Counted from the stretch's first letter, positions 1-64,000 are shown. The stretch: DNA of 64,000 bases from an uncultured delta proteobacterium (GCA_963843145.1 CAWJJC010000008.1:29311-93310); one strand, 5' to 3'. The notes: generated by a model from the sequence alone, not told the origin. Numbers and translations: made by a program.

Positions 1-50
1 CCCCGGCCTGCCGGAAGGCGGAGAGACCCGGGGAGAAGGGGGGTTTACCC

Positions 51-1064
51 ATGATTCAAGGACAAGGAAATAAAACCTTGGCCGTGGCCACTTTTGCCGG
101 CGGCTGTTTCTGGTGCACGGAATCCGATTTCGAGAAAGTTCCCGGGGTAACCAAGGTCATCTCCGGCTATACCGGAGGAAAGACCGAAGCCCCCACCTAT
201 GAGCAGGTTTCCGCCGGCGGCAGCGGGCACGTTGAGAGCATTCAAGTCTATTATGACCCCCAGCAGGTCACTTATGAGCAGTTGCTGGATATTTTTTGGC
301 GGCACATCAATCCCACCGATCCCGGCGGGCAGTTCGTGGACCGGGGAAGCCAGTATCGAAGCGTCATCTTTTATGACGGTCCGGAACAACAGCGTCTGGC
401 CGAACAATCCAAGGAAGCCTTGAATAAGTCCGGCCAGTTCACCAAGCCTATCGTCACGGAAATATTACCCCTGGGTAAATTCTACGAAGCCGAAGAGTAT
501 CATCAGGATTATTACAAAAAGAACCCCATCCGCTACCGGTACTACCGCCATGGTTCCGGCCGGGACCAGTTCCTCCAGGAGACCTGGGGCAAGGAAACGG
601 CCGCCCCGGTTTCAAATCAGGCCTTCAAAAAGCCGGATGAGGCCACCCTGCGAAAACAACTGACGCCCCTGCAATTTAAAGTAACCCAGCAAAAGGGGAC
701 GGAGCCGGCCTTTAATAATGAATATTGGGATAACAAAAAGGAAGGGATTTATGTGGATATCGTTTCCGGAGAACCCCTCTTCAGTTCCCTGGACAAGTAC
801 GACTCCGGAACCGGATGGCCCAGTTTTGTACGACCCCTGGAGCCGGGTTCTATCGTCGAAAAAGAGGATAACAGCTTTTTTACGAAACGGACCGAAGTGC
901 GGAGCCGTCTGGCCGACTCCCACCTGGGTCATGTTTTCCCGGACGGGCCTAAACCCACGGGGCTCCGTTACTGCCTCAATTCAGCGGCCCTGCGCTTCAT
1001 TCCCAAGGAGAAGTTGGAAAAAGAAGGTTTTGCGAAATACCGGCCGCTTTTTGAAAAGAAATAG
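51..1064 (+). CDS. msrAB: Peptide methionine sulfoxide reductase MsrA/MsrB fusion (frame is open to the window edge, so the N-terminus may extend upstream)
   Basis: MsrA motifs FAGGCFW and AEEYHQDYY; MsrB motifs GTGWPSF, HLGHVF and RYCLNSAAL. Confidence 0.96.
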
Positions 1065-1468
1065 GTTGTTCGCCCTTTTGGGCGGGAGGCCACAATAATA
1101 TGTAAGCCACCGTCAACCCCGAATGGCTGGGCTGTCCCCACTCGTCACCCCGGCCTCTGGCCATCCAGGGTTGGGTGGCATACCCCCCCACACCCCCTAG
1201 GGGGGACTCAGTGTCTCCGGTCTCCTTCTTTATCTGATTGGTTGACTCAACAGGACTCCTACAAGTCCTTGAACCAGATTGCCCTCCCAGGAAACAATTT
1301 CCGTTAGAAATATTCCATCACAGGTAAAGCTCTCGTTAAAATAGAACCTCGCAATTGGAGTTAATGGTCTCTAAGAGTCCCAAGAACTGCGATGGGTGGC
1401 GTCGGATGTATTAGCCACTCACGCCCTGGCCTATACATCGGCATTTTGCATTCTTCTTACTGGGAATC

Positions 1469-1545
1469 TTACCTTTGTATGAGCGGTGAATATGATTTCA
1501 ACGGGGAGGCCCAAGCTATGCCGAATACATTGTAGGTGTTTCCGT
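1469..1545 (-). pseudogene. 3' remnant of a secreted-protein gene ending ...ASPLKSYSPLIQR*
   Basis: Manual translation; the tail resembles the LFLPLIQRN and LYLPLIVR ends of the two upstream genes; no start codon found. Confidence 0.4.
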
Positions 1546-1603
1546 CCTTTATTCTATCAAAGATCTCAAATAATCTTACCCAACAAAGACAGGTGCTTAG
1601 CCG

Positions 1604-1852
1604 CTAATTTCTTTGTATCAGAGGTAAAAACAATTTAGCCGAATAATGGAGGATGGTGCCGTTCCACCCGTCGGTAAAGACATTGTTGCCCGAACTCCCC
1701 CAGATGTCCAAAAGGGTATTTCCTTGTGGTATTGGATTTTGCCACTCCCAATCCCCTCCCACCGCTAAACGAGGTGCTCCGCATAGTAATAGGGCAGCGA
1801 TCAGTGTGCTTAGCCATAAAAAATGATAGATGTTTTTATTCCTGATCTTCAT
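1604..1852 (-). CDS. Short secreted protein or internally deleted remnant: signal peptide, one WEWQNPxPQGNTL..WGSS..GTILHY repeat, LFLPLIQRN tail
   Basis: ATG at 1852 after a GGGGGA RBS; hydrophobic N-terminus; forms the 3' third of ORF 1604..2347. Confidence 0.55.
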   Translation of the reverse strand: MKIRNKNIYHFLWLSTLIAALLLCGAPRLAVGGDWEWQNPIPQGNTLLDIWGSSGNNVFTDGWNGTILHYSAKLFLPLIQRN

Positions 1853-1879
1853 AAGTCCCCCTAGAGATTGATCGATTGG

Positions 1880-2226
1880 TTTGGATAAAAAAAGGTGATC
1901 CCTTTGTTCAGACCGCTTAAGGTTGCCATTGGTGTTAGTCCCGGTATTAATCCAGAGTCCGTCACAGATGTTATTGGCGGTGGTGTCATAACAATACTCA
2001 TAGCTAGTCGCCCCGCTGCTGGTCCCCCAAGTGAGAATGGGATTGGTGGGCTGCCCTGTTGTTCCGGTCCCGGGAGTGTATTTTTTGAAGGTTCCAGGTA
2101 AACCTACCTGGGTAGTAAAGCTCCACCAGGTTCCTCTGCAGCGAATGCCGGCACAATATTCAGCGTCAAAAGCAGCACCGTCGTGAACGCGAATGCGAGT
2201 AGCGCAAAGAATGTCCTGTAGTTCAT
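1880..2226 (-). pseudogene. Mosaic remnant: signal-peptide start (MNYRTFFALLAFAF...) joined out of frame to an FN3-like repeat (WWSFTT...LTWGTSSGATSYEYCYDTT)
   Basis: AGGAGG followed by ATG at 2226; the frame stops early; the overlapping frame encodes a surface-protein repeat. Confidence 0.5.
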
Positions 2227-2336
2227 CTTTACCCCTCCTTGGTCCTATGCTTTTGCTATTTGGTGTGGTCGCTGTTTTTGAAGAACTCGTACGCGTTCGG
2301 CGCGTCGTTGCCGAGCGCGTTGAATCTCTCGATTTC

Positions 2337-4271
2337 TCACCGCACAATCAATGGCAGATAGAGTTTGGACGGCGTCCATTCAACCGCTCCGATATCTCCG
2401 CCGGCGCCGAAAGGCCGTAGGATGCCGCGCTCATCCGTCAGCGGAAAATCCGAGCCCGAGACCCCGTCGATAGCAGGGCTGGACAGTTGCGGCAGGTGCG
2501 TCAACAAGGGCGCGCTCAAGCCCGTCGCACCCACGGAAGGACCGCCATTGAACGCGAGCGGGTTCAGCCGCACAGGAATATTGTTCTGGCTGCCGTTACC
2601 TCCTAGTCCGCAGGTCAGGTCGCTTGATAGGCTGTACTTGTCAGCGCTCGGAGTGGTCAGCGCTGCGCCGCCGCAGTTGGCGCCGCTGGGGCTGTCGCCG
2701 ACCATGCTGTTCTTGAGCATGACGGTGTTTGCAAAGACGGAAAGATAGTTGAAGACGCCCCCCCCGCTGCGACCCGCACGGTTGTTCTCTATCGTCACGT
2801 TCGTCAGGTTGCCCTTGCCGATATGGCTCGCATCCAATGCCCAGTTGTAGATGCCCCCGCCGTCCGCGGTTGCATTGTTGCCGCTGATGGTGGCGTTGGT
2901 CATGTAGAGCTGGTTATAGTTGAAGATGCCGCCCCCGCCCGCGATGTTGCCTGAAGCAGTGGAGGAGTTCGTGCTGATCGTCATGAAATTCAGGAACGCG
3001 CTCCCGGAGTTCAGCAAGCCGCCGCCCACACTGACCGCCGTGTTGTCGTAAATTATCGCGTTATCCATGATTAATTGGCCGCTCGAAAGAATACCGCCCC
3101 CGTCGCCGGTCGAAGTGTTGCCGTTGATGCTGACGCTAGTCGCGTTGATAAGGCCATAGTTCAGTAGACCGCCGCCGCTTCGCGCCCGGTTGGCATTGAG
3201 CGTGACGTTGGTAAGCCCCAGAAAGCTGGGGTCGATGTCGTTGGCAATGCCGCCGCCATAGCCGGCTGTAATGACATTGCTGCTTACGATCACATTTTGC
3301 AGGCGGAGATCGCCCGCCAAGTTGTGAATGCCGCCGCCCAGTCCCGAGAAGCTGCCCGCCACGGTATTGCCGCTCACGGTTCCGTTGGTCAGCTTAAGCG
3401 TGCCCGTGATGTTCTCGATGGCGCCTCCATTGCCGCTCAATGCCGAGTTGCTGGTTAGGTCAACGTTGGACAAGGTTACCTTAGCAGTTGCCCCACTGCT
3501 CGAGATGCCGCCACCGCCCGTCGCGGCTGTATTGCCGCTCAGGGTGCCCTGCGTTACGGTCAGTAGGCCGGCATTACGGATGCCGCCACCGTCGCCGGTG
3601 GCGGCCGAATTGTGCGTGAACGTGCTGTTATTGACCGTAAGCGTCCCCAAGTTGTAGATGCCACCACCAGAAAGGCCCGCCGAGTTGTCGTGCAGGTTGA
3701 CGTTGTTCAATGTGGCGCTGGCACCGCTGTCCACATACAGTGCCCCGCCATTCTCTGTCGTGCCGCCGCTGTTGCAGCCATGCACCTCGACGTTGTCCAG
3801 CTCAACGGTTCCGAACGTGATCAGGCAGCTGCCGCTGACGGCGGCACCGTGCGTCAGGGCCAGGTTGGTCAAGACCGCTTGGGTGCCGACGTTCACCTGG
3901 ATCAGTCGCGTGTTTCCCTGACCGTCAAGCACGATCGTATTGCCGCCGTTGGACCCGTCGATGGTCGTCCCGCTGACAGGAAAGACCACGCTGCTCAGCG
4001 GAATAGTGGCCGGCGCGTGGATGCCGCCGCAGTTGAAGGTGATCAGGCCCCCACCGGCCAGCAGACTGCTGAGTTGCACATCGTTGCTGCAATCTGTTAC
4101 CACCCCGTCTGCGCGGGCTATGGACGCCGCGCCTATGAACGAGAGCATGATTCCGGCGAAAAATATGGCGACTCTTGCTCCCCATAATCGGCTTGGTACG
4201 TTGGTTGTCCCCATATAGTCACTCCTGTAGATACAATTGGGCAGTGTTGATAGATACCCGTGAGCCGCCAA
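2337..4271 (-). CDS. Secreted beta-helix protein with Pmp-like GG(G/A)I repeats, a choice-of-anchor-Q-like C-terminal region and an LYLPLIVR tail (start probably about 4214)
   Basis: Many GGGIxN repeats; THLP..SSPAID..DERG..RP...DIGAVE motif; signal peptide ending IARA. Confidence 0.85.
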   Translation of the reverse strand: MAAHGYLSTLPNCIYRSDYMGTTNVPSRLWGARVAIFFAGIMLSFIGAASIARADGVVTDCSNDVQLSSLLAGGGLITFNCGGIHAPATIPLSSVVFPVSGTTIDGSNGGNTIVLDGQGNTRLIQVNVGTQAVLTNLALTHGAAVSGSCLITFGTVELDNVEVHGCNSGGTTENGGALYVDSGASATLNNVNLHDNSAGLSGGGIYNLGTLTVNNSTFTHNSAATGDGGGIRNAGLLTVTQGTLSGNTAATGGGGISSSGATAKVTLSNVDLTSNSALSGNGGAIENITGTLKLTNGTVSGNTVAGSFSGLGGGIHNLAGDLRLQNVIVSSNVITAGYGGGIANDIDPSFLGLTNVTLNANRARSGGGLLNYGLINATSVSINGNTSTGDGGGILSSGQLIMDNAIIYDNTAVSVGGGLLNSGSAFLNFMTISTNSSTASGNIAGGGGIFNYNQLYMTNATISGNNATADGGGIYNWALDASHIGKGNLTNVTIENNRAGRSGGGVFNYLSVFANTVMLKNSMVGDSPSGANCGGAALTTPSADKYSLSSDLTCGLGGNGSQNNIPVRLNPLAFNGGPSVGATGLSAPLLTHLPQLSSPAIDGVSGSDFPLTDERGILRPFGAGGDIGAVEWTPSKLYLPLIVR

Positions 4272-4851
4272 ACAGGTTACTCTGAAATTTCTTCCTTTTA
4301 TCCTTCAAGCATAAAGATAATATCTTTAAAGTACAATAGGGGAAAACATTAATTTTTTGGAAAAAAAACTGGTATTTTTAAATTCCGGAGCCTTCCCCCT
4401 GTAACTTCCTTTCAGAAAGAGCAGAGGGAGTTCGATCTGATTATTCGGAGGATCGTATAAATAGGAGGAAGTTCAATCTTTTTGCCTTGGTTTCAACGGA
4501 TTAGCGATTGAAATCCTTTTAAATGGCCCACCCGTTAAAAAAAGAGTTCAGGAAGATATTCACCGGATGACCTCCTAAGCCATTAAGAAGAGGACTCATT
4601 TTGCCCTTTTTACCCCCCAAAAACTCCCAGAGTTGTAACGGTAATCAACCACCAAGGCCCTCAGAGGTCCACTGTCAGTAAGGGTCATAGGCCGAGTTGG
4701 CCGACCTCCCTAAGAATAGTTCAAAGGCAAATAAATGGACTCCGGGATGGCCGGGGAAGGTTCCCGGAAAATATGGCCGGAAAGGTGGTTATCGGTCGAA
4801 AGGGGTGTTCCTAACTATCTAAAATATAATGATATTTAACCCTTCGTTGAG

Positions 4852-6627
4852 GTGAGTGGCGCAGGGGAGCTTCCCCCCTGCGCTCTCTCAGAACCGGACT
4901 TGAACCTCTCGACTCATCCGGCTCCCATCATCCAGCCGTTGGTTTCAATCCCCATTGCCAGTGCGGAAACAGCTCAGGTTGCCTATGGGCTATTCGCCCC
5001 AGCCAGTATACCGCCTTGGTCAGATGGCGTCTCAACCTTTTAAATTTCCTCATCGCCCATTTGACCAAAATATGGTTCAAATGACGTAAAGCGGGGTAGA
5101 GCGCTGATTTGTAAAAGCTCCCGTAGTAGTTTATCCATCCCCGGATGATGGGGCTGAATATTCTGGACAGGTCTTCCAGGGAAAAATCACTTTTCAAATG
5201 GAGATTCCAACGCCGGCTCTTTCGTCTCATTTCTTTACTGGCCGTGTTGCTTACGGCCGGACCAAAGTTGACGAAGAAATCCCCCCGGTGACTCTTGGCG
5301 AGTCGCGGCCGAAAAGTGAAGCCCAGAAAATCAAAACTGGTGACTGGATGATTTCCTCGGCGATTGCTGTCTTGACAGTACGCGATCCGGGTCTTTTCCG
5401 GGTGCAGTTCCAACTGACATTCCCGAAATCTGGAGGTCAGCTCTTCCTTCAATGCCAGGGCTTCTGACTCCGTTCGACAGTGAACAATCCCATCATCGGC
5501 ATACCGGCAAAAGGGCATCTCCGGATGGTTCCGCTTCATCCAGGCATCGAACACATAATGCAGAAAGAGATTGGCTAACACCGGGCTGATTACTCCACCC
5601 TGCGGCGTTCCTTTCCCTCGCTCCATTAAGGTGCCATCCTCCTGCTGAAACAGGGCCTTCAGCCACCTCTCCACATACAAGAGGATCCACTGGCTGACCG
5701 TATGCTTCTTCACCGCTCGCATCAGAAGTTCATGGTCAATGTTGTCAAACAGACCCCGAATATCGAATTCCAGCACCCAGTTATAACGCCAACAACGCTT
5801 CCGCGTTATCGCTACGGCCTGCAGGGCCGATTTGCCGGGCCGGTATCCATAAGAGTCGTCATGAAAATGTGGCTCTACCCCGGGTTCGAAATACAGCTTG
5901 ACCACCATTTGGGCCACGCGATCGGCCACGGTGGGAATGCCGAGAATCCGCTTCCCGATGCCATCCGATTCCAGATCTTGTAGAGGTTGTTCTTCAGATT
6001 CCTCTCAAAAACCGTTATCGACTCTCGGTCTACCCCGGCCGCTCCCTGGTTCGCTTTTACCTGCTTCCACGCCTTTACCACTACCCACTTGGAAATCTCA
6101 TACGGCTTCGCCTTCGACACCGGTTCCTCCCATTATCTGGTTGACCTCTGAGTCCGGCTGGATAATCCACCCCCTTCGCTCCAGGCCCATTACGGCCCTT
6201 CATCGCTACTACGGAGTGGTCCGCCCCTGTGTTCCGCTTCGGTACTCTCATTCTTGTGGGTCCTCCACTTGAATTTCTCCCTTATCATCGGAACGACAGG
6301 TTCCCACGTTGCCCATGAAAGCCTGAATCAAGTTCACGCCGCCTCCATACCGGATGCCATTCAGCCTGTAAACAGGTACCATCTGAACTTATCCCGAGAC
6401 AGTGAAACCCCTCGGTTTTGACATCGCCTTTTAGTTTTCGACACGTGATCAGCGGTTCACTCTTGTTCGTCTCCTTGATTCTTACCTGACAAGGTCTCGC
6501 CCTGCCTTTTCCTTAACGCTCACCACAAGGGCTCTTTACCCCTGCAGCTTAAGGTGGTTTGGAGCCTGTTCCTGTAAACCGACTCCGAGGGGCCTACCCT
6601 CATCTTTCACGCGCCTTCGTGGCGCAC
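4852..6627 (-). mobile_element. Group II intron, bacterial class D (RmInt1-like), with both RNA ends present
   Basis: 5' GTGCG at 6627; domain V GAGCCGGATGAG..GAGA..TCAAGTCCGGTTC at 4924-4891; domain VI hairpin ending ACTCAC; candidate EBS1 UUUCACU (6407-6401) pairs with exon IBS1 GGTGAAT; exon +1 is C. Confidence 0.92.
4928..6120 (-). pseudogene. ltrA: Group II intron reverse transcriptase/maturase without En domain, frameshifted by an internal deletion at about 5950
   Basis: KANQGAAGVD, GTPQGGVISPVLANLFLH, YADD, FDFLGF and IRGWINYY motifs; split over ORFs 5875..6120 and 4928..5929. Confidence 0.93.
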
Positions 6628-6779
6628 ATTCACCTACTAATCATTTTCGGCGACATGTGCTTGAATCAGCAATTACCATTCGAAAGCGGTTCCCGGCCTA
6701 TTATCCTCGGCCCTTCCCATCCTGGTCGCTACACCCCCTCCATAACCGCTTTAGCCAACTTCACCCTATCCTCTATCAA

Positions 6780-7491
6780 TCAAAGGTATTTCCCGCGGTC
6801 CTCCAGGAACGACTTATACACCCGGTAATAATCCGTTTCCTCATAGGGTATGGGGGCAATCCTATCGCCGTCGAAGGAGTAGATGACCGCCTCCGGGCAG
6901 GAAAGCAGGATCGGGGAATGGCTGACCACAATAAACTGGGCGTGGCCTTCCCGGGCCATCTGCCGGAGAAGCGCTAAGAAGGCGATCTGGGTTCGCGGGG
7001 AAAGGGCCGTTTCCGGTTCGTCCAGGAAGTAAATCCCTTCCCGCAGGTAGCGCGCCCGGGCATAGCCCAGGATGGCTTGGCCATGGGACTGAGACAACAG
7101 GGACTCCCCCCCGAAGTAATCCAGGAGTCGGGGATCCGCCGTGGCCCAGTCATCGATGCATTGGGTGTGGTATTGAAAATTTTCCGCCGAGAAAAAGGCC
7201 CCGGGCTTAACGCCGTTTTTCCAGCTTACTTCGATATATTTATAGAGGGACTTCAAATACGGGTTGCGGTCTACCCGGCGTTTTTGAATGTCTTCCCAGA
7301 TATGGACGCCGCAGCGTCGGGTGATGGCTTTAAGCAGGGTGGACTTCCCCGTTCCGTTTTCTCCGGCGAAGAAGGTTATATTCGTGGGGAAGTCAATCAC
7401 CGCGGTTCTTTGGAAAGCGGTCAGGTTAAAAGGGTACAATTCTTGAACCGGGTAGCGTTCAGGGTGGAGTAGTCACTTTTTCAATATGCAT
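6780..7491 (-). CDS. AAA/ABC-type ATPase (COG3910-like); probable 1-nt frameshift near the start
   Basis: Walker A GENGTGKST, SHGQ signature, LDEPETALSP; ATG at 7491 is out of frame by one base. Confidence 0.85.
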
Positions 7492-7505
7492 GCCCTAATC
7501 GCTCC

Positions 7506-8909
7506 TTAGAAAATTTCTGCCGAGAAAATCTGGATTTTAGTCTGCTTATCCTTCCAGGCATCCCGGGGAAGACCGGCCTTGAGGCAGGTATGCTCCAAAA
7601 AGGTCTGGCGATCCCAATGGTATTCGGTGGCTACCTGGGGAAGCAGCAGGCCGGAATAGCCCCCCCTTTCAATGAACAGACCATGCCGGCCGACCTCGAT
7701 TTCCTGGATGTCCTGAATGGGACGAAAAGGGGTCAACACGGAGATTTCGATATCCAGGTCCTCCAACTCATTTTTGGCCAGAGGGGGGAACCGGGGGTCC
7801 TGAAAGGCGGCGGCCTGGGCCATTTCCATGATGGTTTGGCTTAAGGGTTTAAAGGCCTGGGTGTAACCGATGCAGCCCCGGAGCTGACCATTCCGCTTTA
7901 AGGTCACAAAGGCCCCCCGCTTCTCTTTGAGTTTCCGGGTCTCCCCTTCGAGCGACGGCCAGGGTTTGCCGGTCAATTGGTGTTCAATTGCCTCGCGGGC
8001 GCTTCTAAGAAGAAAAGCTCTTTCCTCCGGCGAATAACCCTCCGGTTCCTCTTTTACCGGCTTTCTTTTCCCCGGGTTTTCCCGGCGAAAGAAAGCCGCG
8101 GCCAGATAGCCCACGACCCCGGATCGGTCGCCGGTCACGTCGCCGGAATTGGCATAATAGAGGACTTTGGATTCGGTGGCCCCTAAAAGCCTGGCGGTTT
8201 TCATCACCGTGACTATAGGTCCTCCCCCACAGGCTTCCACCCGGTCGCCCTTCAGATCCTGCATCAAACCCGTCTCGTCAAAGGCGGCCACGCGATCCAG
8301 CACTTTTTTATCCAAATTTTTGGCCTGGTCATAGGCATGGAAATGGGACAGGTCGCTGCTGGCCAGTAGCAGGACTTTTCTTCCTTTCAAAACTTGAGCC
8401 AGGGCCCGGGCCATTTCCTCCGAAGTCTCTTCGTCCTGGGAGCCCTGGATGATGGCCGTTAAAGAAAATTCCTGGAGCGTCTCCTGGAGGAAAGGAAGCT
8501 GGATCTCCAAGGCATGCTCCTGGGCATGCCCCTCGGGAACATAACTGAAGACAGTGCTCTTCTCCATCAATTCCCGGGAGAGGGCTTGATCGACGGAGAC
8601 AACGCCCAGCGGGGTTTCGTATCCGGTTTTCTGATCGATGGAAGCCCCGCGAAAAGCATGTCGGTGACTGGGGGCCACAATCACTACCTGCTCAAAGGAT
8701 TGGGTAGTCAGGAGTCTGTACGCGTGGGCCGCGACCCCTCCGGAGTACTGATATCCGGCGTGAGGGGATATCAAGGCCACCAATTCCCCGGCGGGGGAAG
8801 TGGATTCCGGCACCGCCTTTAAAAATCCTTGGATTTGAGAACGCAGACTGTCCGGGCGGCCGGGGTACCAGCTCCCGGCAATAATGGATTTTCGAATATC
8901 TTCTTTCAT
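7506..8909 (-). CDS. amrB: AmmeMemoRadiSam system protein B (Memo) - protein A (AMMECR1) fusion
   Basis: PHAGYxYSG, EHALEIQLPFLQ, SSDLSH and VVGY motifs, then GAFVTL..LRGCIG, DPRF and GLLLPQV. Confidence 0.93.
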   Translation of the reverse strand: MKEDIRKSIIAGSWYPGRPDSLRSQIQGFLKAVPESTSPAGELVALISPHAGYQYSGGVAAHAYRLLTTQSFEQVVIVAPSHRHAFRGASIDQKTGYETPLGVVSVDQALSRELMEKSTVFSYVPEGHAQEHALEIQLPFLQETLQEFSLTAIIQGSQDEETSEEMARALAQVLKGRKVLLLASSDLSHFHAYDQAKNLDKKVLDRVAAFDETGLMQDLKGDRVEACGGGPIVTVMKTARLLGATESKVLYYANSGDVTGDRSGVVGYLAAAFFRRENPGKRKPVKEEPEGYSPEERAFLLRSAREAIEHQLTGKPWPSLEGETRKLKEKRGAFVTLKRNGQLRGCIGYTQAFKPLSQTIMEMAQAAAFQDPRFPPLAKNELEDLDIEISVLTPFRPIQDIQEIEVGRHGLFIERGGYSGLLLPQVATEYHWDRQTFLEHTCLKAGLPRDAWKDKQTKIQIFSAEIF

Positions 8910-9015
8910 GATTATCCTCCTGGTGGATGGTACGGTGGAAGGGTTCTCTCCCGGGTAGGTCAGAGGGCCTCCGAAGACCGGAACCCCAGCAGAGCAACCA
9001 TCAACCTAATGGTTT

Positions 9016-9387
9016 TCATTCCCAATGCCCGCGGACCCAGGCCCCTTCCGCTGTAGAATACCCAGGAACCCAGCGTGTCGGATGGCCTTTCTTTCTCTCC
9101 AAGCGCCCCGGCACCCAGCGGTTCCCCTGCCAGTGCCCCGGAACCAGGACCGTTCCCCGTACCGGTCCCGGAAGCGGCACCGGGGGTGTCAGGATGGGGG
9201 GTCCGGGGAAAAGGGACCGGGCGCCGTTCTTCAGGGGATAGGCCTTCTTTTTCGAGGGTGACGGCAATACCGGTCTTCCCAGAGGGCCGGGCGGCTGAAC
9301 GTTATTTTCAGCGGAACCGAAAACGGCCAGTCCCCCGATCAACAGCCCGCCGATCACAATGAATAAAAGGCCTCTTCCCCTGTCCAT
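9016..9387 (-). CDS. Small exported proline-rich protein with WxxGxW-type repeats
   Basis: Signal peptide; repeats VPGHW, WVPGRL, WVPGY and WVRGHW. Confidence 0.6.
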   Translation of the reverse strand: MDRGRGLLFIVIGGLLIGGLAVFGSAENNVQPPGPLGRPVLPSPSKKKAYPLKNGARSLFPGPPILTPPVPLPGPVRGTVLVPGHWQGNRWVPGRLERKKGHPTRWVPGYSTAEGAWVRGHWE

Positions 9388-9492
9388 GGTTCATCACCCG
9401 CGATAGTTACGGAGGACGGCAGCCCTGAATACCGTTCGAACCGCGATATGTTCAGTATAACACGATCAGGATTCAAGATGAAGATCTACCGA

Positions 9493-12018
9493 TCAAAACA
9501 TTTCTCCTTCGGTTGATTTCTTTATCCGCTTTTTATCATACATGAGCCGGTCGGCCTGGCTGATCAATTCTTCGATGGATACCGTCCGACCCGGCTGGTG
9601 GCGGACCACCCCTTGGCTCAGCGACAAACGGTAAGGCCTCCGGCGTTTTTGGTTGAAGGCGGTCAAGGTGTTTTGCAGCCGGGAACTCAGAATATCGGCG
9701 TTGGCCAAGGAAGATCCTTCCATCGCCAGAACAACGAATTCATCCCCGCCCATCCGGGCCAGGATATCCGGCTCCCGGAAAGTGTCCTTCATGATCTGGG
9801 CCATATCCTTCAAGGCCTGATCGCCCGTCGAGTGCCCCTGGGTGTCGTTGATCTGTTTCAAGTCGTCCAAATCGGCAAAAAGGAGGAACAGCCCCCGGTG
9901 CATGCGGTCGACCATCTTTAACTGCTGGCGGGCCAGGGTCAGAAAGCCGCGGCGGTTGTACAATCCGGTCAGTTCATCGATCAGGGAAAGGGCCCGCAAT
10001 TCCTCCTGAGCCCTTTTTTGTTCGGTAATGTCCCGCTCCATGACGAATAGATGGGACTGATTTTCAATATAAAACTGGCTTAGAGAAACGTCCACATAGA
10101 AACGCCGTCCGTCCAGGGCCTGATGGACCCACTCGAACCGCTGCGGCCCCAGTTGAATGGATTTACCCACCATTTCGGTCCCCTTTTCTGCCGAGCGCCG
10201 GCCGTCGGGTTGAAACTCGGGAGAAAAGCGAAAAGGGGTGCTGCCCAAAATCTCCTGGCGGCCGCAGCCCAGGAGGCGCTCGGCCCCCGGATTGCAGTCC
10301 ACGAATATCATCCCCTTCATGACCAGGATGCCCTCCTGGGCCGTCTCAAACAAAATCCGATAACGCCGTTCGCTTTCACGGGTGGCCTCTTCCATACGTC
10401 TGCGTTCGGTGATATCCCGGATAATCATCTGCAGGTAGGTTTCTTGGCCGACGAAGACCCGATTCAGGCTAACCTCCGCCGCAAAGGGTGTTCCGTTGAC
10501 CCGGCGGTATTCCCATTCAAAAAACTGGGGCACGCCTTCGAGGGCAGCCTGAATCTTTCCCCGGAGCGCTTCGGTGGAAGGACGGCCGTCAGGCTGCTCC
10601 GCTGGAGAAAGGTCCACGGGCGTCTTCCCGATAATCTGTGCCCGGCCGGCATTGAACATGACCAGGGTCTCCGTATTGCAATCTACCAGCCGCCCTCCTT
10701 CTATCAAACAGATAGCATCGTGGGCCGACTCAAAGAGATTGCGGTATTTGGCCTCGCTCTCCTTCAGGGCTTCTTCGGAACGCTTGCGTTCGGAAATATC
10801 CCGTAAAAAAGCCAGGGAGATTTCCGCACCCTGATAAACGATCCGGCTGGCGGAAACCTCCACTTGAAGGGTCTGTCCATCCCGGCGGATTCCCTGAAAC
10901 TCATAGCTGGCCGGCGCCGGCTCCCCTTGCTGACGCCGGCGGATTATTTCGATCACCCGATCCCGATCCTGGGGATGAACCACTTGAGAAGCCGGTTGAC
11001 CCAATAGTTCCTCCGGACGCGTATACCCGAATATATCCAACATTTTCTGATTGACAAAAATATGGACCCCGTCCTGGACCATGGTAATCCCGTCATTGGA
11101 CAACTCTACCACCTTTCGGTACTTTTCCTCGGATTCCAGCAGCGCCTCTTCGGCCTGTTTTTTTTCCGTTACATCCCGCGTCGTTCCCTTGAATCCGGTC
11201 GTCATTCCTTCCGCAGTTATTATGGGAAAAGTTGAAAACTCGAGAAACCGCTCGGTTCCATCTTGACGAAACGTTCTCACCTCTATGGCTTTGGTCGGCC
11301 GGCCGGTCTCGAAAACCGTATGGAAGATCTGATAAACCCTGTCGGCCGTTTCCGGGCTGGTAAATTGCCGAAAATTCATCCCGCTCAATTCCTGGGGTCC
11401 GTAGCCCAGAATCCTCGCAAAGGCATCATTGCAGAAAACATAATTGCCGTTCAAGTCCACTTCGTAATAGCCGTCTTCGACATTCTCCAGAAGGGTCCGA
11501 TACCGCTCCTCGGATTCCTGCAGGACCTTTTCCGCTTTTTTATTTTCGGTAACATCTCGGAAACTCCAAACCCGGCCAATGACCTCGTTCCCAATACGGT
11601 GCGCTTGGGAATATCGCTCAAAAACCCGCCCGTCCTTAAATTCCAACAGGTCATAACTTTCGGCCTCCGGGTTGTTGTACAGTTCCCGGACTCTTTGAAG
11701 AAAATCCTCCGGATCCTTCAGTTGCCTCAATACATAGTCCAGCGCCGCTTGGTCATCCCGGGAGGATAAAATATCCTCCGGAATTCGCCACAGCTCAGCA
11801 AATCGACGGTTGGATAAAACGGTCCTCCCGCCCTGGTCCACCACCAGGATACCGTCGGCGGTTGATTCCAGGGTGGCATTGAGCAGGGAAATGGTTGTTT
11901 GTCTCTCTACCTCGTTTCGGCGCAGCTCGATCTCCTGGACGGACCTTTGCAGAATTTGTTTTCGTGCTTCGGACAATTCCTCCAGAAGCTGTGCCTTGGT
12001 CTTCCGATCATCCCTCAT
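9493..12018 (-). CDS. Multi-PAS diguanylate cyclase (five PAS domains plus GGDEF)
   Basis: Repeated PAS/PAC blocks ending RDIT/RDVT; [12 protein letters not shown]; intact GGDEF with RxxD I-site (REPD). Confidence 0.93.
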
Positions 12019-12170
12019 AGCCGCGATCTCCTTCCAGGCCCTTTCCACATCCTGTCCTCCAACGGTTCTCTTGGACCGACAATAGCATAACCTTCGGATA
12101 AGGCAAGTCTTTTGCGGACCGATGGCCTTTTGTCCGATCAGGGGGGGGAATCTTCCCTTCCATTTTTTTG

Positions 12171-12215
12171 TTGACATCCTTCTTTCCGAACCTTATATAC
12201 CTACCGGTAAGTATA
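12171..12215 (+). promoter_or_regulatory. Sigma70-type promoter overlapped by a palindromic TetR operator
   Basis: TTGACA (12171)-17 nt-TATATA (12194); TATAC-c-TACCGGTA-a-GTATA palindrome at 12196-12215. Confidence 0.7.
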
Positions 12216-12253
12216 CCTAGACCCTAGCCAAAAATATTTGAACGGAATCCTCC

Positions 12254-12880
12254 TTGTTGCTTTCCACTCCCCCGACACCTCTCGACCGTCAAGTCCGGGA
12301 ACGGCTGCTGACCAGCGCCGCCCGGATTTTCGCGCGCAAAGGGTATGCCGCGACCACCGTCCGGGAAATCGTAACCGAGGCCGGGGTGACCAAACCAGTC
12401 CTTTATTATTATTTTCGGAATAAAGAGGGTCTCTATACCGAGATCCTGCATACCGCCTCGGTCCGCTACGGCCTGCTCTTGGATGGGGCCCGGCAAAAAA
12501 AAGGGGGGGCCGTCAAACGGTTGTTGGACTTGGCGGACCAAATTTTAGCCCTGTTCATGGAGCAGATCGAGGTCGCCCGACTGGCTTACTCGCTTTACTA
12601 CGGTCCCCCTCAAGGGGCCCCTGCTTTTGATTTTGACGCCTATCATCTGAAATTTCACGGCCTGGTTACGGAACTGGTCCAATTCGGCTTCAAGAACCGG
12701 GAATTCGGGCGGGGCCGAGTGGAGGACATCACCTGGATGATATTGGGGGCCGTCAATGTAGCCCTGGAAACACAGTTGTCCCACCCGGATCTGGATTTCG
12801 GCCGTGAGGGGTTGGGCCGGATATTGAAGCTTTTTTTTGACGGCCTCAAGAATGATGAAGGCCCAAAAGGCTCCCACTAA
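12254..12880 (+). CDS. TetR/AcrR family transcriptional regulator
   Basis: N-terminal HTH FARKGYAATTVREIVTEAGVTKPVLYYYF. Confidence 0.93.
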   Translation: MLLSTPPTPLDRQVRERLLTSAARIFARKGYAATTVREIVTEAGVTKPVLYYYFRNKEGLYTEILHTASVRYGLLLDGARQKKGGAVKRLLDLADQILALFMEQIEVARLAYSLYYGPPQGAPAFDFDAYHLKFHGLVTELVQFGFKNREFGRGRVEDITWMILGAVNVALETQLSHPDLDFGREGLGRILKLFFDGLKNDEGPKGSH

Positions 12881-12899
12881 AATGAAAGGATTTCAAGGA

Positions 12900-14063
12900 A
12901 TGAAAAAGATCTGGATCGCCGGCATTTTTGGACTGCTGGTCGGCAGTCTCCTGGGCTGCTCCCCGTCCAAATCGACCCAACCTTCGCAAGGGAAAGCGGC
13001 AGTCAAACCCCCGGTAGCCGTCGATGTGGCCAAAGCCCAAACCCGAGATTTGGACGAGGGGGTCGACGTGGTAGGATCGCTGACCCCCAAGAACGAGAGC
13101 CGGGTGAAATCAGAGTATGCCGGGATCGTGACCGAGGTCTATGTTACCGAATGGGTCAGGGTCAAACGGGGCCAGCCTCTGGCCAGACTGGATACCCGGG
13201 AAGCCGACGCCGTGTTGCAGAAGGCCCAGGCCGCCGTGGAAGCCGCCCGGGCCAATGTCCTGCAGGCTGAAGTGGGCGGGAACCGGGCCGATCGGGAGGC
13301 GGAACGCGCGCGGAATTTGAAAGAATCCGGGCTGATCACCCAGCAGAATTTGGACGATGCCCGGACCGAAAAAGCCGCCGCTCAGGCCCGAGTAGCGGCC
13401 GCCAAAGCCCAGCTCCTGGCCGCCGAAAAGGAACTAAACCAGATCCGGACCCGCCTGGCCAAGGCCGTCCTACACGCTCCCCTGGACGGGGTGGTCGCCC
13501 AGCGGGATATCAACGTGGGCGACCTGGTCGGGGAGGCGGGTTCCACCCGGATCTTGTTTCGTATCGTGGACAACCGGCTCCTGGATTTGACCGTTACCGT
13601 CCCCTCGAGCGAGATGGCTAAAATCCGAGTCGGCCAGCCTTTGACCTTCACCACCGACGCCCTGCCCGGCCAACACTTTACCGGCCGGGTGAAATTCATC
13701 AACCCGGCGGTCAATGAAATGGACCGGTCGATCAAGGTTATCGCCGAAATCCGGAACGAACCGGAGGTCCTCAAATCCGGACTATTTATAAAGGGACGAA
13801 TTGTGACCGGCCGCCGGAGCAATGTCCTGGAAATTCCCCGGTCGGCCCTTTTGGATTGGGACGTAAAGGCCCGTCAAGGCGATATCTGGGTGGTGGTGCA
13901 GGGACAAGCCCAACGACGGAGGGTGCAAACCGGTGGTCTCGATCGGGACTGGGTGGAGGTCGATTCAGGCCTCGCGGCCGGAGATCAAGTCATCACCCGG
14001 GGCGGGTTTAATGTGCAGAATGGCGATCGGGTAATAACAAACGAGACGGCGGCGGGGAAGTAA
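12900..14063 (+). CDS. RND efflux periplasmic adaptor (membrane fusion lipoprotein)
   Basis: Lipobox LLGC; coiled coil; APLDGVV; directly upstream of the RND permease. Confidence 0.92.
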   Translation: MKKIWIAGIFGLLVGSLLGCSPSKSTQPSQGKAAVKPPVAVDVAKAQTRDLDEGVDVVGSLTPKNESRVKSEYAGIVTEVYVTEWVRVKRGQPLARLDTREADAVLQKAQAAVEAARANVLQAEVGGNRADREAERARNLKESGLITQQNLDDARTEKAAAQARVAAAKAQLLAAEKELNQIRTRLAKAVLHAPLDGVVAQRDINVGDLVGEAGSTRILFRIVDNRLLDLTVTVPSSEMAKIRVGQPLTFTTDALPGQHFTGRVKFINPAVNEMDRSIKVIAEIRNEPEVLKSGLFIKGRIVTGRRSNVLEIPRSALLDWDVKARQGDIWVVVQGQAQRRRVQTGGLDRDWVEVDSGLAAGDQVITRGGFNVQNGDRVITNETAAGK

Positions 14064-14067
14064 AGGC

Positions 14068-17000
14068 ATGTTCCTATCCAATCTATCCATCAAACGGCCC
14101 ATCTTCGCCGCGGTGATGATGCTGGCCCTGGTCACCCTGGGGATATTTTCTTACCGCCGCCTGCCCATCGACATGTATCCGGATGTGGAAATTCCGGTTT
14201 TGTCCATTGTCACCAAATTCCCCGGGGCCTCGCCGGAAACCGTGGAGCGGGAGGTGACCAAACGGATCGAGGAAGCGGTCAATCCCATCCCCGGGGTCAA
14301 GCATGTCATCTCCGTCTCCCGGGAAAGCGTCTCCCAGGTGGTGGTGGAATTCAACCTGGAGGTCCGGATCAACGAGGCCTCCCAGGAGGCCCGGGCCAAG
14401 GTCAACACCATCCGCGGCGATCTCCCCCAGGCGATTGAAGAACCCATCATCCAGAAGTTGGACGTATCGGCCATCCCCGCCGTCTCGCTGGCCGTCCGTT
14501 CGGAAAAAATGCCTCCCCGGGAACTGACCACCCTGGTGGAAAAAAAGGTCAAGCGCCGCTTCGAGAACCTCAGCGGGGTGGGCAAGGTGGATCTGGTCGG
14601 GGAAGCCAAACGGGAGGTCAATGTCCTGATCGATCCGATCCGCCTGGAAGCCCTGAAGATGGGCGTGGATGAGGTCGTGGCCGGACTGCAGGCTGAAAAC
14701 GTCAACACTCCCCTGGGGCGACTGAACCGCCAGGCCTCCGAATTCACCCTGCGCATCGCCGGCAAACCGGAGGAGGTCGAGGGCTTTAAAACCATGGTCA
14801 TCGGCCAACGCCAGGGAAGGCCGGTCACCCTGGGGGAGGTGGCCGAGATCCGGGATGGTATCGAGGAGCAGCGCTCCCTGGCCCTGGTCAACGGCATCCC
14901 GGCGGTGTCGATGAACATCCTCAAGCAGTCCGGGGCCAATACGGTGGCCGTGGTGGAGCGGGTCAAAAAAGAAATTACCCGCTTCCAAAAGGAGTTGCCG
15001 CCGGGGACCCGGATCGAGGTGGTCCGCGACGCTTCCACCTTTATCCGGGATTCGGTCAATGATGTGCAAGAGACCATCGTCATCGGGGCCATCCTGACCG
15101 TCCTGATCGTCTTTTGTTTCCTGAATTCCTGGCGGTCCACGGTCATTACCGGATTGACCCTGCCCATCTCGGTTATCTCCTCCTTCATCGTCATGAATTT
15201 CATGGGCATGACCCTGAATGTCATGACCCTCATGGCCCTCTCCCTGGCTATCGGTCTATTGATCGATGATGCCATCGTCGTTCGGGAAAACATCGTCCGT
15301 CATCTCGAAAAGGGGGAAGACCACTTCAGCGCCGCCCGGGAAGGAACCAGCGAGATCGGCCTGGCCGTGCTGGCCACCACGCTCTCCGTCGTAGCCGTCT
15401 TCGTTCCGGTGGCCTACATGAAAGGCATTGTGGGCCGGTTCTTTTTCCAGTTCGGGATCACGGTAGCCTTCGCCGTCCTGGTTTCCCTCTTCGTCTCTTT
15501 CACCCTGGACCCGATGCTTTCCTCGCGCTGGTACGATCCGGATATCGAACGCCAGGGGAAAAGAAACGTGATCGCCCGGGGTCTCGACGTTTTCAATCAC
15601 TGGTTCGACCGCACCGCCGATCGCTACCGGTTAATGATTGCTTGGACCCTGGACCATCGCCAAACGGCCATCCTCATCACTACCTTGGCCTTTTTCGGTG
15701 GTCTGGCCATCTTTGTCACCCTGCCGAATGAATTTTTTCCCAAATTCGACGCCGGGGAATTCCAGATTAATATGAAAACCGCGCCGGACGCTTCCCTCGA
15801 AGAAACCCGGGGCCGGCTGGCGGCGGTCCTGACCGCCTTCAAGAAAATTCCGGAGATCAAACATACTTACGCCACCATCGGCGCCGGAGACACCGGTACG
15901 GTCCGGGACGTGGGCCTCTACGTCAAACTGAAGGAAAAAAAGGAGCGTCGCCGCACCCAGGAAGAGGTCCAGGAGGCGGTGCGCAAGGCCCTCAAGGACA
16001 TCCCCGGCATCCTGCCTTCCATCCTCGAGGCCGGCCGGATGGATGCCCGCAAGCCCCTGCTGGTGAGCATCCGCGGAGACGATCTCGGCCTCCTCAAAAA
16101 ATACGCCGCCGAGTTGAAGCGCAAGATGTACGCCCTTCCCGGGATCGTGGACCTGGAAGTCACCCTGGAGCAGGACATTCCTGAATACCGACTGATCGTG
16201 GACCGGGAGCGGGCGGTAGACGTGGGGGTCAATACCGGACAGATCGTTCGCACCTTGGGGGCCCTGGTTGGGGGTCAGGCGGTGACCACCTACGAAGACG
16301 AAGACGGCGACGCCGTCAATGTCCGGGTCCGCCTGCCGCTGGCCTTACGGGAAGACGTTTCCCAGATCGAACAACTCGAATTGTCGGTCCAAAAACCGGG
16401 AGTGGGTCCGCTGCTGGTACCCCTGGGGAACCTGGTTCGTTATGAACGGCGGACCACGCCTTCGGAAATCGACCGGCAGGACCTTTCCCGGGAAGTGGTC
16501 ATTTCGGCCAACCTGGACAAATTGGCCTTAGGGACCGCCGTCCAACGGGTGAAGCAGGCCGCGACCGACATCAAAATGGCCCCGGGCTACCGCATCATCT
16601 TCGCCGGTGAAAGCGAACAGATGGAAGAATCCTTCGGTTACATGGCCGAAGCCCTGGTCTTGGCCATCGTTTTCGTCTACCTCATCCTGGCCGCCCAGTT
16701 CGAATCCTTTATCGACCCTCTGGCGATCATGCTCTCCCTGCCTCTTTCCCTGGTGGGCATGGCCGGTATGCTCCTGCTTACCCGGGACACGGTAAACATG
16801 ATGTCCTTGATCGGCCTGATCCTCTTGATGGGGCTGGTTACCAAAAACGCTATCCTTTTGGTGGATTATACCAAGGTGCTGCGATCCCGGGGCCTGGAAC
16901 GCCGGGAAGCCATTATCACCGCCGGGCGGACCCGACTGCGCCCGATCATGATGACCACCCTGGCCATGATTTTCGGCATGCTGCCTCTGGCCCTGGCCCT

Positions 17001-17169
17001 GGGGGCCGGATCGGAGATGCGGGCCCCCATGGCCCGGGCTGTTATCGGCGGGCTCATTACTTCCACCTTCCTAACCCTCCTGGTGGTCCCGGTGGTCTAT
17101 TCCCTTCTGGATGATTTCAGTCAGTGGTTCCGGCAGCGGCGGGAAAGAAAAAGGGAGATGACGGGATGA
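14068..17169 (+). CDS. RND efflux permease, AcrB/AcrD/AcrF family
   Basis: 1033 aa; GLLIDDAIVVREN, KNAILLVD and RLRPIMMTT motifs. Confidence 0.96.
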   Translation: MFLSNLSIKRPIFAAVMMLALVTLGIFSYRRLPIDMYPDVEIPVLSIVTKFPGASPETVEREVTKRIEEAVNPIPGVKHVISVSRESVSQVVVEFNLEVRINEASQEARAKVNTIRGDLPQAIEEPIIQKLDVSAIPAVSLAVRSEKMPPRELTTLVEKKVKRRFENLSGVGKVDLVGEAKREVNVLIDPIRLEALKMGVDEVVAGLQAENVNTPLGRLNRQASEFTLRIAGKPEEVEGFKTMVIGQRQGRPVTLGEVAEIRDGIEEQRSLALVNGIPAVSMNILKQSGANTVAVVERVKKEITRFQKELPPGTRIEVVRDASTFIRDSVNDVQETIVIGAILTVLIVFCFLNSWRSTVITGLTLPISVISSFIVMNFMGMTLNVMTLMALSLAIGLLIDDAIVVRENIVRHLEKGEDHFSAAREGTSEIGLAVLATTLSVVAVFVPVAYMKGIVGRFFFQFGITVAFAVLVSLFVSFTLDPMLSSRWYDPDIERQGKRNVIARGLDVFNHWFDRTADRYRLMIAWTLDHRQTAILITTLAFFGGLAIFVTLPNEFFPKFDAGEFQINMKTAPDASLEETRGRLAAVLTAFKKIPEIKHTYATIGAGDTGTVRDVGLYVKLKEKKERRRTQEEVQEAVRKALKDIPGILPSILEAGRMDARKPLLVSIRGDDLGLLKKYAAELKRKMYALPGIVDLEVTLEQDIPEYRLIVDRERAVDVGVNTGQIVRTLGALVGGQAVTTYEDEDGDAVNVRVRLPLALREDVSQIEQLELSVQKPGVGPLLVPLGNLVRYERRTTPSEIDRQDLSREVVISANLDKLALGTAVQRVKQAATDIKMAPGYRIIFAGESEQMEESFGYMAEALVLAIVFVYLILAAQFESFIDPLAIMLSLPLSLVGMAGMLLLTRDTVNMMSLIGLILLMGLVTKNAILLVDYTKVLRSRGLERREAIITAGRTRLRPIMMTTLAMIFGMLPLALALGAGSEMRAPMARAVIGGLITSTFLTLLVVPVVYSLLDDFSQWFRQRRERKREMTG

Positions 17170-18488
17170 AACCGAAAAAACTACGAAGCTTAATTATTTT
17201 TCTGCTCCTGGCCAGCGTCCTGGGAACCACGGCATCCGTGGCCTCAGACGGGGAAAGGGTCAAGGTTGTAACCCTGGAGCAGGCGCTTAAAATCACCCTG
17301 GAACAAAACAGGGACATCCAGAAGGCCCGGGAATACCGAAACCAGGTGGAAGGGAAATACCTGGAGGAACGGGCCGCCGCCCTCCCTCAGTTCCAGATCA
17401 AGGCCGGCATTTCCCGCGACCGGGATGAAAGCCAACTGGCCTATGGCCGCATTTTTCCGGTGGAACGGGAAACCCGCAATGCCGGCATCGGTTTTTCTCA
17501 ACTGCTTTATTCCTTCGGGCAGGTGGAAGCGGCCATCCGGGCGGCCAAGATCGGCATCGCCACGGCCGACGATCAGCTCCGCCTCTACCAGCAGGCCGCC
17601 TTAAAAGATACTTCCGCGGCCTTTCACGATTGTCTGCTTTCCGATGAACTGGCGGCCATCGCTCAACAGAACCTGGACCAGAAGCGGCGTTTTTTGGATG
17701 AAGTCCGGAAAAAGCACCACCTGGGAGTGGCCACCGATTACGACGTCCTGGCCGGCAAGGTCAATATGGAAAATGCCGGCCCTCCGGTGATTCGGGCCGA
17801 AAATCAGCGGGTAATTTCCCGGGAACGGCTCCGTCTTCTTTTGGGCTTGGAGGAAAAAGCGGTGGAGGTTCAAGGAACGCTGAAAGCCTCCATTGCTCCC
17901 TATCCGGATTTCGAGGCGGCAGTAAAAACGGCCCTGGACCACCGGCCGGAACTGGTTAACCTGAAACATCGCCTCGGGATCGCCGAGGAGCTGGTCACCA
18001 TTACAAAGGCCGGGGTTTATCCCAAAATCGATCTCCGGGCCGGATATGGCTGGCAAGGCCTGGATATTTCCACTGCCCAGGCGGACGGGCCCACCTGGAC
18101 GGCGGGCCTCTTCCTCACCTTCCCCTTTTTCGACGGACTTCGCACTCAGGGAAAAGTAATCCAGGCCAAAAGCGATGCGGCCACTCTAAAAATTGAGGAG
18201 GCCCAATTGCTGGATACCATCGTCTTGCAGACCCGGGAGGCGATTCAGGCGGTTCGGGAGGCGGGAGAGATTGTCAAAGCCTCGAGCGGTACGGTGGAAC
18301 AGGCTGAAAGACTCCTCCTGATGGCCGAAAAAGGGTACGAATACGGGGTCAAAACCCGCCTGGAAGTGGATGATGTCCAATTGAGCCTGGTGCAGGCCAA
18401 AGGCAACTTAGCCCGGGCCAAGCGGGATTACCTGGTGGCCCAGAGTACCCTCCAATGGGTCATGGGCACGCTCAGCATCCCGCAATAA
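17166..18488 (+). CDS. TolC family outer membrane efflux protein
   Basis: Signal peptide; two OEP repeats; ATGA overlap with the RND gene. Confidence 0.9.
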   Translation: MKPKKLRSLIIFLLLASVLGTTASVASDGERVKVVTLEQALKITLEQNRDIQKAREYRNQVEGKYLEERAAALPQFQIKAGISRDRDESQLAYGRIFPVERETRNAGIGFSQLLYSFGQVEAAIRAAKIGIATADDQLRLYQQAALKDTSAAFHDCLLSDELAAIAQQNLDQKRRFLDEVRKKHHLGVATDYDVLAGKVNMENAGPPVIRAENQRVISRERLRLLLGLEEKAVEVQGTLKASIAPYPDFEAAVKTALDHRPELVNLKHRLGIAEELVTITKAGVYPKIDLRAGYGWQGLDISTAQADGPTWTAGLFLTFPFFDGLRTQGKVIQAKSDAATLKIEEAQLLDTIVLQTREAIQAVREAGEIVKASSGTVEQAERLLLMAEKGYEYGVKTRLEVDDVQLSLVQAKGNLARAKRDYLVAQSTLQWVMGTLSIPQ

Positions 18489-18501
18489 AGGGATAGAAGA
18501 A

Positions 18502-19692
18502 ATGCCGAATCCCGCATCCTCGGATTGGCGCGCTTCCCTCCTTTCCCTTCTCTTCCTGGCCGCCATCTTTCTAATCAATTTCCTTTCCCGGATTATCTTC
18601 GGTCCTTTACTGGTGGTGATGGAACAGGACTTGGGTCTTGGCCACCAGGAGGCCGGAGGCCTGTTTTTGATCGTCACAACCGGGTACAGTCTAGCCCTCC
18701 TGGGCTCCGGATATCTGGCCCACCGTCTGTCGCACCGCCGGGTCATCGTCCTCTCCGCTCTGGGCATGGGGGGGGTGCTGTTTATCCTTTCCCTGCCTCA
18801 GCCCCTGTGGGCCATCCGGGCCGGCCTATTTCTGCTGGGGTTGACGGCCGGCATCTATCTACCCTCCGGGATGGCCACCTTGACTTCGATCGTGAAACCC
18901 TTGCACTGGGGAAAGGCCGTGGCGGTCCATGAGCTGGCCCCGAACCTGGGTTTCGTTCTGGCTCCCTTTTTGGCTGAAGCCTTTCTGCGCTGGTCTTCCT
19001 GGCGGGGACTGCTGCTGGCCTTAAGCGGCTGCTCGCTGTTACTGGGATTGGCCTATGCCCGTTACGGCCGGGGAGGAACGTTTAAGGGGGAAGTGCCTAC
19101 CTTCCAGGTCGTCTCCGTTTTGCTTCGAGATCCTTCTTTCTGGATCATGATGGTCATGTTCGGACTGGGGATTGGGACCAGTTTCGGAGTCTACACCATG
19201 CTGCCCCTGTACCTGATCAGCGAACGCGGTTTGGACCGCACCTGGGCCAACACCCTGATTGCCCTGTCGCGGGTCGCCGGGTTACTTATCGCCTTCGGCG
19301 CCGGATGGTTTGTGGATCGTGGGGGCGTAAGAAAATCATTGGCTATTTTTTTCGGGGCCACCGGGGTATTGACTATCCTGTTGGGAGCACTGACCGGGCC
19401 CTGGCTGACGATCGTCGTCTTCTTGCAGCCCCTGGTGGCCGTCTGTTTTTTTCCGGCCGGTTTCACGGCCATCGGTCGCATCGGCCCGCCGAAACTCCGC
19501 AATGTGGCGGTGGGCTTTACCGTTCCCCTGGGTTTCATGTTCGGCGGCGGGCTCATCCCCACCGGCATCGGCTGGGCCGGGGAACAAGGCTCTTTTTCCG
19601 CCGGGATCATCGGGGTGGGAGTGGTCACTCTTCTTTGCCTGCCTTTGATCCGGCTGCTGAAATTGACCGCCGTGGCCGATCAAACATATTGA
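18502..19692 (+). CDS. MFS transporter
   Basis: About 12 hydrophobic segments; GYLAHRLSHRR and GWFVDRGGVRK motif-A loops. Confidence 0.9.
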   Translation: MPNPASSDWRASLLSLLFLAAIFLINFLSRIIFGPLLVVMEQDLGLGHQEAGGLFLIVTTGYSLALLGSGYLAHRLSHRRVIVLSALGMGGVLFILSLPQPLWAIRAGLFLLGLTAGIYLPSGMATLTSIVKPLHWGKAVAVHELAPNLGFVLAPFLAEAFLRWSSWRGLLLALSGCSLLLGLAYARYGRGGTFKGEVPTFQVVSVLLRDPSFWIMMVMFGLGIGTSFGVYTMLPLYLISERGLDRTWANTLIALSRVAGLLIAFGAGWFVDRGGVRKSLAIFFGATGVLTILLGALTGPWLTIVVFLQPLVAVCFFPAGFTAIGRIGPPKLRNVAVGFTVPLGFMFGGGLIPTGIGWAGEQGSFSAGIIGVGVVTLLCLPLIRLLKLTAVADQTY

Positions 19693-19980
19693 GCCGGGGG
19701 TTGGGTCTTGATCCGAATCAAGCGCTTCGACGCCTGGGTGACCATTGACGACAGACAACTGCCGGCGGCGCTTTTTCTGAAATGCTCAGTCCGTTGATCT
19801 CAGAGAATTTTCCAGCCCACCCCAAAATTATCGTCCCCTACCCACTGCACATTTCAACGAAAAGCCAAGTAATCCTATCGTGGTTGAGTGAATCAAACCG
19901 ACCTTTAAAAAGGATGATATGGCAACGGGAAACCTAGAAAAACCTTGCAATGCGGTGACAAATATGTCAACATACAACCA

Positions 19981-20325
19981 ATGAAAACCACGCGGCCTAT
20001 CTCCTGGAACGACGATTTTGAACTCATTCGAGGCAGCGGCAATGTCTTTCGGGACTTTGGCCACCGAAACGCCATTGTTGAACGAGCGCGCGCCATTCTT
20101 GCCGCCGAAATCATCCGCACGCTTGACGTGCGCGGGCTATCGACCCGCGAAGCTGAAAAATTAACAGGCGTGTCCCATTCCGAATTTTCTCGCATTCGTA
20201 ACGCGCGGCTTGAACGCTTCACGCTTGACCGGATGATTATGATTCTTGGAAAACTCGACGAGGATGTTGAAGTGAATGTTACCTTTCGGAACCGTCATGC
20301 TTTGCAAGACGGATTACACGCCTGA
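19981..20325 (+). CDS. XRE-family HTH protein (HigA2-type antitoxin-like); no intact toxin gene upstream
   Basis: GSGNVFRDFG, GLSTREAEKLTG and FTLDRM motifs. Confidence 0.85.
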   Translation: MKTTRPISWNDDFELIRGSGNVFRDFGHRNAIVERARAILAAEIIRTLDVRGLSTREAEKLTGVSHSEFSRIRNARLERFTLDRMIMILGKLDEDVEVNVTFRNRHALQDGLHA

Positions 20326-20538
20326 AAGGTCTGGCTTGCCATCCGTAATTATGGCCAACTTGCCGGTCTTCCGCTGCCCGCCCACCCTCATATGTTGCGC
20401 CACGCTTGCGGCTTTGCCCTGGCCGACCAAGGGGCAGACACGCGGGTGATTCAGGACTATCTTGGACACAGGAACATTCAGCATACTGTAGTTTACACGG
20501 CGGCCAATCCCACGCGATTTGAAAGGCTTTGGCGCTAG
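20326..20538 (+). pseudogene. C-terminal fragment of a FimB/FimE-like tyrosine recombinase
   Basis: Manual translation: HPHMLRHACGFALADQGADTRVIQDYLGHRNIQHTVVYTAANPTRFERLWR*. Confidence 0.88.
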
Positions 20539-20539
20539 T

Positions 20540-20822
20540 TCCGCTGATATCGTCACCGAGTTTTTGTTGCCGTCGTTCAAGGAGGAAGACAATGGCTAAT
20601 CCTATCTGTCCAAAGACAGGGGCACCGATGCACCGCGACGTGCGTCCGATGACGCTCGCCTATAAGGGCGAGAACCTTACTTTCGATATGCCCGGCTGGT
20701 ATTGCGACCATTCGAAGGAAAGCATTCATACCGGTGAAGATATGAAGGTATCCGACCGGATGTTGAACTGGCTTAAAGCCCACAGCGAAGGGCTGGCGAG
20801 AGAGGCAATAATTTCTTCCTGA
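20540..20822 (+). pseudogene. mqsA: MqsR toxin C-terminal remnant (ADIVTEFLLPSFKEED) plus MqsA-type antitoxin (ATG 20592) truncated before its HTH
   Basis: CPKTG..RDVRPMTLAYKG...MPGWYC zinc-finger region; overlapping upstream tail with an SFKE motif. Confidence 0.75.
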
Positions 20823-21196
20823 ACTGTTGTTTTAGAATTTTGGGCCGCAATGCCAGATTTCGAATGAAAATCAGCAAGATTATCTGGGTTAAAGGGGAAA
20901 TTTTCGAAGAAAACTTCCATCTTGACTACCCATTCACTTAGGAGTATTTTTTACATATTTAACCACCCAGATCTTAATAAGGTTCAAATTTTCTCTGCAA
21001 TCCGGAAAGGATAGATAGCATGAAGAATCATCCTATTTCTGTATATTCTGCTATAATGAGTTACGAGGAATCCGAGGTGGTTTGTAGACCACGGGTCGTC
21101 ACTCCAAAGACAAATGGTTATCGTTTACATCTTCAGAATCCTTTGAGGTGGGGAACTATACAGAAACTTTAGACTAAATTGTTGGCCCGGAGACTG

Positions 21197-22042
21197 ATGA
21201 AACTTGATCCCACATCACCCGACTACGTGAAGGTCAAGCGTGGCCAAACTGGCGAATGCAACATCTGCCTGACCAATGACGATCTCAAGTGGGATCATGT
21301 TCCACCTCAGGGCGGAGTCGATGTTGCACCATTGGACCAGTACACAATTCTCGAACGCCTTGCCGGGCGCTCTCTCAAGCCCAATCGTGCGCTCACGCAG
21401 AACGGAGTGAAGTACAGGACGCTTTGCGAGCGGTGCAATAGCCGTCTTCTCGGCGGCGGGTATGACAAAGCGCTGAACGAGTTCGCCTTGACCGTCGGAC
21501 GCTTCCTCAACACTACGCTGCACCTTCCTTCACAGGTGTCCGTCGCCACGAAGCCAGCCCGCCTGTTGCGGTCGCTCTTTGGGCATCTGCTCGCGGCCAA
21601 AGCCGAACTGGAGCATAGTAAGCCAGACGAGGCGATGCGGCAGTACGTTCTTGATCCCGCGGCGCGAGTCCCGCCAGACTTGAACGTGTTCTACTTCGTG
21701 TACCCCTATCCGGATCTCGTCGTAGTTCGTGACGTGGTCATGCCAGCGCGCCGGGGGCGATTTGACAGCATGGGCATCTTCAGCATTCTCAAGTACTTCC
21801 CGATCGCGTATATCGTGACAAACGTCAAGGAGTACGAAGGACTTCAATCGCTTTCCTTCCAGGGTCCCCAGAACCTGGACCAAGTCGTGGACATCCCGAT
21901 CTCGCTGGAAAGCCTACGAGCACGCGATTGGCCGGAAGTAGTAGACGATGGGAACTTCGTGGCCGGAGGGGGCTCGACAGGGCAGAGCTCTGTGACGGCA
22001 ATCCCGAAGGGAGCGAAACTGAGAGGGCCAACAAAGACCTGA
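21197..22042 (+). CDS. HNH-endonuclease-like protein carried on an integron-type gene cassette
   Basis: CNIC...WDHVPP...LCERCN; GGAGA RBS just after core site GTTGGCC at 21181. Confidence 0.7.
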   Translation: MKLDPTSPDYVKVKRGQTGECNICLTNDDLKWDHVPPQGGVDVAPLDQYTILERLAGRSLKPNRALTQNGVKYRTLCERCNSRLLGGGYDKALNEFALTVGRFLNTTLHLPSQVSVATKPARLLRSLFGHLLAAKAELEHSKPDEAMRQYVLDPAARVPPDLNVFYFVYPYPDLVVVRDVVMPARRGRFDSMGIFSILKYFPIAYIVTNVKEYEGLQSLSFQGPQNLDQVVDIPISLESLRARDWPEVVDDGNFVAGGGSTGQSSVTAIPKGAKLRGPTKT

Positions 22043-22106
22043 ACTCGACAAGTGAAAGGCCGCGCTTCGCTTGCATTCCACTTGCGCGTTAGGTCAGGCG
22101 ATGGCG
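22026..22106 (+). other. attC site with mutated R' box (GATGGCG instead of GTT)
   Basis: R'' GGCCAAC is the exact complement of the cassette-start GTTGGCC; GACCTGAAC/GTTAGGTC L-box pairing; CAAGTG/CACTTG stem. Confidence 0.75.
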
Positions 22107-22171
22107 CGCTCCTCATCCTGGTCGATGCGTCATGCAACCTATAATCTGTGAGCAAATCGAGGGACCAAGGC

Positions 22172-22900
22172 ATGGACAAAGCACTCGAAAGGCTTGACCA
22201 CATCTTATCAGTTCAAGACATTATGACGCCAGTACAGGCGTTGGAAAGAGCAGACTCCTTTGAAGATGCAACCCGCCTCTTCAAAGAATATGATGTGGTG
22301 CCACACCCGAAGACGGGAAGAATTGAGGGTTTTTTCAGACGCAAGACTGACGAGTTGATCAATCTGAAACCAGACCACCTTATCAGTAACGCAACAAGCC
22401 TACTCGATATGCCGCAACTTCTCGATCAGGCCTCTTTCCGCTTTGTTATCTCTGCCGACAAAATCGCTGGGTATGTTCATTACTCCGATTTGAATAAGCC
22501 AGCAATGAAGATACCCCTATTTCTCCTCTTTCAGGCGATGGAGAAAAGTTTCTGGGACAGAATCAAAGACCAGATCACGGAAGATGTCGTGCGCAAGGTG
22601 TTTCAAAATCAAAATAACGCACAGCGTTGCATCAAGAAACGAGATACGGCCAGAAAGAGCAATGTTGACGTTGGCTGGACGGGCGTCTTCAGCCTACCAA
22701 GCATCCTAAAGCTGGCGCGGCACTTTCAAGCAACAGATCTATCAGACAAGGAAATAGAAGAGCTGGGATGGACCCGAAATAATGTCGCGCACTCAGACAA
22801 GAATCTTGTAAACAGCCATAGTGAGGCAGCCCGATTAGTGGGTGCGATCAAGCTCTGTCAATTAATTCTTGAGTCAATCCCAAAGTTAGTTGAAATTTAG
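22172..22900 (+). CDS. CBS-like plus HEPN (RxxxxH) domain protein; last codons read into an IS end
   Basis: VQDIMTP and IAGYVHYSDLNK CBS-like motifs; C-terminal RNNVAH. Confidence 0.65.
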   Translation: MDKALERLDHILSVQDIMTPVQALERADSFEDATRLFKEYDVVPHPKTGRIEGFFRRKTDELINLKPDHLISNATSLLDMPQLLDQASFRFVISADKIAGYVHYSDLNKPAMKIPLFLLFQAMEKSFWDRIKDQITEDVVRKVFQNQNNAQRCIKKRDTARKSNVDVGWTGVFSLPSILKLARHFQATDLSDKEIEELGWTRNNVAHSDKNLVNSHSEAARLVGAIKLCQLILESIPKLVEI

Positions 22901-22914
22901 AAAGTGGCAAAATT
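22873..22914. repeat. IS256-like terminal repeat, copy 1 (40/42 identical to 26979-27020, same orientation)
   Basis: GTCAATCCCAAAGTTAGTTGAAATT(T/C)AGAAAGTGGC(A/C)AAATT compared by hand. Confidence 0.85.
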
Positions 22915-22996
22915 ATTGTGTCCTTCCGATAAGCCTGCGTGAAAATTTTTGGCGGCGGTGGTACCGTTGGTTATCAAAAGAGAAAGGGGATAACCG

Positions 22997-23233
22997 ATGG
23001 ATCAGCGATTCGCAGGTAGTGAGAGACCCAGTCTTGAAAAGGTTCGTCAGCGATTTGAGCAATGGCGTGGGCGCAGGAGGCGTGGCACGCCCCTACCGGA
23101 CAGTTTGTGGGAAAGTGCGGTGAGTCTTTGCGCCGATCATTCCATTAGCACGATTTCCCGATCCTTGCGGCTGGGTTATAATGGCTTGAGGCGCCGCGTT
23201 TCTCAAGCGAGAGATTGGGTATTTTGTTCATAG
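22997..23233 (+). mobile_element. IS66-like element first ORF (HTH accessory protein), truncated
   Basis: RFEQWR...PLPDSLWESAVSLC...ISRSLRLGYNGLRRRV pattern. Confidence 0.6.
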
Positions 23234-23243
23234 GGAGGGAATA

Positions 23244-26200
23244 ATGAATAAGCGGCTTCTATTTTTCTTCCTTTCGTTACTTCTGGCTTATGGATCACCT
23301 TCTTTTGCCGGGACCATTCAGCTTCCAAAAACTGGCCAGACCAAATGCTATAACTCAACAGGGACTGAAATTCCATGTGCCGGAACTGGACAAGATGGAG
23401 AGATCAGAGCCGGGATCGCATGGCCTGATCCCCGGTTTACAGTTAATGGCGACTGCGTTACCGACAACCTAACCGGGTTGATGTGGTCAAAGGATGGAAA
23501 CATTCCCAACGAGTACAGAAACTGGCAGCAGGCCCTGGATTATGTGGCTTCAATCAACAGTGGGGCAGGCTTGTGTGGTTATTCAGACTGGCACTTACCC
23601 AATATCAATGAATTGGCAAGTCTTGTTAATCTTGGAGTTCCTAACGTGTCCACGTGGTTAAGCGCCCAAGGCTTCAATAATATCGGAACCAATACCATGT
23701 ATTGGTCTTCTACGACAGATGCAAGTGATGATAGTAGAGCTTGGCGTGTAATTATGGTGGACTGGAGAGATGTGGCCCGGTGACAAGGTGGAAGGTTGCT
23801 ACCTTTGGCCCGTTCGTATAGCTTCATCACCCACGATCCCTAAGACTGGCCAAACAATTAGTTATGCTCCGAACGATGATGGGGATTTGAAAATTGGAGT
23901 CGAATGGCCTAACCCAAGGTTAACGGATATTGGAAATGGAACGGTATTAGACAACCTTACTAATCTAACCTGGACACAAACGCCAATTTTATCGGAAGGG
24001 CAAATGACTTGGCCAGAGGCCCTTCAGTATGTGGCTAAGATGAACGGTGGAATAAAGCCAAATTATGGTAAAACTGACTGGCGGCTCCCAAATCCTAATG
24101 AAATGAAAAGCCTGACTGATTACTCCAGTTTAATCCAGCACTTCCCGCAGGACATCCTTTTCTTCCGACATCGATGTCAGACGAGACCTTCTGGTTATCG
24201 TCCACTCACAGTGCCTCGACTACACAAGCATGGGGGGAGTATATTTCTCTTGGTTGGTTGGATACCCCGTCAAAAACTACCTCATTACAATTTCCTCTGG
24301 CCGGTACGGGGTGGGACATTGGATCATTTTGAATTTTCAATCATTCCCTCTCCTCAATCCGTCGGCGTCCCCTTTTCCATTACCATAACAATCAAGGATA
24401 CCAATGGAAATACGGTGCCGGATTTCAATGGTCCGGTGACCTTAAGTGCAACTATTGGTAACGTCACCCCGACCACAATCAATTTGGTCTCTGGAGTAAG
24501 CAATGAAAACGTTTCCCTCGACGCCGTAGGGAATGGCACCAAGATCATAGCCAGCAGTAATGGCAAGCAGGGTGAGAGCAATGCTTTCATTGTGGCAGGA
24601 TTTCCCAGCATTACTACGGGCTCAGCCACGGATGTGACCACCAATTCAGCCACTTTGAACGGGACGGTGAATGCCAATAACGCAAGCACCACGGTGACCT
24701 TGCAATACGGCCTGAACACATCCTACGGGACCACGGTGGCCGCGGACCAGAGCCCGGTAACGGGGAACAGCAATACCGCGGTAAGCAAGGGAATATCCGG
24801 GTTGTCTCCGAATACGATTTATCACTACCGGTTAGTAGGCATGAACTCGTCCGGGACTACGAATGGCAGCGACCTGACGTTTACAACTCAGAAGACTCCT
24901 TCAGCCACGACCAATGAGGCCAGCGGGGTAACAACCTCGGGGGCCACCTTGAACGGGATAGTTAACCCGAACGGAACCTCTACGAACTATTATTTCCAGT
25001 GGGGGACGACTATTTCTTATGGAAACAACACTTCTACTCATTTGGCTGGCAACGGTACGAGTGATGTGAATGTTTCCGCTCCTATCACCAGCCTCACTCC
25101 CGGCACCACTTACCATTACCGGATTGTTGCCACCAGTATCGCTGGGACCATCATCGGGGGGGATCAGGCTTTTAATACGTTGGCTGTTGATACCACCCCC
25201 AATGCTTTCACCTTCACGGACCAAACGGGCGTGGCCTTGAACCTAATCATTTCCAATGCGATATCCGTTGATGCGATCAACACCGCTTCCCCCATTACCA
25301 TCAACGGGGGTACATATAGTGTATCAACTGACGGAGGATCAAACTGGTCCACATGTTCGGCGACAACACCATCTACGGTAAGTCTGAACGACCGGGTCAA
25401 GGTATGCCTATCCTCGTCCTCCAGTTTCAGCACCGTTACAAATTCAATGTTGACCATCGGTACGATTAGCGATACCTTCAGCGTGACGACGTGGATGACA
25501 CCATCCCCAATGCCTTCAGCTTCACGGGCCAGACCGGGGTTCTGTTGAATAATTTGAGGGAATCTAACCCGATAACAGTTGCTGGCATCACCGGGCCTAC
25601 GCCGATTTCCATCACCGGGGGTGAGTATAAGATCGGAACGGGGACCTACACGTCTGCCTCCGGGACGGTCAACAATGGAGATACGGTCACGGTTCGGCAG
25701 ACCTCCTCTAATTCGGTAGCCACACGGACTGATGTTACTCTTAATATTGGCGGAGTTGTGGGTACATTTAGCGTGACTACTGGGAACACTTCATCTCTGT
25801 TTCTCCCTGTTATCCTAAATGCCTATGAGAATTACAATCCGCCTCCCCCTGTACCATCCACCGATTTCCGTTTACCTAAAACGGGGCAAACAACTTTTTT
25901 CTATCCAGGAGATGATGGAGATCTACAGAAAGGAGTTGCCTGGCCCAATCCAAGATTTCAGGTAGACGGGGATTGCATACTGGATAAGTTAACCGGGTTA
26001 ACCTGGGCAAAAACACCCTCAACAACAATGGATTGGTTCCAAGCGTTAACCTATGCAAATGGGTCATCCTTTTGCGGTAAAAGTGGCTGGCGTTTACCAA
26101 ATGTTCTCGAATTGGAAAGTTTAATTCAAGTGGTCAAGCTGATACCAGGTTCTTGGTTGAATTCCCAAGGTTTTAATTTGGGGTATGTACATGGACTCTA

Positions 26201-26904
26201 ATTTTGGACTTCAACAACCGATAGCGCTAACACAGGTGAAGCTTACTGTGTAAATCTCCATGATGGAGATATTTCTACAATAGCGAAATCACTTCTCTGC
26301 TTATTACGTAAATCTGTTCTCGCAGTTCAAGGCGGCCAAAAGTTTTCTATTGATTCTAATTATCCAGCCAATATTCGGCAAACCGGTCAGACCCTCAGTT
26401 TTGCCCCAGGTGATGATGGTGATTTGAAGAGGGGAGTTTCCTTGCCGTCTCCCAGGTTCCAAGATAATAACGACGGAACTGTAACTGATAAATTGACAAT
26501 GTTGGTCTGGTTAAAAGATGCCAGTTGTATTGAATCACAATATCCATCTTATGGGGATTATTGGGAGATGTGAATTGGCAGAAATCGCTTGATTTTATAA
26601 AAGGGATCAATGATGGCACCTATTCAAAATGTGGGGCTAATTATAATGACTGGAGGCTGCCGAACCGAGATGGAACTGTTAAGCTTGTATGATTTCTCGA
26701 AATACTGACCCATCGCTTCCATCGGGACATCCTTTTATTAATGTGGAAAAGAAAACTATTGGACTTCGACAACTCTTATAGATTCTACGAATAACGCATG
26801 GATAAATTGATAGTAACAATAATTTGAAATTCCAATCTGGAATGAATCCGTTTTAAAAGACAAATTCCTTTAATGTTTGGCCTGTCCGTGGGCCGAATCC
26901 TTAA
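23244..26904 (+). CDS. Large secreted protein with four Lcl/DUF1566 (C-type-lectin-fold) domains plus Ig-like and FN3-like repeats; several frameshifts (pseudogene or sequencing errors)
   Basis: Signal peptide; four units of TGQ..DG....G..WP.PR, DxLTxLxW, WRLPN and (W/F)xSST..WPVR; spans ORFs 23244, 23770 and 25491 and ends VWPVRGPNP* at 26904. Confidence 0.85.
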
Positions 26905-26978
26905 TCTATTCTGAAACGGTCACAGTCGGCGGGATCGACACTTCTATCCCCATTTCCATTACTGGAGGGGGTACGCGG

Positions 26979-27170
26979 GTCAATCCCAAAGTTAGTTGAA
27001 ATTCAGAAAGTGGCCAAATTTATTTAAGCGGCCTTCTTCAATCGAGAGACCTCATTTTTTAAAGCATCCCGCAAACGATAAAGATACTTGAAACCCTGGA
27101 CCCGTCGCAGGGAGGGTTCAATCATCAGTAGGGCTGAAGCCACCCACCGCTGTTTGTGGTACGCTTAAAA
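26979..27170 (-). mobile_element. IS256-family transposase 3' remnant with terminal repeat
   Basis: Manual translation KQRWVASALLMIEPSLRRVQGFKYLYRLRDALKNEVSRLKKAA* followed by the 42-bp end repeat. Confidence 0.75.
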
Positions 27171-27320
27171 GTCCCTTTTGCCAATTCTGAAGACCCTTTT
27201 CAAGTCGGGGATAAGTAACGAAACATTCCAAACGATAATCGTTAACTTCCTGGGGTTTCATGTTAAAAGACTTGTAGGTGATAATCAAGTTTCAGAGTGA
27301 CACCTTGCCGGACGGCCAGA

Positions 27321-27635
27321 TTAGGGGTGTAGCTCGCCGTTCGTTTTCACTTTGCCGTAATGCTGCGGAATTTTTTTCAGCGCGTCGCCTATCTCAAGTG
27401 CAGCCATCCGCAATTCATAGTTTTTTTGCAGGTTAATCCAGATATCCGGCCCCGTCCCGAACCACCGGCCAAGGCGCAAGGCTGTGTCGCCGGTAATGCC
27501 GCGTTTACCCTGTATGATCTGGGTCAGCCGGTTCGTCGGCACACCCAATTCTTTTGCCAGCTCGTTGGCGCTCATGCCGAGCGCCTTTAATTCGTCGGCC
27601 AAGTGTTCTCCCGGGTGAATGATAATCCGTGCCAT
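27321..27635 (-). CDS. higA: HigA family addiction module antitoxin
   Basis: IHPGEHL, GKRGITGDTALRLGRWFGT and WINLQ motifs. Confidence 0.93.
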   Translation of the reverse strand: MARIIIHPGEHLADELKALGMSANELAKELGVPTNRLTQIIQGKRGITGDTALRLGRWFGTGPDIWINLQKNYELRMAALEIGDALKKIPQHYGKVKTNGELHP

Positions 27636-27647
27636 AGTTAATCCCCT

Positions 27648-27986
27648 TTAACTAGTGGGCTGAACCGTGACGGACATATGTCCTTGTTGCCCCTTGCTTC
27701 TCCGGGAGGCCGGTTTAACCGTGACTTCTACATCCTGCCCGAGTACCGTTAGAAACTCTATCAACCGGCCAATGGATACCGACACGGGACGGCAGCGCAC
27801 AAGCGCCGATACTTGCGCCTGCGTGGATCCAAGAAGTTTCGCGGCTTCGGCTTGGGTTAGCCCCCGGTCTTTCAGGAGCCGGTAAATTTGTACCGTTAGC
27901 TTGGCTTTAACAAGCTCCTGCTCCGAATGGGGGAACCCAAGATCGGCAAAAACATTGCCGCTGCTTTTTTCGCGATTGATCGTCAT
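27648..27986 (-). CDS. XRE-family HTH antitoxin
   Basis: SSGNVFADLG, GLTQAEAAKLLG and LGQDVEVTV motifs. Confidence 0.88.
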   Translation of the reverse strand: MTINREKSSGNVFADLGFPHSEQELVKAKLTVQIYRLLKDRGLTQAEAAKLLGSTQAQVSALVRCRPVSVSIGRLIEFLTVLGQDVEVTVKPASRRSKGQQGHMSVTVQPTS

Positions 27987-28215
27987 ATCAAAGTCTCCTT
28001 ATAATGGCCCTCGGCCTGCTTCAAACGGACGCGGATTAAGTCTAATTCATGCTTCGGCGTTGCAATCCCATGCCTGGCCTTCTTCTGAAATATGTGCAAT
28101 ACATAAACCTTTGCGGCGAACCGGACGGTATAAACAGCGCGATAGGTATCGCCCCGTGATCCTCGACCAGTTCAAGAACCCCGCTCCGCCAAACCCTATT
28201 AAGCGGCTTACTCCG
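27983..28215 (-). pseudogene. RelE/Gp49-like toxin, 5'-truncated and frameshifted
   Basis: GFGGAG(V)LELVEDH..TYRAVYTVRF..VYVLHIFQKKARHGIATPKHEL across frames; ATGA overlap with the XRE gene. Confidence 0.8.
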
Positions 28216-28249
28216 GCCAAGGTCTCCTGGTGTAATAATCCGGCCATTC

Positions 28250-28515
28250 GCTTCCGGTGATATTCTCACCACATTGGGCCGCGTAAAACGGGCCATAAGC
28301 CAAAAACGCACTGAACGTTAATCCGGATGCTGTGCTGGCCTTTGCGATCACCTTTAAGGCCTTCAAGCCTGTTTCCTGGGTATTGAGGGCATGAGGCAGG
28401 TCCGCTGCATGATCCTTTCAAGCCGAGCATGGCTTTCCGCTCAAGCCCATTAACGCCTTGACCCTTTCGTCCTCAAAAAAAGCTCGGGTCAGCTTATTCG
28501 GAAACTTAAGATCAT
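28250..28515 (-). pseudogene. HigB-type toxin remnant
   Basis: MILSF start; PGNRLEGLKGDRKGQHSIRIN motif; many indels. Confidence 0.75.
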
Positions 28516-29138
28516 TAAATCCCTTTTAGCATATTATATTATCGCGTCAATAGTCAAATCAGGACTTTCCTCTCATTTCTAAGGCCTTACCGATCCCGTT
28601 GTCCTGGCTTCTCCTTCCCCCGTTCAACGACAAGCGCCATGCTTTACGGATAGGGCTTTCCCGTGCCGTTCTTCGCCTTCCTTTTGCGCCCTCGCCAAAC
28701 CCGCCCTTTTCCCTTTTATTTCAGAACCTTTCTCTTTTTTCAGGTTTATGCGGCTTATAACGGGGTCGGCATCCGGCGCAACAGCCAATCCGCGGTTTTT
28801 TCCCCTGCCCTTTGGTCATTCCTCGCGGCCGCCTTGCTCCAAAAAACAGCGTTCCGGCTGTCCTCTTCTTCGTTCCGGCCCTTTCGGGTGCTCGCGGTTG
28901 CCTTTGCCCCCGCAGGGAAGACCCCGAAATTGAGACTCCGGATGGGAATCCGCATGAAGATTATAGCTTGCAGCGCCTTCTCGATCTTATTGACCGTAAA
29001 GGACTGGCCGCGCTTGGCTAACGGGGCCGTTTTTTCTTGAATGGTTTTTTAAGCCTTGATATATAACAGGATAGTTTGTTATCGTGTTATATATCGGGGA
29101 ATCACCGTGAAACCCGCGTCCATCACAGGGGCCAAAAT

Positions 29139-29979
29139 ATGAAGTTTCTGGACGGATTATCGGACAACCTTAAAAAAAATCTGCTCAAGGGACTCCGGGT
29201 CTTGTGGACGCACGCTTCGACTTCCCTTGAGGGCAATACCCTGACTTTAGGGGAAACGGATTTTGTTTTAAGCGAGGGGTTGACTATCAAAGGCAAGCCC
29301 CTCAAAGACCACAGGGACGTTGAGGGCCACGCCCGCGCCGTGGACTTGTTGCTGAATCTGGTTAAAAAGGACACGTTCACGGCCGAGGACTTGTTCGATC
29401 TCCATAGGCTGGTCATCAACGAACAGATTCTTGACGTTTACAAGCCCATTGGGGATTGGAAAAAGGAAAACAACTTCACCACCATCACCCTTGGCGACAC
29501 GCAACGATCTTTCAATTTTCAAGCTATCTGGAAGTCCCCCGGCTAATGGCCCGTTGGCTGGACTTGTTGAATATGAGGTTCAAGCCCCGAAAGAGCTAAA
29601 GGAAGCCTTGAGATCCTTTGTTCGGCTTCACCTCTCTTTTGTGGGCATCCATCCTTTTTGGGATGGAAACGGCCGGATTGCGCGGCTGGTTTCCAACCTG
29701 CCTTGCCTCAAATTCGGCTATCCGCCGATCATCATTGATAAGGACAGGCGCTATGACTACATCACCGCCCTGGCTGAATATCATTTAGCCAATGGGGCTC
29801 CTACTGCAAAAACCGACCTGTTTTTTGATAGCCCTTCCCTTGAGAAGTTTTCCGGCCTTTGTGAGCAAAGTTGGGCCAAAAGCTGGACCCTGGTTGACGA
29901 GGCCCGGGCGTTACAGAAAAAACAGAACACCCACGCCCCCAATATCTCCACCAGTCCGGCCGGAAAGTTTTCTCCTTAA
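29139..29979 (+). CDS. Fic family protein (frameshifts near 29500-29580)
   Basis: HPFWDGNGRIAR catalytic motif; N-terminal STSLEGN inhibitory-helix motif. Confidence 0.88.
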
Positions 29980-30119
29980 CGGTTGACAGATAGGGCGGAG
30001 TATTATAAATTACGATAACATGTATAGGGGAAAAGGCCAATGAACGACGACAGGATAGCCCCGCCAGCCAATTTTCAGTTTTATCCACCTTGCCGCCTGG
30101 CCCGGTTGAAGACGAAACC

Positions 30120-30987
30120 ATGCACTCTAAGAACGAAATCCGCCCCGTCTTGGTGCGCCAGGGTCTCAAATCGCCGGGCCGTCGCTCGCTCTTTTCGGTC
30201 CTCCTTTTAACCCTACTCTTTTTTCTGATTGCCCTTCCGGGACCGAGGTCGCCGAGCGCCGGAGGTGGGATTCGGCCGCCGGTCTATGGGTTTCAAGTCA
30301 TTCAGGCCTTCCCCCATGATCCGGAGGCCTTCACCCAGGGACTGCTATTTCACGAAGGCTATCTGTACGAAAGTACCGGTCTCCATGGAAAATCCAGCTT
30401 AAGGAAAGTTCATCTGGAAACGGGTCGGGTTGTTAAAAACATCCCCTTGTCGGAACAGTATTTTGGCGAAGGGTTGACCCGCTGGAAGGATACGCTGGTT
30501 CAGTTAACCTGGCAATCGCGGGTCGGGTTTATGTATGATTTGCCCACCTTTCGCCTGATGAAAAAAATGCCTTATCCCTTTGAGGGCTGGGGATTAACCG
30601 AGGATGGCCAATCCTTGATTGCCAGCGATGGGACCTCACAGCTCTATTTCTTGGATCCGGTTCTCTTGAAAGAACGTAAGCGCATAGTGGTTCGGGACCA
30701 GGGGCTGCCCGTGACCCGGCTAAATGAATTGGAATTTATTAACGGGGAGATTTTCGCCAATATTTTTCTCACCGATCGGATTGCCCGCATCGCCCCGGAT
30801 ACCGGGGAAGTCACCGGCTGGATCGACTTGACCGGGTTGCTTCCTGTCTCGGATCGCCGGCCCAACACGGATGTCCTTAACGGAATTGCTTACGACCAGC
30901 CAAAAGCACCGGCTCCTGGTGACCGGCAAAAACTGGCCCAAATTGTTTCATATTCGTTTAGTCAAACGGAATCCAGGATCTCCCTGA
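30120..30987 (+). CDS. Glutaminyl-peptide cyclotransferase (frameshift near 30905)
   Basis: [31 protein letters not shown] and VLNGIAYD, then [12 protein letters not shown] in another frame. Confidence 0.9.
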
Positions 30988-31160
30988 CCCGCTGTCCGAG
31001 TTCTTCCGGAGTAAAAGGCTTCTGTAGAAAATGTCCCCCCAGGGTCTGCATCCCCTCCAGATATACCCGTTGCTTTGTTTGACAATGCTATAAACCGTGG
31101 ATAACCCCAGCCCGGTCCCCTTGCCCATTTCCTTGGTGGTAAAAAAGGGTTCAAAAAATA
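30958..31160 (-). pseudogene. Collapsed remnant of a hybrid histidine kinase (HATPase piece joined to a receiver C-terminus)
   Basis: [27 protein letters not shown] followed by [19 protein letters not shown]. Confidence 0.75.
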
Positions 31161-31268
31161 TTGTCAATCCGCCGCGGGGGCTGTCCGGTCTCAGCCGAAC
31201 CCGCGGGGGCAGGAAAAAACTTGTCAAACCCAGCCTCTTACGTTAAAACCTTTTCAGGGGGGTAGGTT

Positions 31269-31667
31269 ATGGCCTTTTGGAGCCGCAAAAAAGAAAAAAC
31301 GTCCGAATCCGGAAAGGCGGAGGGCAAGAGCTTCAAAAACTTTATTGAAGCCGCCTTGTTGGAAATGGAAGGCCTGATGGCCCAAGATCAAAGATGGTAT
31401 TATAACCTGCCCTATACGGGCGCCATGTCCATCGAGGAAGCCAAAAACTTTGAAACCGAAAAAAGGGCTCTCTGGCGTCGGGTGATCTATGATGCCCGGC
31501 GCACTAAACTCCCCGGATTAAAGTGGGAAACCCGGGGGGATGCCCAGGTCTGCCCGGAATGCCAGAGAATGGAGGGTCGTATTTTTTCGTTGGAAGAATA
31601 TGACGGCTTAAACCAAAGGATCATGCACATCGGCTGCCGCTGTAACCTGGTTTCCGTCCGTGATTAA
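31269..31667 (+). CDS. Hypothetical protein with a MuF/gpF-like C-terminal Cys/His motif
   Basis: KWETRGDAQVCPECQRMEGRIF...HIGCRC. Confidence 0.65.
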   Translation: MAFWSRKKEKTSESGKAEGKSFKNFIEAALLEMEGLMAQDQRWYYNLPYTGAMSIEEAKNFETEKRALWRRVIYDARRTKLPGLKWETRGDAQVCPECQRMEGRIFSLEEYDGLNQRIMHIGCRCNLVSVRD

Positions 31668-31670
31668 GGC

Positions 31671-32645
31671 ATGACCCGCGCGATTGGACTTCTCTCGGGC
31701 GGCCTGGACAGCATGTTGGCCGCCCGCTTGATCAAAGACCAGAACATTGACGTCTTGGGGGTGGCCTTTGTAACCCCATTTTTCGGTCCCGAAAAAGCCC
31801 AACAGGCAGCCGATCGGCTACAGCTCCCGCTACGGGTCCTGGATATTACCCGGCCTCATTGGACCATGCTTCAGCAGCCCCGATACGGCTACGGCAAAGG
31901 GCTGAATCCCTGTATCGACTGCCACGCCCTGATGCTTCGCGAGGCCGGGAAACTCATGGAGTCCGTCGGCGCCGGCTTTTTATTCACCGGGGAAGTATTG
32001 GGGCAGCGGCCTTTTTCCCAGACCAGGCCTTCCCTGCGGGCGGTGGAAAAAACCTCCGGGTACCTGGATCTGATCTTGCGGCCCTTGAGCGCCCTGCTTT
32101 TACCGGAGACTCGTCCCGAGCGGGAAGGGCTGGTGGACCGGAGCCGGCTTCTGGATATCAGCGGCCGTTCGCGAAAACGGCAGATGGCCCTGGCTGAAAA
32201 TTACGGATTGACCGAATATCCGGCGCCGGCCGGCGGATGCCTGCTGACCGACCCGATTTTTTCCAGACGACTGAAGGAACTGCTGGCCCATTCCCCGGAA
32301 CCGGAGTTGAGGGAAATCGAATTGTTGAAAACAGGTCGGCATTTTCGCCTCCATTCCCGTCTGAAAATAATCGTCGGGCGCAACAAAAAGGAAAATGAGG
32401 CCATCGAAGGGCTGGCCGAGACCCAGGACCTGATGGCCCGTTGCCTTGGGTTTCCCGGTCCGCTGGTCCTGGCCGTGGGTTCCTCGACAGCGGAAGATTG
32501 GGAAAAAGCGGCGGATATGGCCGCCGCCTACAGCGATGCCCCCGAAGATCGAATGAGCTCGGTTCAATTGATCCAAAAAGACCGGACCTGGACGCAGAAG
32601 GTCCCCAAACTGCCCAAAGAAACCTTTAAACAGTGGTTGCTTTGA
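31671..32645 (+). CDS. ThiI/MnmA-like PP-loop tRNA sulfurtransferase with a DUF814-like C-terminus
   Basis: SGGLDS PP-loop, NPCIDCH, GEVLGQRP, PAGGCLLTD, GRHFR and GRNKKEN motifs. Confidence 0.85.
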   Translation: MTRAIGLLSGGLDSMLAARLIKDQNIDVLGVAFVTPFFGPEKAQQAADRLQLPLRVLDITRPHWTMLQQPRYGYGKGLNPCIDCHALMLREAGKLMESVGAGFLFTGEVLGQRPFSQTRPSLRAVEKTSGYLDLILRPLSALLLPETRPEREGLVDRSRLLDISGRSRKRQMALAENYGLTEYPAPAGGCLLTDPIFSRRLKELLAHSPEPELREIELLKTGRHFRLHSRLKIIVGRNKKENEAIEGLAETQDLMARCLGFPGPLVLAVGSSTAEDWEKAADMAAAYSDAPEDRMSSVQLIQKDRTWTQKVPKLPKETFKQWLL

Positions 32646-32708
32646 TTCCCTCCGAAGGGGCGACCGGCCGTTCACCCTTACGACCTGAGGTTTTACCGGC
32701 GAAATTCC

Positions 32709-33398
32709 ATGGCGATCATTGAGATCAAGGACGTTAGCAAGTGTTACGATACCGGCTCCTCTCGCGTCTGGGCCCTCCAGGGGTTCAGTCTTTCCATTCA
32801 GCCCGGGGAAGCGATCATCTTTTCCGGGAAGAGCGGTTGCGGCAAGACCACCTTGCTGAATCTGGTGGGCGGCCTGGATAAGCCCACCTCCGGAGAGGTT
32901 TGGGTGGGCCAAAGAAACATCGGGGTCCTTTCGGAAAAAGAGCGCACCCTTTATCGTCGCCGGGAAGTGGGCACCATCTTTCAATCCTTTAATCTCATCC
33001 CCATGTTGTCCGTTGAAGAAAATATTGCCCTCCCCCACTGGCTGGAGGGGTTTTCCACGGAACAAACCCGTGATCGGGTGGATACTTTGTTGGATCAACT
33101 GGGCCTGACGCCCCGCCGGAATCACCGGCCTTACGAACTTTCAGGCGGAGAACAACAACGGGTAGCCATCGCCCGGGCCTTGATCAATTCCCCCCGGGTC
33201 ATCCTGGCCGACGAACCAACCGGCAACCTGGATTCCCAGACCGGGTACCAGGTCTTATCCATCCTGTCCGATTTAAATCGCGCCCAGGGACAAACCCTTT
33301 TAATTGCCACCCATTCCCGGGAAGCCGATTCCCTGGCCAGTCGAATCATAACGCTTAAAGATGGACAAATTCTCGAAATCAGAGGTTATCAAAGGTAA
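32709..33398 (+). CDS. ABC transporter ATP-binding protein, LolD/MacB-like
   Basis: GKSGCGKTT, LSGGEQQR and LADEPTGNLD motifs. Confidence 0.93.
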   Translation: MAIIEIKDVSKCYDTGSSRVWALQGFSLSIQPGEAIIFSGKSGCGKTTLLNLVGGLDKPTSGEVWVGQRNIGVLSEKERTLYRRREVGTIFQSFNLIPMLSVEENIALPHWLEGFSTEQTRDRVDTLLDQLGLTPRRNHRPYELSGGEQQRVAIARALINSPRVILADEPTGNLDSQTGYQVLSILSDLNRAQGQTLLIATHSREADSLASRIITLKDGQILEIRGYQR

Positions 33399-33404
33399 GG
33401 TCAA

Positions 33405-34433
33405 ATGAAAAAAGTCAAGGTTAAGAAAGCGGTCGGTCTGGTCTTGGGCCACGACCTGACCCGGATCATCCCCGGCCAATTCAAGGGCGTGGCTTTCAAA
33501 AAAGGTCATATCATTCGCGAGGAGGATATCCCCGCCCTGCTGGACTTAGGGAAAGAAACCATTTTTGTTTTGGATATCCTCCCGGGGACCCTTCACGAGA
33601 ACGAAGCGGCCCAGCGTCTGGCCGAGGCCCTGATGGGGGAACATCTCTTCTTGCAGGGCCCGGCTGAAGGAAAAATCAGCTTGGTGGCCCAAACCAAAGG
33701 CCTCCTGAAAATTCAAGTTCCGGCCCTGAACCGCATCAACCTGATCCCGCAGATCATCGTTTCCACCCTCCACAACCATACGGTCTGCCGCGAAGGGGAT
33801 GTGGCCGCCGCCACCCGCATCATACCGCTGACCATCGCTGAAAAAAGTATCCTGCGGGCTGAACGAATCTGCGCCCAGGCCGGACCGGTGGTCGCCATCC
33901 AACCCTTGGCCGTTAAAAAAGTGGGCGTAGTGGTGACCGGGTCGGAAGTCTTTTCCGGGCGGGTAAAAAACGGCTTTGATCAGTGGGTAGGAAATAAGTT
34001 AACCGACTACGGCTGCACGATCATAAAACAAGTGACCGTCCCCGATAAACGGCCCTTAATCTCCGGGGCCATCCGGGAATTGATCGAGTTGGGCTGCGAT
34101 CTGATCGTAACCACCGGCGGCATGTCCATCGACCCCGACGACGTAACCCGCAAGGGAATCCGTCAAGCCGGGGCCAAGATCATTTTTTATGGCACCCCGG
34201 TTTTGCCCGGGGCCATGTTTCTCTATGCCCGGGTGGGGGAGATCCCGTTACTGGGACTGCCGGCCTGTGTCTTTTACCATCAGGTAACTTTGTTTGACCT
34301 CATCCTGCCGCTGATCTTAGCCGGCGAACAGCCCACCAGAAAAGAAATCGCCGCCCTGGGTCACGGCGGGCTCTGCCGGAACTGTCCGGAATGCCGCTAC
34401 CCTGTTTGTCCATTCGGCAAAGGAGGTTATTAG
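33405..34433 (+). CDS. Molybdopterin-binding (MoeA-like) protein with a C-terminal Cys cluster
   Basis: TGSEV, TGGMSIDPDD, PVLPGAM and HGGLCRNCPECRYPVCPFGK motifs. Confidence 0.88.
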   Translation: MKKVKVKKAVGLVLGHDLTRIIPGQFKGVAFKKGHIIREEDIPALLDLGKETIFVLDILPGTLHENEAAQRLAEALMGEHLFLQGPAEGKISLVAQTKGLLKIQVPALNRINLIPQIIVSTLHNHTVCREGDVAAATRIIPLTIAEKSILRAERICAQAGPVVAIQPLAVKKVGVVVTGSEVFSGRVKNGFDQWVGNKLTDYGCTIIKQVTVPDKRPLISGAIRELIELGCDLIVTTGGMSIDPDDVTRKGIRQAGAKIIFYGTPVLPGAMFLYARVGEIPLLGLPACVFYHQVTLFDLILPLILAGEQPTRKEIAALGHGGLCRNCPECRYPVCPFGKGGY

Positions 34434-34434
34434 C

Positions 34435-35235
34435 ATGAACTTATCGGGTCTGAGGGTGCTTATTCGCGGGGCGGGAGAGATGGCCAGCGGGGTGGCTTGG
34501 CGCCTTTTTCAGTCTCATTTCCAGATCCTCTTGACCGAGATCCCGCAACCCCTGGCTGTGCGCCGGGGGGTTTCCTTTTGCGAAGCGGTTTACGAAGGGA
34601 GCCAGTCCGTGGAGGGGGTTGAGGCCGTCCGCATCCAACTCCTGGAGGAGTGCGCCGCGGTCTGGCGGAGCCATCGGATCCCGTTGCTGATTGACCCCGA
34701 GCTTTCCCAGGCCTTCAAGCTGAAACCGCAGGTCTTGGTGGACGCCATCCTGGCCAAGAAAAATCTCGGGACCCGGATCACCGACGCCCCTCTGGTTATC
34801 GGGCTGGGCCCCGGGTTTCGGGCCGGGATTGATGCCCACCTGGTGGTGGAAACCCAGCGCGGTCATAATCTGGGGCGTCTGTATAGCCAAGGCGAAGCGG
34901 AGCCGGACACCGGGGTTCCAGGGACCATCGGCGGGTTTTCAGGAGAACGGGTTTTACGAGCGCCGGTGGCCGGAATTATAAATCCCTTGAAGGCCATTGG
35001 GGATGGAGTGGAAGCGGGGGAAGTGGTGGCGGAAGTGGACGGGGTCCCTGTCCTGGCCCGGATCCCCGGGGTTCTCCGCGGGCTGATCCGCAAGGGGACT
35101 CCGGTTACCGCGGGGCTCAAGATCGGGGATGTGGACCCGCGGGGGATCCCTCTTTATTACCAGACCATTTCGGAAAAGGCCCGGTCTATTGCCGGGGCGG
35201 TCCTGGAAGGCATTTTACGGCGGTTCAATCAATAA
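34435..35235 (+). CDS. yqeB: Selenium-dependent molybdenum cofactor biosynthesis protein YqeB
   Basis: RGAGEMASG, DAILAKKN, ETQRGHNLG, KIGDVDPRG and ISEKARSIAG motifs. Confidence 0.92.
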   Translation: MNLSGLRVLIRGAGEMASGVAWRLFQSHFQILLTEIPQPLAVRRGVSFCEAVYEGSQSVEGVEAVRIQLLEECAAVWRSHRIPLLIDPELSQAFKLKPQVLVDAILAKKNLGTRITDAPLVIGLGPGFRAGIDAHLVVETQRGHNLGRLYSQGEAEPDTGVPGTIGGFSGERVLRAPVAGIINPLKAIGDGVEAGEVVAEVDGVPVLARIPGVLRGLIRKGTPVTAGLKIGDVDPRGIPLYYQTISEKARSIAGAVLEGILRRFNQ

Positions 35236-35279
35236 CCTCTGCCTCCCTTAGCGAAGCCTTAGCCCTGGGCCCCAGGGAA

Positions 35280-36002
35280 TTGATCAGCCTGGTCGGGGCC
35301 GGCGGCAAAACCACGTTGATGTTCGCCCTGGCCGGGGAACTTCGGGCCCGAAACCGACGGGTTATCACCACGACTACCACCAAAATTTATCCCCCAGCGC
35401 CGGAAGAATCCCCTCGACTGCTTTTGGGGGGATCGGAAGTTCTTCCGATCCTTGAGGGGGAATTGATCCACTACGGCCATATCACCTGGGCTGCCGGGCG
35501 GAGCGCCGAGAATAAACTCCTCGGTGGTTCGCTGGCCGACTTGGCTCATCTCTGGGCCCGGGGTTGGGCTGACTATCTGATCGTGGAAGCCGACGGTTCG
35601 GCCCGGCGTCCGATTAAGGCCCCCGGCCAAAACGAACCGCAGGTTCCTCCGGAATCCACCTGTTTCATTTCCGTCTTCGGTCTTTCCGCCCTCGGACAAC
35701 CGTTAAATTCGACCTGGGCCTTCCGCCCGGAAATAATCAACCGCCTGACCGGTATTCATCTTGAAAACCCGATTGCGGTCGAAGGCCTGGCGAACCTGGC
35801 CACGCACCCTCTGGGAGGGCTCAAGGGCTGGAAGCCTGGAATGAAGGCCCTGGTCTTCTTGAATCAAATGGATTCCCAAGCCGATATCCACCCCCTCCGG
35901 CATCTGGCTGAGTCCATCCTCAGGAAAGGGGATGGACGGATCGAGCGGGTTATCCTCGGCCAAATAAAACCGAAAAAACGCTTAATCGTCACCCAATGGT
36001 AA
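35280..36002 (+). CDS. yqeC: Selenium cofactor biosynthesis protein YqeC (true start may be about 35232)
   Basis: LVGAGGKTT, TTTTKI and VEADGSARRPIKAP motifs. Confidence 0.9.
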   Translation: MISLVGAGGKTTLMFALAGELRARNRRVITTTTTKIYPPAPEESPRLLLGGSEVLPILEGELIHYGHITWAAGRSAENKLLGGSLADLAHLWARGWADYLIVEADGSARRPIKAPGQNEPQVPPESTCFISVFGLSALGQPLNSTWAFRPEIINRLTGIHLENPIAVEGLANLATHPLGGLKGWKPGMKALVFLNQMDSQADIHPLRHLAESILRKGDGRIERVILGQIKPKKRLIVTQW

Positions 36003-36083
36003 CCTGTCGCCGCTACGGTCTATCAGGAGTAATTTTTATGGACAGAACGGAGAACAGGTTATAAAATGACAAAAATATCAACC

Positions 36084-36764
36084 ATGTCAAAAATATTGAT
36101 TGTTGAGGACGATCCGGATATCCGGGAACTGCTCCGCTTTAATCTGGAGAAAGCGGGGTATACGCTTTTCCTGGCCGAGGACGGGGAAAAGGCCCTCACC
36201 CTGGCCCGCAAACATTCCCCGGATATCGTCCTCCTGGACCTGATGCTGCCCGGGGTGGATGGACTGGAGGTCTGCCGCACACTGAAACAGGACCCGGAGT
36301 TGCAACGAATCCCCATCATTATGGTGACGGCCAAAGGGGAAGAGCTGGACCGGGTGGTGGGCCTGGAACTCGGAGCCGACGATTACGTGGTCAAACCCTT
36401 CAGCCTCCGGGAAGTGGTACTGCGAATCCGAAAATTATTGGAGCGAAGGGAAAAGCAAGCGGCCCCAGCTATCCTCAAAGCGGACCCTCTGGTCCTGGAT
36501 CTGGACGCGCATACCGCCCGGCTGGATGATCAAATATTGGAATTAACGGCCACGGAATTCCGTCTCCTGGTCTATCTCCTGCGCCACCGGGGGAGGGTCC
36601 AGACCCGGGAAATGCTTTTGGATCGAGTCTGGGGGTATTCCTTCGAGGGGTATGGCCGCACGATCGATACCCATATCCGCCGGGTTCGGAAAAAAATGGG
36701 GGAGGCCCAAAATCTGATTGAAACCGTCCGCGGAGTCGGCTACCGATTTCAGGCACTGGAATAA
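36084..36764 (+). CDS. phoB: PhoB/PhoP-type response regulator
   Basis: Receiver domain plus OmpR wHTH (ETVRGVGY); next to phoR and pst genes. Confidence 0.88.
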   Translation: MSKILIVEDDPDIRELLRFNLEKAGYTLFLAEDGEKALTLARKHSPDIVLLDLMLPGVDGLEVCRTLKQDPELQRIPIIMVTAKGEELDRVVGLELGADDYVVKPFSLREVVLRIRKLLERREKQAAPAILKADPLVLDLDAHTARLDDQILELTATEFRLLVYLLRHRGRVQTREMLLDRVWGYSFEGYGRTIDTHIRRVRKKMGEAQNLIETVRGVGYRFQALE

Positions 36765-36775
36765 TCGCGTTTCTT

Positions 36776-38560
36776 ATGTGGCTCAAACGTTACTGGAAAT
36801 ATTTCGGGCTGTTTGTTTTATGCGCCGGGGTGATGATCGCCCTGGTCTCCTCCCATTTGAGTTCCAACCTTCGCTCCCAGCTCCTGGATCAACTTAAGCA
36901 GGAATTAAGAAAAGACCTGAACCATACCGCCCAATCCCTTCAAGGTCCCCTTCTCCAGTTTCCAATGGATAGGACCCGGCTCGATCGGTTGGCCGGGGAA
37001 GTCGCGCGGAATAGGGGCGAAAGGACCTCGGTCATCTCAGCCGACGGTCGCTTGCTGTGGGATTCCGCCCGGGAACCCCAACGGTTGGATCTGACCGATG
37101 ATTACAGCCATCGGCCCGAAATCATTATGGCCCGGGAAAAAGGCTACGGGGAAATCATCCGCCATAGTCCTTTCATGAATATCACCGCTCTGTTTGCCGC
37201 CGTACCCGTTTACCGGGATAAAACCCTGATCGGTTTTGTCCGTCGGGCCCGATCCTTGATGACGGTGGAGGACACGGTTCGGTTTTTTCGCCAGAAGGTG
37301 ATTCTTTTGGCCGGACTCGTGGGTCTGCTCTCTCTCCTTTTTGGGGTCTTTCTTCTCTGGTGGATGAATCAACCTCTGAAGGAAATCACCGTCATGGCGG
37401 AACAGATGGCCGAAGGCCATTTGAAGCAACCCCTTCATCTGTTCCCCCAGAGTGAGTTCACCCCCCTGGCCCTTTCCCTGGAAAAAATGTCCCGCGACTT
37501 GCGGGGCAAACTGGACCTGCTGGACGCCGAAACCAGCCGATTACGGGCCATCCTTCTGGCCATGCGGGAAGGGGTCCTGGTGACCAATGAAAGAGGGTTG
37601 ATCACGCTGATCAACCCCTTCCTGCGGAACCTCCTGGGCGGAAAGATCCAGTGGGAAAATAGAACCGTCCAGGAAATCTTCATGAACGCCGAATTGCAGA
37701 ATGGCGTGGATGCCATCCTCCAGGGGGAATCGTTCCACCGCCTGCAGATTAGTCTGGGATGGGAGTCCCCCCGTTTCTTTGAGGTCCAAATCGTGCCCTT
37801 GATCTCGGTTCAATTACCCCAGGGCGCCGTGGTCATTTTTCATGACATTACCGATCTCAAACACCTGCTCAAAGTCCGACAGGATTTTGTGGCCAACGCC
37901 TCCCATGAACTGCGGACCCCCTTGACGGCCATCAATGGCGCCTTGGAAACCCTACTGGCCATTCTTCCCACGCCAGACCAGGATACCGCCAAGTTCTTTA
38001 CCATCCTTCAGAAAAATGTTCGGAGAATGAACTACCTCGTTTCCGATCTACTGGATTTGGCCAAATTGGAAGGACAGGAACGGGCGGAGATGTTCTTGGA
38101 CGAAGTCGACGTGGCGGAAGTCTTAAAATCGGCCCTCCATTCCGTTTCGGATCTCGCCCAGGAAAAAAACATTACCTTGACTCCGGACCTGTCCGGCATT
38201 TCCGAAGGATGTTCCTTGTTCTGGGAGCGGGACCGGGTGCAACAGGCGGTTTTCAACCTGCTGGACAATGCCGTTAAGTATACCCCGCCCGGAGGAAAGG
38301 TTGACTTGTCCGCCCGGGAAGCCGATAAATCTCTGGTGATCTCCGTAACCGATACCGGACTGGGCATACCCAAGGAACACCTGGCTCGTATTTTCGAGCG
38401 CTTCTATCGAGTGGATCGGGATCGATCCCGGGAAATGGGCGGCACCGGCCTGGGCCTATCTATCGTCAAACACATCGTCGAAGCCCATAAGGGGACCGTC
38501 GAGGCCCAGAGCGAACTGGGTCGGGGTTCCACCTTCACCCTGACCTTTCCAAAAAAATGA
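36776..38560 (+). CDS. phoR: PhoR-type sensor histidine kinase (HAMP-PAS-HisKA-HATPase)
   Basis: FVANASHELRTP, NLLDNAVKY and RFYRVDRDRSREMGGTGLGL motifs. Confidence 0.9.
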   Translation: MWLKRYWKYFGLFVLCAGVMIALVSSHLSSNLRSQLLDQLKQELRKDLNHTAQSLQGPLLQFPMDRTRLDRLAGEVARNRGERTSVISADGRLLWDSAREPQRLDLTDDYSHRPEIIMAREKGYGEIIRHSPFMNITALFAAVPVYRDKTLIGFVRRARSLMTVEDTVRFFRQKVILLAGLVGLLSLLFGVFLLWWMNQPLKEITVMAEQMAEGHLKQPLHLFPQSEFTPLALSLEKMSRDLRGKLDLLDAETSRLRAILLAMREGVLVTNERGLITLINPFLRNLLGGKIQWENRTVQEIFMNAELQNGVDAILQGESFHRLQISLGWESPRFFEVQIVPLISVQLPQGAVVIFHDITDLKHLLKVRQDFVANASHELRTPLTAINGALETLLAILPTPDQDTAKFFTILQKNVRRMNYLVSDLLDLAKLEGQERAEMFLDEVDVAEVLKSALHSVSDLAQEKNITLTPDLSGISEGCSLFWERDRVQQAVFNLLDNAVKYTPPGGKVDLSAREADKSLVISVTDTGLGIPKEHLARIFERFYRVDRDRSREMGGTGLGLSIVKHIVEAHKGTVEAQSELGRGSTFTLTFPKK

Positions 38561-38649
38561 AAAAAGGCCCGGGGTTGAACATCCCGGGCCTTTTTTCTGC
38601 AACTTTTATAAAAGAATGGTCCGGTGTCTTTCCCGGACCATTCTTTTAT
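38560..38649. terminator. Two tandem bidirectional intrinsic terminators between convergent genes
   Basis: AAAAAGGCCCGGG..CCCGGGCCTTTTTT and AAAAGAATGGTCCGG..CCGGACCATTCTTTT. Confidence 0.85.
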
Positions 38650-39939
38650 TTAGAACTTATACTGAAAGCCTATCTGGTACATGTTGCTGTCGCCCGTCTT
38701 GGGATTTTCATTGTCGGTCCGTTCCCAGGCCATATAGGGCATGAACTCTTTGGTCAGGTCGTAGGAGATACCGGCGATATAAGTCGTTACTCCATCATTG
38801 GATACGTCTTTATTGGGGTCGTAGTAATCCACTTTGCCGAAGAGCCGCATCTTTTCGGCCCCGGGGATCCGCACAAAACCGGCGGCCACCCAACCGCTGC
38901 GGTCATTGTCCTCGGTTGAGTTCTTGGTCCCTTTGCCCCAGTAATATTGGCCCATCAGGGTGAACCACTTGTGCTGGTAGGAGAGCTGGCCGATGTTGAT
39001 CTGCCAGTCCGGAAAATCGTTGGTTTTTCCGTTGGCGGTGAAGTTTTTGTCGCTCTGCCCGTAGCTCCCCACGTAGGCCAACTGGAGCCCCTTCATCTGG
39101 TCGATGTTGGGCAGGGGCCGGAAGTAGACCAGACCGGAAATCACTTTATTGTTGTTGTTATCCCCCGGGTTGTCGTACCCCGGGCCGTTGTACACGCCGA
39201 CCTGGTAGCCGCCCCATTTCCCATCGTAATTATTGGAACCGTAGTAGTTCTTCTTGTCCACTGTCGGCCCAAAGGGTCCCAGAATGCCGACACCGTAATC
39301 CGCTGAGGCCTGGATGCCGTGACGGTCCAGGAAGTGCTTGCCCTGGACCCGGTAGGGCCAGATGTCGGAATCGTACATGTCCGACGCGTTGTGGATCAGA
39401 CCGAGTTCCGTGGTGGTGCCGCCCAAGTAGAGCTGGGCCATGGCATACTTCATCCTGACTTCCAAGCCGTTACCGACGTCGTTGGCGTCCTTGGAAGTAA
39501 AGATGTCGGTGGTGGCATTGAAGCCCAGCCAGGGAGTGACCTTCTTCTTGAAGGTCAGGTAGAGCCGGTTCAGCAGGAACTGGTTCTGGGTCTTGCCACC
39601 TTCCGTATCCTTCAGGTTATACTCGGCAAACATGGTGGTGCTGAACCCGAAGTCCTTCAAGGCCTTCGGCAGATAGGATCCTTTTTCGCCTTCCTTCTTG
39701 ATCTCTTCCTTCAGCTCCGCCTTCTCTGCCTGGGCCTGTTTACGGGCCTCTTTCATCAGCCCGTCCGCCTCTTCCTGGGTCAGGACGCCTTTTTGCTTCA
39801 AGAGGTTGATCAGGTGCAGGGCGTCGACTTCGCCCGCCTGGACCTGATGCCGGCTCCCCAGAAACCCCAGGAACCCAAAAATCATTAACCACAAACAAAT
39901 CTTTCTCCTCATCATGCCTTCTCCTTTCTCTTTCCCCAT
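38650..39939 (-). CDS. Outer-membrane porin, probably phosphate-related
   Basis: Signal peptide, N-terminal coiled coil, amphipathic beta-strands, terminal YKF; divergent from pstS with Pho boxes. Confidence 0.75.
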   Translation of the reverse strand: MGKEKGEGMMRRKICLWLMIFGFLGFLGSRHQVQAGEVDALHLINLLKQKGVLTQEEADGLMKEARKQAQAEKAELKEEIKKEGEKGSYLPKALKDFGFSTTMFAEYNLKDTEGGKTQNQFLLNRLYLTFKKKVTPWLGFNATTDIFTSKDANDVGNGLEVRMKYAMAQLYLGGTTTELGLIHNASDMYDSDIWPYRVQGKHFLDRHGIQASADYGVGILGPFGPTVDKKNYYGSNNYDGKWGGYQVGVYNGPGYDNPGDNNNNKVISGLVYFRPLPNIDQMKGLQLAYVGSYGQSDKNFTANGKTNDFPDWQINIGQLSYQHKWFTLMGQYYWGKGTKNSTEDNDRSGWVAAGFVRIPGAEKMRLFGKVDYYDPNKDVSNDGVTTYIAGISYDLTKEFMPYMAWERTDNENPKTGDSNMYQIGFQYKF

Positions 39940-39991
39940 GGAAATTTTCCCTTTCGCAGGGCTATTGGGAAGGAGACTGTAGTCGCCTCAG

Positions 39992-40031
39992 GTTACAAAA
40001 GGGTGAAGGCTGGATGAAAAAAGGGTGACAC
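39992..40031 (-). promoter_or_regulatory. Pho-box array upstream of the porin
   Basis: Four 7-mers at 11-bp period: GTGTCAC, TTTTCAT, CCTTCAC, TTGTAAC. Confidence 0.7.
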
Positions 40032-40070
40032 TTTCGATCGGAAAGGTAAGGCGAAAAGTCCTCCTCGGAA

Positions 40071-40110
40071 ATGTAATCTGTTCTTCATCGTATTGTAACA
40101 GAACTGTAAC
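40071..40110 (+). promoter_or_regulatory. Pho-box array upstream of pstS
   Basis: Four 7-mers at 11-bp period: ATGTAAT, TCTTCAT, TTGTAAC, CTGTAAC. Confidence 0.75.
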
Positions 40111-40159
40111 AATCAAGAACTTAACATCATTATTATAAATAATTAAGGAGGATGACCAC

Positions 40160-41061
40160 ATGAAGAAAAAGATATTGACCGTATTTGACCACCGGGCTGC
40201 TGCTGGGTCTCTGGATGCTTAACCGTCCAGGCCGAGGCCAAAACTTTCTTGCAGGTGAAAGGTTCGGACACGGAAGTAAACCTTGTTCAGCGTTTGGCGG
40301 AAAATTATATGAAGAAAGACTCCAATACGAGCATCGCCGTAACGGGCGGGGGATCGGGCGTCGGAATTGCCGCCATTATCAACAAGACGACCGATCTTTG
40401 CAACGCCTCCCGCCCCATGAAGGACTCGGAAATCGCCCAAGCCAAGGCCAACGGCGTCAATCCTGTCGGGGTGGCCTTTGCCGTGGACGGCCTCTCGGTG
40501 ATCGTCAACGCCAAGAATCCCCTCAAACACCTGACGACTGACCTGATCGGGCAGATTTACCGGGGGGAGATTTCCAACTGGAAGCAACTGGGGGGACCGG
40601 ATTCCGCTATCACCCTCTACGGACGCCAGCCGAATTCCGGGACCTTCGTCTTCTTTCGCGAACACATCGTCAAAAGCGATTATTCCAACAAAATGGACCA
40701 GATGAACGGCAACGCCCAGATCCTGGAAGCGGTCAAGAAAGACGCCGGCGGGATCGGCTACGTGGGGATCGGCTACGTGGTGGATGACGCCGGAAAAGTC
40801 GTGGCCGGCATCAACGTCCTGGAAGTGGCCAAAGACAGCCGCAGCACTCCGGCTTCCCCTCTAAAGCTGGAAAACATCCTCAACGGCTCTTACCCTATCA
40901 CCCGGCCGCTGTATCAGTATTTTGACAAGAATAATCAGGCCAAGGTCGAAGGGTTCATCAAGTACGAGCTCAGCCCGGAAGGCCTGGCCATCACCAAGAA
41001 GGACGGCTTTTATCCCTTGACCGCTCAATGGAAAAAATACAATGCCCAATTCGGCTTCTAA
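40160..41061 (+). CDS. pstS: Phosphate ABC transporter substrate-binding protein (frameshift in the signal region)
   Basis: AAGGAGG RBS; KGSDT, GGGSGVG, SGTFVFF and YPITRPLY motifs. Confidence 0.92.
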
Positions 41062-41077
41062 CGGCGCTACCCTGGAT

Positions 41078-41975
41078 ATGCCCGGAATGAACAGGAACTG
41101 GCGGCAATTTCAGGATGCCTCCATTCACCGTTTTTTTCAGTTCAACGGGATACTGTCCATCCTGATCCTTCTGGGTATCTTCTTTATTCTCTTTAAGGAC
41201 GGGCTGCCGGCCCTGCGTGAACTGGGGGCCGCCAGCTTCATTCACATGACCTGGAACCCCACCTCCTTCGTGCTGGAAACCTACGGCATGGGGGCCATGA
41301 TCATCAGCACCCTGATGGTCACCTTTCTGGCCCTCCTCTTTGCCGTCCCGGTCGGCCTGGGCTGCGCGGCCTATCTTTCAGAAGTAGCCCCGAACTGGGT
41401 CCGTGAAATTCTGAAGCCGGTCATCGAAGTCCTGGCCGGGATCCCTTCGGTGGTCTTGGGGTTTCTGGGGATCGTCATCGTCGGCCCCTGGATCGCCCGG
41501 GTCTTCCACCTCCCTAACGGCCTGAACGCCCTCAATGGGGCCATCCTGCTGGCGGTAATGAGCCTGCCCACCATCATCAGCATCTCCGAGGATGCCATCT
41601 CCTCGGTGCCCCGGGCCTACAAAGAGGCCTCTCTGGCCCTGGGGGCCTCCAAGTGGCAGACCCTGATCCGGGTCGTGGTCCCCTCGGCCCTTTCCGGGAT
41701 CATTGCTTCGGTCATGCTCGGCATGGGACGGGCCATCGGCGAAACCATGACCGTCCTCATGGCCACCGGGAAATGCCTTGAAAACCCCCACCCATATTCT
41801 GGAGGCGGTGCGCACCATGACCGCCACCATCGCCATCGAACTAGGGGAGGTTCCGTTCGGTTCGGAGCATTATCACGGGTTGTTTGTCATCGGTTTCGTC
41901 CTGTTCATCATGACCTTTCTAGTCAACCTGGTCGCCGATATCGTCCTGGCCAAATACCAGGAAGTGGAACGATAG
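41078..41975 (+). CDS. pstC: Phosphate ABC transporter permease PstC (frameshift near 41772)
   Basis: LAGIPSVV and GRAIGETM; C-terminus lies in ORF 41778..41975. Confidence 0.9.
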
Positions 41976-42841
41976 TGCACCTTAATAAAAAAGCCATTAC
42001 GGAAAAAATCGGTTTTGCCGTGCTGGGGATCTGCGGTCTGTTGGTGGTTTTCACCCTTTTCGGAATCCTCTGGGATATCGTTTACCACGGCGGGTCGGTG
42101 ATCAACTGGGAGTTTCTGACCCAACCGCCCCGCGAAGGCATGACCCAGGGGGGCATTTTTCCAGCCCTCCTGGGAACCTTGCTCGTCAGCCTGATTACGG
42201 TACTCTTCGCCGTTCCCCTGGGCATGTTCAGTGCCATCTATCTCAACGAATATGCCCACCAGGGTAAGCTGGTCCGCATGATCCGGCTGTCAATCCGGAA
42301 TCTTTCGGGTGTGCCTTCGATCGTCTATGGGCTCTTCGGAGTGGCGCTGTTTGTCCGGGTTTTACATTTCGGGGCCAGCATCCTCTCCGCCGGGATGACC
42401 CTGGGGCTATTGACGCTCCCCTGGACGATCACGGCCAGCGAAGAGGCCTTGAAGACCGTGCCCAAACCCTACCGTGACGGGGCCCTGGCCCTGGGGGCCA
42501 CCAAATGGCAGGCCATCCGCACCAACGTGCTGCCCTACTCCATCCCGGGCATGTTGACCGGGGCCATCCTGGGTCTGGCCCGGGCGGCCGGGGAAACCGC
42601 GCCCATCCTGTTTACCGGGGCCGCCTTCTTCATCCCCGACCTGCCCAAGTCGCTGTTCGATCAGTTCATGGCCCTGCCCTACCACCTCTACATCCTATCG
42701 ACCCAACATCAGGACATCGCCCGGGTCAGACCGATTGCCTACGGCACCGCCCTGGTTTTGATCGCCCTCGTCCTTTGCCTGAACATGGTGGCGGTGTTGA
42801 TCCGCTATCATTTCCGGAAGAAAGCGCGAATGGGTCAATAA
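41975..42841 (+). CDS. pstA: Phosphate ABC transporter permease PstA
   Basis: GTG overlapping the pstC stop; GVPSIVYGLFG and RAAGETAP motifs. Confidence 0.92.
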   Translation: MHLNKKAITEKIGFAVLGICGLLVVFTLFGILWDIVYHGGSVINWEFLTQPPREGMTQGGIFPALLGTLLVSLITVLFAVPLGMFSAIYLNEYAHQGKLVRMIRLSIRNLSGVPSIVYGLFGVALFVRVLHFGASILSAGMTLGLLTLPWTITASEEALKTVPKPYRDGALALGATKWQAIRTNVLPYSIPGMLTGAILGLARAAGETAPILFTGAAFFIPDLPKSLFDQFMALPYHLYILSTQHQDIARVRPIAYGTALVLIALVLCLNMVAVLIRYHFRKKARMGQ

Positions 42842-42998
42842 TGACGGGCTCGCAAGAAGTCCGTCGACAGACCGAGGGCGATTAAGCCCCGGTCTGGGGT
42901 AGGGGTGGAACCATTTGAATTCACTTCAAATGGCGGGGGAGGGAAGACCCTCCCCCGCCGAGCAGAAAGTCGTTTTTTGACTTTTTGCGAGGTCATCA
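42842..42998. mobile_element. 157-bp MITE-like insertion with terminal inverted repeats and a 4-bp target duplication (ATAA)
   Basis: TGACGGGCTCGCAAGAAGTC ... GACTTTTTGCGAGGTCATCA; ATAA on both flanks; internal hairpins. Confidence 0.8.
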
Positions 42999-43001
42999 AT
43001 A

Positions 43002-43811
43002 ATGGTCAACATCGAATATGAAAAAAAACCAGGGGATGGCGGGGGGTCCAACGGCCAGCCAGTTAAAATCAGCGTCAAAGATCTTGATTTTTATTACGGT
43101 TCTCAAAAAGCCCTGGAAAATATCAACATGGACATTCCCGCCAATCGGGTCACGGCCTTTATCGGCCCCTCCGGTTGCGGTAAGAGCACCTTCCTGCGCT
43201 GTTTCAACCGGATGAATGAAACCATCCTGGGGACCCGAATCGAGGGAACGATTCTGCTGGACGGGGAGAACCTCTATGGCCGCGATCTGGATGTAGTGGA
43301 CGTCCGTCGTCGGGTGGGCATGGTCTTTCAGAAGTCCAATCCTTTTCCCAAGAGTATCTTCGACAACGTGGCTTACGGCTTGCGCATCAACGGGATGAAG
43401 GACAAACGGAAAATTGGGGAGATCGTGGAAAAAAGCCTGGTCGATTCCGCCATTTGGGATGAAGTCAAGGACCGGATGTATGAGTCGGCCCTGGGCCTGT
43501 CCGGCGGCCAGCAGCAGCGCCTGTGCATCGCCCGAGCCCTGGCCGTTCAGCCGGAGGTGATCCTGATGGACGAACCGGCCTCGGCCCTGGACCCGATCGC
43601 CACGCAGAAGATCGAGGACCTGATTCAGAAGTTGAAAAAAAAATATACGATCGTCATCGTCACCCACAACATGCAGCAGGCCGCCCGGGTTTCGGACATC
43701 ACCGCTTTCTTCTACCTGGGGAAACTGATCGAAATAAATGATACCGCCACGCTCTTCACCCGCCCCGAGCTGAGGCAGACCGAGGATTACATTACCGGAC
43801 GGTTCGGATAA
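43002..43811 (+). CDS. pstB: Phosphate ABC transporter ATP-binding protein PstB
   Basis: [24 protein letters not shown] and [10 protein letters not shown] motifs. Confidence 0.96.
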
Positions 43812-43957
43812 TCGCCCGTGATGCAGCCCAGACGCCCTCGTCCGTGTTCCCCTCGGGCGGGGAATCCCCGGGTTAAACTACTTTCACGCTTCCCAAGCGT
43901 CCTGCTGGGAATGGGGGTTTAAGACGGCGATCTCCGGCATTGCAACGACGCAGGCTG

Positions 43958-44026
43958 CGCTAACGCCTGGGTAACCGGGAGGCGGTGGGCCTTTTCCCGT
44001 TGATCTGGTGCATCCGGTCGTTATGC
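43958..44026 (-). other. attC site (cassette 4)
   Basis: R'' GCATAAC ... R' GTTAGCG; R'' is complementary to the cassette-start GTTATGC at 45353. Confidence 0.7.
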
Positions 44027-44029
44027 AAC

Positions 44030-45310
44030 TGGTCAGGTTCCCTTAATAGTGGCTCAATCGATCCTATATTTATCTGATGTCCGCAGTATTGGCAGGCACC
44101 GCTAAAATCAACGCTCTCGATCCTCGGGCGCGTCCTCACCACTGAGGCCCTCAAATAGAGACTCAAGGTCCACATCGATATCTGGATTCCCGTAGTAATT
44201 CAGAACAGCCTCCGCCGCTTGCTCTGGTCGAAGGATCTACTTTCCATAATGGTAGCAGCTCTGTATCCCTCTCAATTCCGCCAGAGCTTCTGTGGGGACA
44301 ACCCCTGATCGAAGATCCTCAATGAACTCCTCAATCGTTTCGGGCATTCTCAGATAAAGCCTCCCCGTGGATAGTCGTCACGATTTCGTCCCATTCCCTC
44401 TGCATCCGCTTCGATTTACCTCCCCTATGCCAAGTGTGGGGGATGATTCAGTCCCGGCTAGGGCACTGAATACAGACCATTCGCTGTTCTTAAGAGGGAA
44501 GCCACAAATCTTGTTGGCTGCTTTGTTGTAGGATTTCCCTAAGTTCAGTGTTATCAAGGATGGTTTCAGTTCTCTATCTTGTCTGCTTCGGTTCCTTCAT
44601 GGAGAACCCAATCAATGAGAGTCCATTCGTAGATTTCCTCTTCAAATTTGTGTTTGTATAACAAAGCCAATCACTGTGGTGTGATGCCATCTGAGTCCTT
44701 TAGCTTTTCGACTGATGGGCAATGGTTAGCTCCTCCTGCTGGTTCGGTCCGATTTCAGCGATGGCAGACAATTGAGTTACAGCGCCTGGGATATCCGGCG
44801 CATCGGTTGTGAAATCACTGCAATACAAGTCAGCACGGGCGGCCGTGCTCTAGTATCCTGCTCTAACGTTCATATCTGAATCTCCAAGGGAGCGAGCTGG
44901 CCGCCGCAAGAAAGATGGACATCCACGTCTATATGGGTCGCCTGAAGCCAACCTTAGTGGGGGAGCCGGTCATACCTTGATTTTCCGGGCCTCAATAAGG
45001 GCAATCTGAAGGATCTCACTATTGGCCTAATGTGAAAGATTATTGCAGAGATCCGAAATCCCAATATGTCTTCCACGCGGGTGAAGACGTCCTCAAACGG
45101 CAAACCTGCCTTTTGGGCATTCTTCCACAGTTTTGCCGGACGTTTGACTCTTCGGCCTCGGGTAATCTTAACTCGACTCCCTGTTCTGGCGGTTCCAACT
45201 GACTGAGCCTTAGCCGTAATAAGGCCGTCCCCTGCTCCAAGGTCTTCTCCAAATGTTGCTGCTCTGTTCTCATATTGATCCAAGAAGTCTTTTGGAATGT
45301 CCGTCTTCAA
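44030..45310 (-). pseudogene. RelA/SpoT-domain (small alarmone synthetase-like) cassette gene with long C-terminal extension; frameshifts and stops
   Basis: RVKRPAKLWK..VEDILGFRI; ATHIDV..LEIQI*TLEQD; coding-like sequence continues to a CQYCG motif just before attC. Confidence 0.65.
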
Positions 45311-45346
45311 TTTCAGGCCCCTTCACACTCTTGGTTTTGATCACGT

Positions 45347-45482
45347 GCATAACGGAAAGAGGAGGGCCGGGTGGCTTCAAAGAGGAAGAGATTATTTGGG
45401 CGTACTCACGCTCTAGAAAGGATGCCGACTATGAAATGAAACTGATAAGTAGCCCGGCTCCTCCTCCACCGACTTGTTAAGA
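45347..45482 (-). other. attC site (cassette 3, long type)
   Basis: R'' TCTTAAC immediately after a TAG; GAGGAG-gaGCCGGG / CCCGGC-cCTCCTC stem; R' GTTATGC. Confidence 0.7.
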
Positions 45483-45483
45483 C

Positions 45484-46273
45484 CTATTCTGGTTCTATAA
45501 GACTACGAACCTGCAACCTGGCATTATTCATTACAAATTGTCGTTTGAGCGCTTTTGTGACGTCCCCTGTAAGGACAAAAGGATGGCAATGATGACTCGC
45601 CGGTTTCGAAAATTCTCCTCCCCAATGCCGTCATGGGTTTCTCGTGGGATGGAATACCCAGGGCCGAGGAATCAACAAGAACCACTTAGAAACCTACGGC
45701 GACTTCCGATAGTCGGATAAGATCATGAATATTTGATGGTGTTCCACCATATTGCCGGATTAGAAGTTTAAACGACTTCTCAACTGCCAAATGCATTTCC
45801 CAAACGGCAAGCCCGATGCTGGCGTCATCTCCAATGAGGATGTCCTCAACGCTCCTTTCGATATGCAATGGAATGCTACTAATGAGGGCTTGGAGATACT
45901 TGCTAGGGTCATCTGCCGTCATCAAATTGGTTCTTATGCTTCCAGTTGCTTGGCAACTTCAGTCACTCTGTCCGCAACTCTTCAGTTCTTGTGTATCCAT
46001 AGTCTGAAGGTTGGGCGGGTTCAATATCCACTTGAGTACCTCCTCACCAGGGAGGACTTCATTGGGAAGGGTGACCCATATTCTATTATTTTCTCGAGGG
46101 GCAAATAGGGCCAGCGGCACTTTGACACGAAAGGTAGCGTGAAAAATTAGGACCAAGGCCACAGCATTGTCCTCTTCCGTCTTCAAGGCAGCAGCATATC
46201 GATCTGCGTACCATTTGGCGACAGCCACGTATAGTGTTTCCAACCACGTTTTACGATGGGTGGTCCTTTCCAT
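45484..46273 (-). pseudogene. HEPN-domain cassette gene, broken and probably 5'-truncated
   Basis: LAVWEMHLAVEKSFKLLI...PSNIHDLIRL HEPN-like motif; final frame ...RSLIEPE* abuts the attC. Confidence 0.6.
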
Positions 46274-46444
46274 TATCCCCTTTCACCTCGACCACACAAT
46301 ATTTAAAATAGGATAGCATCAATAAGGCTGTCTCCGGGAATATTAGAGAGTAGTTCTCAAAGAGGCCCATCTGTTGAAAGGCCGCAAAAGTATGATGTCA
46401 TTTCCCTCCCCCATTTTGCTTCAAGCCTTGAGGCTTCCAGCTTG

Positions 46445-46539
46445 GGTTAATGCGGCGTTGAGGCGTGGCCCGAAACGCGCCGCGGGGGCCGAAGGCCCAT
46501 GTGCGCAAGGGCCATCGCGGTCCAATGACCTGGTTGGCG
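46445..46539 (-). other. attC site (cassette 2) with degenerate R' (ATTAACC)
   Basis: R'' CGCCAAC is complementary to the cassette-start GTTGGCG; TGGCCC/GGGCCA stem. Confidence 0.6.
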
Positions 46540-46596
46540 CAGCCGTAGGCGGAGCCGACCGGGACAGGGACCCGATAGGGACGACGCCGCAGGCGG

Positions 46597-46659
46597 CGCC
46601 AACATACGGCTCACTGGGCGCCGGCTTTTTCGGCGATCCAGTGCAGCCGATGGTTATGC
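46597..46659 (-). other. attC site (cassette 1), canonical
   Basis: GCATAAC-catcg-GCTGCACTGG...CCAGTGAGC-cgtat-GTTGGCG, 6 nt after the AIPR stop. Confidence 0.9.
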
Positions 46660-46665
46660 CATGCA

Positions 46666-48579
46666 CTACTCCTCTTTGTCAGGGGCCAGAATGATGTCCC
46701 TTATCATGTCTCTGTATTTCAGCTGGCCTCCTATACCCCCCTTCATTGCTATCTTGTATTGTGCAAGTAAGTTGTTAAGCAAGGGTGTTGACTGATTTCC
46801 CTTACCAAGCTGATCCCATTTCAGAAAACTATTTAAATCGCTACCTTTTTCAAGATACTTAGGCTCTTTGAACACGCTATACTCATGTCCTACAGTTAGG
46901 TAATCGTCGGCAGTGGAAATTGCGTATTCCAACAGTGCACTCAGTACAGCCTCATTTTTGGGCTCGAAGAGCTTTAAGAACGTCTTGGTGAGGTTTTTGT
47001 TTGTAGCTGCTCTGTCAGCCGCAATGAAACAATCCTTAAGCAGCTCGACAGTCAGCATATAGAACAAGTGCCTTGTTTGTCCTCGTTGTTGCTTTTCTGC
47101 TCCACGGCCAAACTTAAAACGTGTACCCGCCTTATATAGTTGGAATGCGGCATACAGATCATCGAGACTAAAGTCCTCCTGATTAACAATTTTGTGAAAC
47201 AGACTTCCTCCCGGCGCAAATGGTGGATTCTTGCCAAATGCAATACCTGCTTCTCCTAACCATGCCGCACCATAAACCTTCAACAGGTCAAAGGCGTTTA
47301 CGCATTCGGAAAAACTGTTTGGTATCAGGGTTCTGTTTTTGGTATGCCTTTTGAGAATCCCAGCCACCGCGTTGTATTTCCAAAAACACATTGTATTGCG
47401 AAGCCAGTACTCTTTGACCACTTTTGAAAGTCACTCTCAAGGGCCAAGAAGTCCTTATCACTTACCGCATTCTGGCTGTTCGTAAATCGTGTTGTTTCGG
47501 TAAGAAGTTCATCGCCGCCTATCCCAACTTTAACGATCTTAATGACAACGATACCTTTCCCAAGTCTTCTTTTCCATGTCTCCAGTTCGGGGTTTTGACC
47601 TGTCCCGCCGGCTTCAAGCTTCCTATACAATACCTCCCAAATTGTCCTCGTCGTCTGACATCCATTGACGACAAAAGGCTCCTGTAAGTTCGTATTCAAT
47701 GTTGTTAGGCAGTTTTTCAAACTGCTCGACAACAATCGTAATTCCGTTATTGTAAAGACCAAACCTTTCAGGTTTTGTCAAAAGGGTGTTTTCAATTCCT
47801 CTGTTTACCTTCCGTCTGTTACCAAGAAACTTTCTAACATTCTTCTCATAAAGAATATCAAGATCGCCTGTTCTGGTTTTGTAGGTCTTCAGGAAATCAA
47901 ATAGTTGCACCAAACCAACGGAACCGACAAGCATTTCTTCACCAGACGGAACCAAGTGGGCGGATATCGACACGCGAGTTTTTTTCACTCGGCTGACTTC
48001 GTCAAGAGTCCTGTGATAGATTATTTCAAGGTTAATGGCATCAGTCTCAAAAATCGCCCCAAGACGACTTTTTCCCATGGCCCTAATATCTTCTACCGCA
48101 CGTTTCTCATCTTCAGACAACGGTCTTTGAGTAGCATATACAAGGACCATCTTGTCCTTCTCGGATGCCTGTTTACGAAAAGTCTGAAGCCTCTCAACAA
48201 GACCTGCCGCCTAGGGACGAGAGATTACTTCTTTTCCCGTCAATGGTATCAATCAGTTTCTGGGCTTCTTCCAATAAAGTCTTAGTCCCGGAAAATGCAG
48301 AACCATATTTACTCTGGACTAAATACCAAGTGTCACCCCCGTTAGAATTCTCTTCAGTGTCGTCACCTCTCTGTAAATACGCAATGTCTATACCACCGTC
48401 GCCCGTACCATCGCAGTAAACAACGTCATCTGGAGACTCTATGTCTTCTGCAAATTAAAGCCAATGGTTCACTAACATTTTGCGAATCTTCTGCCGAGTT
48501 CTAATGTATTGGGGCTTCCGGCTGTGACGTCAGCCAGCCATTCTGTTTCAAACGCCTCCAAGGTCAAATCATTGCTCAC
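46666..48579 (-). CDS. AIPR family protein (first cassette), several frameshifts
   Basis: GAGGAGG RBS with GTG start; GDGGIDIA, LYEKNVRKFLG, FGLYNNGITIV, VVNGCQT and NSQNAV motifs across ORFs. Confidence 0.85.
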
Positions 48580-48655
48580 GGATGCACCTCCTCAAGGAAA
48601 ACGGTTTTAATATATGCTTCCATCATCGATGCTACATTCGTTGGTTCACATTTCA

Positions 48656-48802
48656 GGCATAACATAGTATTATGCCTCAAAAATAGCATCCCTATTGAGC
48701 ACCTCTAGGAATGCTATGCCTCAAAAAAAGGCCTGGCAGCCCATAATCTCTATGTGATCATGACGCATATGACCCCAATGAGGAGGGATGCTATGCCTCA
48801 AA
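48656..48802 (-). other. attI site and associated direct repeats
   Basis: GGCATAAT-actat-GTTATGCC simple site (crossover G at 48663); TATGCCTCAAA repeated at 48671, 48715 and 48792. Confidence 0.65.
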
Positions 48803-49170
48803 CGACTCGCCGGGGCGTGGCGCCATTGACCCCCCCAGCCGCTCCGGCCTGAGGGAACCATTGCCGTACTGCGGGAATCCGGGGCACAGAAGAAGACCAT
48901 CCCGCACTATATATCCTGGATTCGCCGGTTTGTCCTCTTTCACCACGGGCAGAAGCCTTCTTCGCCGGGAGCTGATCACGTCCAGGCTTTCTTGCGCCAG
49001 CGGGGTGGAAGAACAAGTGGCCGTTCCACCCAAAATCAGGAGTTGAACGCTGTGGTCTTTTTTTACTGCACGGTGATCAGAAAGGAAATCGGCGACTTTG
49101 GCTATTTTTCTCTGGCCCGGCGAGGTTTGCGCCTGCCGGTAGTCGCTAGTCGGGCGGAAGTCAAAGTGGT
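48788..49170 (+). pseudogene. intI: Integron integrase N-terminal remnant
   Basis: YISWIRRFVLFH, STQNQELNAVVFFY and ARRGLRLPVVASRAEVK across frames; divergent from the cassette array. Confidence 0.8.
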
Positions 49171-49484
49171 AAGCCCCGTCGATACGCTGCAACCTATTGG
49201 TCTTGGTTGGCACCTTTTGTTCCCTCCGTCTTTCTGTTGGACGTCAAACGAGGATTAAAGGCCCGATGGGATCGTTTAATTTATAAAATCACTTTGCTTT
49301 AAAGATGGAGTTGATTGTAGGATTATTCGTAAAGACGGGTCAATGAAATCAATTCTTGGGGGTATTGTCAATCGAAAAGTAAGCTCAAAGAGAACCCCAG
49401 ACACGCTCGGAGGATTTAGGGAAAGAGGGGGTTTCTGAAGAAGATGGGATTAGGCGGGGTTGGGCTTTTCAAATAGGAGCTGTG

Positions 49485-49748
49485 CTATTCATAATGGTAG
49501 CGGCAAGCGATCACCACCAAATCATCATGATCAATGGCATAGACCAGCCGGTTAGTTTCATCGATGCGGCGTGACCAAAATCCCACAAGATTCTCACGCA
49601 AAGGCTCTGGTTTGCCGATGCCCGTAAAGGGGCTGCGCAGAGCGTCCTGAATCAGCAGGTTGATGCGCTTAAGTGTCTTTTTATCCTGCCCTTGCCAGTA
49701 CTGGTAATCCTCCCAAGCCGCAAGCGTCCAGGTCAACCGATTAGGCAT
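49485..49748 (-). CDS. yoeB: Txe/YoeB family toxin
   Basis: AWEDYQYWQ, GIGKPEPL, WSRRI and CRYHY motifs. Confidence 0.95.
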   Translation of the reverse strand: MPNRLTWTLAAWEDYQYWQGQDKKTLKRINLLIQDALRSPFTGIGKPEPLRENLVGFWSRRIDETNRLVYAIDHDDLVVIACRYHYE

Positions 49749-49995
49749 CCGGAAGATCTCGGGCTGCCACTTTGCCTCTACGGTACTGCTTGATCGAACG
49801 CGCCAAGTGCGCGGCATTAGCCGGGGACTTAAGCAGGTGGACGGTTTCCATCAGGCTGTTGAAAGTGTCGAGCGACATTACCACCGCATCCGGTGCGTCA
49901 CGACGTGTGATCACGGTGAAATCGGCATCCGTGACAGCCTGATCTAATATACCCTTGAGGGCGTTTCGTGCCACAGAAAAATTTACAATACGCAT
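49741..49995 (-). CDS. yefM: YefM/Phd family antitoxin
   Basis: FSVARNALK and LMETVHLLKSPANAAHL motifs; overlaps yoeB. Confidence 0.93.
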   Translation of the reverse strand: MRIVNFSVARNALKGILDQAVTDADFTVITRRDAPDAVVMSLDTFNSLMETVHLLKSPANAAHLARSIKQYRRGKVAARDLPDA

Positions 49996-50006
49996 AGCAA
50001 CACTCC

Positions 50007-50024
50007 TGTCCAATTTACTGTACA
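50007..50024. promoter_or_regulatory. YefM-type operator hexamers
   Basis: TGTCCA (50007) and TGTACA (50019), 12 bp apart, upstream of yefM. Confidence 0.6.
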
Positions 50025-50298
50025 AGTCTATCAATTGATTTCACCGAACGCAAGCACGAATCATGCCGTTGACCGCCGACGGAACCTTTTTGCCTACTCG
50101 CTGTCGAAGCTGACCCGCCGGCCTTCATAGCACTTGCGGAAGGCTGGCATCCGAAGGGTCGAAGCGCCTTATTATATCAACCGGCCTGGCCGGGCAATAG
50201 GCGGTAGAGTTTTTTACCCCCTAATACCCACCACTTTCTCTGCTTTTTCATTGAAATCATTCAATATTTCCTGATTTCCCGAAACCCGGCCGATTTGC

Positions 50299-50419
50299 TT
50301 GCTTTTAGTTCTAAGCAAGGTTATAATAGCCTTATTTGAGTGCCTTGCGCCCAAAACTTCTTCTAAGTTGTTGATTGGGCCCGCAAAGAACCCTCGACAA
50401 CTTCTTTGCGGGTTTTTTT
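50299..50419 (+). promoter_or_regulatory. Promoter and attenuator-like structured leader of the RRM gene
   Basis: TTGCTT-17-TATAAT; terminator CCCGCAAAGAA/TTCTTTGCGGG-T7 before the RBS; alternative helices possible. Confidence 0.65.
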
Positions 50420-50436
50420 ATAATTCAGGAGGTCTA

Positions 50437-50703
50437 ATGAATAAAAAAATTTATGTGGCCAATCTCCCCGCTCAGGCCAGTGAACCCGAACTCAAAACCC
50501 TTTTCTCCAACGCCGGGGAGGTCGTGTCCGTAAAGATTGTCTCTGATCGGCAGACCGGCCAGCCCAAAGGGATTGCCTTTGTGGAAATGTCCACTCAGTG
50601 GGAGGCCCGCCGGGCCATATCCATGCATCATCGAACCGACTTCAAAGGAAATACCCTGTTGGTAAAGGAAGCGATAGTTAGACGTGGTTTTCGCGGCAGG
50701 TAA
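50437..50703 (+). CDS. RRM-domain RNA-binding protein
   Basis: RNP2 IYVANL and RNP1 KGIAFVEM. Confidence 0.93.
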   Translation: MNKKIYVANLPAQASEPELKTLFSNAGEVVSVKIVSDRQTGQPKGIAFVEMSTQWEARRAISMHHRTDFKGNTLLVKEAIVRRGFRGR

Positions 50704-50723
50704 TAATTTGGATTGAAAAACAG

Positions 50724-51077
50724 TTACTTGGCGATAAGATCCAGGACTGTGCCGATAGTCCCTTCTTCCAGCTTTAAGGCATTTATATTGGCCTGGTAAT
50801 CCCGTTTGGTGAGGACCAGCCCCACGAGTTCTCCCTCCAAGTCCACGTTGGACGATTCCCTCATATCCGGACTTCCGTCCTCGGCGGGCCTGAGGAACCC
50901 CGGGGTGTCGACCCGGTCAATCACCGCTTCTACCCCGGCCGGGGAATTGTCCTTCAGCAAGGTCCGGCTACTTTTGAACCCGTCCGTGTTCACATTGGCG
51001 ATATTGTTGGCGGTTACCTGGAATTTTCGCTCAAAGGCCCGCAGCGCCGACAAGGTCGTATTATTTATCTGGACCAT
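50724..51077 (-). CDS. Flagellar basal-body rod (FlgC/FlgE-like) small protein, orphan
   Basis: ANNIANVNTDGFK and SNVDL..E motifs. Confidence 0.82.
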   Translation of the reverse strand: MVQINNTTLSALRAFERKFQVTANNIANVNTDGFKSSRTLLKDNSPAGVEAVIDRVDTPGFLRPAEDGSPDMRESSNVDLEGELVGLVLTKRDYQANINALKLEEGTIGTVLDLIAK

Positions 51078-51212
51078 GAAGAGTCCTCCTCCCCGAAAAG
51101 AGATTGGTGTATTTTTATCGGCAGGTTCGGGAAAAATCTTTACTCTTTCCTTCAGGCGTCCCCTGGAATCGATCGTTAAGCGTAAAACCCCTTCTCGTGT
51201 AAGGACCCGCAC

Positions 51213-52274
51213 TCAGCGGTTATTCTGATCCGGGAAATACCAGGTCCCCCCATGTTCGACCAAAGGGGTAGATTGTTCGTTCAAGCCGGCCGCTCCGGCA
51301 GCTTCCCGGTAATCCCTGGGTGGCAGGTCCATCGGCTCATCGGTTAAATCAAAGACCCCCCATTGTTGAGGGATAAGAACCTTAGCCCGCATCTCCAAGG
51401 TAGCTTTTATCGCTTCCCGAGGATCCATATGATAGGGTTGCATGAACCAGCGCGGTTCATAGAGCCCTACCGGCATCAGGGCCGCGTCCAGGGGGCCGAA
51501 TTTTTTGCCGAACTCCCGGTAACCGGAAAAATAACCCGAATCTCCGGCAAAAAAAACCTTTCGCCCGCCTCCCTCTACCAGCCAAGACCCCCAGAGGCGT
51601 TGATTGGTATCGAAAAGCGACCGCTTGGTCCAATGCTGGGCCGGAAGCAGTCGGTAGGTAATACCCTGGAAGGTATAGGTTTCAAACCAGTCCAGTTCCA
51701 CTACCCGAGCCCCGGGGACCACGGATTCAAACCAATCCTTATAGCCGAGCGGGGTCAAATACAGGGGCGCGGTGCCCAGTCGGCGAATACTGTCCTCATT
51801 CAGGTGATCAAAGTGGCCGTGCGAAATTAGGACCACCTGGAAGTCGGGGAGTTCCTCCAAAGGAATCGGAAAGGGCGCGTGCCGCTTGACAAAAAAAACG
51901 ATATCCCCGAAAACCGGGTCGGTTATAATATTCTGGCCCTTCAGCCGGATCCAGAGGGTGGCGTGACCGAGATAGGTGATGGAATCCCCGTGGCTTTGAA
52001 TTTTCTTGACATTGGTCGGGATACTGGGAAACTGGATGGGTTTCTTTTTCTCCTTGGCATACGGGTTGGAGCCCAATTTCCACCGCAGGAAACGCCATAC
52101 CCCCCCGGGTTGATTTTGGGGTAGCCAGGGGTTGAAAAATCCGGTCTTCCGATGATGGGCCTTTTTCTTCGCCAGGCTTTCGTAGTCGGGTTCCTCGGAT
52201 TTGTTTTGAGGAAAGACCGATAGCGGATTGATCAGAAATACCAATAGAACCAAGAGGCTTATTTTGAAACCCAT
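51213..52274 (-). CDS. MBL-fold metallo-hydrolase, NAPE-PLD/RomA-like
   Basis: ISHGHFDHL, PAQHW, FAGDSGY and YEPRWFM..H motifs. Confidence 0.9.
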   Translation of the reverse strand: MGFKISLLVLLVFLINPLSVFPQNKSEEPDYESLAKKKAHHRKTGFFNPWLPQNQPGGVWRFLRWKLGSNPYAKEKKKPIQFPSIPTNVKKIQSHGDSITYLGHATLWIRLKGQNIITDPVFGDIVFFVKRHAPFPIPLEELPDFQVVLISHGHFDHLNEDSIRRLGTAPLYLTPLGYKDWFESVVPGARVVELDWFETYTFQGITYRLLPAQHWTKRSLFDTNQRLWGSWLVEGGGRKVFFAGDSGYFSGYREFGKKFGPLDAALMPVGLYEPRWFMQPYHMDPREAIKATLEMRAKVLIPQQWGVFDLTDEPMDLPPRDYREAAGAAGLNEQSTPLVEHGGTWYFPDQNNR

Positions 52275-52473
52275 GGGCTGTCCTCACTGTCTTCAGGCGG
52301 CTGACTCCTCGCTTTCCTATTACTATGAGAAAGATGCCTTTGATTTTCAAGCCCTAATTCCCCAAAATCGCGTAAATCTTCCTGCCCGGGGCGGACACCC
52401 ACGAAGGATGAAATATTTCAATATTCGAAATTCGATTTTATTTTCATACTGAACCGAAGGACAGAAAAAACCA

Positions 52474-52970
52474 ATGCAACTACCTCCCGAACATGAAATG
52501 TTGGAAATAGTGGATGAAAATAACCGGGTCACCGGGATCCGCGACCGGGCGGAGATTCACCGGCAAGGGCTTTGGCACCGTTCGGTGCATATTTTCATTT
52601 TTAATTCTCAGAGGGGAAATCTACCTGCAGAAACGATCCCCCCGAAAAGACCAATACCCGGAACATTGGGATTCTTCGGCCGCCGGCCATCTGATCCCCG
52701 GGGAGAGCCCGGAAATCGCCGCCCATCGGGAACTGGAGTGAGGAACTGGGGATTGATACCGAATTAACCGAGGTCTACCGGCATCCGGCCTGTCAAGAAA
52801 CCGGTTGGGAGTTTGTGACCCTTTTTGTCGGCCGGACCGACGAAACCATCCGCCTGAACCTGGATGAGGCCACGGAAGGGAGATTCTTTACCGCGCCCCA
52901 GTTAAAGGATCTCCTTGAGGATCCAGATCAAAAAGTGGCGCCTGGTTTCCTCCTGTTGCATCGAGTGACC
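52474..52970 (+). CDS. NUDIX hydrolase (Idi/YfcD-like), frameshifted; C-terminus runs into a VapB remnant
   Basis: HRQGLWHRSVHIF, LQKRS..KD.YP..WD..AAGH and GESPEIAAHRELE.ELG motifs. Confidence 0.8.
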
Positions 52971-53135
52971 GCAAATCTGCGGAGAGCCTCCTTCAAAGGC
53001 GGGGGGTTGCAGCCCCCCTTGGAAGGGGCGTCATGGGAGCGCATTCGCGATATGAGCTACGAGAGCCGGGGAGGATGATCGCTGTCGAGACGAATATCCT
53101 GGTCTATGCCGACCGGGCAGACTCCCCCTGGCTGG
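52971..53135 (+). pseudogene. VapB C-terminus and VapC (PIN) N-terminus remnant
   Basis: ASFKGGGLQP..WERIRDMSYESRGG* with ATGA overlap into MIAVETNILVYADRADSPW. Confidence 0.7.
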
Positions 53136-53199
53136 AATCACCGGAACTCGTATTGCTCAGTGAATTCGAGCATTATTGGACGGCACTGAAACCAACCCT

Positions 53200-53643
53200 T
53201 TAGGACCCAACATGCACCGGCTCCTTCCGAATGAAAAAGACCGGCGCGAAGAAATCGTTCACAATTCCCTTTCGGCTGTGGGGTTGTGGAAAACCTTAAA
53301 AGACCGTCTGGCTCAATCGGCCCTCTCGCTGACCCTGGAACAGCAGCAGCGCCTTTGCATGGCCCGGATCCTGGCCCTGGAGTCCCGCATCGTTTTAATG
53401 GACGAACCCTGCTCGGCCCTGGACCCCATGGCCACAGAAAAAATAGAGAGCCTGATGCTGGAGCTCAAGGAAAAGTACATCATCGTTATCGTCACCCACA
53501 ATATGCAACAGGCCGCCCGCATCTCCGACGAATCCGGGTTTATGCTCCTGGGCGAACTGATCGAGTTCGGGACCACCGGCCAGATCTTCACCAAGCCCCG
53601 GGATGAAAGAACAAATGATTATATTACCGGGAGATATGGATAA
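53200..53643 (+). pseudogene. pstB: 3' half of a PstB-like ATPase with atypical signature LTLEQQQR
   Basis: [21 protein letters not shown] and TNDYITGRYG; Walker A missing. Confidence 0.8.
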
Positions 53644-53703
53644 CAAAATGAGGCCTCCCAACCAAAAGGGCGAACAACCATAAATATCAACCGGCGATCA
53701 ATT

Positions 53704-54355
53704 TTATTTTTGTTGCTGGTGTTTGACCACTTTCCCCTCGATCATATAAATCACATGTTCGGAGATATTGGTGGCAAGATCGGCGGTCCGTTCCAAATTG
53801 TGGGCGATTTTCAAGAGGTGAAGGCCCTCTCGATCGTCTTCGGATCGGCAATCATGTAGGTGATCAGTTCTCGCAAAATCTGGGAGGCCAAACCGTCCAC
53901 AATATTGTCCCGTTCGCAGACACTGACCGCCAGGTCCGGATCTTCATGGACAAAGGCGTTGACGGCGTCTCGCAGCATGCCGATAGTCGCCTCGGCCATC
54001 CTGGGCAGATCCAGCAAAGGTTTGACCAAAGGTTGGGTGATAAGAAAAAGGCCGTTTTCGGCGCTATTGGCGGCATGATCGGCAATCCTTTCCAGGTCAT
54101 TGTTGATTTTCAGACTCATCAAGATGGTCCGCAATTCCTTGGCCTTGGGACTGAATTGGGCGATCATCGTCGTACAGAGGTCATCGATCAGGATTTCCGT
54201 CTCATTGGCCTTTTTTTCACTTTTTTCGATGACCTGAAGGAGCAAATCCCGGTCATTTCTTAACAGCCCGCCGATGCTGTCGTCGATCATTTTTTCCACC
54301 AGGAGGGCATATCCGATCAAGGTCTTCCTGAGCTCGGCAATTTTTTTTCCAACAT
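53704..54355 (-). CDS. phoU: Phosphate signalling protein PhoU (two frameshifts)
   Basis: DLERIADHAAN and HNLERTADLATNISE motifs; one A missing in a poly-A run after the ATG. Confidence 0.9.
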
Positions 54356-54367
54356 AGCTTCCCCCGA

Positions 54368-55134
54368 TCAACCGAATTTCCCGGTTAAATATTCTTCCGT
54401 TCTCTTGTCTTTGGGAACGGTAAACATCGTTTTCGTCAACCATATTCAATTAATTCTCCAAGGTAGATAAAAGCCGTATAATCGGAAACCCGTGCGGCCT
54501 GGGCGATATTGTGGGTGACTAGGAGCATGGTGACGGTTTCTTTCAGGTCGGCGATCAATTCCTCGATATGAGAGGTGGATTTCGGGTCCAGAGCGGAAGT
54601 CGGCTCATCCAATAAAAGGATTTCAGGATTCATGGCCAGGGCCCGGGCGATGCAAAGCCTTTGTTGCTGGCCTCCGGACAAAAAGGTCCCCTTTCGGTGC
54701 AGGGAATCCTTGACCTCGTTCCATAAGGCGGCCGCTTGGAGGGACCGTTCCACGATTTCTTCGGTTTCCTTTCGGAAAGACGGATCCCGTTCAGTTTATA
54801 GCCGGCGATGACATTATCATAAATGCTCATGGTCGGAAAGGGATTCGGTTTTTGGAAGACCATGCCGACTTTTCTTCGGAGCACGATCGGTTCCATGGCG
54901 TAGATATCTTTATTCCGCAAGTAGATCTTTCCGTCGATGGTGGCGCCGGGAATCAGCTCATGCATCCGGTTGATGCAGCGGATGATGGTGGTTTTGCCGC
55001 AACCCGAAGGACCCATAAGGGCGGTGACGCTATTGTCGACGATAGAAAGGATTGACGTCTTTCAGTACCCGGTTTTCTCCATAGCCGGCGGAGAAATTTT
55101 CAATTTTTAAGACATTTACAACTGGATCTTCCAT
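54368..55134 (-). CDS. pstB: Second PstB (frameshifts)
   Basis: [24 protein letters not shown] and [10 protein letters not shown] motifs. Confidence 0.88.
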
Positions 55135-55964
55135 CTTTTTGATACTCTCCGGGCGATAAGATTAAACATCAGGACCAGACCCACCAGGATAAAAGAGGCC
55201 CCCCAGGCAAAATTGGTGAAATTCCGGATAGGGGCTGGTGGCATAATAAAAAATGAGATGGGGCAAAGACTCCATGGGTTTAAAAAGATTCCAATTTAAA
55301 AAGGGATTGCCGAAAGAGGTAAAAAGCAAAGGGGCGGTTTCCCCGGTGATCCGGGCGATACTTAATAAGATGCCGGTCACTATGCCGCTCATCCCCGCCG
55401 GTAAAATGACTTTTAAAATGGTCCTTATGATAAGGCACCCCCAGGGCCAGGGCGGCCTCCTTCAGATGATAGGGGATGAGCTTCAAGGTCTCTTCGGTGG
55501 ACTTGATGATCACCGGGATCATCATCATACTCAGGGCGATGCCCCCGGAAAACAACGGAGAAGCTCCTCAGGGGCCGACGATCCAGGTATAGGCGATGAT
55601 GCCGATGACGATCGACGGCGTGCCTTGCAGGATTTCAACACACACCTTCACTGTCCGGGAGAGGCGCCCTCCCTTTTTTCCGACAGGTAGATTCCCGCGG
55701 CTATTCCAACCGGCACGGAGAAGAGACTGGAGAGTAAAATAAGAAAGAAGGTGCCCACAATGGCGTTAAAAACCCCGCCCCCTATTTCCCCCATGGGCCG
55801 GGGGACTTGGGTGAGGAAGGCCCAATTGATGGAAGATATCCCGTTCTTCCCGATATAGAACAGGATCAGGAGCATGGGCGAGATGGAAAGAAAGGAGAGG
55901 AGGCACGATAAGCCACTTAAAGAATGGTATTTTTAAAAATGCGCCAGGTCGTATTCGATTCCAT
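55116..55964 (-). CDS. pstA: Second PstA (frameshifts)
   Basis: GGVFNAIVGT, EAALALG and RITGETAPLLFT motifs. Confidence 0.85.
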
Positions 55965-56645
55965 CAGGTGACTTCTCTTTCCGCCGCGATGCTGAATTTC
56001 TTGATGATGTAGGTCCCGATGAGATTGACCACCATGGTGACCAGAAACAGCACCAGGGCGATATTGATCAACGAGGCGACATAAACGGTCGTGGTGGCTT
56101 CGGTAAATTCATTGGCGATGACGCTGGCCATGGTATTGGCCGGATCGAAAATGCTATGAGGGATGCTATTCCGGTTGCCGATCAGCATGGTTACCGCCAT
56201 GGTTTCTCCCAGGGCCCTTCCCAGGGAAAGCAAAACACCGGCGATGATCCCCGAGCGGGCATAGGGCAGGACGATTTTTTTGACGACCTCATACCGGGTG
56301 GCCCCGAGGGAAAAGGCGGCCTCTTTGAGATCGGCCGGGGCCAGGGAAATGACCTCCCGGCCGATGGAGGCCGCATAAGGGATGACCATAATGGCCAGGA
56401 TCAGCGAGGAAGAGAAAATACCGACCCCTTCCCCGGGCACGCCCATTTTCATTTGCATTTCCCGGACGATCGGGACTGAGAATGAACAACCCCCACAGAC
56501 CATAAATAACCGAAGGGATACCGGCCAGGACCTCGATGGAGCTTTTCAGAAAGGAGGAGAGGGCCCCTTCCTTAAAATACTCCCCAAGAAAAACAGAGAT
56601 GGCCACGGAGAAAGGGATCGAGATGAGCAGGGCCAGAAAAGATCG
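55964..56645 (-). pseudogene. pstC: Second PstC, 5' part missing at the sequence junction
   Basis: LAGIPSVIYGLWG, GRALGETMAV and IANEFTEA motifs. Confidence 0.85.
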
Positions 56646-56647
56646 TC

Positions 56648-56983
56648 CGAGACACACGCTTGTGCCGCACCGTCCTTGACCAGGTTGATGGCGACGCGCA
56701 TCGACGAGTCCTTTTTGCGACGCAATGCGTCGGCGGGCGGCTCGTGCATCTCGACCACTTCGCTCGCCGCCTGCACGGTGACGCGGTCGATGGCCCGGGT
56801 CCGGCTCGCAGCCAGCGCCTGGCGCACTTCGTTCTCGCGGCCGACCAGGATCACTTTTGCGCTGGGCGTCTTAGCGAGAAACGCCAGCGCTGCGGCGACC
56901 GTCACCCGCGGCCCATGGTCGCCGCCCATGGTGTCGATAGCAACCGTGATTACGTCGGGGGCGGCGTCGGGCGGCGCCGCCAT
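56648..56983 (-). pseudogene. plsX: PlsX N-terminal third, cut at the junction
   Basis: [24 protein letters not shown] and AQACVS; the expected AGNTG is absent. Confidence 0.9.
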
Positions 56984-57095
56984 TCGCGCGTGAGCTGCGC
57001 CCTTGACGGCGAAGGGTCCCGCCCGCGTGCCGTGCCGGTCCGCTCGGGTCGCGCTTCCTCTCATCGTAGTGCCGGACCCGGGACGCGTGGGCCGC

Positions 57096-57278
57096 TTATT
57101 CGTCGGCTTTGGTCTTGACTACTTTTTTGCCGCGATAGTAGCCGCTCGGGCTGATGTGGTGGCGAAGGTGGACCTCGCCGCTGACCGGTTCGACCGCGAG
57201 CGGTGGCTTCGGAAGAAAATCGTGGGCGCGATGCATGCCGCGCTTCGACGGTGACTTCTTGTTCTGCTGGACAGCCAT
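57096..57278 (-). CDS. rpmF: 50S ribosomal protein L32
   Basis: [20 protein letters not shown]...[13 protein letters not shown] (betaproteobacterial type). Confidence 0.97.
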
Positions 57279-57364
57279 TGCCTTTGACTCCTCAAAGATT
57301 CGGTCGGTACAAAGAGACAGTTTTCCGCCTGTTCGAAATTGCTGCAAGCGCCCGCCGGCGTTGC

Positions 57365-57928
57365 TCAATCCGGATTGCGGCCCTTCAGCGCCGCCAATCC
57401 GGCGAATGGCGAGAGCTTGCTGTCGTCTGCCATCGCACGGCGCGCCGCTGCGCATTCTTCCTCGCCGTGGCGCGGCGATAACGGAAGCGACAACAAAAGC
57501 TCGTCCTCGACCAGGTTGCGCGGATCGAGCGTTGTGTTCGCCAGCACAACCTCGGGCTCTTCCACATCCAGACGCGCCAGCTCGGCTTCGTCGCGCGCGA
57601 GCAGCAAGTCCGTCGCTTGCGCGACCGGTGCCACGAACGGTTGCAGGCAGCGCTGGCATACCAGCGGGACCGCGCCGTCGAGCCGCACCGTCAACGAAGG
57701 CCGCCCTGCCGCGTCGCGGCCGCCGGTGATCCGCCACGCGATCGGCGCCGCATCGGCACCTACCGCCAGTTGATCGGCAACCCGAGGCAGTGTCCCCGCA
57801 TCGAGCTCCCCCGCCAGCTTGCCGCCTTCAGCGGACAATTCAAAGGCGTCGAAGCGCCCGTGCGCGCATGCGTCAGTCGTCCGAATCGCCATCCGGGTTG
57901 GTCCTGGGTTGGCCTTTTTGGCCGGCAA
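57365..57928 (-). CDS. yceD: DUF177/YceD family protein
   Basis: [18 protein letters not shown] and SPFAGL motifs; upstream of rpmF. Confidence 0.9.
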
Positions 57929-58018
57929 ACATCACGTCCGGCGACAAAGCCGGCGGCGATGCATGGCCCGGCCGCTACAGGCAGGACAAACGTTGCATAA
58001 TAGCCGGCTTGGCCTCGA

Positions 58019-58639
58019 GTGTCAAAGAAAACTGTGAAAACAACAACTTCGCCTCGCCCCGCGCGTCCGCTGGTGCTCGCATCGGCCTCGCCGTATCGCA
58101 AGGCACTACTCGAACGGCTGGGCATCCCATTCTCGGTTGCCGTGCCAGCCATCGACGAGTCGCCGAATCCGGACGAGGCGCCGGCCGACACCGCCGTTCG
58201 GCTGGCGGAGGCCAAGGCACACGCCGTGGCGAGCGCCCATCCGGACGCGTTGATCGTCGGTTCCGACCAGGTCGCCGATTTTCAGGGCAGCGCCATCGGC
58301 AAGCCGCGCGACGCCGCCGAGGCGCTGGAGCAGCTGCGGGCGATGCAAGGACACACGATCGTCTTTCATACCGGCTTGGCTCTCCTAGATGCGCGCAGCG
58401 GGCGTTGTCGCCGGGCGCTGGTCGACGTCGCCAGCACCTTTCGCCAGCTGGGCGATGCGGCGCTCCAAGATTATCTCGCGCGCGACCAGCCGTACGATTG
58501 CGCCGGATCGGTCAGGGTCGAAGCGCTTGGCATCGCGCTGTTCACGCGCGTCGCCAGCGATGATCCGACGGCATTGATCGGCCTGCCGCTTATCCGGCTG
58601 ACCGATATGCTGATCGCCGAGGGCCTGCAGCCGTTGTGA
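58019..58639 (+). CDS. maf: Maf/YceF family nucleotide pyrophosphatase
   Basis: LVLASASPYR, GSDQV, PYDCAGS and ALIGLPL motifs. Confidence 0.92.
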   Translation: MSKKTVKTTTSPRPARPLVLASASPYRKALLERLGIPFSVAVPAIDESPNPDEAPADTAVRLAEAKAHAVASAHPDALIVGSDQVADFQGSAIGKPRDAAEALEQLRAMQGHTIVFHTGLALLDARSGRCRRALVDVASTFRQLGDAALQDYLARDQPYDCAGSVRVEALGIALFTRVASDDPTALIGLPLIRLTDMLIAEGLQPL

Positions 58640-59364
58640 AGACCCAGCGCGACGCGACCGGGAGGCTGTACCTGCTGCCGAACCTGCTCGGTGCGATCGA
58701 GCCGTCGTCGGTGCTGCCGGCGGATACGATCGCGATCGCGCGGCGGCTTCGACATTTCGTCGCCGAGACACCCAAGACTGCACGGGCCTTCGTGAAATCG
58801 CTGCCGTCCGACCATGCGTTGCAGCAGATCGGCTTCGCCGAACTGAACGAGCACACGCCGGCGAACGAGGTGGCGGCGCTGCTTGCGCCAGCGCTGGCGG
58901 GCGAAGATCTGGCGCTGATTTCGGATGCCGGTTGCCCCGGCGTTGCCGATCCCGGCGCACCGCTCGTCGCCGCGGCGCATCGTGCCGGCATTCGCGTCGT
59001 GCCACTGGTCGGGCCGTCGGCCCTCTTGCTCGCGCTAATGGCTTCCGGGATGAACGGCCAGAGCTTCGCCTTCCACGGCTACCTTCCCGTCCGGCCAGAA
59101 GCGCGCGCCAAGGCTTTGCGTGCGCTCGACGATGCTGCGATACGCACCGGCGCCACGCAACTCTTTATCGAGACGCCCTATCGCAATGAGGCGATGGTTG
59201 CGGCAGCGCTGGCGGTTTGCCGTCCGCAGACCCGTTTCTGCGTCGCCGCCGATCTGACGCTGGCGAGCGAACAGATCGTCAGCCGCACGGTGGAACAATG
59301 GCGCGCGGCGCCGTGTTTGCATCTTTCCGGCAGGCCCGCGATGTTCCTGCTGGGCAAGGACTGA
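58636..59364 (+). CDS. RsmI-like SAM-dependent (tetrapyrrole-family) methyltransferase
   Basis: SDAGCPGVADPG, LVGPS and FIETPYRN motifs. Confidence 0.9.
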   Translation: MKTQRDATGRLYLLPNLLGAIEPSSVLPADTIAIARRLRHFVAETPKTARAFVKSLPSDHALQQIGFAELNEHTPANEVAALLAPALAGEDLALISDAGCPGVADPGAPLVAAAHRAGIRVVPLVGPSALLLALMASGMNGQSFAFHGYLPVRPEARAKALRALDDAAIRTGATQLFIETPYRNEAMVAAALAVCRPQTRFCVAADLTLASEQIVSRTVEQWRAAPCLHLSGRPAMFLLGKD

Positions 59365-59427
59365 CGCTCGGCAAAACGCGGGGCCCGACCCGGCTCGCAT
59401 CGCGGCCCTCACGCTCGCGCCGAGCAG

Positions 59428-59873
59428 TTACTGCTCGTCCGCGTCGGGCCAGTTCTTGATGTAGCTCTTTAGCATGCGGTTTTCGAAGCTCTGCTCTTCG
59501 TAGACCGCCTTGGCGACATCGTGAAACGAAACAACGCCCAGCAGCGTCGGGCCGTCGATGACCGGCACATAGCGCGCGTGGCGCTCGAGCATCGCCCGGC
59601 GTAGCTCCATCACGTCGAGTGCGGTGGTCGCGGTCAGCGGGTCGTTCACCTGGATCTCGTTGACCCTGAGGTCGCCGAGCTCCCCTGCCGCATCGACAAC
59701 GCCTGCAGCACTTCGGCAAAGGTCAGCATGCCCACCATCCGTCCATGGTCCATCACGACCAGCGAGCCGATGTCGTGATGCGCCATGACCTTGACTGCTT
59801 CGAGCACCGAACCCTCGGGCGCCGTCGTGAACAGCGCGTTCCCTTTGATCCGCAAGATTTCGCTGACCAGCAT
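59428..59873 (-). CDS. CBS-domain protein (frameshift)
   Basis: Split ORFs 59646..59942 and 59428..59649 form one CBS pair. Confidence 0.85.
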
Positions 59874-60134
59874 CGGGCTCCTCCCTTTCGTGCCGGGTCT
59901 CCTTCGCACCGGCATCTCAAGATCGAGGTTACTCCCGCGCACCGGCGGCCCGCAACGGTTCGCGTGCCGGATTACCGGTTTTTCATGGTGCCTCGCCGCT
60001 GGCGACCGGCAACGGGCGAGCCCGGCCCGGCCACGCCGGATTTTGCTTGCTCTACGCCCGCATTGGAGTGCAAGATTGCATCCCGGTCCGAAAGAGGCCG
60101 ATAAGGAACTTCCGTTACCAGCTAGGAGGAGCAG

Positions 60135-61280
60135 ATGAATGATCGCAATGACAGCCCGGCTGTCACCAAGCCTGTCCAGCCGGCCCGCCGGCGCCTGCTG
60201 AAGGCGGCGGGTATCGCCGCCGGCGGCGCCGCATTGTCGGCGCGCCTTTCATCCGCAATGCCGCCGCCGCCGAAACGACGACCTGGAAGGTCCAGACGTC
60301 GTGGCCCGCGGGCGTCGGCCTGCAGACATTCAAGACCTGGGCCGGCACGATCAAGGAGAAGACCGGCGGCGAGCTCGAGATCAAGCCGTTCGCCGCCAAG
60401 GAAGTGGTCGGCGATTTCGAGCTTGCTCGACGGCGTCAAGAACGGCGTGCTCGAAGCGATGAATTCGTTCACCGTGTACTGGGCGGCAAGATGCCGGCGA
60501 CGGCCTTCCTTTCAGTCGTACCTGATGGGTCTGCGCTACCCGCACGAGTGGGACATCTTCTTCTACAGCAAGGGCGGCCTCCAGGCGGCGCGCGAGATCT
60601 TCGCCAAGCAGGGTCTCTACTACGTCGAACCGCATCCACCACGGCCCGAACATCATCCACTCGAAGAAGCCGATCCGCACCGATCGAGGATTTCAAGGGA
60701 TTGAAGCTGCGCGTCCCCGGCGGCATGATCGCCGAAGGCTTCGCGGCGATCGGGCGCGACGCACGACGCTGCTGCCCGGCGGCGAAGTGTTCTCCGCGCT
60801 CGAAAAGGGCACGGTCGACGCGGCCGACTACACCGGTCCGGCCGTCAACTGGGACTTGGGGTTCCAGCAGGTCACGAAGTACATCTGGACCGGCCCGCCT
60901 GGCCTGGAGTCGATCTATCAGCCGGTCGACCTGATGGACTTCGTCGTGCGCATGGACGTCTGGAACAAGCTCTCGCCGAAGATGAAGGTCTGGCTCGATG
61001 ACGAGATCCAGGTGTATTCGAACATCCACTTTCGCGGCGATCCAGAAGGCCGACATGGAGGCCTGGCCGCAAGTTCGAGAAGGCGGGCACGCAGATCAAC
61101 CGGCTGCCCGCCGAGGACCTGCCGAAATTCCAGCGCGTCGCCGTGCCGATCTGGTTCAAATGGGCGAACAAGGACAAGGATGCGGCGCGGCTGTTCAAGC
61201 TGCAGCTCGACATCATGGAGTCGCCGACGGTCGGCTACGTCACGCCGGACATGTACAAGGGACTCAAGCTCGACGTGTGA
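60135..61280 (+). CDS. dctP: TRAP transporter substrate-binding protein, TakP-like, with Tat signal (frameshifts)
   Basis: RRRLLK; WKVQTSW, KTGGELEI, FKGLKLRVPGG and ALEKGTVDAAD motifs across frames. Confidence 0.88.
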
Positions 61281-61382
61281 GGTCGACGCCGTCCGGCGTC
61301 GCAACCGGCCGTGCGTTACGCACCGCGTGCGGCGCGCCGCGGAGCGGCCGCCGTTTGCGTTTACTGCTTGGCATCTGCGTCC

Positions 61383-62526
61383 ATGCCCCAACTCGAATTT
61401 CATCCTGCCGCACTGGCTCTACTGGGCCGGGCTTATTGCTGTTCCCGCTGATCGCGATGTACCTCGTCGCGCGACAGCGCCGCGCGCCGACGGCGGCCGG
61501 GCCCTTCGCTCTTCATCGCCTATCTGTTCTGGCTACTGCCGGGTTTCTCGGCATCGCATCGCTTCTATCTGCGCAGCGCCTGGGGCTTCTGTCTTCATCC
61601 CGGTGTTCCTCGCGATCCTGTATGCGAATCGCTCAGGCGCGCGACGTCCGCGACGACGATGTCGCGCACTTTCGCCGCGCTGCAGCAGGCGCAGAGCCGT
61701 GGCGATACCAGCGCGAGCCCCAGGCCGCCGACGCGCCGCCCGAAGCCGTGACCGCCTATGCGCCAGCAGCGAAGCCGAACTCGAAGCGGCCAAGCGCGAG
61801 TACGGGACGGCGAAGGAGATCTACGATCGCTCGCAAACTGCATGGCCGCTGGACTGGCGATACTGCTGGGCGTGATGCTGCTGATCGACGCCGCGCTGCT
61901 GCCGGCGCTCGTGCGCCGGCGGCGCGCGTTGGAGTTGGCGCATCCCGACGCCGGAGATCGCGCACGCGGAGCGCGCCCGCATGTCGCCGACCATCGGCAC
62001 CGGCGAGGATCCGACGATGCGCATCCATACGCGCTTCACCGACGTCGATCGAATGGGTGAACGTGCAAGGTCGGCGAGTACGTCGCGTACTGGGCCGTGA
62101 TCGCGGTGTTCGTCTACTACTACGAGGTGATGGCGCGCTATGTCTTCAACTCGCCGACCAACTGGGTGCACGAGAGCATGTTCCTGATGTTCGGCATGCA
62201 GTACATGCTGTCCGGCGCGTTCGCGTACAAGGAGGACCAGCACGTGCGCGTCGACGTCCTCTATGCGAAGCTGTCCACGCGCGGCAAGGCGATCGGCGAC
62301 ATCGTCACGTCGGTGTTCTTCTTCATCTTCATCGGCACGATGCTCTGGACCGGCGGTCGCTTCGCGCTGGACGCGATCGCGTCGACGAGCACTCGTTCAC
62401 CGAATGGGGCATCCAGTACTGGCCGGTCAAGCTCGCCATTCCCGTCGGCGCCGCGCTGATGCTGCTGCAGGGCATCTGCCAAGCTGCTCAAGGACATCGT
62501 TATCGTCATGCAGGCGGGGGGCTTGA
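61383..62526 (+). CDS. dctQ: TRAP small permease with long N-terminal extension (frameshifts)
   Basis: YEVMARYVFNSPTNWVHE and HVRVDVLY motifs. Confidence 0.8.
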
Positions 62527-62528
62527 GC

Positions 62529-63911
62529 GTGGGCACTCGAGATCGGCATCGCATGGCTGCGCGTGCTGCTGTTCGGCGGCTCGCTTTGCTGCTGCTTGCT
62601 CGGGCTGCCGATGGCGTTCTGCACCGGCAGCCTGGCGATCGATCTTCCTGTACGTGTTCGGCACCGGCGGCGTCCTCAACATGCTGCCGTCGCGGGTCTT
62701 CCCGTTCATGACCGACTACCAGCTCTCCGCGGTGCCGCTGTTCATCTTCATGGCGGCGATGCTCGAGAAGGCCGGCATCATCGAGGAGCTGTTCGACGTC
62801 ATCTACAAGTGGCTGGGCGCGCTGAAAGGCGGCCTCGCGTCGGCCACCGTGATCGCCTGCACGGTGCTCGCCGCGATGGTCGGCGTGGTCGGCGCGACCG
62901 AGGTGACGATGGGCATGATCGCGCTGCCGGCGATGCTGCGCCGCGGCTACGAGCCGAAGCTCGCCTGCGGCTCGCTGCTCGCCGGCGGCACGCTCGGCAT
63001 CCTGATCCCGCCGTCGGTGATGGCGATCGTCTACGCCGTCGTCGCGCAGCAGTCGCTCGGCGAGCTGCTGATCGGCTCGGTGTTCCCGGGCTTCTTGCTG
63101 TCCGGCCTGTACGTCGGCTACATCACGCTGCGCTGCTACATCAATCCGTCGCTGGGCCCGGCGCTGCCGGTCGAGGAGCGCGTCGAGCATGCGCGAGAAA
63201 CTGCGGCTTCTGCGCAATACGATCACGCCGGTGCTGCTGATCATCCTGGTGCTCGGCGTCATCTTCCTCGGCATCGCGACGCCGGTCGAAGCGGCCGGCA
63301 TCGGCACCTTCGGCGCCTTCGCGGTGTGTGCGCTGCACCGCCGGCTGACCTGGGACGGCGATTACACGACGCCGCGATCGCGACGCTCAAGGCGACGGCG
63401 ATGGTGATGTGGATCTTCTTCGGCGCGACGATGTTCGTCGGCTTCTTCATCGTCAAGGGCGGCCAGACGTTCGTCGACCGGAGCTGATCATCGGGACCGG
63501 CTTGCCGCCCTACGGCATTCTGCTGCTGATGATGGTCGTGCTGGTCATCCTCGGCATGTTCCTCGACTGGGTGGGCATCCTGCTGCTCACCGTGCCGATC
63601 TTCCTGCCGATCATGGTCAGCCTGCCGTTTGGCGGCGTGCTCGGGACTTCCGGGGTGCGCGCCCGACGACGTGTCGCCTGTGGTACGGCGTCATCTTCAT
63701 GGTCAACATGCAGATGGCGTTTCTCAGTCCGCCGTTCGGCTACTCGCTGTTCTACCTGAAGAGCGTGGCGCCGCAGGAGATCTCGATGGCGATGATCTTC
63801 AAGGCGGCGATGCCGTTCATCGGGCTGCAGGCGGTCGGCCTGGCCCTGTGCATCGTGTTCCCGCAGATCATCCTTTGGCTGCCAAGCGTGCTCTACCAAG
63901 GCGCCAAGTAA
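62529..63911 (+). CDS. dctM: TRAP large permease (frameshifts)
   Basis: AVPLFIFM, GTLGILIPPS, LGMFLDW and SPPFGYSLFYLK motifs. Confidence 0.88.
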
Positions 63912-64000
63912 AGGACCGCAGGAAGCGCAGGGCTTTATAGCGCCTCGGCCAGGTGCGTCAGGGCGCGAACGCCCGCCGTTCGCGCAGCGCCTGCGCCAGC

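Follow-up and report, generated by a model that had tools for sequence, protein, structure and literature searches.

The window, a 64-kb stretch of DNA from an uncultured, sulfate-reducer-like bacterium represented by a Desulfobacterota-like MAG (genome G000), carries a cassette-bearing array between pstB and a yefM-yoeB pair, with its cassettes on the minus strand. In the platform, one motif occurs three times in the attI site, which is accompanied by a candidate outward promoter and an intI gene. The array that follows runs in the order AIPR/AbiU gene, ORF-less repeat (X), HEPN-like gene, RelA/SpoT-like gene, X stub. This stub, read from the sequence as an internally deleted second X element (43923..43963, minus strand), joins the array to the chromosomal flank, whose first bases at 43922 are TTAAACCCCC. 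An earlier note on this DNA had described an intI remnant and a divergent attI-like site beside an array of minus-strand cassettes, and this platform was borne out; the minus-strand core sites were also present as claimed, GTTATGC 48663-48657 with GCATAAC 46659-46653, GTTGGCG 46603-46597 with CGCCAAC 46539-46533, and GTTATGC 45353-45347 with GCATAAC 44026-44020. The locus is very probably an integron remnant, and its fuller description as a degenerate sedentary chromosomal integron is also probable.

The integrase gene remnant, delta-intI (48793..49258, plus strand), was delimited with TIGR02249 and by alignment to a full-length IntI. It starts at ATG 48793, is frameshifted at the C7 run 48830-48836, and joins the opening codons of an N-terminal extension domain to the canonical SAM-like domain; after ..RLPVVASRAEVK the reading skips ahead to the last ~8 codons (..VVSPVDTL), and the catalytic domain with its IntI-specific insertion is absent. 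Two internal deletions would account for the loss of this domain. The plus-strand peptide 48830-49255 matched Phage_int_SAM_4 (E 4.5e-15), and the delta-intI peptide matched the TIGR02249 integron integrase model at positions 10-110 of 315 (E 1e-15) with 57.9 bits, well short of the cut-off of 265, since the protein lacks about two thirds of its length. No family match was found for the frames downstream. Over 103 aa the peptide shares 57% identity with residues 195-297 of the full-length IntI at locus L084, and its C-terminal end aligns to residues 486-501 of that protein, which itself scores 428 bits against the cut-off of 265; the three full-length IntI proteins of this type score 428-449 bits. 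A XerC/XerD identity was ruled out, since XerD matched with only 15.2 bits (E 0.01), about 40 bits behind IntI, and the peptide at 48.8-49.2 kb is therefore of IntI type, as had been proposed. A tblastn search of the remnant's own genome returned itself and a second platform copy, and nothing else. We also observed a clade of IntI proteins that carry a second N-terminal SAM-like domain.

The attI-like site (48657..48802, minus strand) was recognized from module conservation and fold. Its simple site reads GGCATAAT-ACTAT-G|TTATGC (48676-48657), and the GAGGCATAGCAT repeat recurs twice, at 48722-48711 and at 48799-48788, the last copy overlapping the start codon of intI. Sixteen copies of the module were compared, from the window, from G000:C28 and from 14 places in relatives. 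In 15 of these, conservation ends exactly at ..ACTATG|TT and gives way to differing TTRRRY and different cassettes, which places the attI junction at G|TT; the exception is the orthologue in the congener G002, which lacks the attI simple site. The DNA fold of the attI stretch 48700-48650 gave a z of -4.3, and full-length IntI genes in other phyla have the same layout on their upstream side. A candidate cassette promoter directed toward the array, TTGACC-18-TACAAT (49314..49343, minus strand), sits in a conserved block (about 49270-49400) at the platform's far end. Consensus matches in 43800-49500 number 10 against an expected 6.5 +/- 2.5, which is not significant alone; this one is the best of them, and its promoter function is predicted from the match. 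The platform module was found in 11 of 41 genomes searched, in up to 6 copies per genome, each with a first cassette of its own at the G|TT junction, and internally deleted copies from which the ORF is gone still retain the promoter block and attI. Multi-copy attI platforms without an integrase were seen in this family.

The attC sites were scored with a covariance model, R1, built from 11 sites that all come from other genomes (relatives) and all adjoin X, so the model may represent a narrow sub-family. In these 11 sites 84.8% of cells are paired versus 70.1% in shuffles, none of 500 shuffles reaching that value, and no more than 46% are paired when the sites are slid; 6 of 12 pairs show compensatory change, and the canonical R''/L''/L'/R' boxes with their bulged base co-vary. 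attC A (46659-46601) ranked first in the window with 47.7 bits (E 3.5e-11) and is the best R1 match in the entire 5.3-Mb genome, with a fold z of -4.5. attC C (44026-43962) ranked second with 25.6 bits (E 1.4e-4), falling below E 0.01 significance on the whole-genome scale; it carries one or more multi-base deletions, and its fold is weak (z -1.7 on 44026-43967, a stretch without its R' GTT at 43964-43962). The long attC D (45482-45347, 136 nt) was not significant with R1 (E 2) and had a fold z of -2.7. Two of the four minus-strand attC sites proposed earlier, A and C, pass a model trained on other genomes; of the other two, D was not detected with it and X is non-canonical. Additional attC matches lie on at least 9 other contigs of the genome.

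Cassette 1 (46603..48662, minus strand) comprises a broken AIPR/AbiU-type gene and attC A, and was defined by PF10592, AbiU and metagenome contigs. PF10592 (AIPR) matched on two different frames (E 2.3e-16 and 1.5e-13; 60.8 and 51.5 bits against a cut-off of 25) and PADLOC AbiU at positions 147-359 of 537 (E 7.4e-16), which confirms the AIPR identity first read from the sequence; NCBIfam MzaE matched weakly, and the C-terminal 254 aa had no family match in profile scans. Although the cassette resembles AbiU/AIPR proteins in all three of these families, it differs from them by at least 6 frameshifts, and none of the MZA system's partners accompany it. Because the gene is broken, its AIPR membership is by descent, not function. 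Metagenome contigs from four of four runs, in four studies, were ~96% identical to the cassette over 46601/46653-48663 only; their flanks differ, with divergence at both predicted core sites in every run, and they differ from the window by 1-nt indels at its frameshift sites.

Cassette 3 (45353..46450, minus strand), a broken HEPN-like gene with attC D, and cassette 4 (43964..45352, minus strand), a broken RelA/SpoT-like gene with attC C, were both defined from homologues and frame-aware alignment. The intact cassette 3 product is ~324-338 aa long with the HEPN-like domain at its C-terminus. Its read-through matched 9 homologue clusters at 52-77% identity, and frame-aware alignment to P0004 gave 211/283 identical residues with 5 frame changes and 1 stop, the cassette as a whole holding about 5 frame changes and 1-2 stops. 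The HEPN call is marginal: PF05168 scored 17.1 and 15.1 bits on the broken frames, below its cut-off of 22, and 26.1 bits in the intact homologue P0004, with 18.3 and 19.2 bits in two others, so that the proposed identity holds as HEPN-like through intact homologues (one of three scanned being over the cut-off) but not on the window's own frames. PADLOC gave no match for HEPN, and no relative was found in the PDB. In all three metagenome loci with homologous cassettes, the cassette starts at G|TTAAGCC (GGTAAGCC in one) and is preceded by unrelated sequence, and in the locus L100 the R'' of the cassette and its start are exactly complementary. Both cassette 1 and cassette 3 also occur elsewhere as discrete units, in other contexts.

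When intact, the cassette 4 product is ~424 aa long and carries a RelA/SpoT (small alarmone synthetase-like) domain at its N-terminus; its C-terminal half of ~220 aa is uncharacterised and had no match in Pfam, PADLOC or PDB sequences. Frame-aware alignment to P0012 gave 288/406 identical residues (71%) with 14 frame changes and 4 stops. As with HEPN, the RelA/SpoT assignment was upheld through intact homologues, PF04607 (RelA_SpoT) scoring 68.3 and 64.4 bits in P0012 and P0013 against a cut-off of 27, but not on the window's read-through, which reached 18.5 bits. The family matched the PADLOC candidate PDC-S33 (E 5.8e-15); its nearest solved chains are RelQ/RelP-type GTP pyrophosphokinases (E 1.8e-14), and a weak match (E 0.0018) was obtained to the 'RelA/SpoT family protein' 7ztb, which we take to be CapRel. 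Through its intact homologues, cassette 4 is like toxic small alarmone synthetases, CapRel-type proteins and PDC-S33 in its N-terminal domain and nearest chains, and differs from them in its unmatched C-terminal half and its heavily broken copy.

The remaining unit, cassette 2 (46451..46602, minus strand), is the ORF-less repeat X, defined by its boundaries and by family-wide copies. The segment between 46603 and 46539 had been listed among the cassettes whose starting core site complements their own R'' box; it is part of a high-copy repeat without an ORF, not a defence gene, and has non-canonical ends, A|TT rather than G|TT. The window X is a short variant with ~16 nt missing through a multi-base deletion, starting at G|TTGGCG and ending at ..GCCGCA|TT. 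Copies of ~150-165 nt were found in 19 of 21 family genomes, many per genome, and the similarity of ~33 aligned copies stops at ..GCCGC(A/G)|TTRRRY, with an RBS and ATG coming next in most cases. Full-length X forms a hairpin with an 11-12 bp closing stem and little covariation (4/60 pairs); its boundaries suggest that it may be a cassette. ORF-less gene cassettes are in print (PMC6557892). X is likewise short, without an ORF, bounded like a cassette and placed between coding cassettes, but differs in that a single ~165-nt sequence is conserved throughout the family in many copies per genome, in its A|TT ends, and in consisting of little beyond a long attC-like hairpin. As a GC-rich palindromic repeat with inverted ends, some copies of which lie outside obvious arrays, X could also fit a locus that is not an integron at all, namely a defence island with a degraded Xer-type recombinase and REP- or MITE-like palindromes resembling attC. 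That explanation is largely refuted, and we consider it very improbable, given the lead of IntI over Xer, the identity of the remnant to IntI proteins that pass the cut-off, the co-varying boxes of the 11 attC sites, and the G|TT boundaries of two cassettes seen in independent metagenomes.

With the locus taken as an integron, its lesions could reflect real decay, or in part errors of long-read assembly where coverage is low; we lean towards real decay, and it is reasonably likely that gene decay is at least partly real. Most of the lesions are 1-nt indels, of which there are about 25 in 4.7 kb versus 1 coding indel seen in the pst genes between the window and G002, and several lie in homopolymers (T5 47314-47310, T4 near 47681, C7 48830-48836). 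Compared with P0003, which comes from another assembly, the window shows long identical stretches broken by clustered indels, including three 1-nt losses within about 45 nt of cassette 3, a pattern more typical of consensus error than of neutral decay. Such features would fit a rival reading in which the integron is the same but its cassette genes are intact in the cell, the frameshifts and some stops being long-read consensus errors in a strain-variable, low-coverage stretch, with a working defence-type set beside a dead integrase. The array of G002, a genome suggested to belong to a long-read MAG series, is much shorter, and the stretch is therefore variable in the population. However, P0003 has the same out-of-frame N- and C-terminal readings of cassette 3, cassettes 3 and 4 hold stop codons that need base substitutions, X and attC C carry multi-base deletions, and the large deletions of intI as well as a 29-nt difference are either common to two MAGs or independent in them. 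Elsewhere in the window, intact ORFs reach 1033 aa, and those of another cassette array of the same genome (C12) read open. No metagenome run contained more than 0.10 of the words of the stretch. Intact genes in the cell are a doubtful prospect, and real decay is the reading followed below.

Platform and flanks recur in the congener G002, where the array differs. Its flanks are 94-96% identical to the window, its delta-intI orthologue has the same truncation with multi-base deletions common to both, and a full X ends at the same flank junction as the window's X stub, yet only 744 bp separate the flank from the intI remnant versus 4.8 kb in the window. IntI-type recombination would earlier have inserted cassettes at G|TT. 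No IntI over the cut-off was found in G000 (97.9% complete, 6.9% contamination), although one could lie in the missing part of the assembly. Since there is no local integrase and none over the cut-off in the assembly, the array appears recombinationally frozen, as the earlier note had it, the loss of the catalytic domain being in agreement. We consider it unlikely that exchange in the array goes on with an integrase provided in trans, whether by another replicon or, after transformation, by a neighbouring cell; the integrase-less attI platforms of the family would in that case be live docking sites and not fossils. The multiple modules per genome with different first cassettes, the promoter block and attI kept where the ORF is deleted, the different arrays beside the same dead intI in two congeners, and an IntI over the cut-off in 6 of 21 family genomes would all fit such exchange. 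But G000 has no such IntI, modules X, Y and Z adjoin no intact intI gene (9 loci examined), deletion between X copies can explain the shorter G002 array, G002 lacks the attI simple site, and the decayed cassettes argue against recent capture.

Each of the three coding cassettes is broken, and the array is therefore not a functional defence array here; the cassettes are probably pseudogenes, and would therefore give no defence now. When intact, they would by domain homology encode an AIPR/AbiU protein, a HEPN-type RNase and an alarmone-synthetase-like nucleotide pyrophosphokinase, and may have acted as single-gene abortive-infection or toxin-type defences. The AIPR, HEPN-like and RelA/SpoT-like identities hold; the label 'defence-type' is a prediction from domain homology and from the matches to PADLOC AbiU and the candidate PDC-S33, and the suggestion of new systems is weak, since intact homologues occur in public metagenomes and the RelA/SpoT family matches PDC-S33. 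The locus resembles degraded integrons and CALIN, reportedly attC clusters without an integrase in the IntegronFinder paper, in having an attC array without a working integrase; as an intI remnant and attI persist, it lies between a complete integron and a CALIN. Integrons with defence cassettes are already in print: sedentary chromosomal integrons are described as stores of phage-defence cassettes, and mobile integrons as encoding phage defence (10.1101/2024.07.02.601719, PMC12614218). As described there, they share with our locus the divergent intI/attI platform, single-gene defence-type cassettes, G|TT insertion and attC-bounded cassettes, whereas here the integrase lacks its catalytic domain, the cassettes are broken, the host is a Desulfobacterota-like MAG and the defence role is predicted. 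With defence-cassette integrons already known, the locus is of modest interest, and looks like a worn-out, fairly ordinary integron fossil with broken anti-phage-looking genes. The IntI clade with a second SAM-like domain and the integrase-less attI platforms are more novel than the locus itself.

The locus is a real chromosomal integron in a degenerate state, flanked by pstSCAB (40249-43811) and a yefM-yoeB pair (49485-50034). It consists of an intI remnant (48793-49258, plus strand), an attI site (48657-48802, minus strand), and an array of four cassettes and a terminal stub on the minus strand. The six core motifs claimed in the earlier note are all present on the minus strand at the coordinates reported there, and the structure is invisible in the ORF track, as no long ORF occurs between 43.9 and 49.3 kb; the rest of the window holds open ORFs of up to 1033 aa. 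An Rfam scan of 38-56 kb at E values up to 1 returned nothing in the locus. Sub-threshold matches to the Thr operon leader at 38543-38651, on both strands (40.8 and 32.8 bits, gathering score 55), are probably a palindromic terminator between convergent genes. In pstC, an extra A in GGGAAAT at 41771 relative to the congener G002 puts the gene out of frame, so that the 599-aa ORF at 41042-42841 is an artefactual pstC-pstA fusion. G002 also lacks 277 bp of the window (49496-49773), and with them the greater part of the yoeB toxin gene, but retains yefM.

The peptide at 48.8-49.2 kb proved to be IntI rather than XerC/D. The plus strand frame 48830-49255 matches Phage_int_SAM_4 (E 4.5e-15) and TIGR02249 (E 1e-15, 57.9 bits, model positions 10-110 of 315), against an E value of 0.01 for XerD. 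In a search of one genome per species, an alignment of the remnant ORF and its relatives matched 22 loci, and in five of these the match is the start of a frame that is open over 508-707 codons between stops. The hosts are Lentisphaerales, Lentisphaeraceae, Kiritimatiellales, Kiritimatiellae and Kiritimatiellia MAGs. Scans of three of the five frames, each translated from the match onward (501-504 aa), gave 428-449 bits on TIGR02249 (cut-off 265). Canonical IntI occupies residues ~191-502 of these proteins, behind an extension of ~190 aa whose first ~100 residues form a second SAM-like domain. IntI proteins of ~470-540 aa with the ~190-aa extension were observed at L081:155-1666, L084:187-1689 and L085:1051-2556, and also at L044, L049 and L052 (loci from relatives or metagenomes); the Lentisphaerales/Kiritimatiellae MAGs have the extended form, and in the family to which the window belongs it is present in diverged form. 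The limited literature searched for an N-terminally extended integron integrase yielded no paper on such a clade, although descriptions may exist elsewhere.

Over 103 aa the remnant peptide is 57% identical to the canonical SAM-like domain of the L084 IntI. It also agrees with the L084 extension in its first residues and with the L084 C-terminal end in its last (..VVSPVDTL). Because its segments match separate parts of L084, the remnant is an IntI gene that has suffered two internal deletions: sequence between the SAM-like domains is missing, and so is the entire catalytic domain. The C7 run at 48830-48836 contains a frameshift as well, and the G002 orthologue has the same truncation plus further lesions of its own. 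None of the 21 integrase matches in the window's own genome (G000) exceeded the IntI cut-off; IntI over the cut-off is present in six of the 21 genomes of the family. The possibility that a C-terminal integrase fragment at 20326-20538 is the lost half of intI was rejected, as this 70-aa tyrosine recombinase fragment resembles the invertase/Fim type and lies 28 kb away.

Two adjacent modules of 46440-46670 have many copies in relatives. The variable left module has the layout of a canonical attC. RYYYAAC and a spacer of 5 nt lead to an L'' of 7 nt, which has one base more than L'; a variable hairpin and then GTT come after it. An attC covariance model was prepared from 11 aligned sites from other loci, none of them from the window. 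In the given structure 84.8% of cells were paired, compared with 70.1% in shuffles (0 of 500 reached 84.8%) and no more than 46% when the structure was slid, and six of the 12 pairs showed compensatory change. Searching the window with filters off recovered attC A, at the end of cassette 1 (46659-46601; 47.7 bits, E 3.5e-11), and attC C, at the end of cassette 4 (44026-43962; 25.6 bits, E 1.4e-4). At attC D (45482-45347, cassette 3) the match was confined to the R'' side (45482-45435) at E 2, and so the attC sites put forward earlier hold under the model for A and, weakly, for C, and not for D. Across G000, attC A was the best of 12 matches at E up to 0.01, with 150 of 1918 candidates scored. 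Single-stranded DNA folds gave z scores of -4.5 for attC A, -2.7 for attC D, and -1.7 for attC C, the last on a stretch without its GTT. A marginal match at 22026-22102 (plus strand, E 0.041), with GAT for GTT, lies ~1.5 kb beyond the recombinase fragment at 20326-20538. Alone, attC A (46601-46656, one mismatch) was also observed on a 389-nt contig of depth ~2700 from one hydrocarbon-metagenome run, and its sequence is common to something very abundant in that metagenome.

Cassette 1 (48662-46603, minus strand) carries a broken gene of AIPR/AbiU type, with Pfam AIPR matching two different frames (E 2.3e-16 and 1.5e-13) and PADLOC AbiU matching at E 7.4e-16. Contigs from four metagenome runs, belonging to four studies, were compared with 44000-49300, a comparison in which uncovered parts are uninformative. 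All four runs contained ~96% identical contigs spanning only 46601/46653-48663, flanked beyond both cassette ends by other, run-specific sequence, and contigs of 2030 and 2124 nt were almost exactly cassette 1. The four runs all differed from the window by 1-nt indels at or beside 47310, 47407, 47681/47683, 48210/48212, 48479 and 48615. These positions coincide with the frame changes inferred from the window sequence, indicating that an intact gene exists elsewhere and that the window copy carries at least six frameshifts.

Cassette 2 (46602-46451, minus strand) is a copy of the ORF-less repeat X, running from the TT of the attC A core site to ..GCCGCA↓TT (arrows mark boundaries). Copies of X occur in 19 of the 21 family genomes. 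Similarity among ~33 aligned copies stops at (A/G)↓TTRRRY, and the RBS and start codon of unrelated ORFs often follow directly. Full-length X, at ~165 nt, has a first hairpin with arms TTGGCG.. and ..CGCCAA, and an 11-12 bp stem that closes the remainder. A possible assignment of its boxes is R'' CGCCAAT, L'' GTTGCCC, L' GGGTCAAC and R' ATTRRRY, an attC-like layout in which AAT/ATT replace AAC/GTT and covariation is nearly absent. The window copy is missing ~16 nt, R'' included. The earlier note had taken CGCCAAC at 46539 for this cassette's own R'' box; X as a canonical attC was rejected, as the box does not pair with the 3' end of X, and the closing-stem box of full-length copies is deleted here. 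A structured RNA was likewise rejected, since the RNAalifold fold, though stable, had a covariation term of +0.85 and compensatory change in only four of 60 pairs. The array meets the flank TTAAACCCCC through the stub of another X (43963-43923), and in G002 a full X ends at the junction with the same flank. Modules X, Y and Z did not adjoin intact intI genes in nine relatives' loci, and no obvious attC repeat family was seen in the 14 kb beside the intact intI of L045. In place of an attC, a conserved AT-rich module whose boxes resemble TTGACA-N17-TATTAT stands ahead of approximately seven X copies (L055:2556-2659, L056:1659-1717, L059, L017, L069, G000:C12:93500-93600 and G000:C21:112850-112950); at these copies X may be transcribed as a leader.

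Cassette 3 (46450-45353, minus strand) is HEPN-like. Its read-through P0002 (46282-45527, with X at two stops) matches nine protein clusters of 151-359 aa at 52-77% identity, which align over their full length and have ~60 aa more at the N-terminus, a part that the window holds in another frame. Frame-aware comparison with the homologue P0004 gave 211 of 283 residues identical, with five frame changes and one stop. HEPN exceeded the Pfam cut-off in one of three scanned homologues, and the family had no PADLOC match and no relative among PDB sequences. In three metagenome loci G↓TTAAGCC (GGTAAGCC in one) stands ahead of the homologue, after unrelated sequence; the window cassette starts at A↓TTAACCC. 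At L100 an attC follows the homologue, and its R'' is the exact complement of the cassette start. Cassette 4 (45352-43964, minus strand) is RelA/SpoT-like, its read-through P0001 matching three proteins of 362-424 aa with PF04607. In a frame-aware comparison with the homologue P0012, 288 of 406 residues are identical, with 14 frame changes and four stops. P0012 and a second homologue, P0013, score 68 and 64 bits on RelA_SpoT, match the PADLOC candidate PDC-S33, and have RelQ/RelP-type enzymes as their nearest solved structures; their C-terminal ~220 aa had no match. The AIPR, HEPN-like and RelA/SpoT-like identities of the earlier note are retained on homology, and from the same homology a defence role is predicted; the genes are broken in the window, whose read-through proteins had no PADLOC match.

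At the G002 locus the flanks are 94-96% identical to the window and the intI remnant 90%, and the distance from flank to remnant is 744 bp, compared with 4.8 kb in the window. The same truncated intI with a different array length indicates that intI was truncated first and that the array was altered later, through deletion or through recombination in trans. We consider it fairly probable that the cassette lesions are real decay, at least in part, as large deletions are common to the window and G002, deletion or degeneration has also affected X and attC C, some stops require base changes, the cassette 3 homologue P0003, from another assembly, has two of the same out-of-frame segments, and another array of the same MAG has intact ORFs. 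Assembly error is the competing explanation, favoured by a density of ~25 lesions in 4.7 kb of array versus one coding indel in the pst genes, by lesions that are mostly single-base, sometimes in homopolymers, and clustered between stretches identical to P0003, and by variation of the array region within the population; none of the sequencing runs searched contained more than 0.10 of the stretch's words. Between the two we lean towards real decay.

The 270 bp upstream of the remnant and its first ~45 codons form a module that was present in 11 of 41 genomes searched, with up to six copies in one genome. In 15 of 16 extracted copies conservation ends exactly at ..ACTATG↓TT, as expected of an attI x attC junction; the TTRRRY there varies from copy to copy, and the sequence after it is unrelated. 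Only the G002 orthologue, which is without the simple site, departs from this pattern. The motif GAGGCATA.. occurs three times, within the simple site, ~45 nt beyond it, and across the intI start codon, and in other lineages an attI repeat of different sequence again matches the letters around the start codon, a correspondence that hints at integrase autoregulation. Repeat and start-codon sequence change together between lineages (ATGCCTCAA, ATGCGTCA, ATGCGACA and ATGGATCAA; window 48657-48802 and the upstream regions of L079-L097). At the far end of the module, the block ~49270-49400 persists even in copies that have lost the ORF, and carries the region's best promoter-like match, a candidate by consensus match only, directed at the array. 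Copies with attI, the first-domain ORF and the promoter block were observed at G000:C28:628212-628530, on G011 contigs C38, C112, C152, C173 and C177, and on G013 contigs C48, C54, C316 and others. The catalytic domain is absent from every platform copy examined, and several copies are internally deleted, leaving just attI and the end block.

A joint reading of these features, which we regard as doubtful, would make the attI platform of this Desulfobacterota family a multi-copy, integrase-less docking module (attI, the ORF of the first SAM-like domain, and the promoter block) served in trans by the ~500-aa IntI clade in which the N-terminal SAM-like domain is duplicated. Overlap and co-variation of this clade's attI repeats with the integrase start codon would point to self-repression by the integrase, at the level of translation or transcription, and ORF-less X would be a selfish 'bare attC' cassette spreading through arrays.

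Integrons with phage-defence cassettes (10.1101/2024.07.02.601719; PMC12614218) and ORF-less gene cassettes (PMC6557892) have already been published. Integrons have thereby been proposed to stockpile phage-defence genes, an idea to which the present locus contributes an example from an uncultured sulfate-reducer-like lineage, and a degraded integron hidden from ORF calling was recoverable by tool-free reading. The window copy is a fossil; of practical use are its intact homologues. Three kinds, each compact and consisting of one gene, are candidates for phage challenge: the AIPR cassette of ~2 kb, seen in four metagenomes, the RelA/SpoT proteins of 424 aa with their additional unknown domain, and the HEPN-like proteins of ~330 aa. 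For integron biology, the two-SAM-domain IntI, the attI repeats over the start codon, the multi-copy integrase-less platforms and the high-copy ORF-less cassette may be more telling than the array itself. Paralogues of the cassette genes were not found in G000 or in the collected relatives' loci. Other attC/X arrays with intact ORFs were observed in G000 at C12:93500-99800 and C10:40200-48900, and their apparent cassettes include an IS200/RAYT-like ORF of 336 aa and a response regulator-like ORF of 449 aa.
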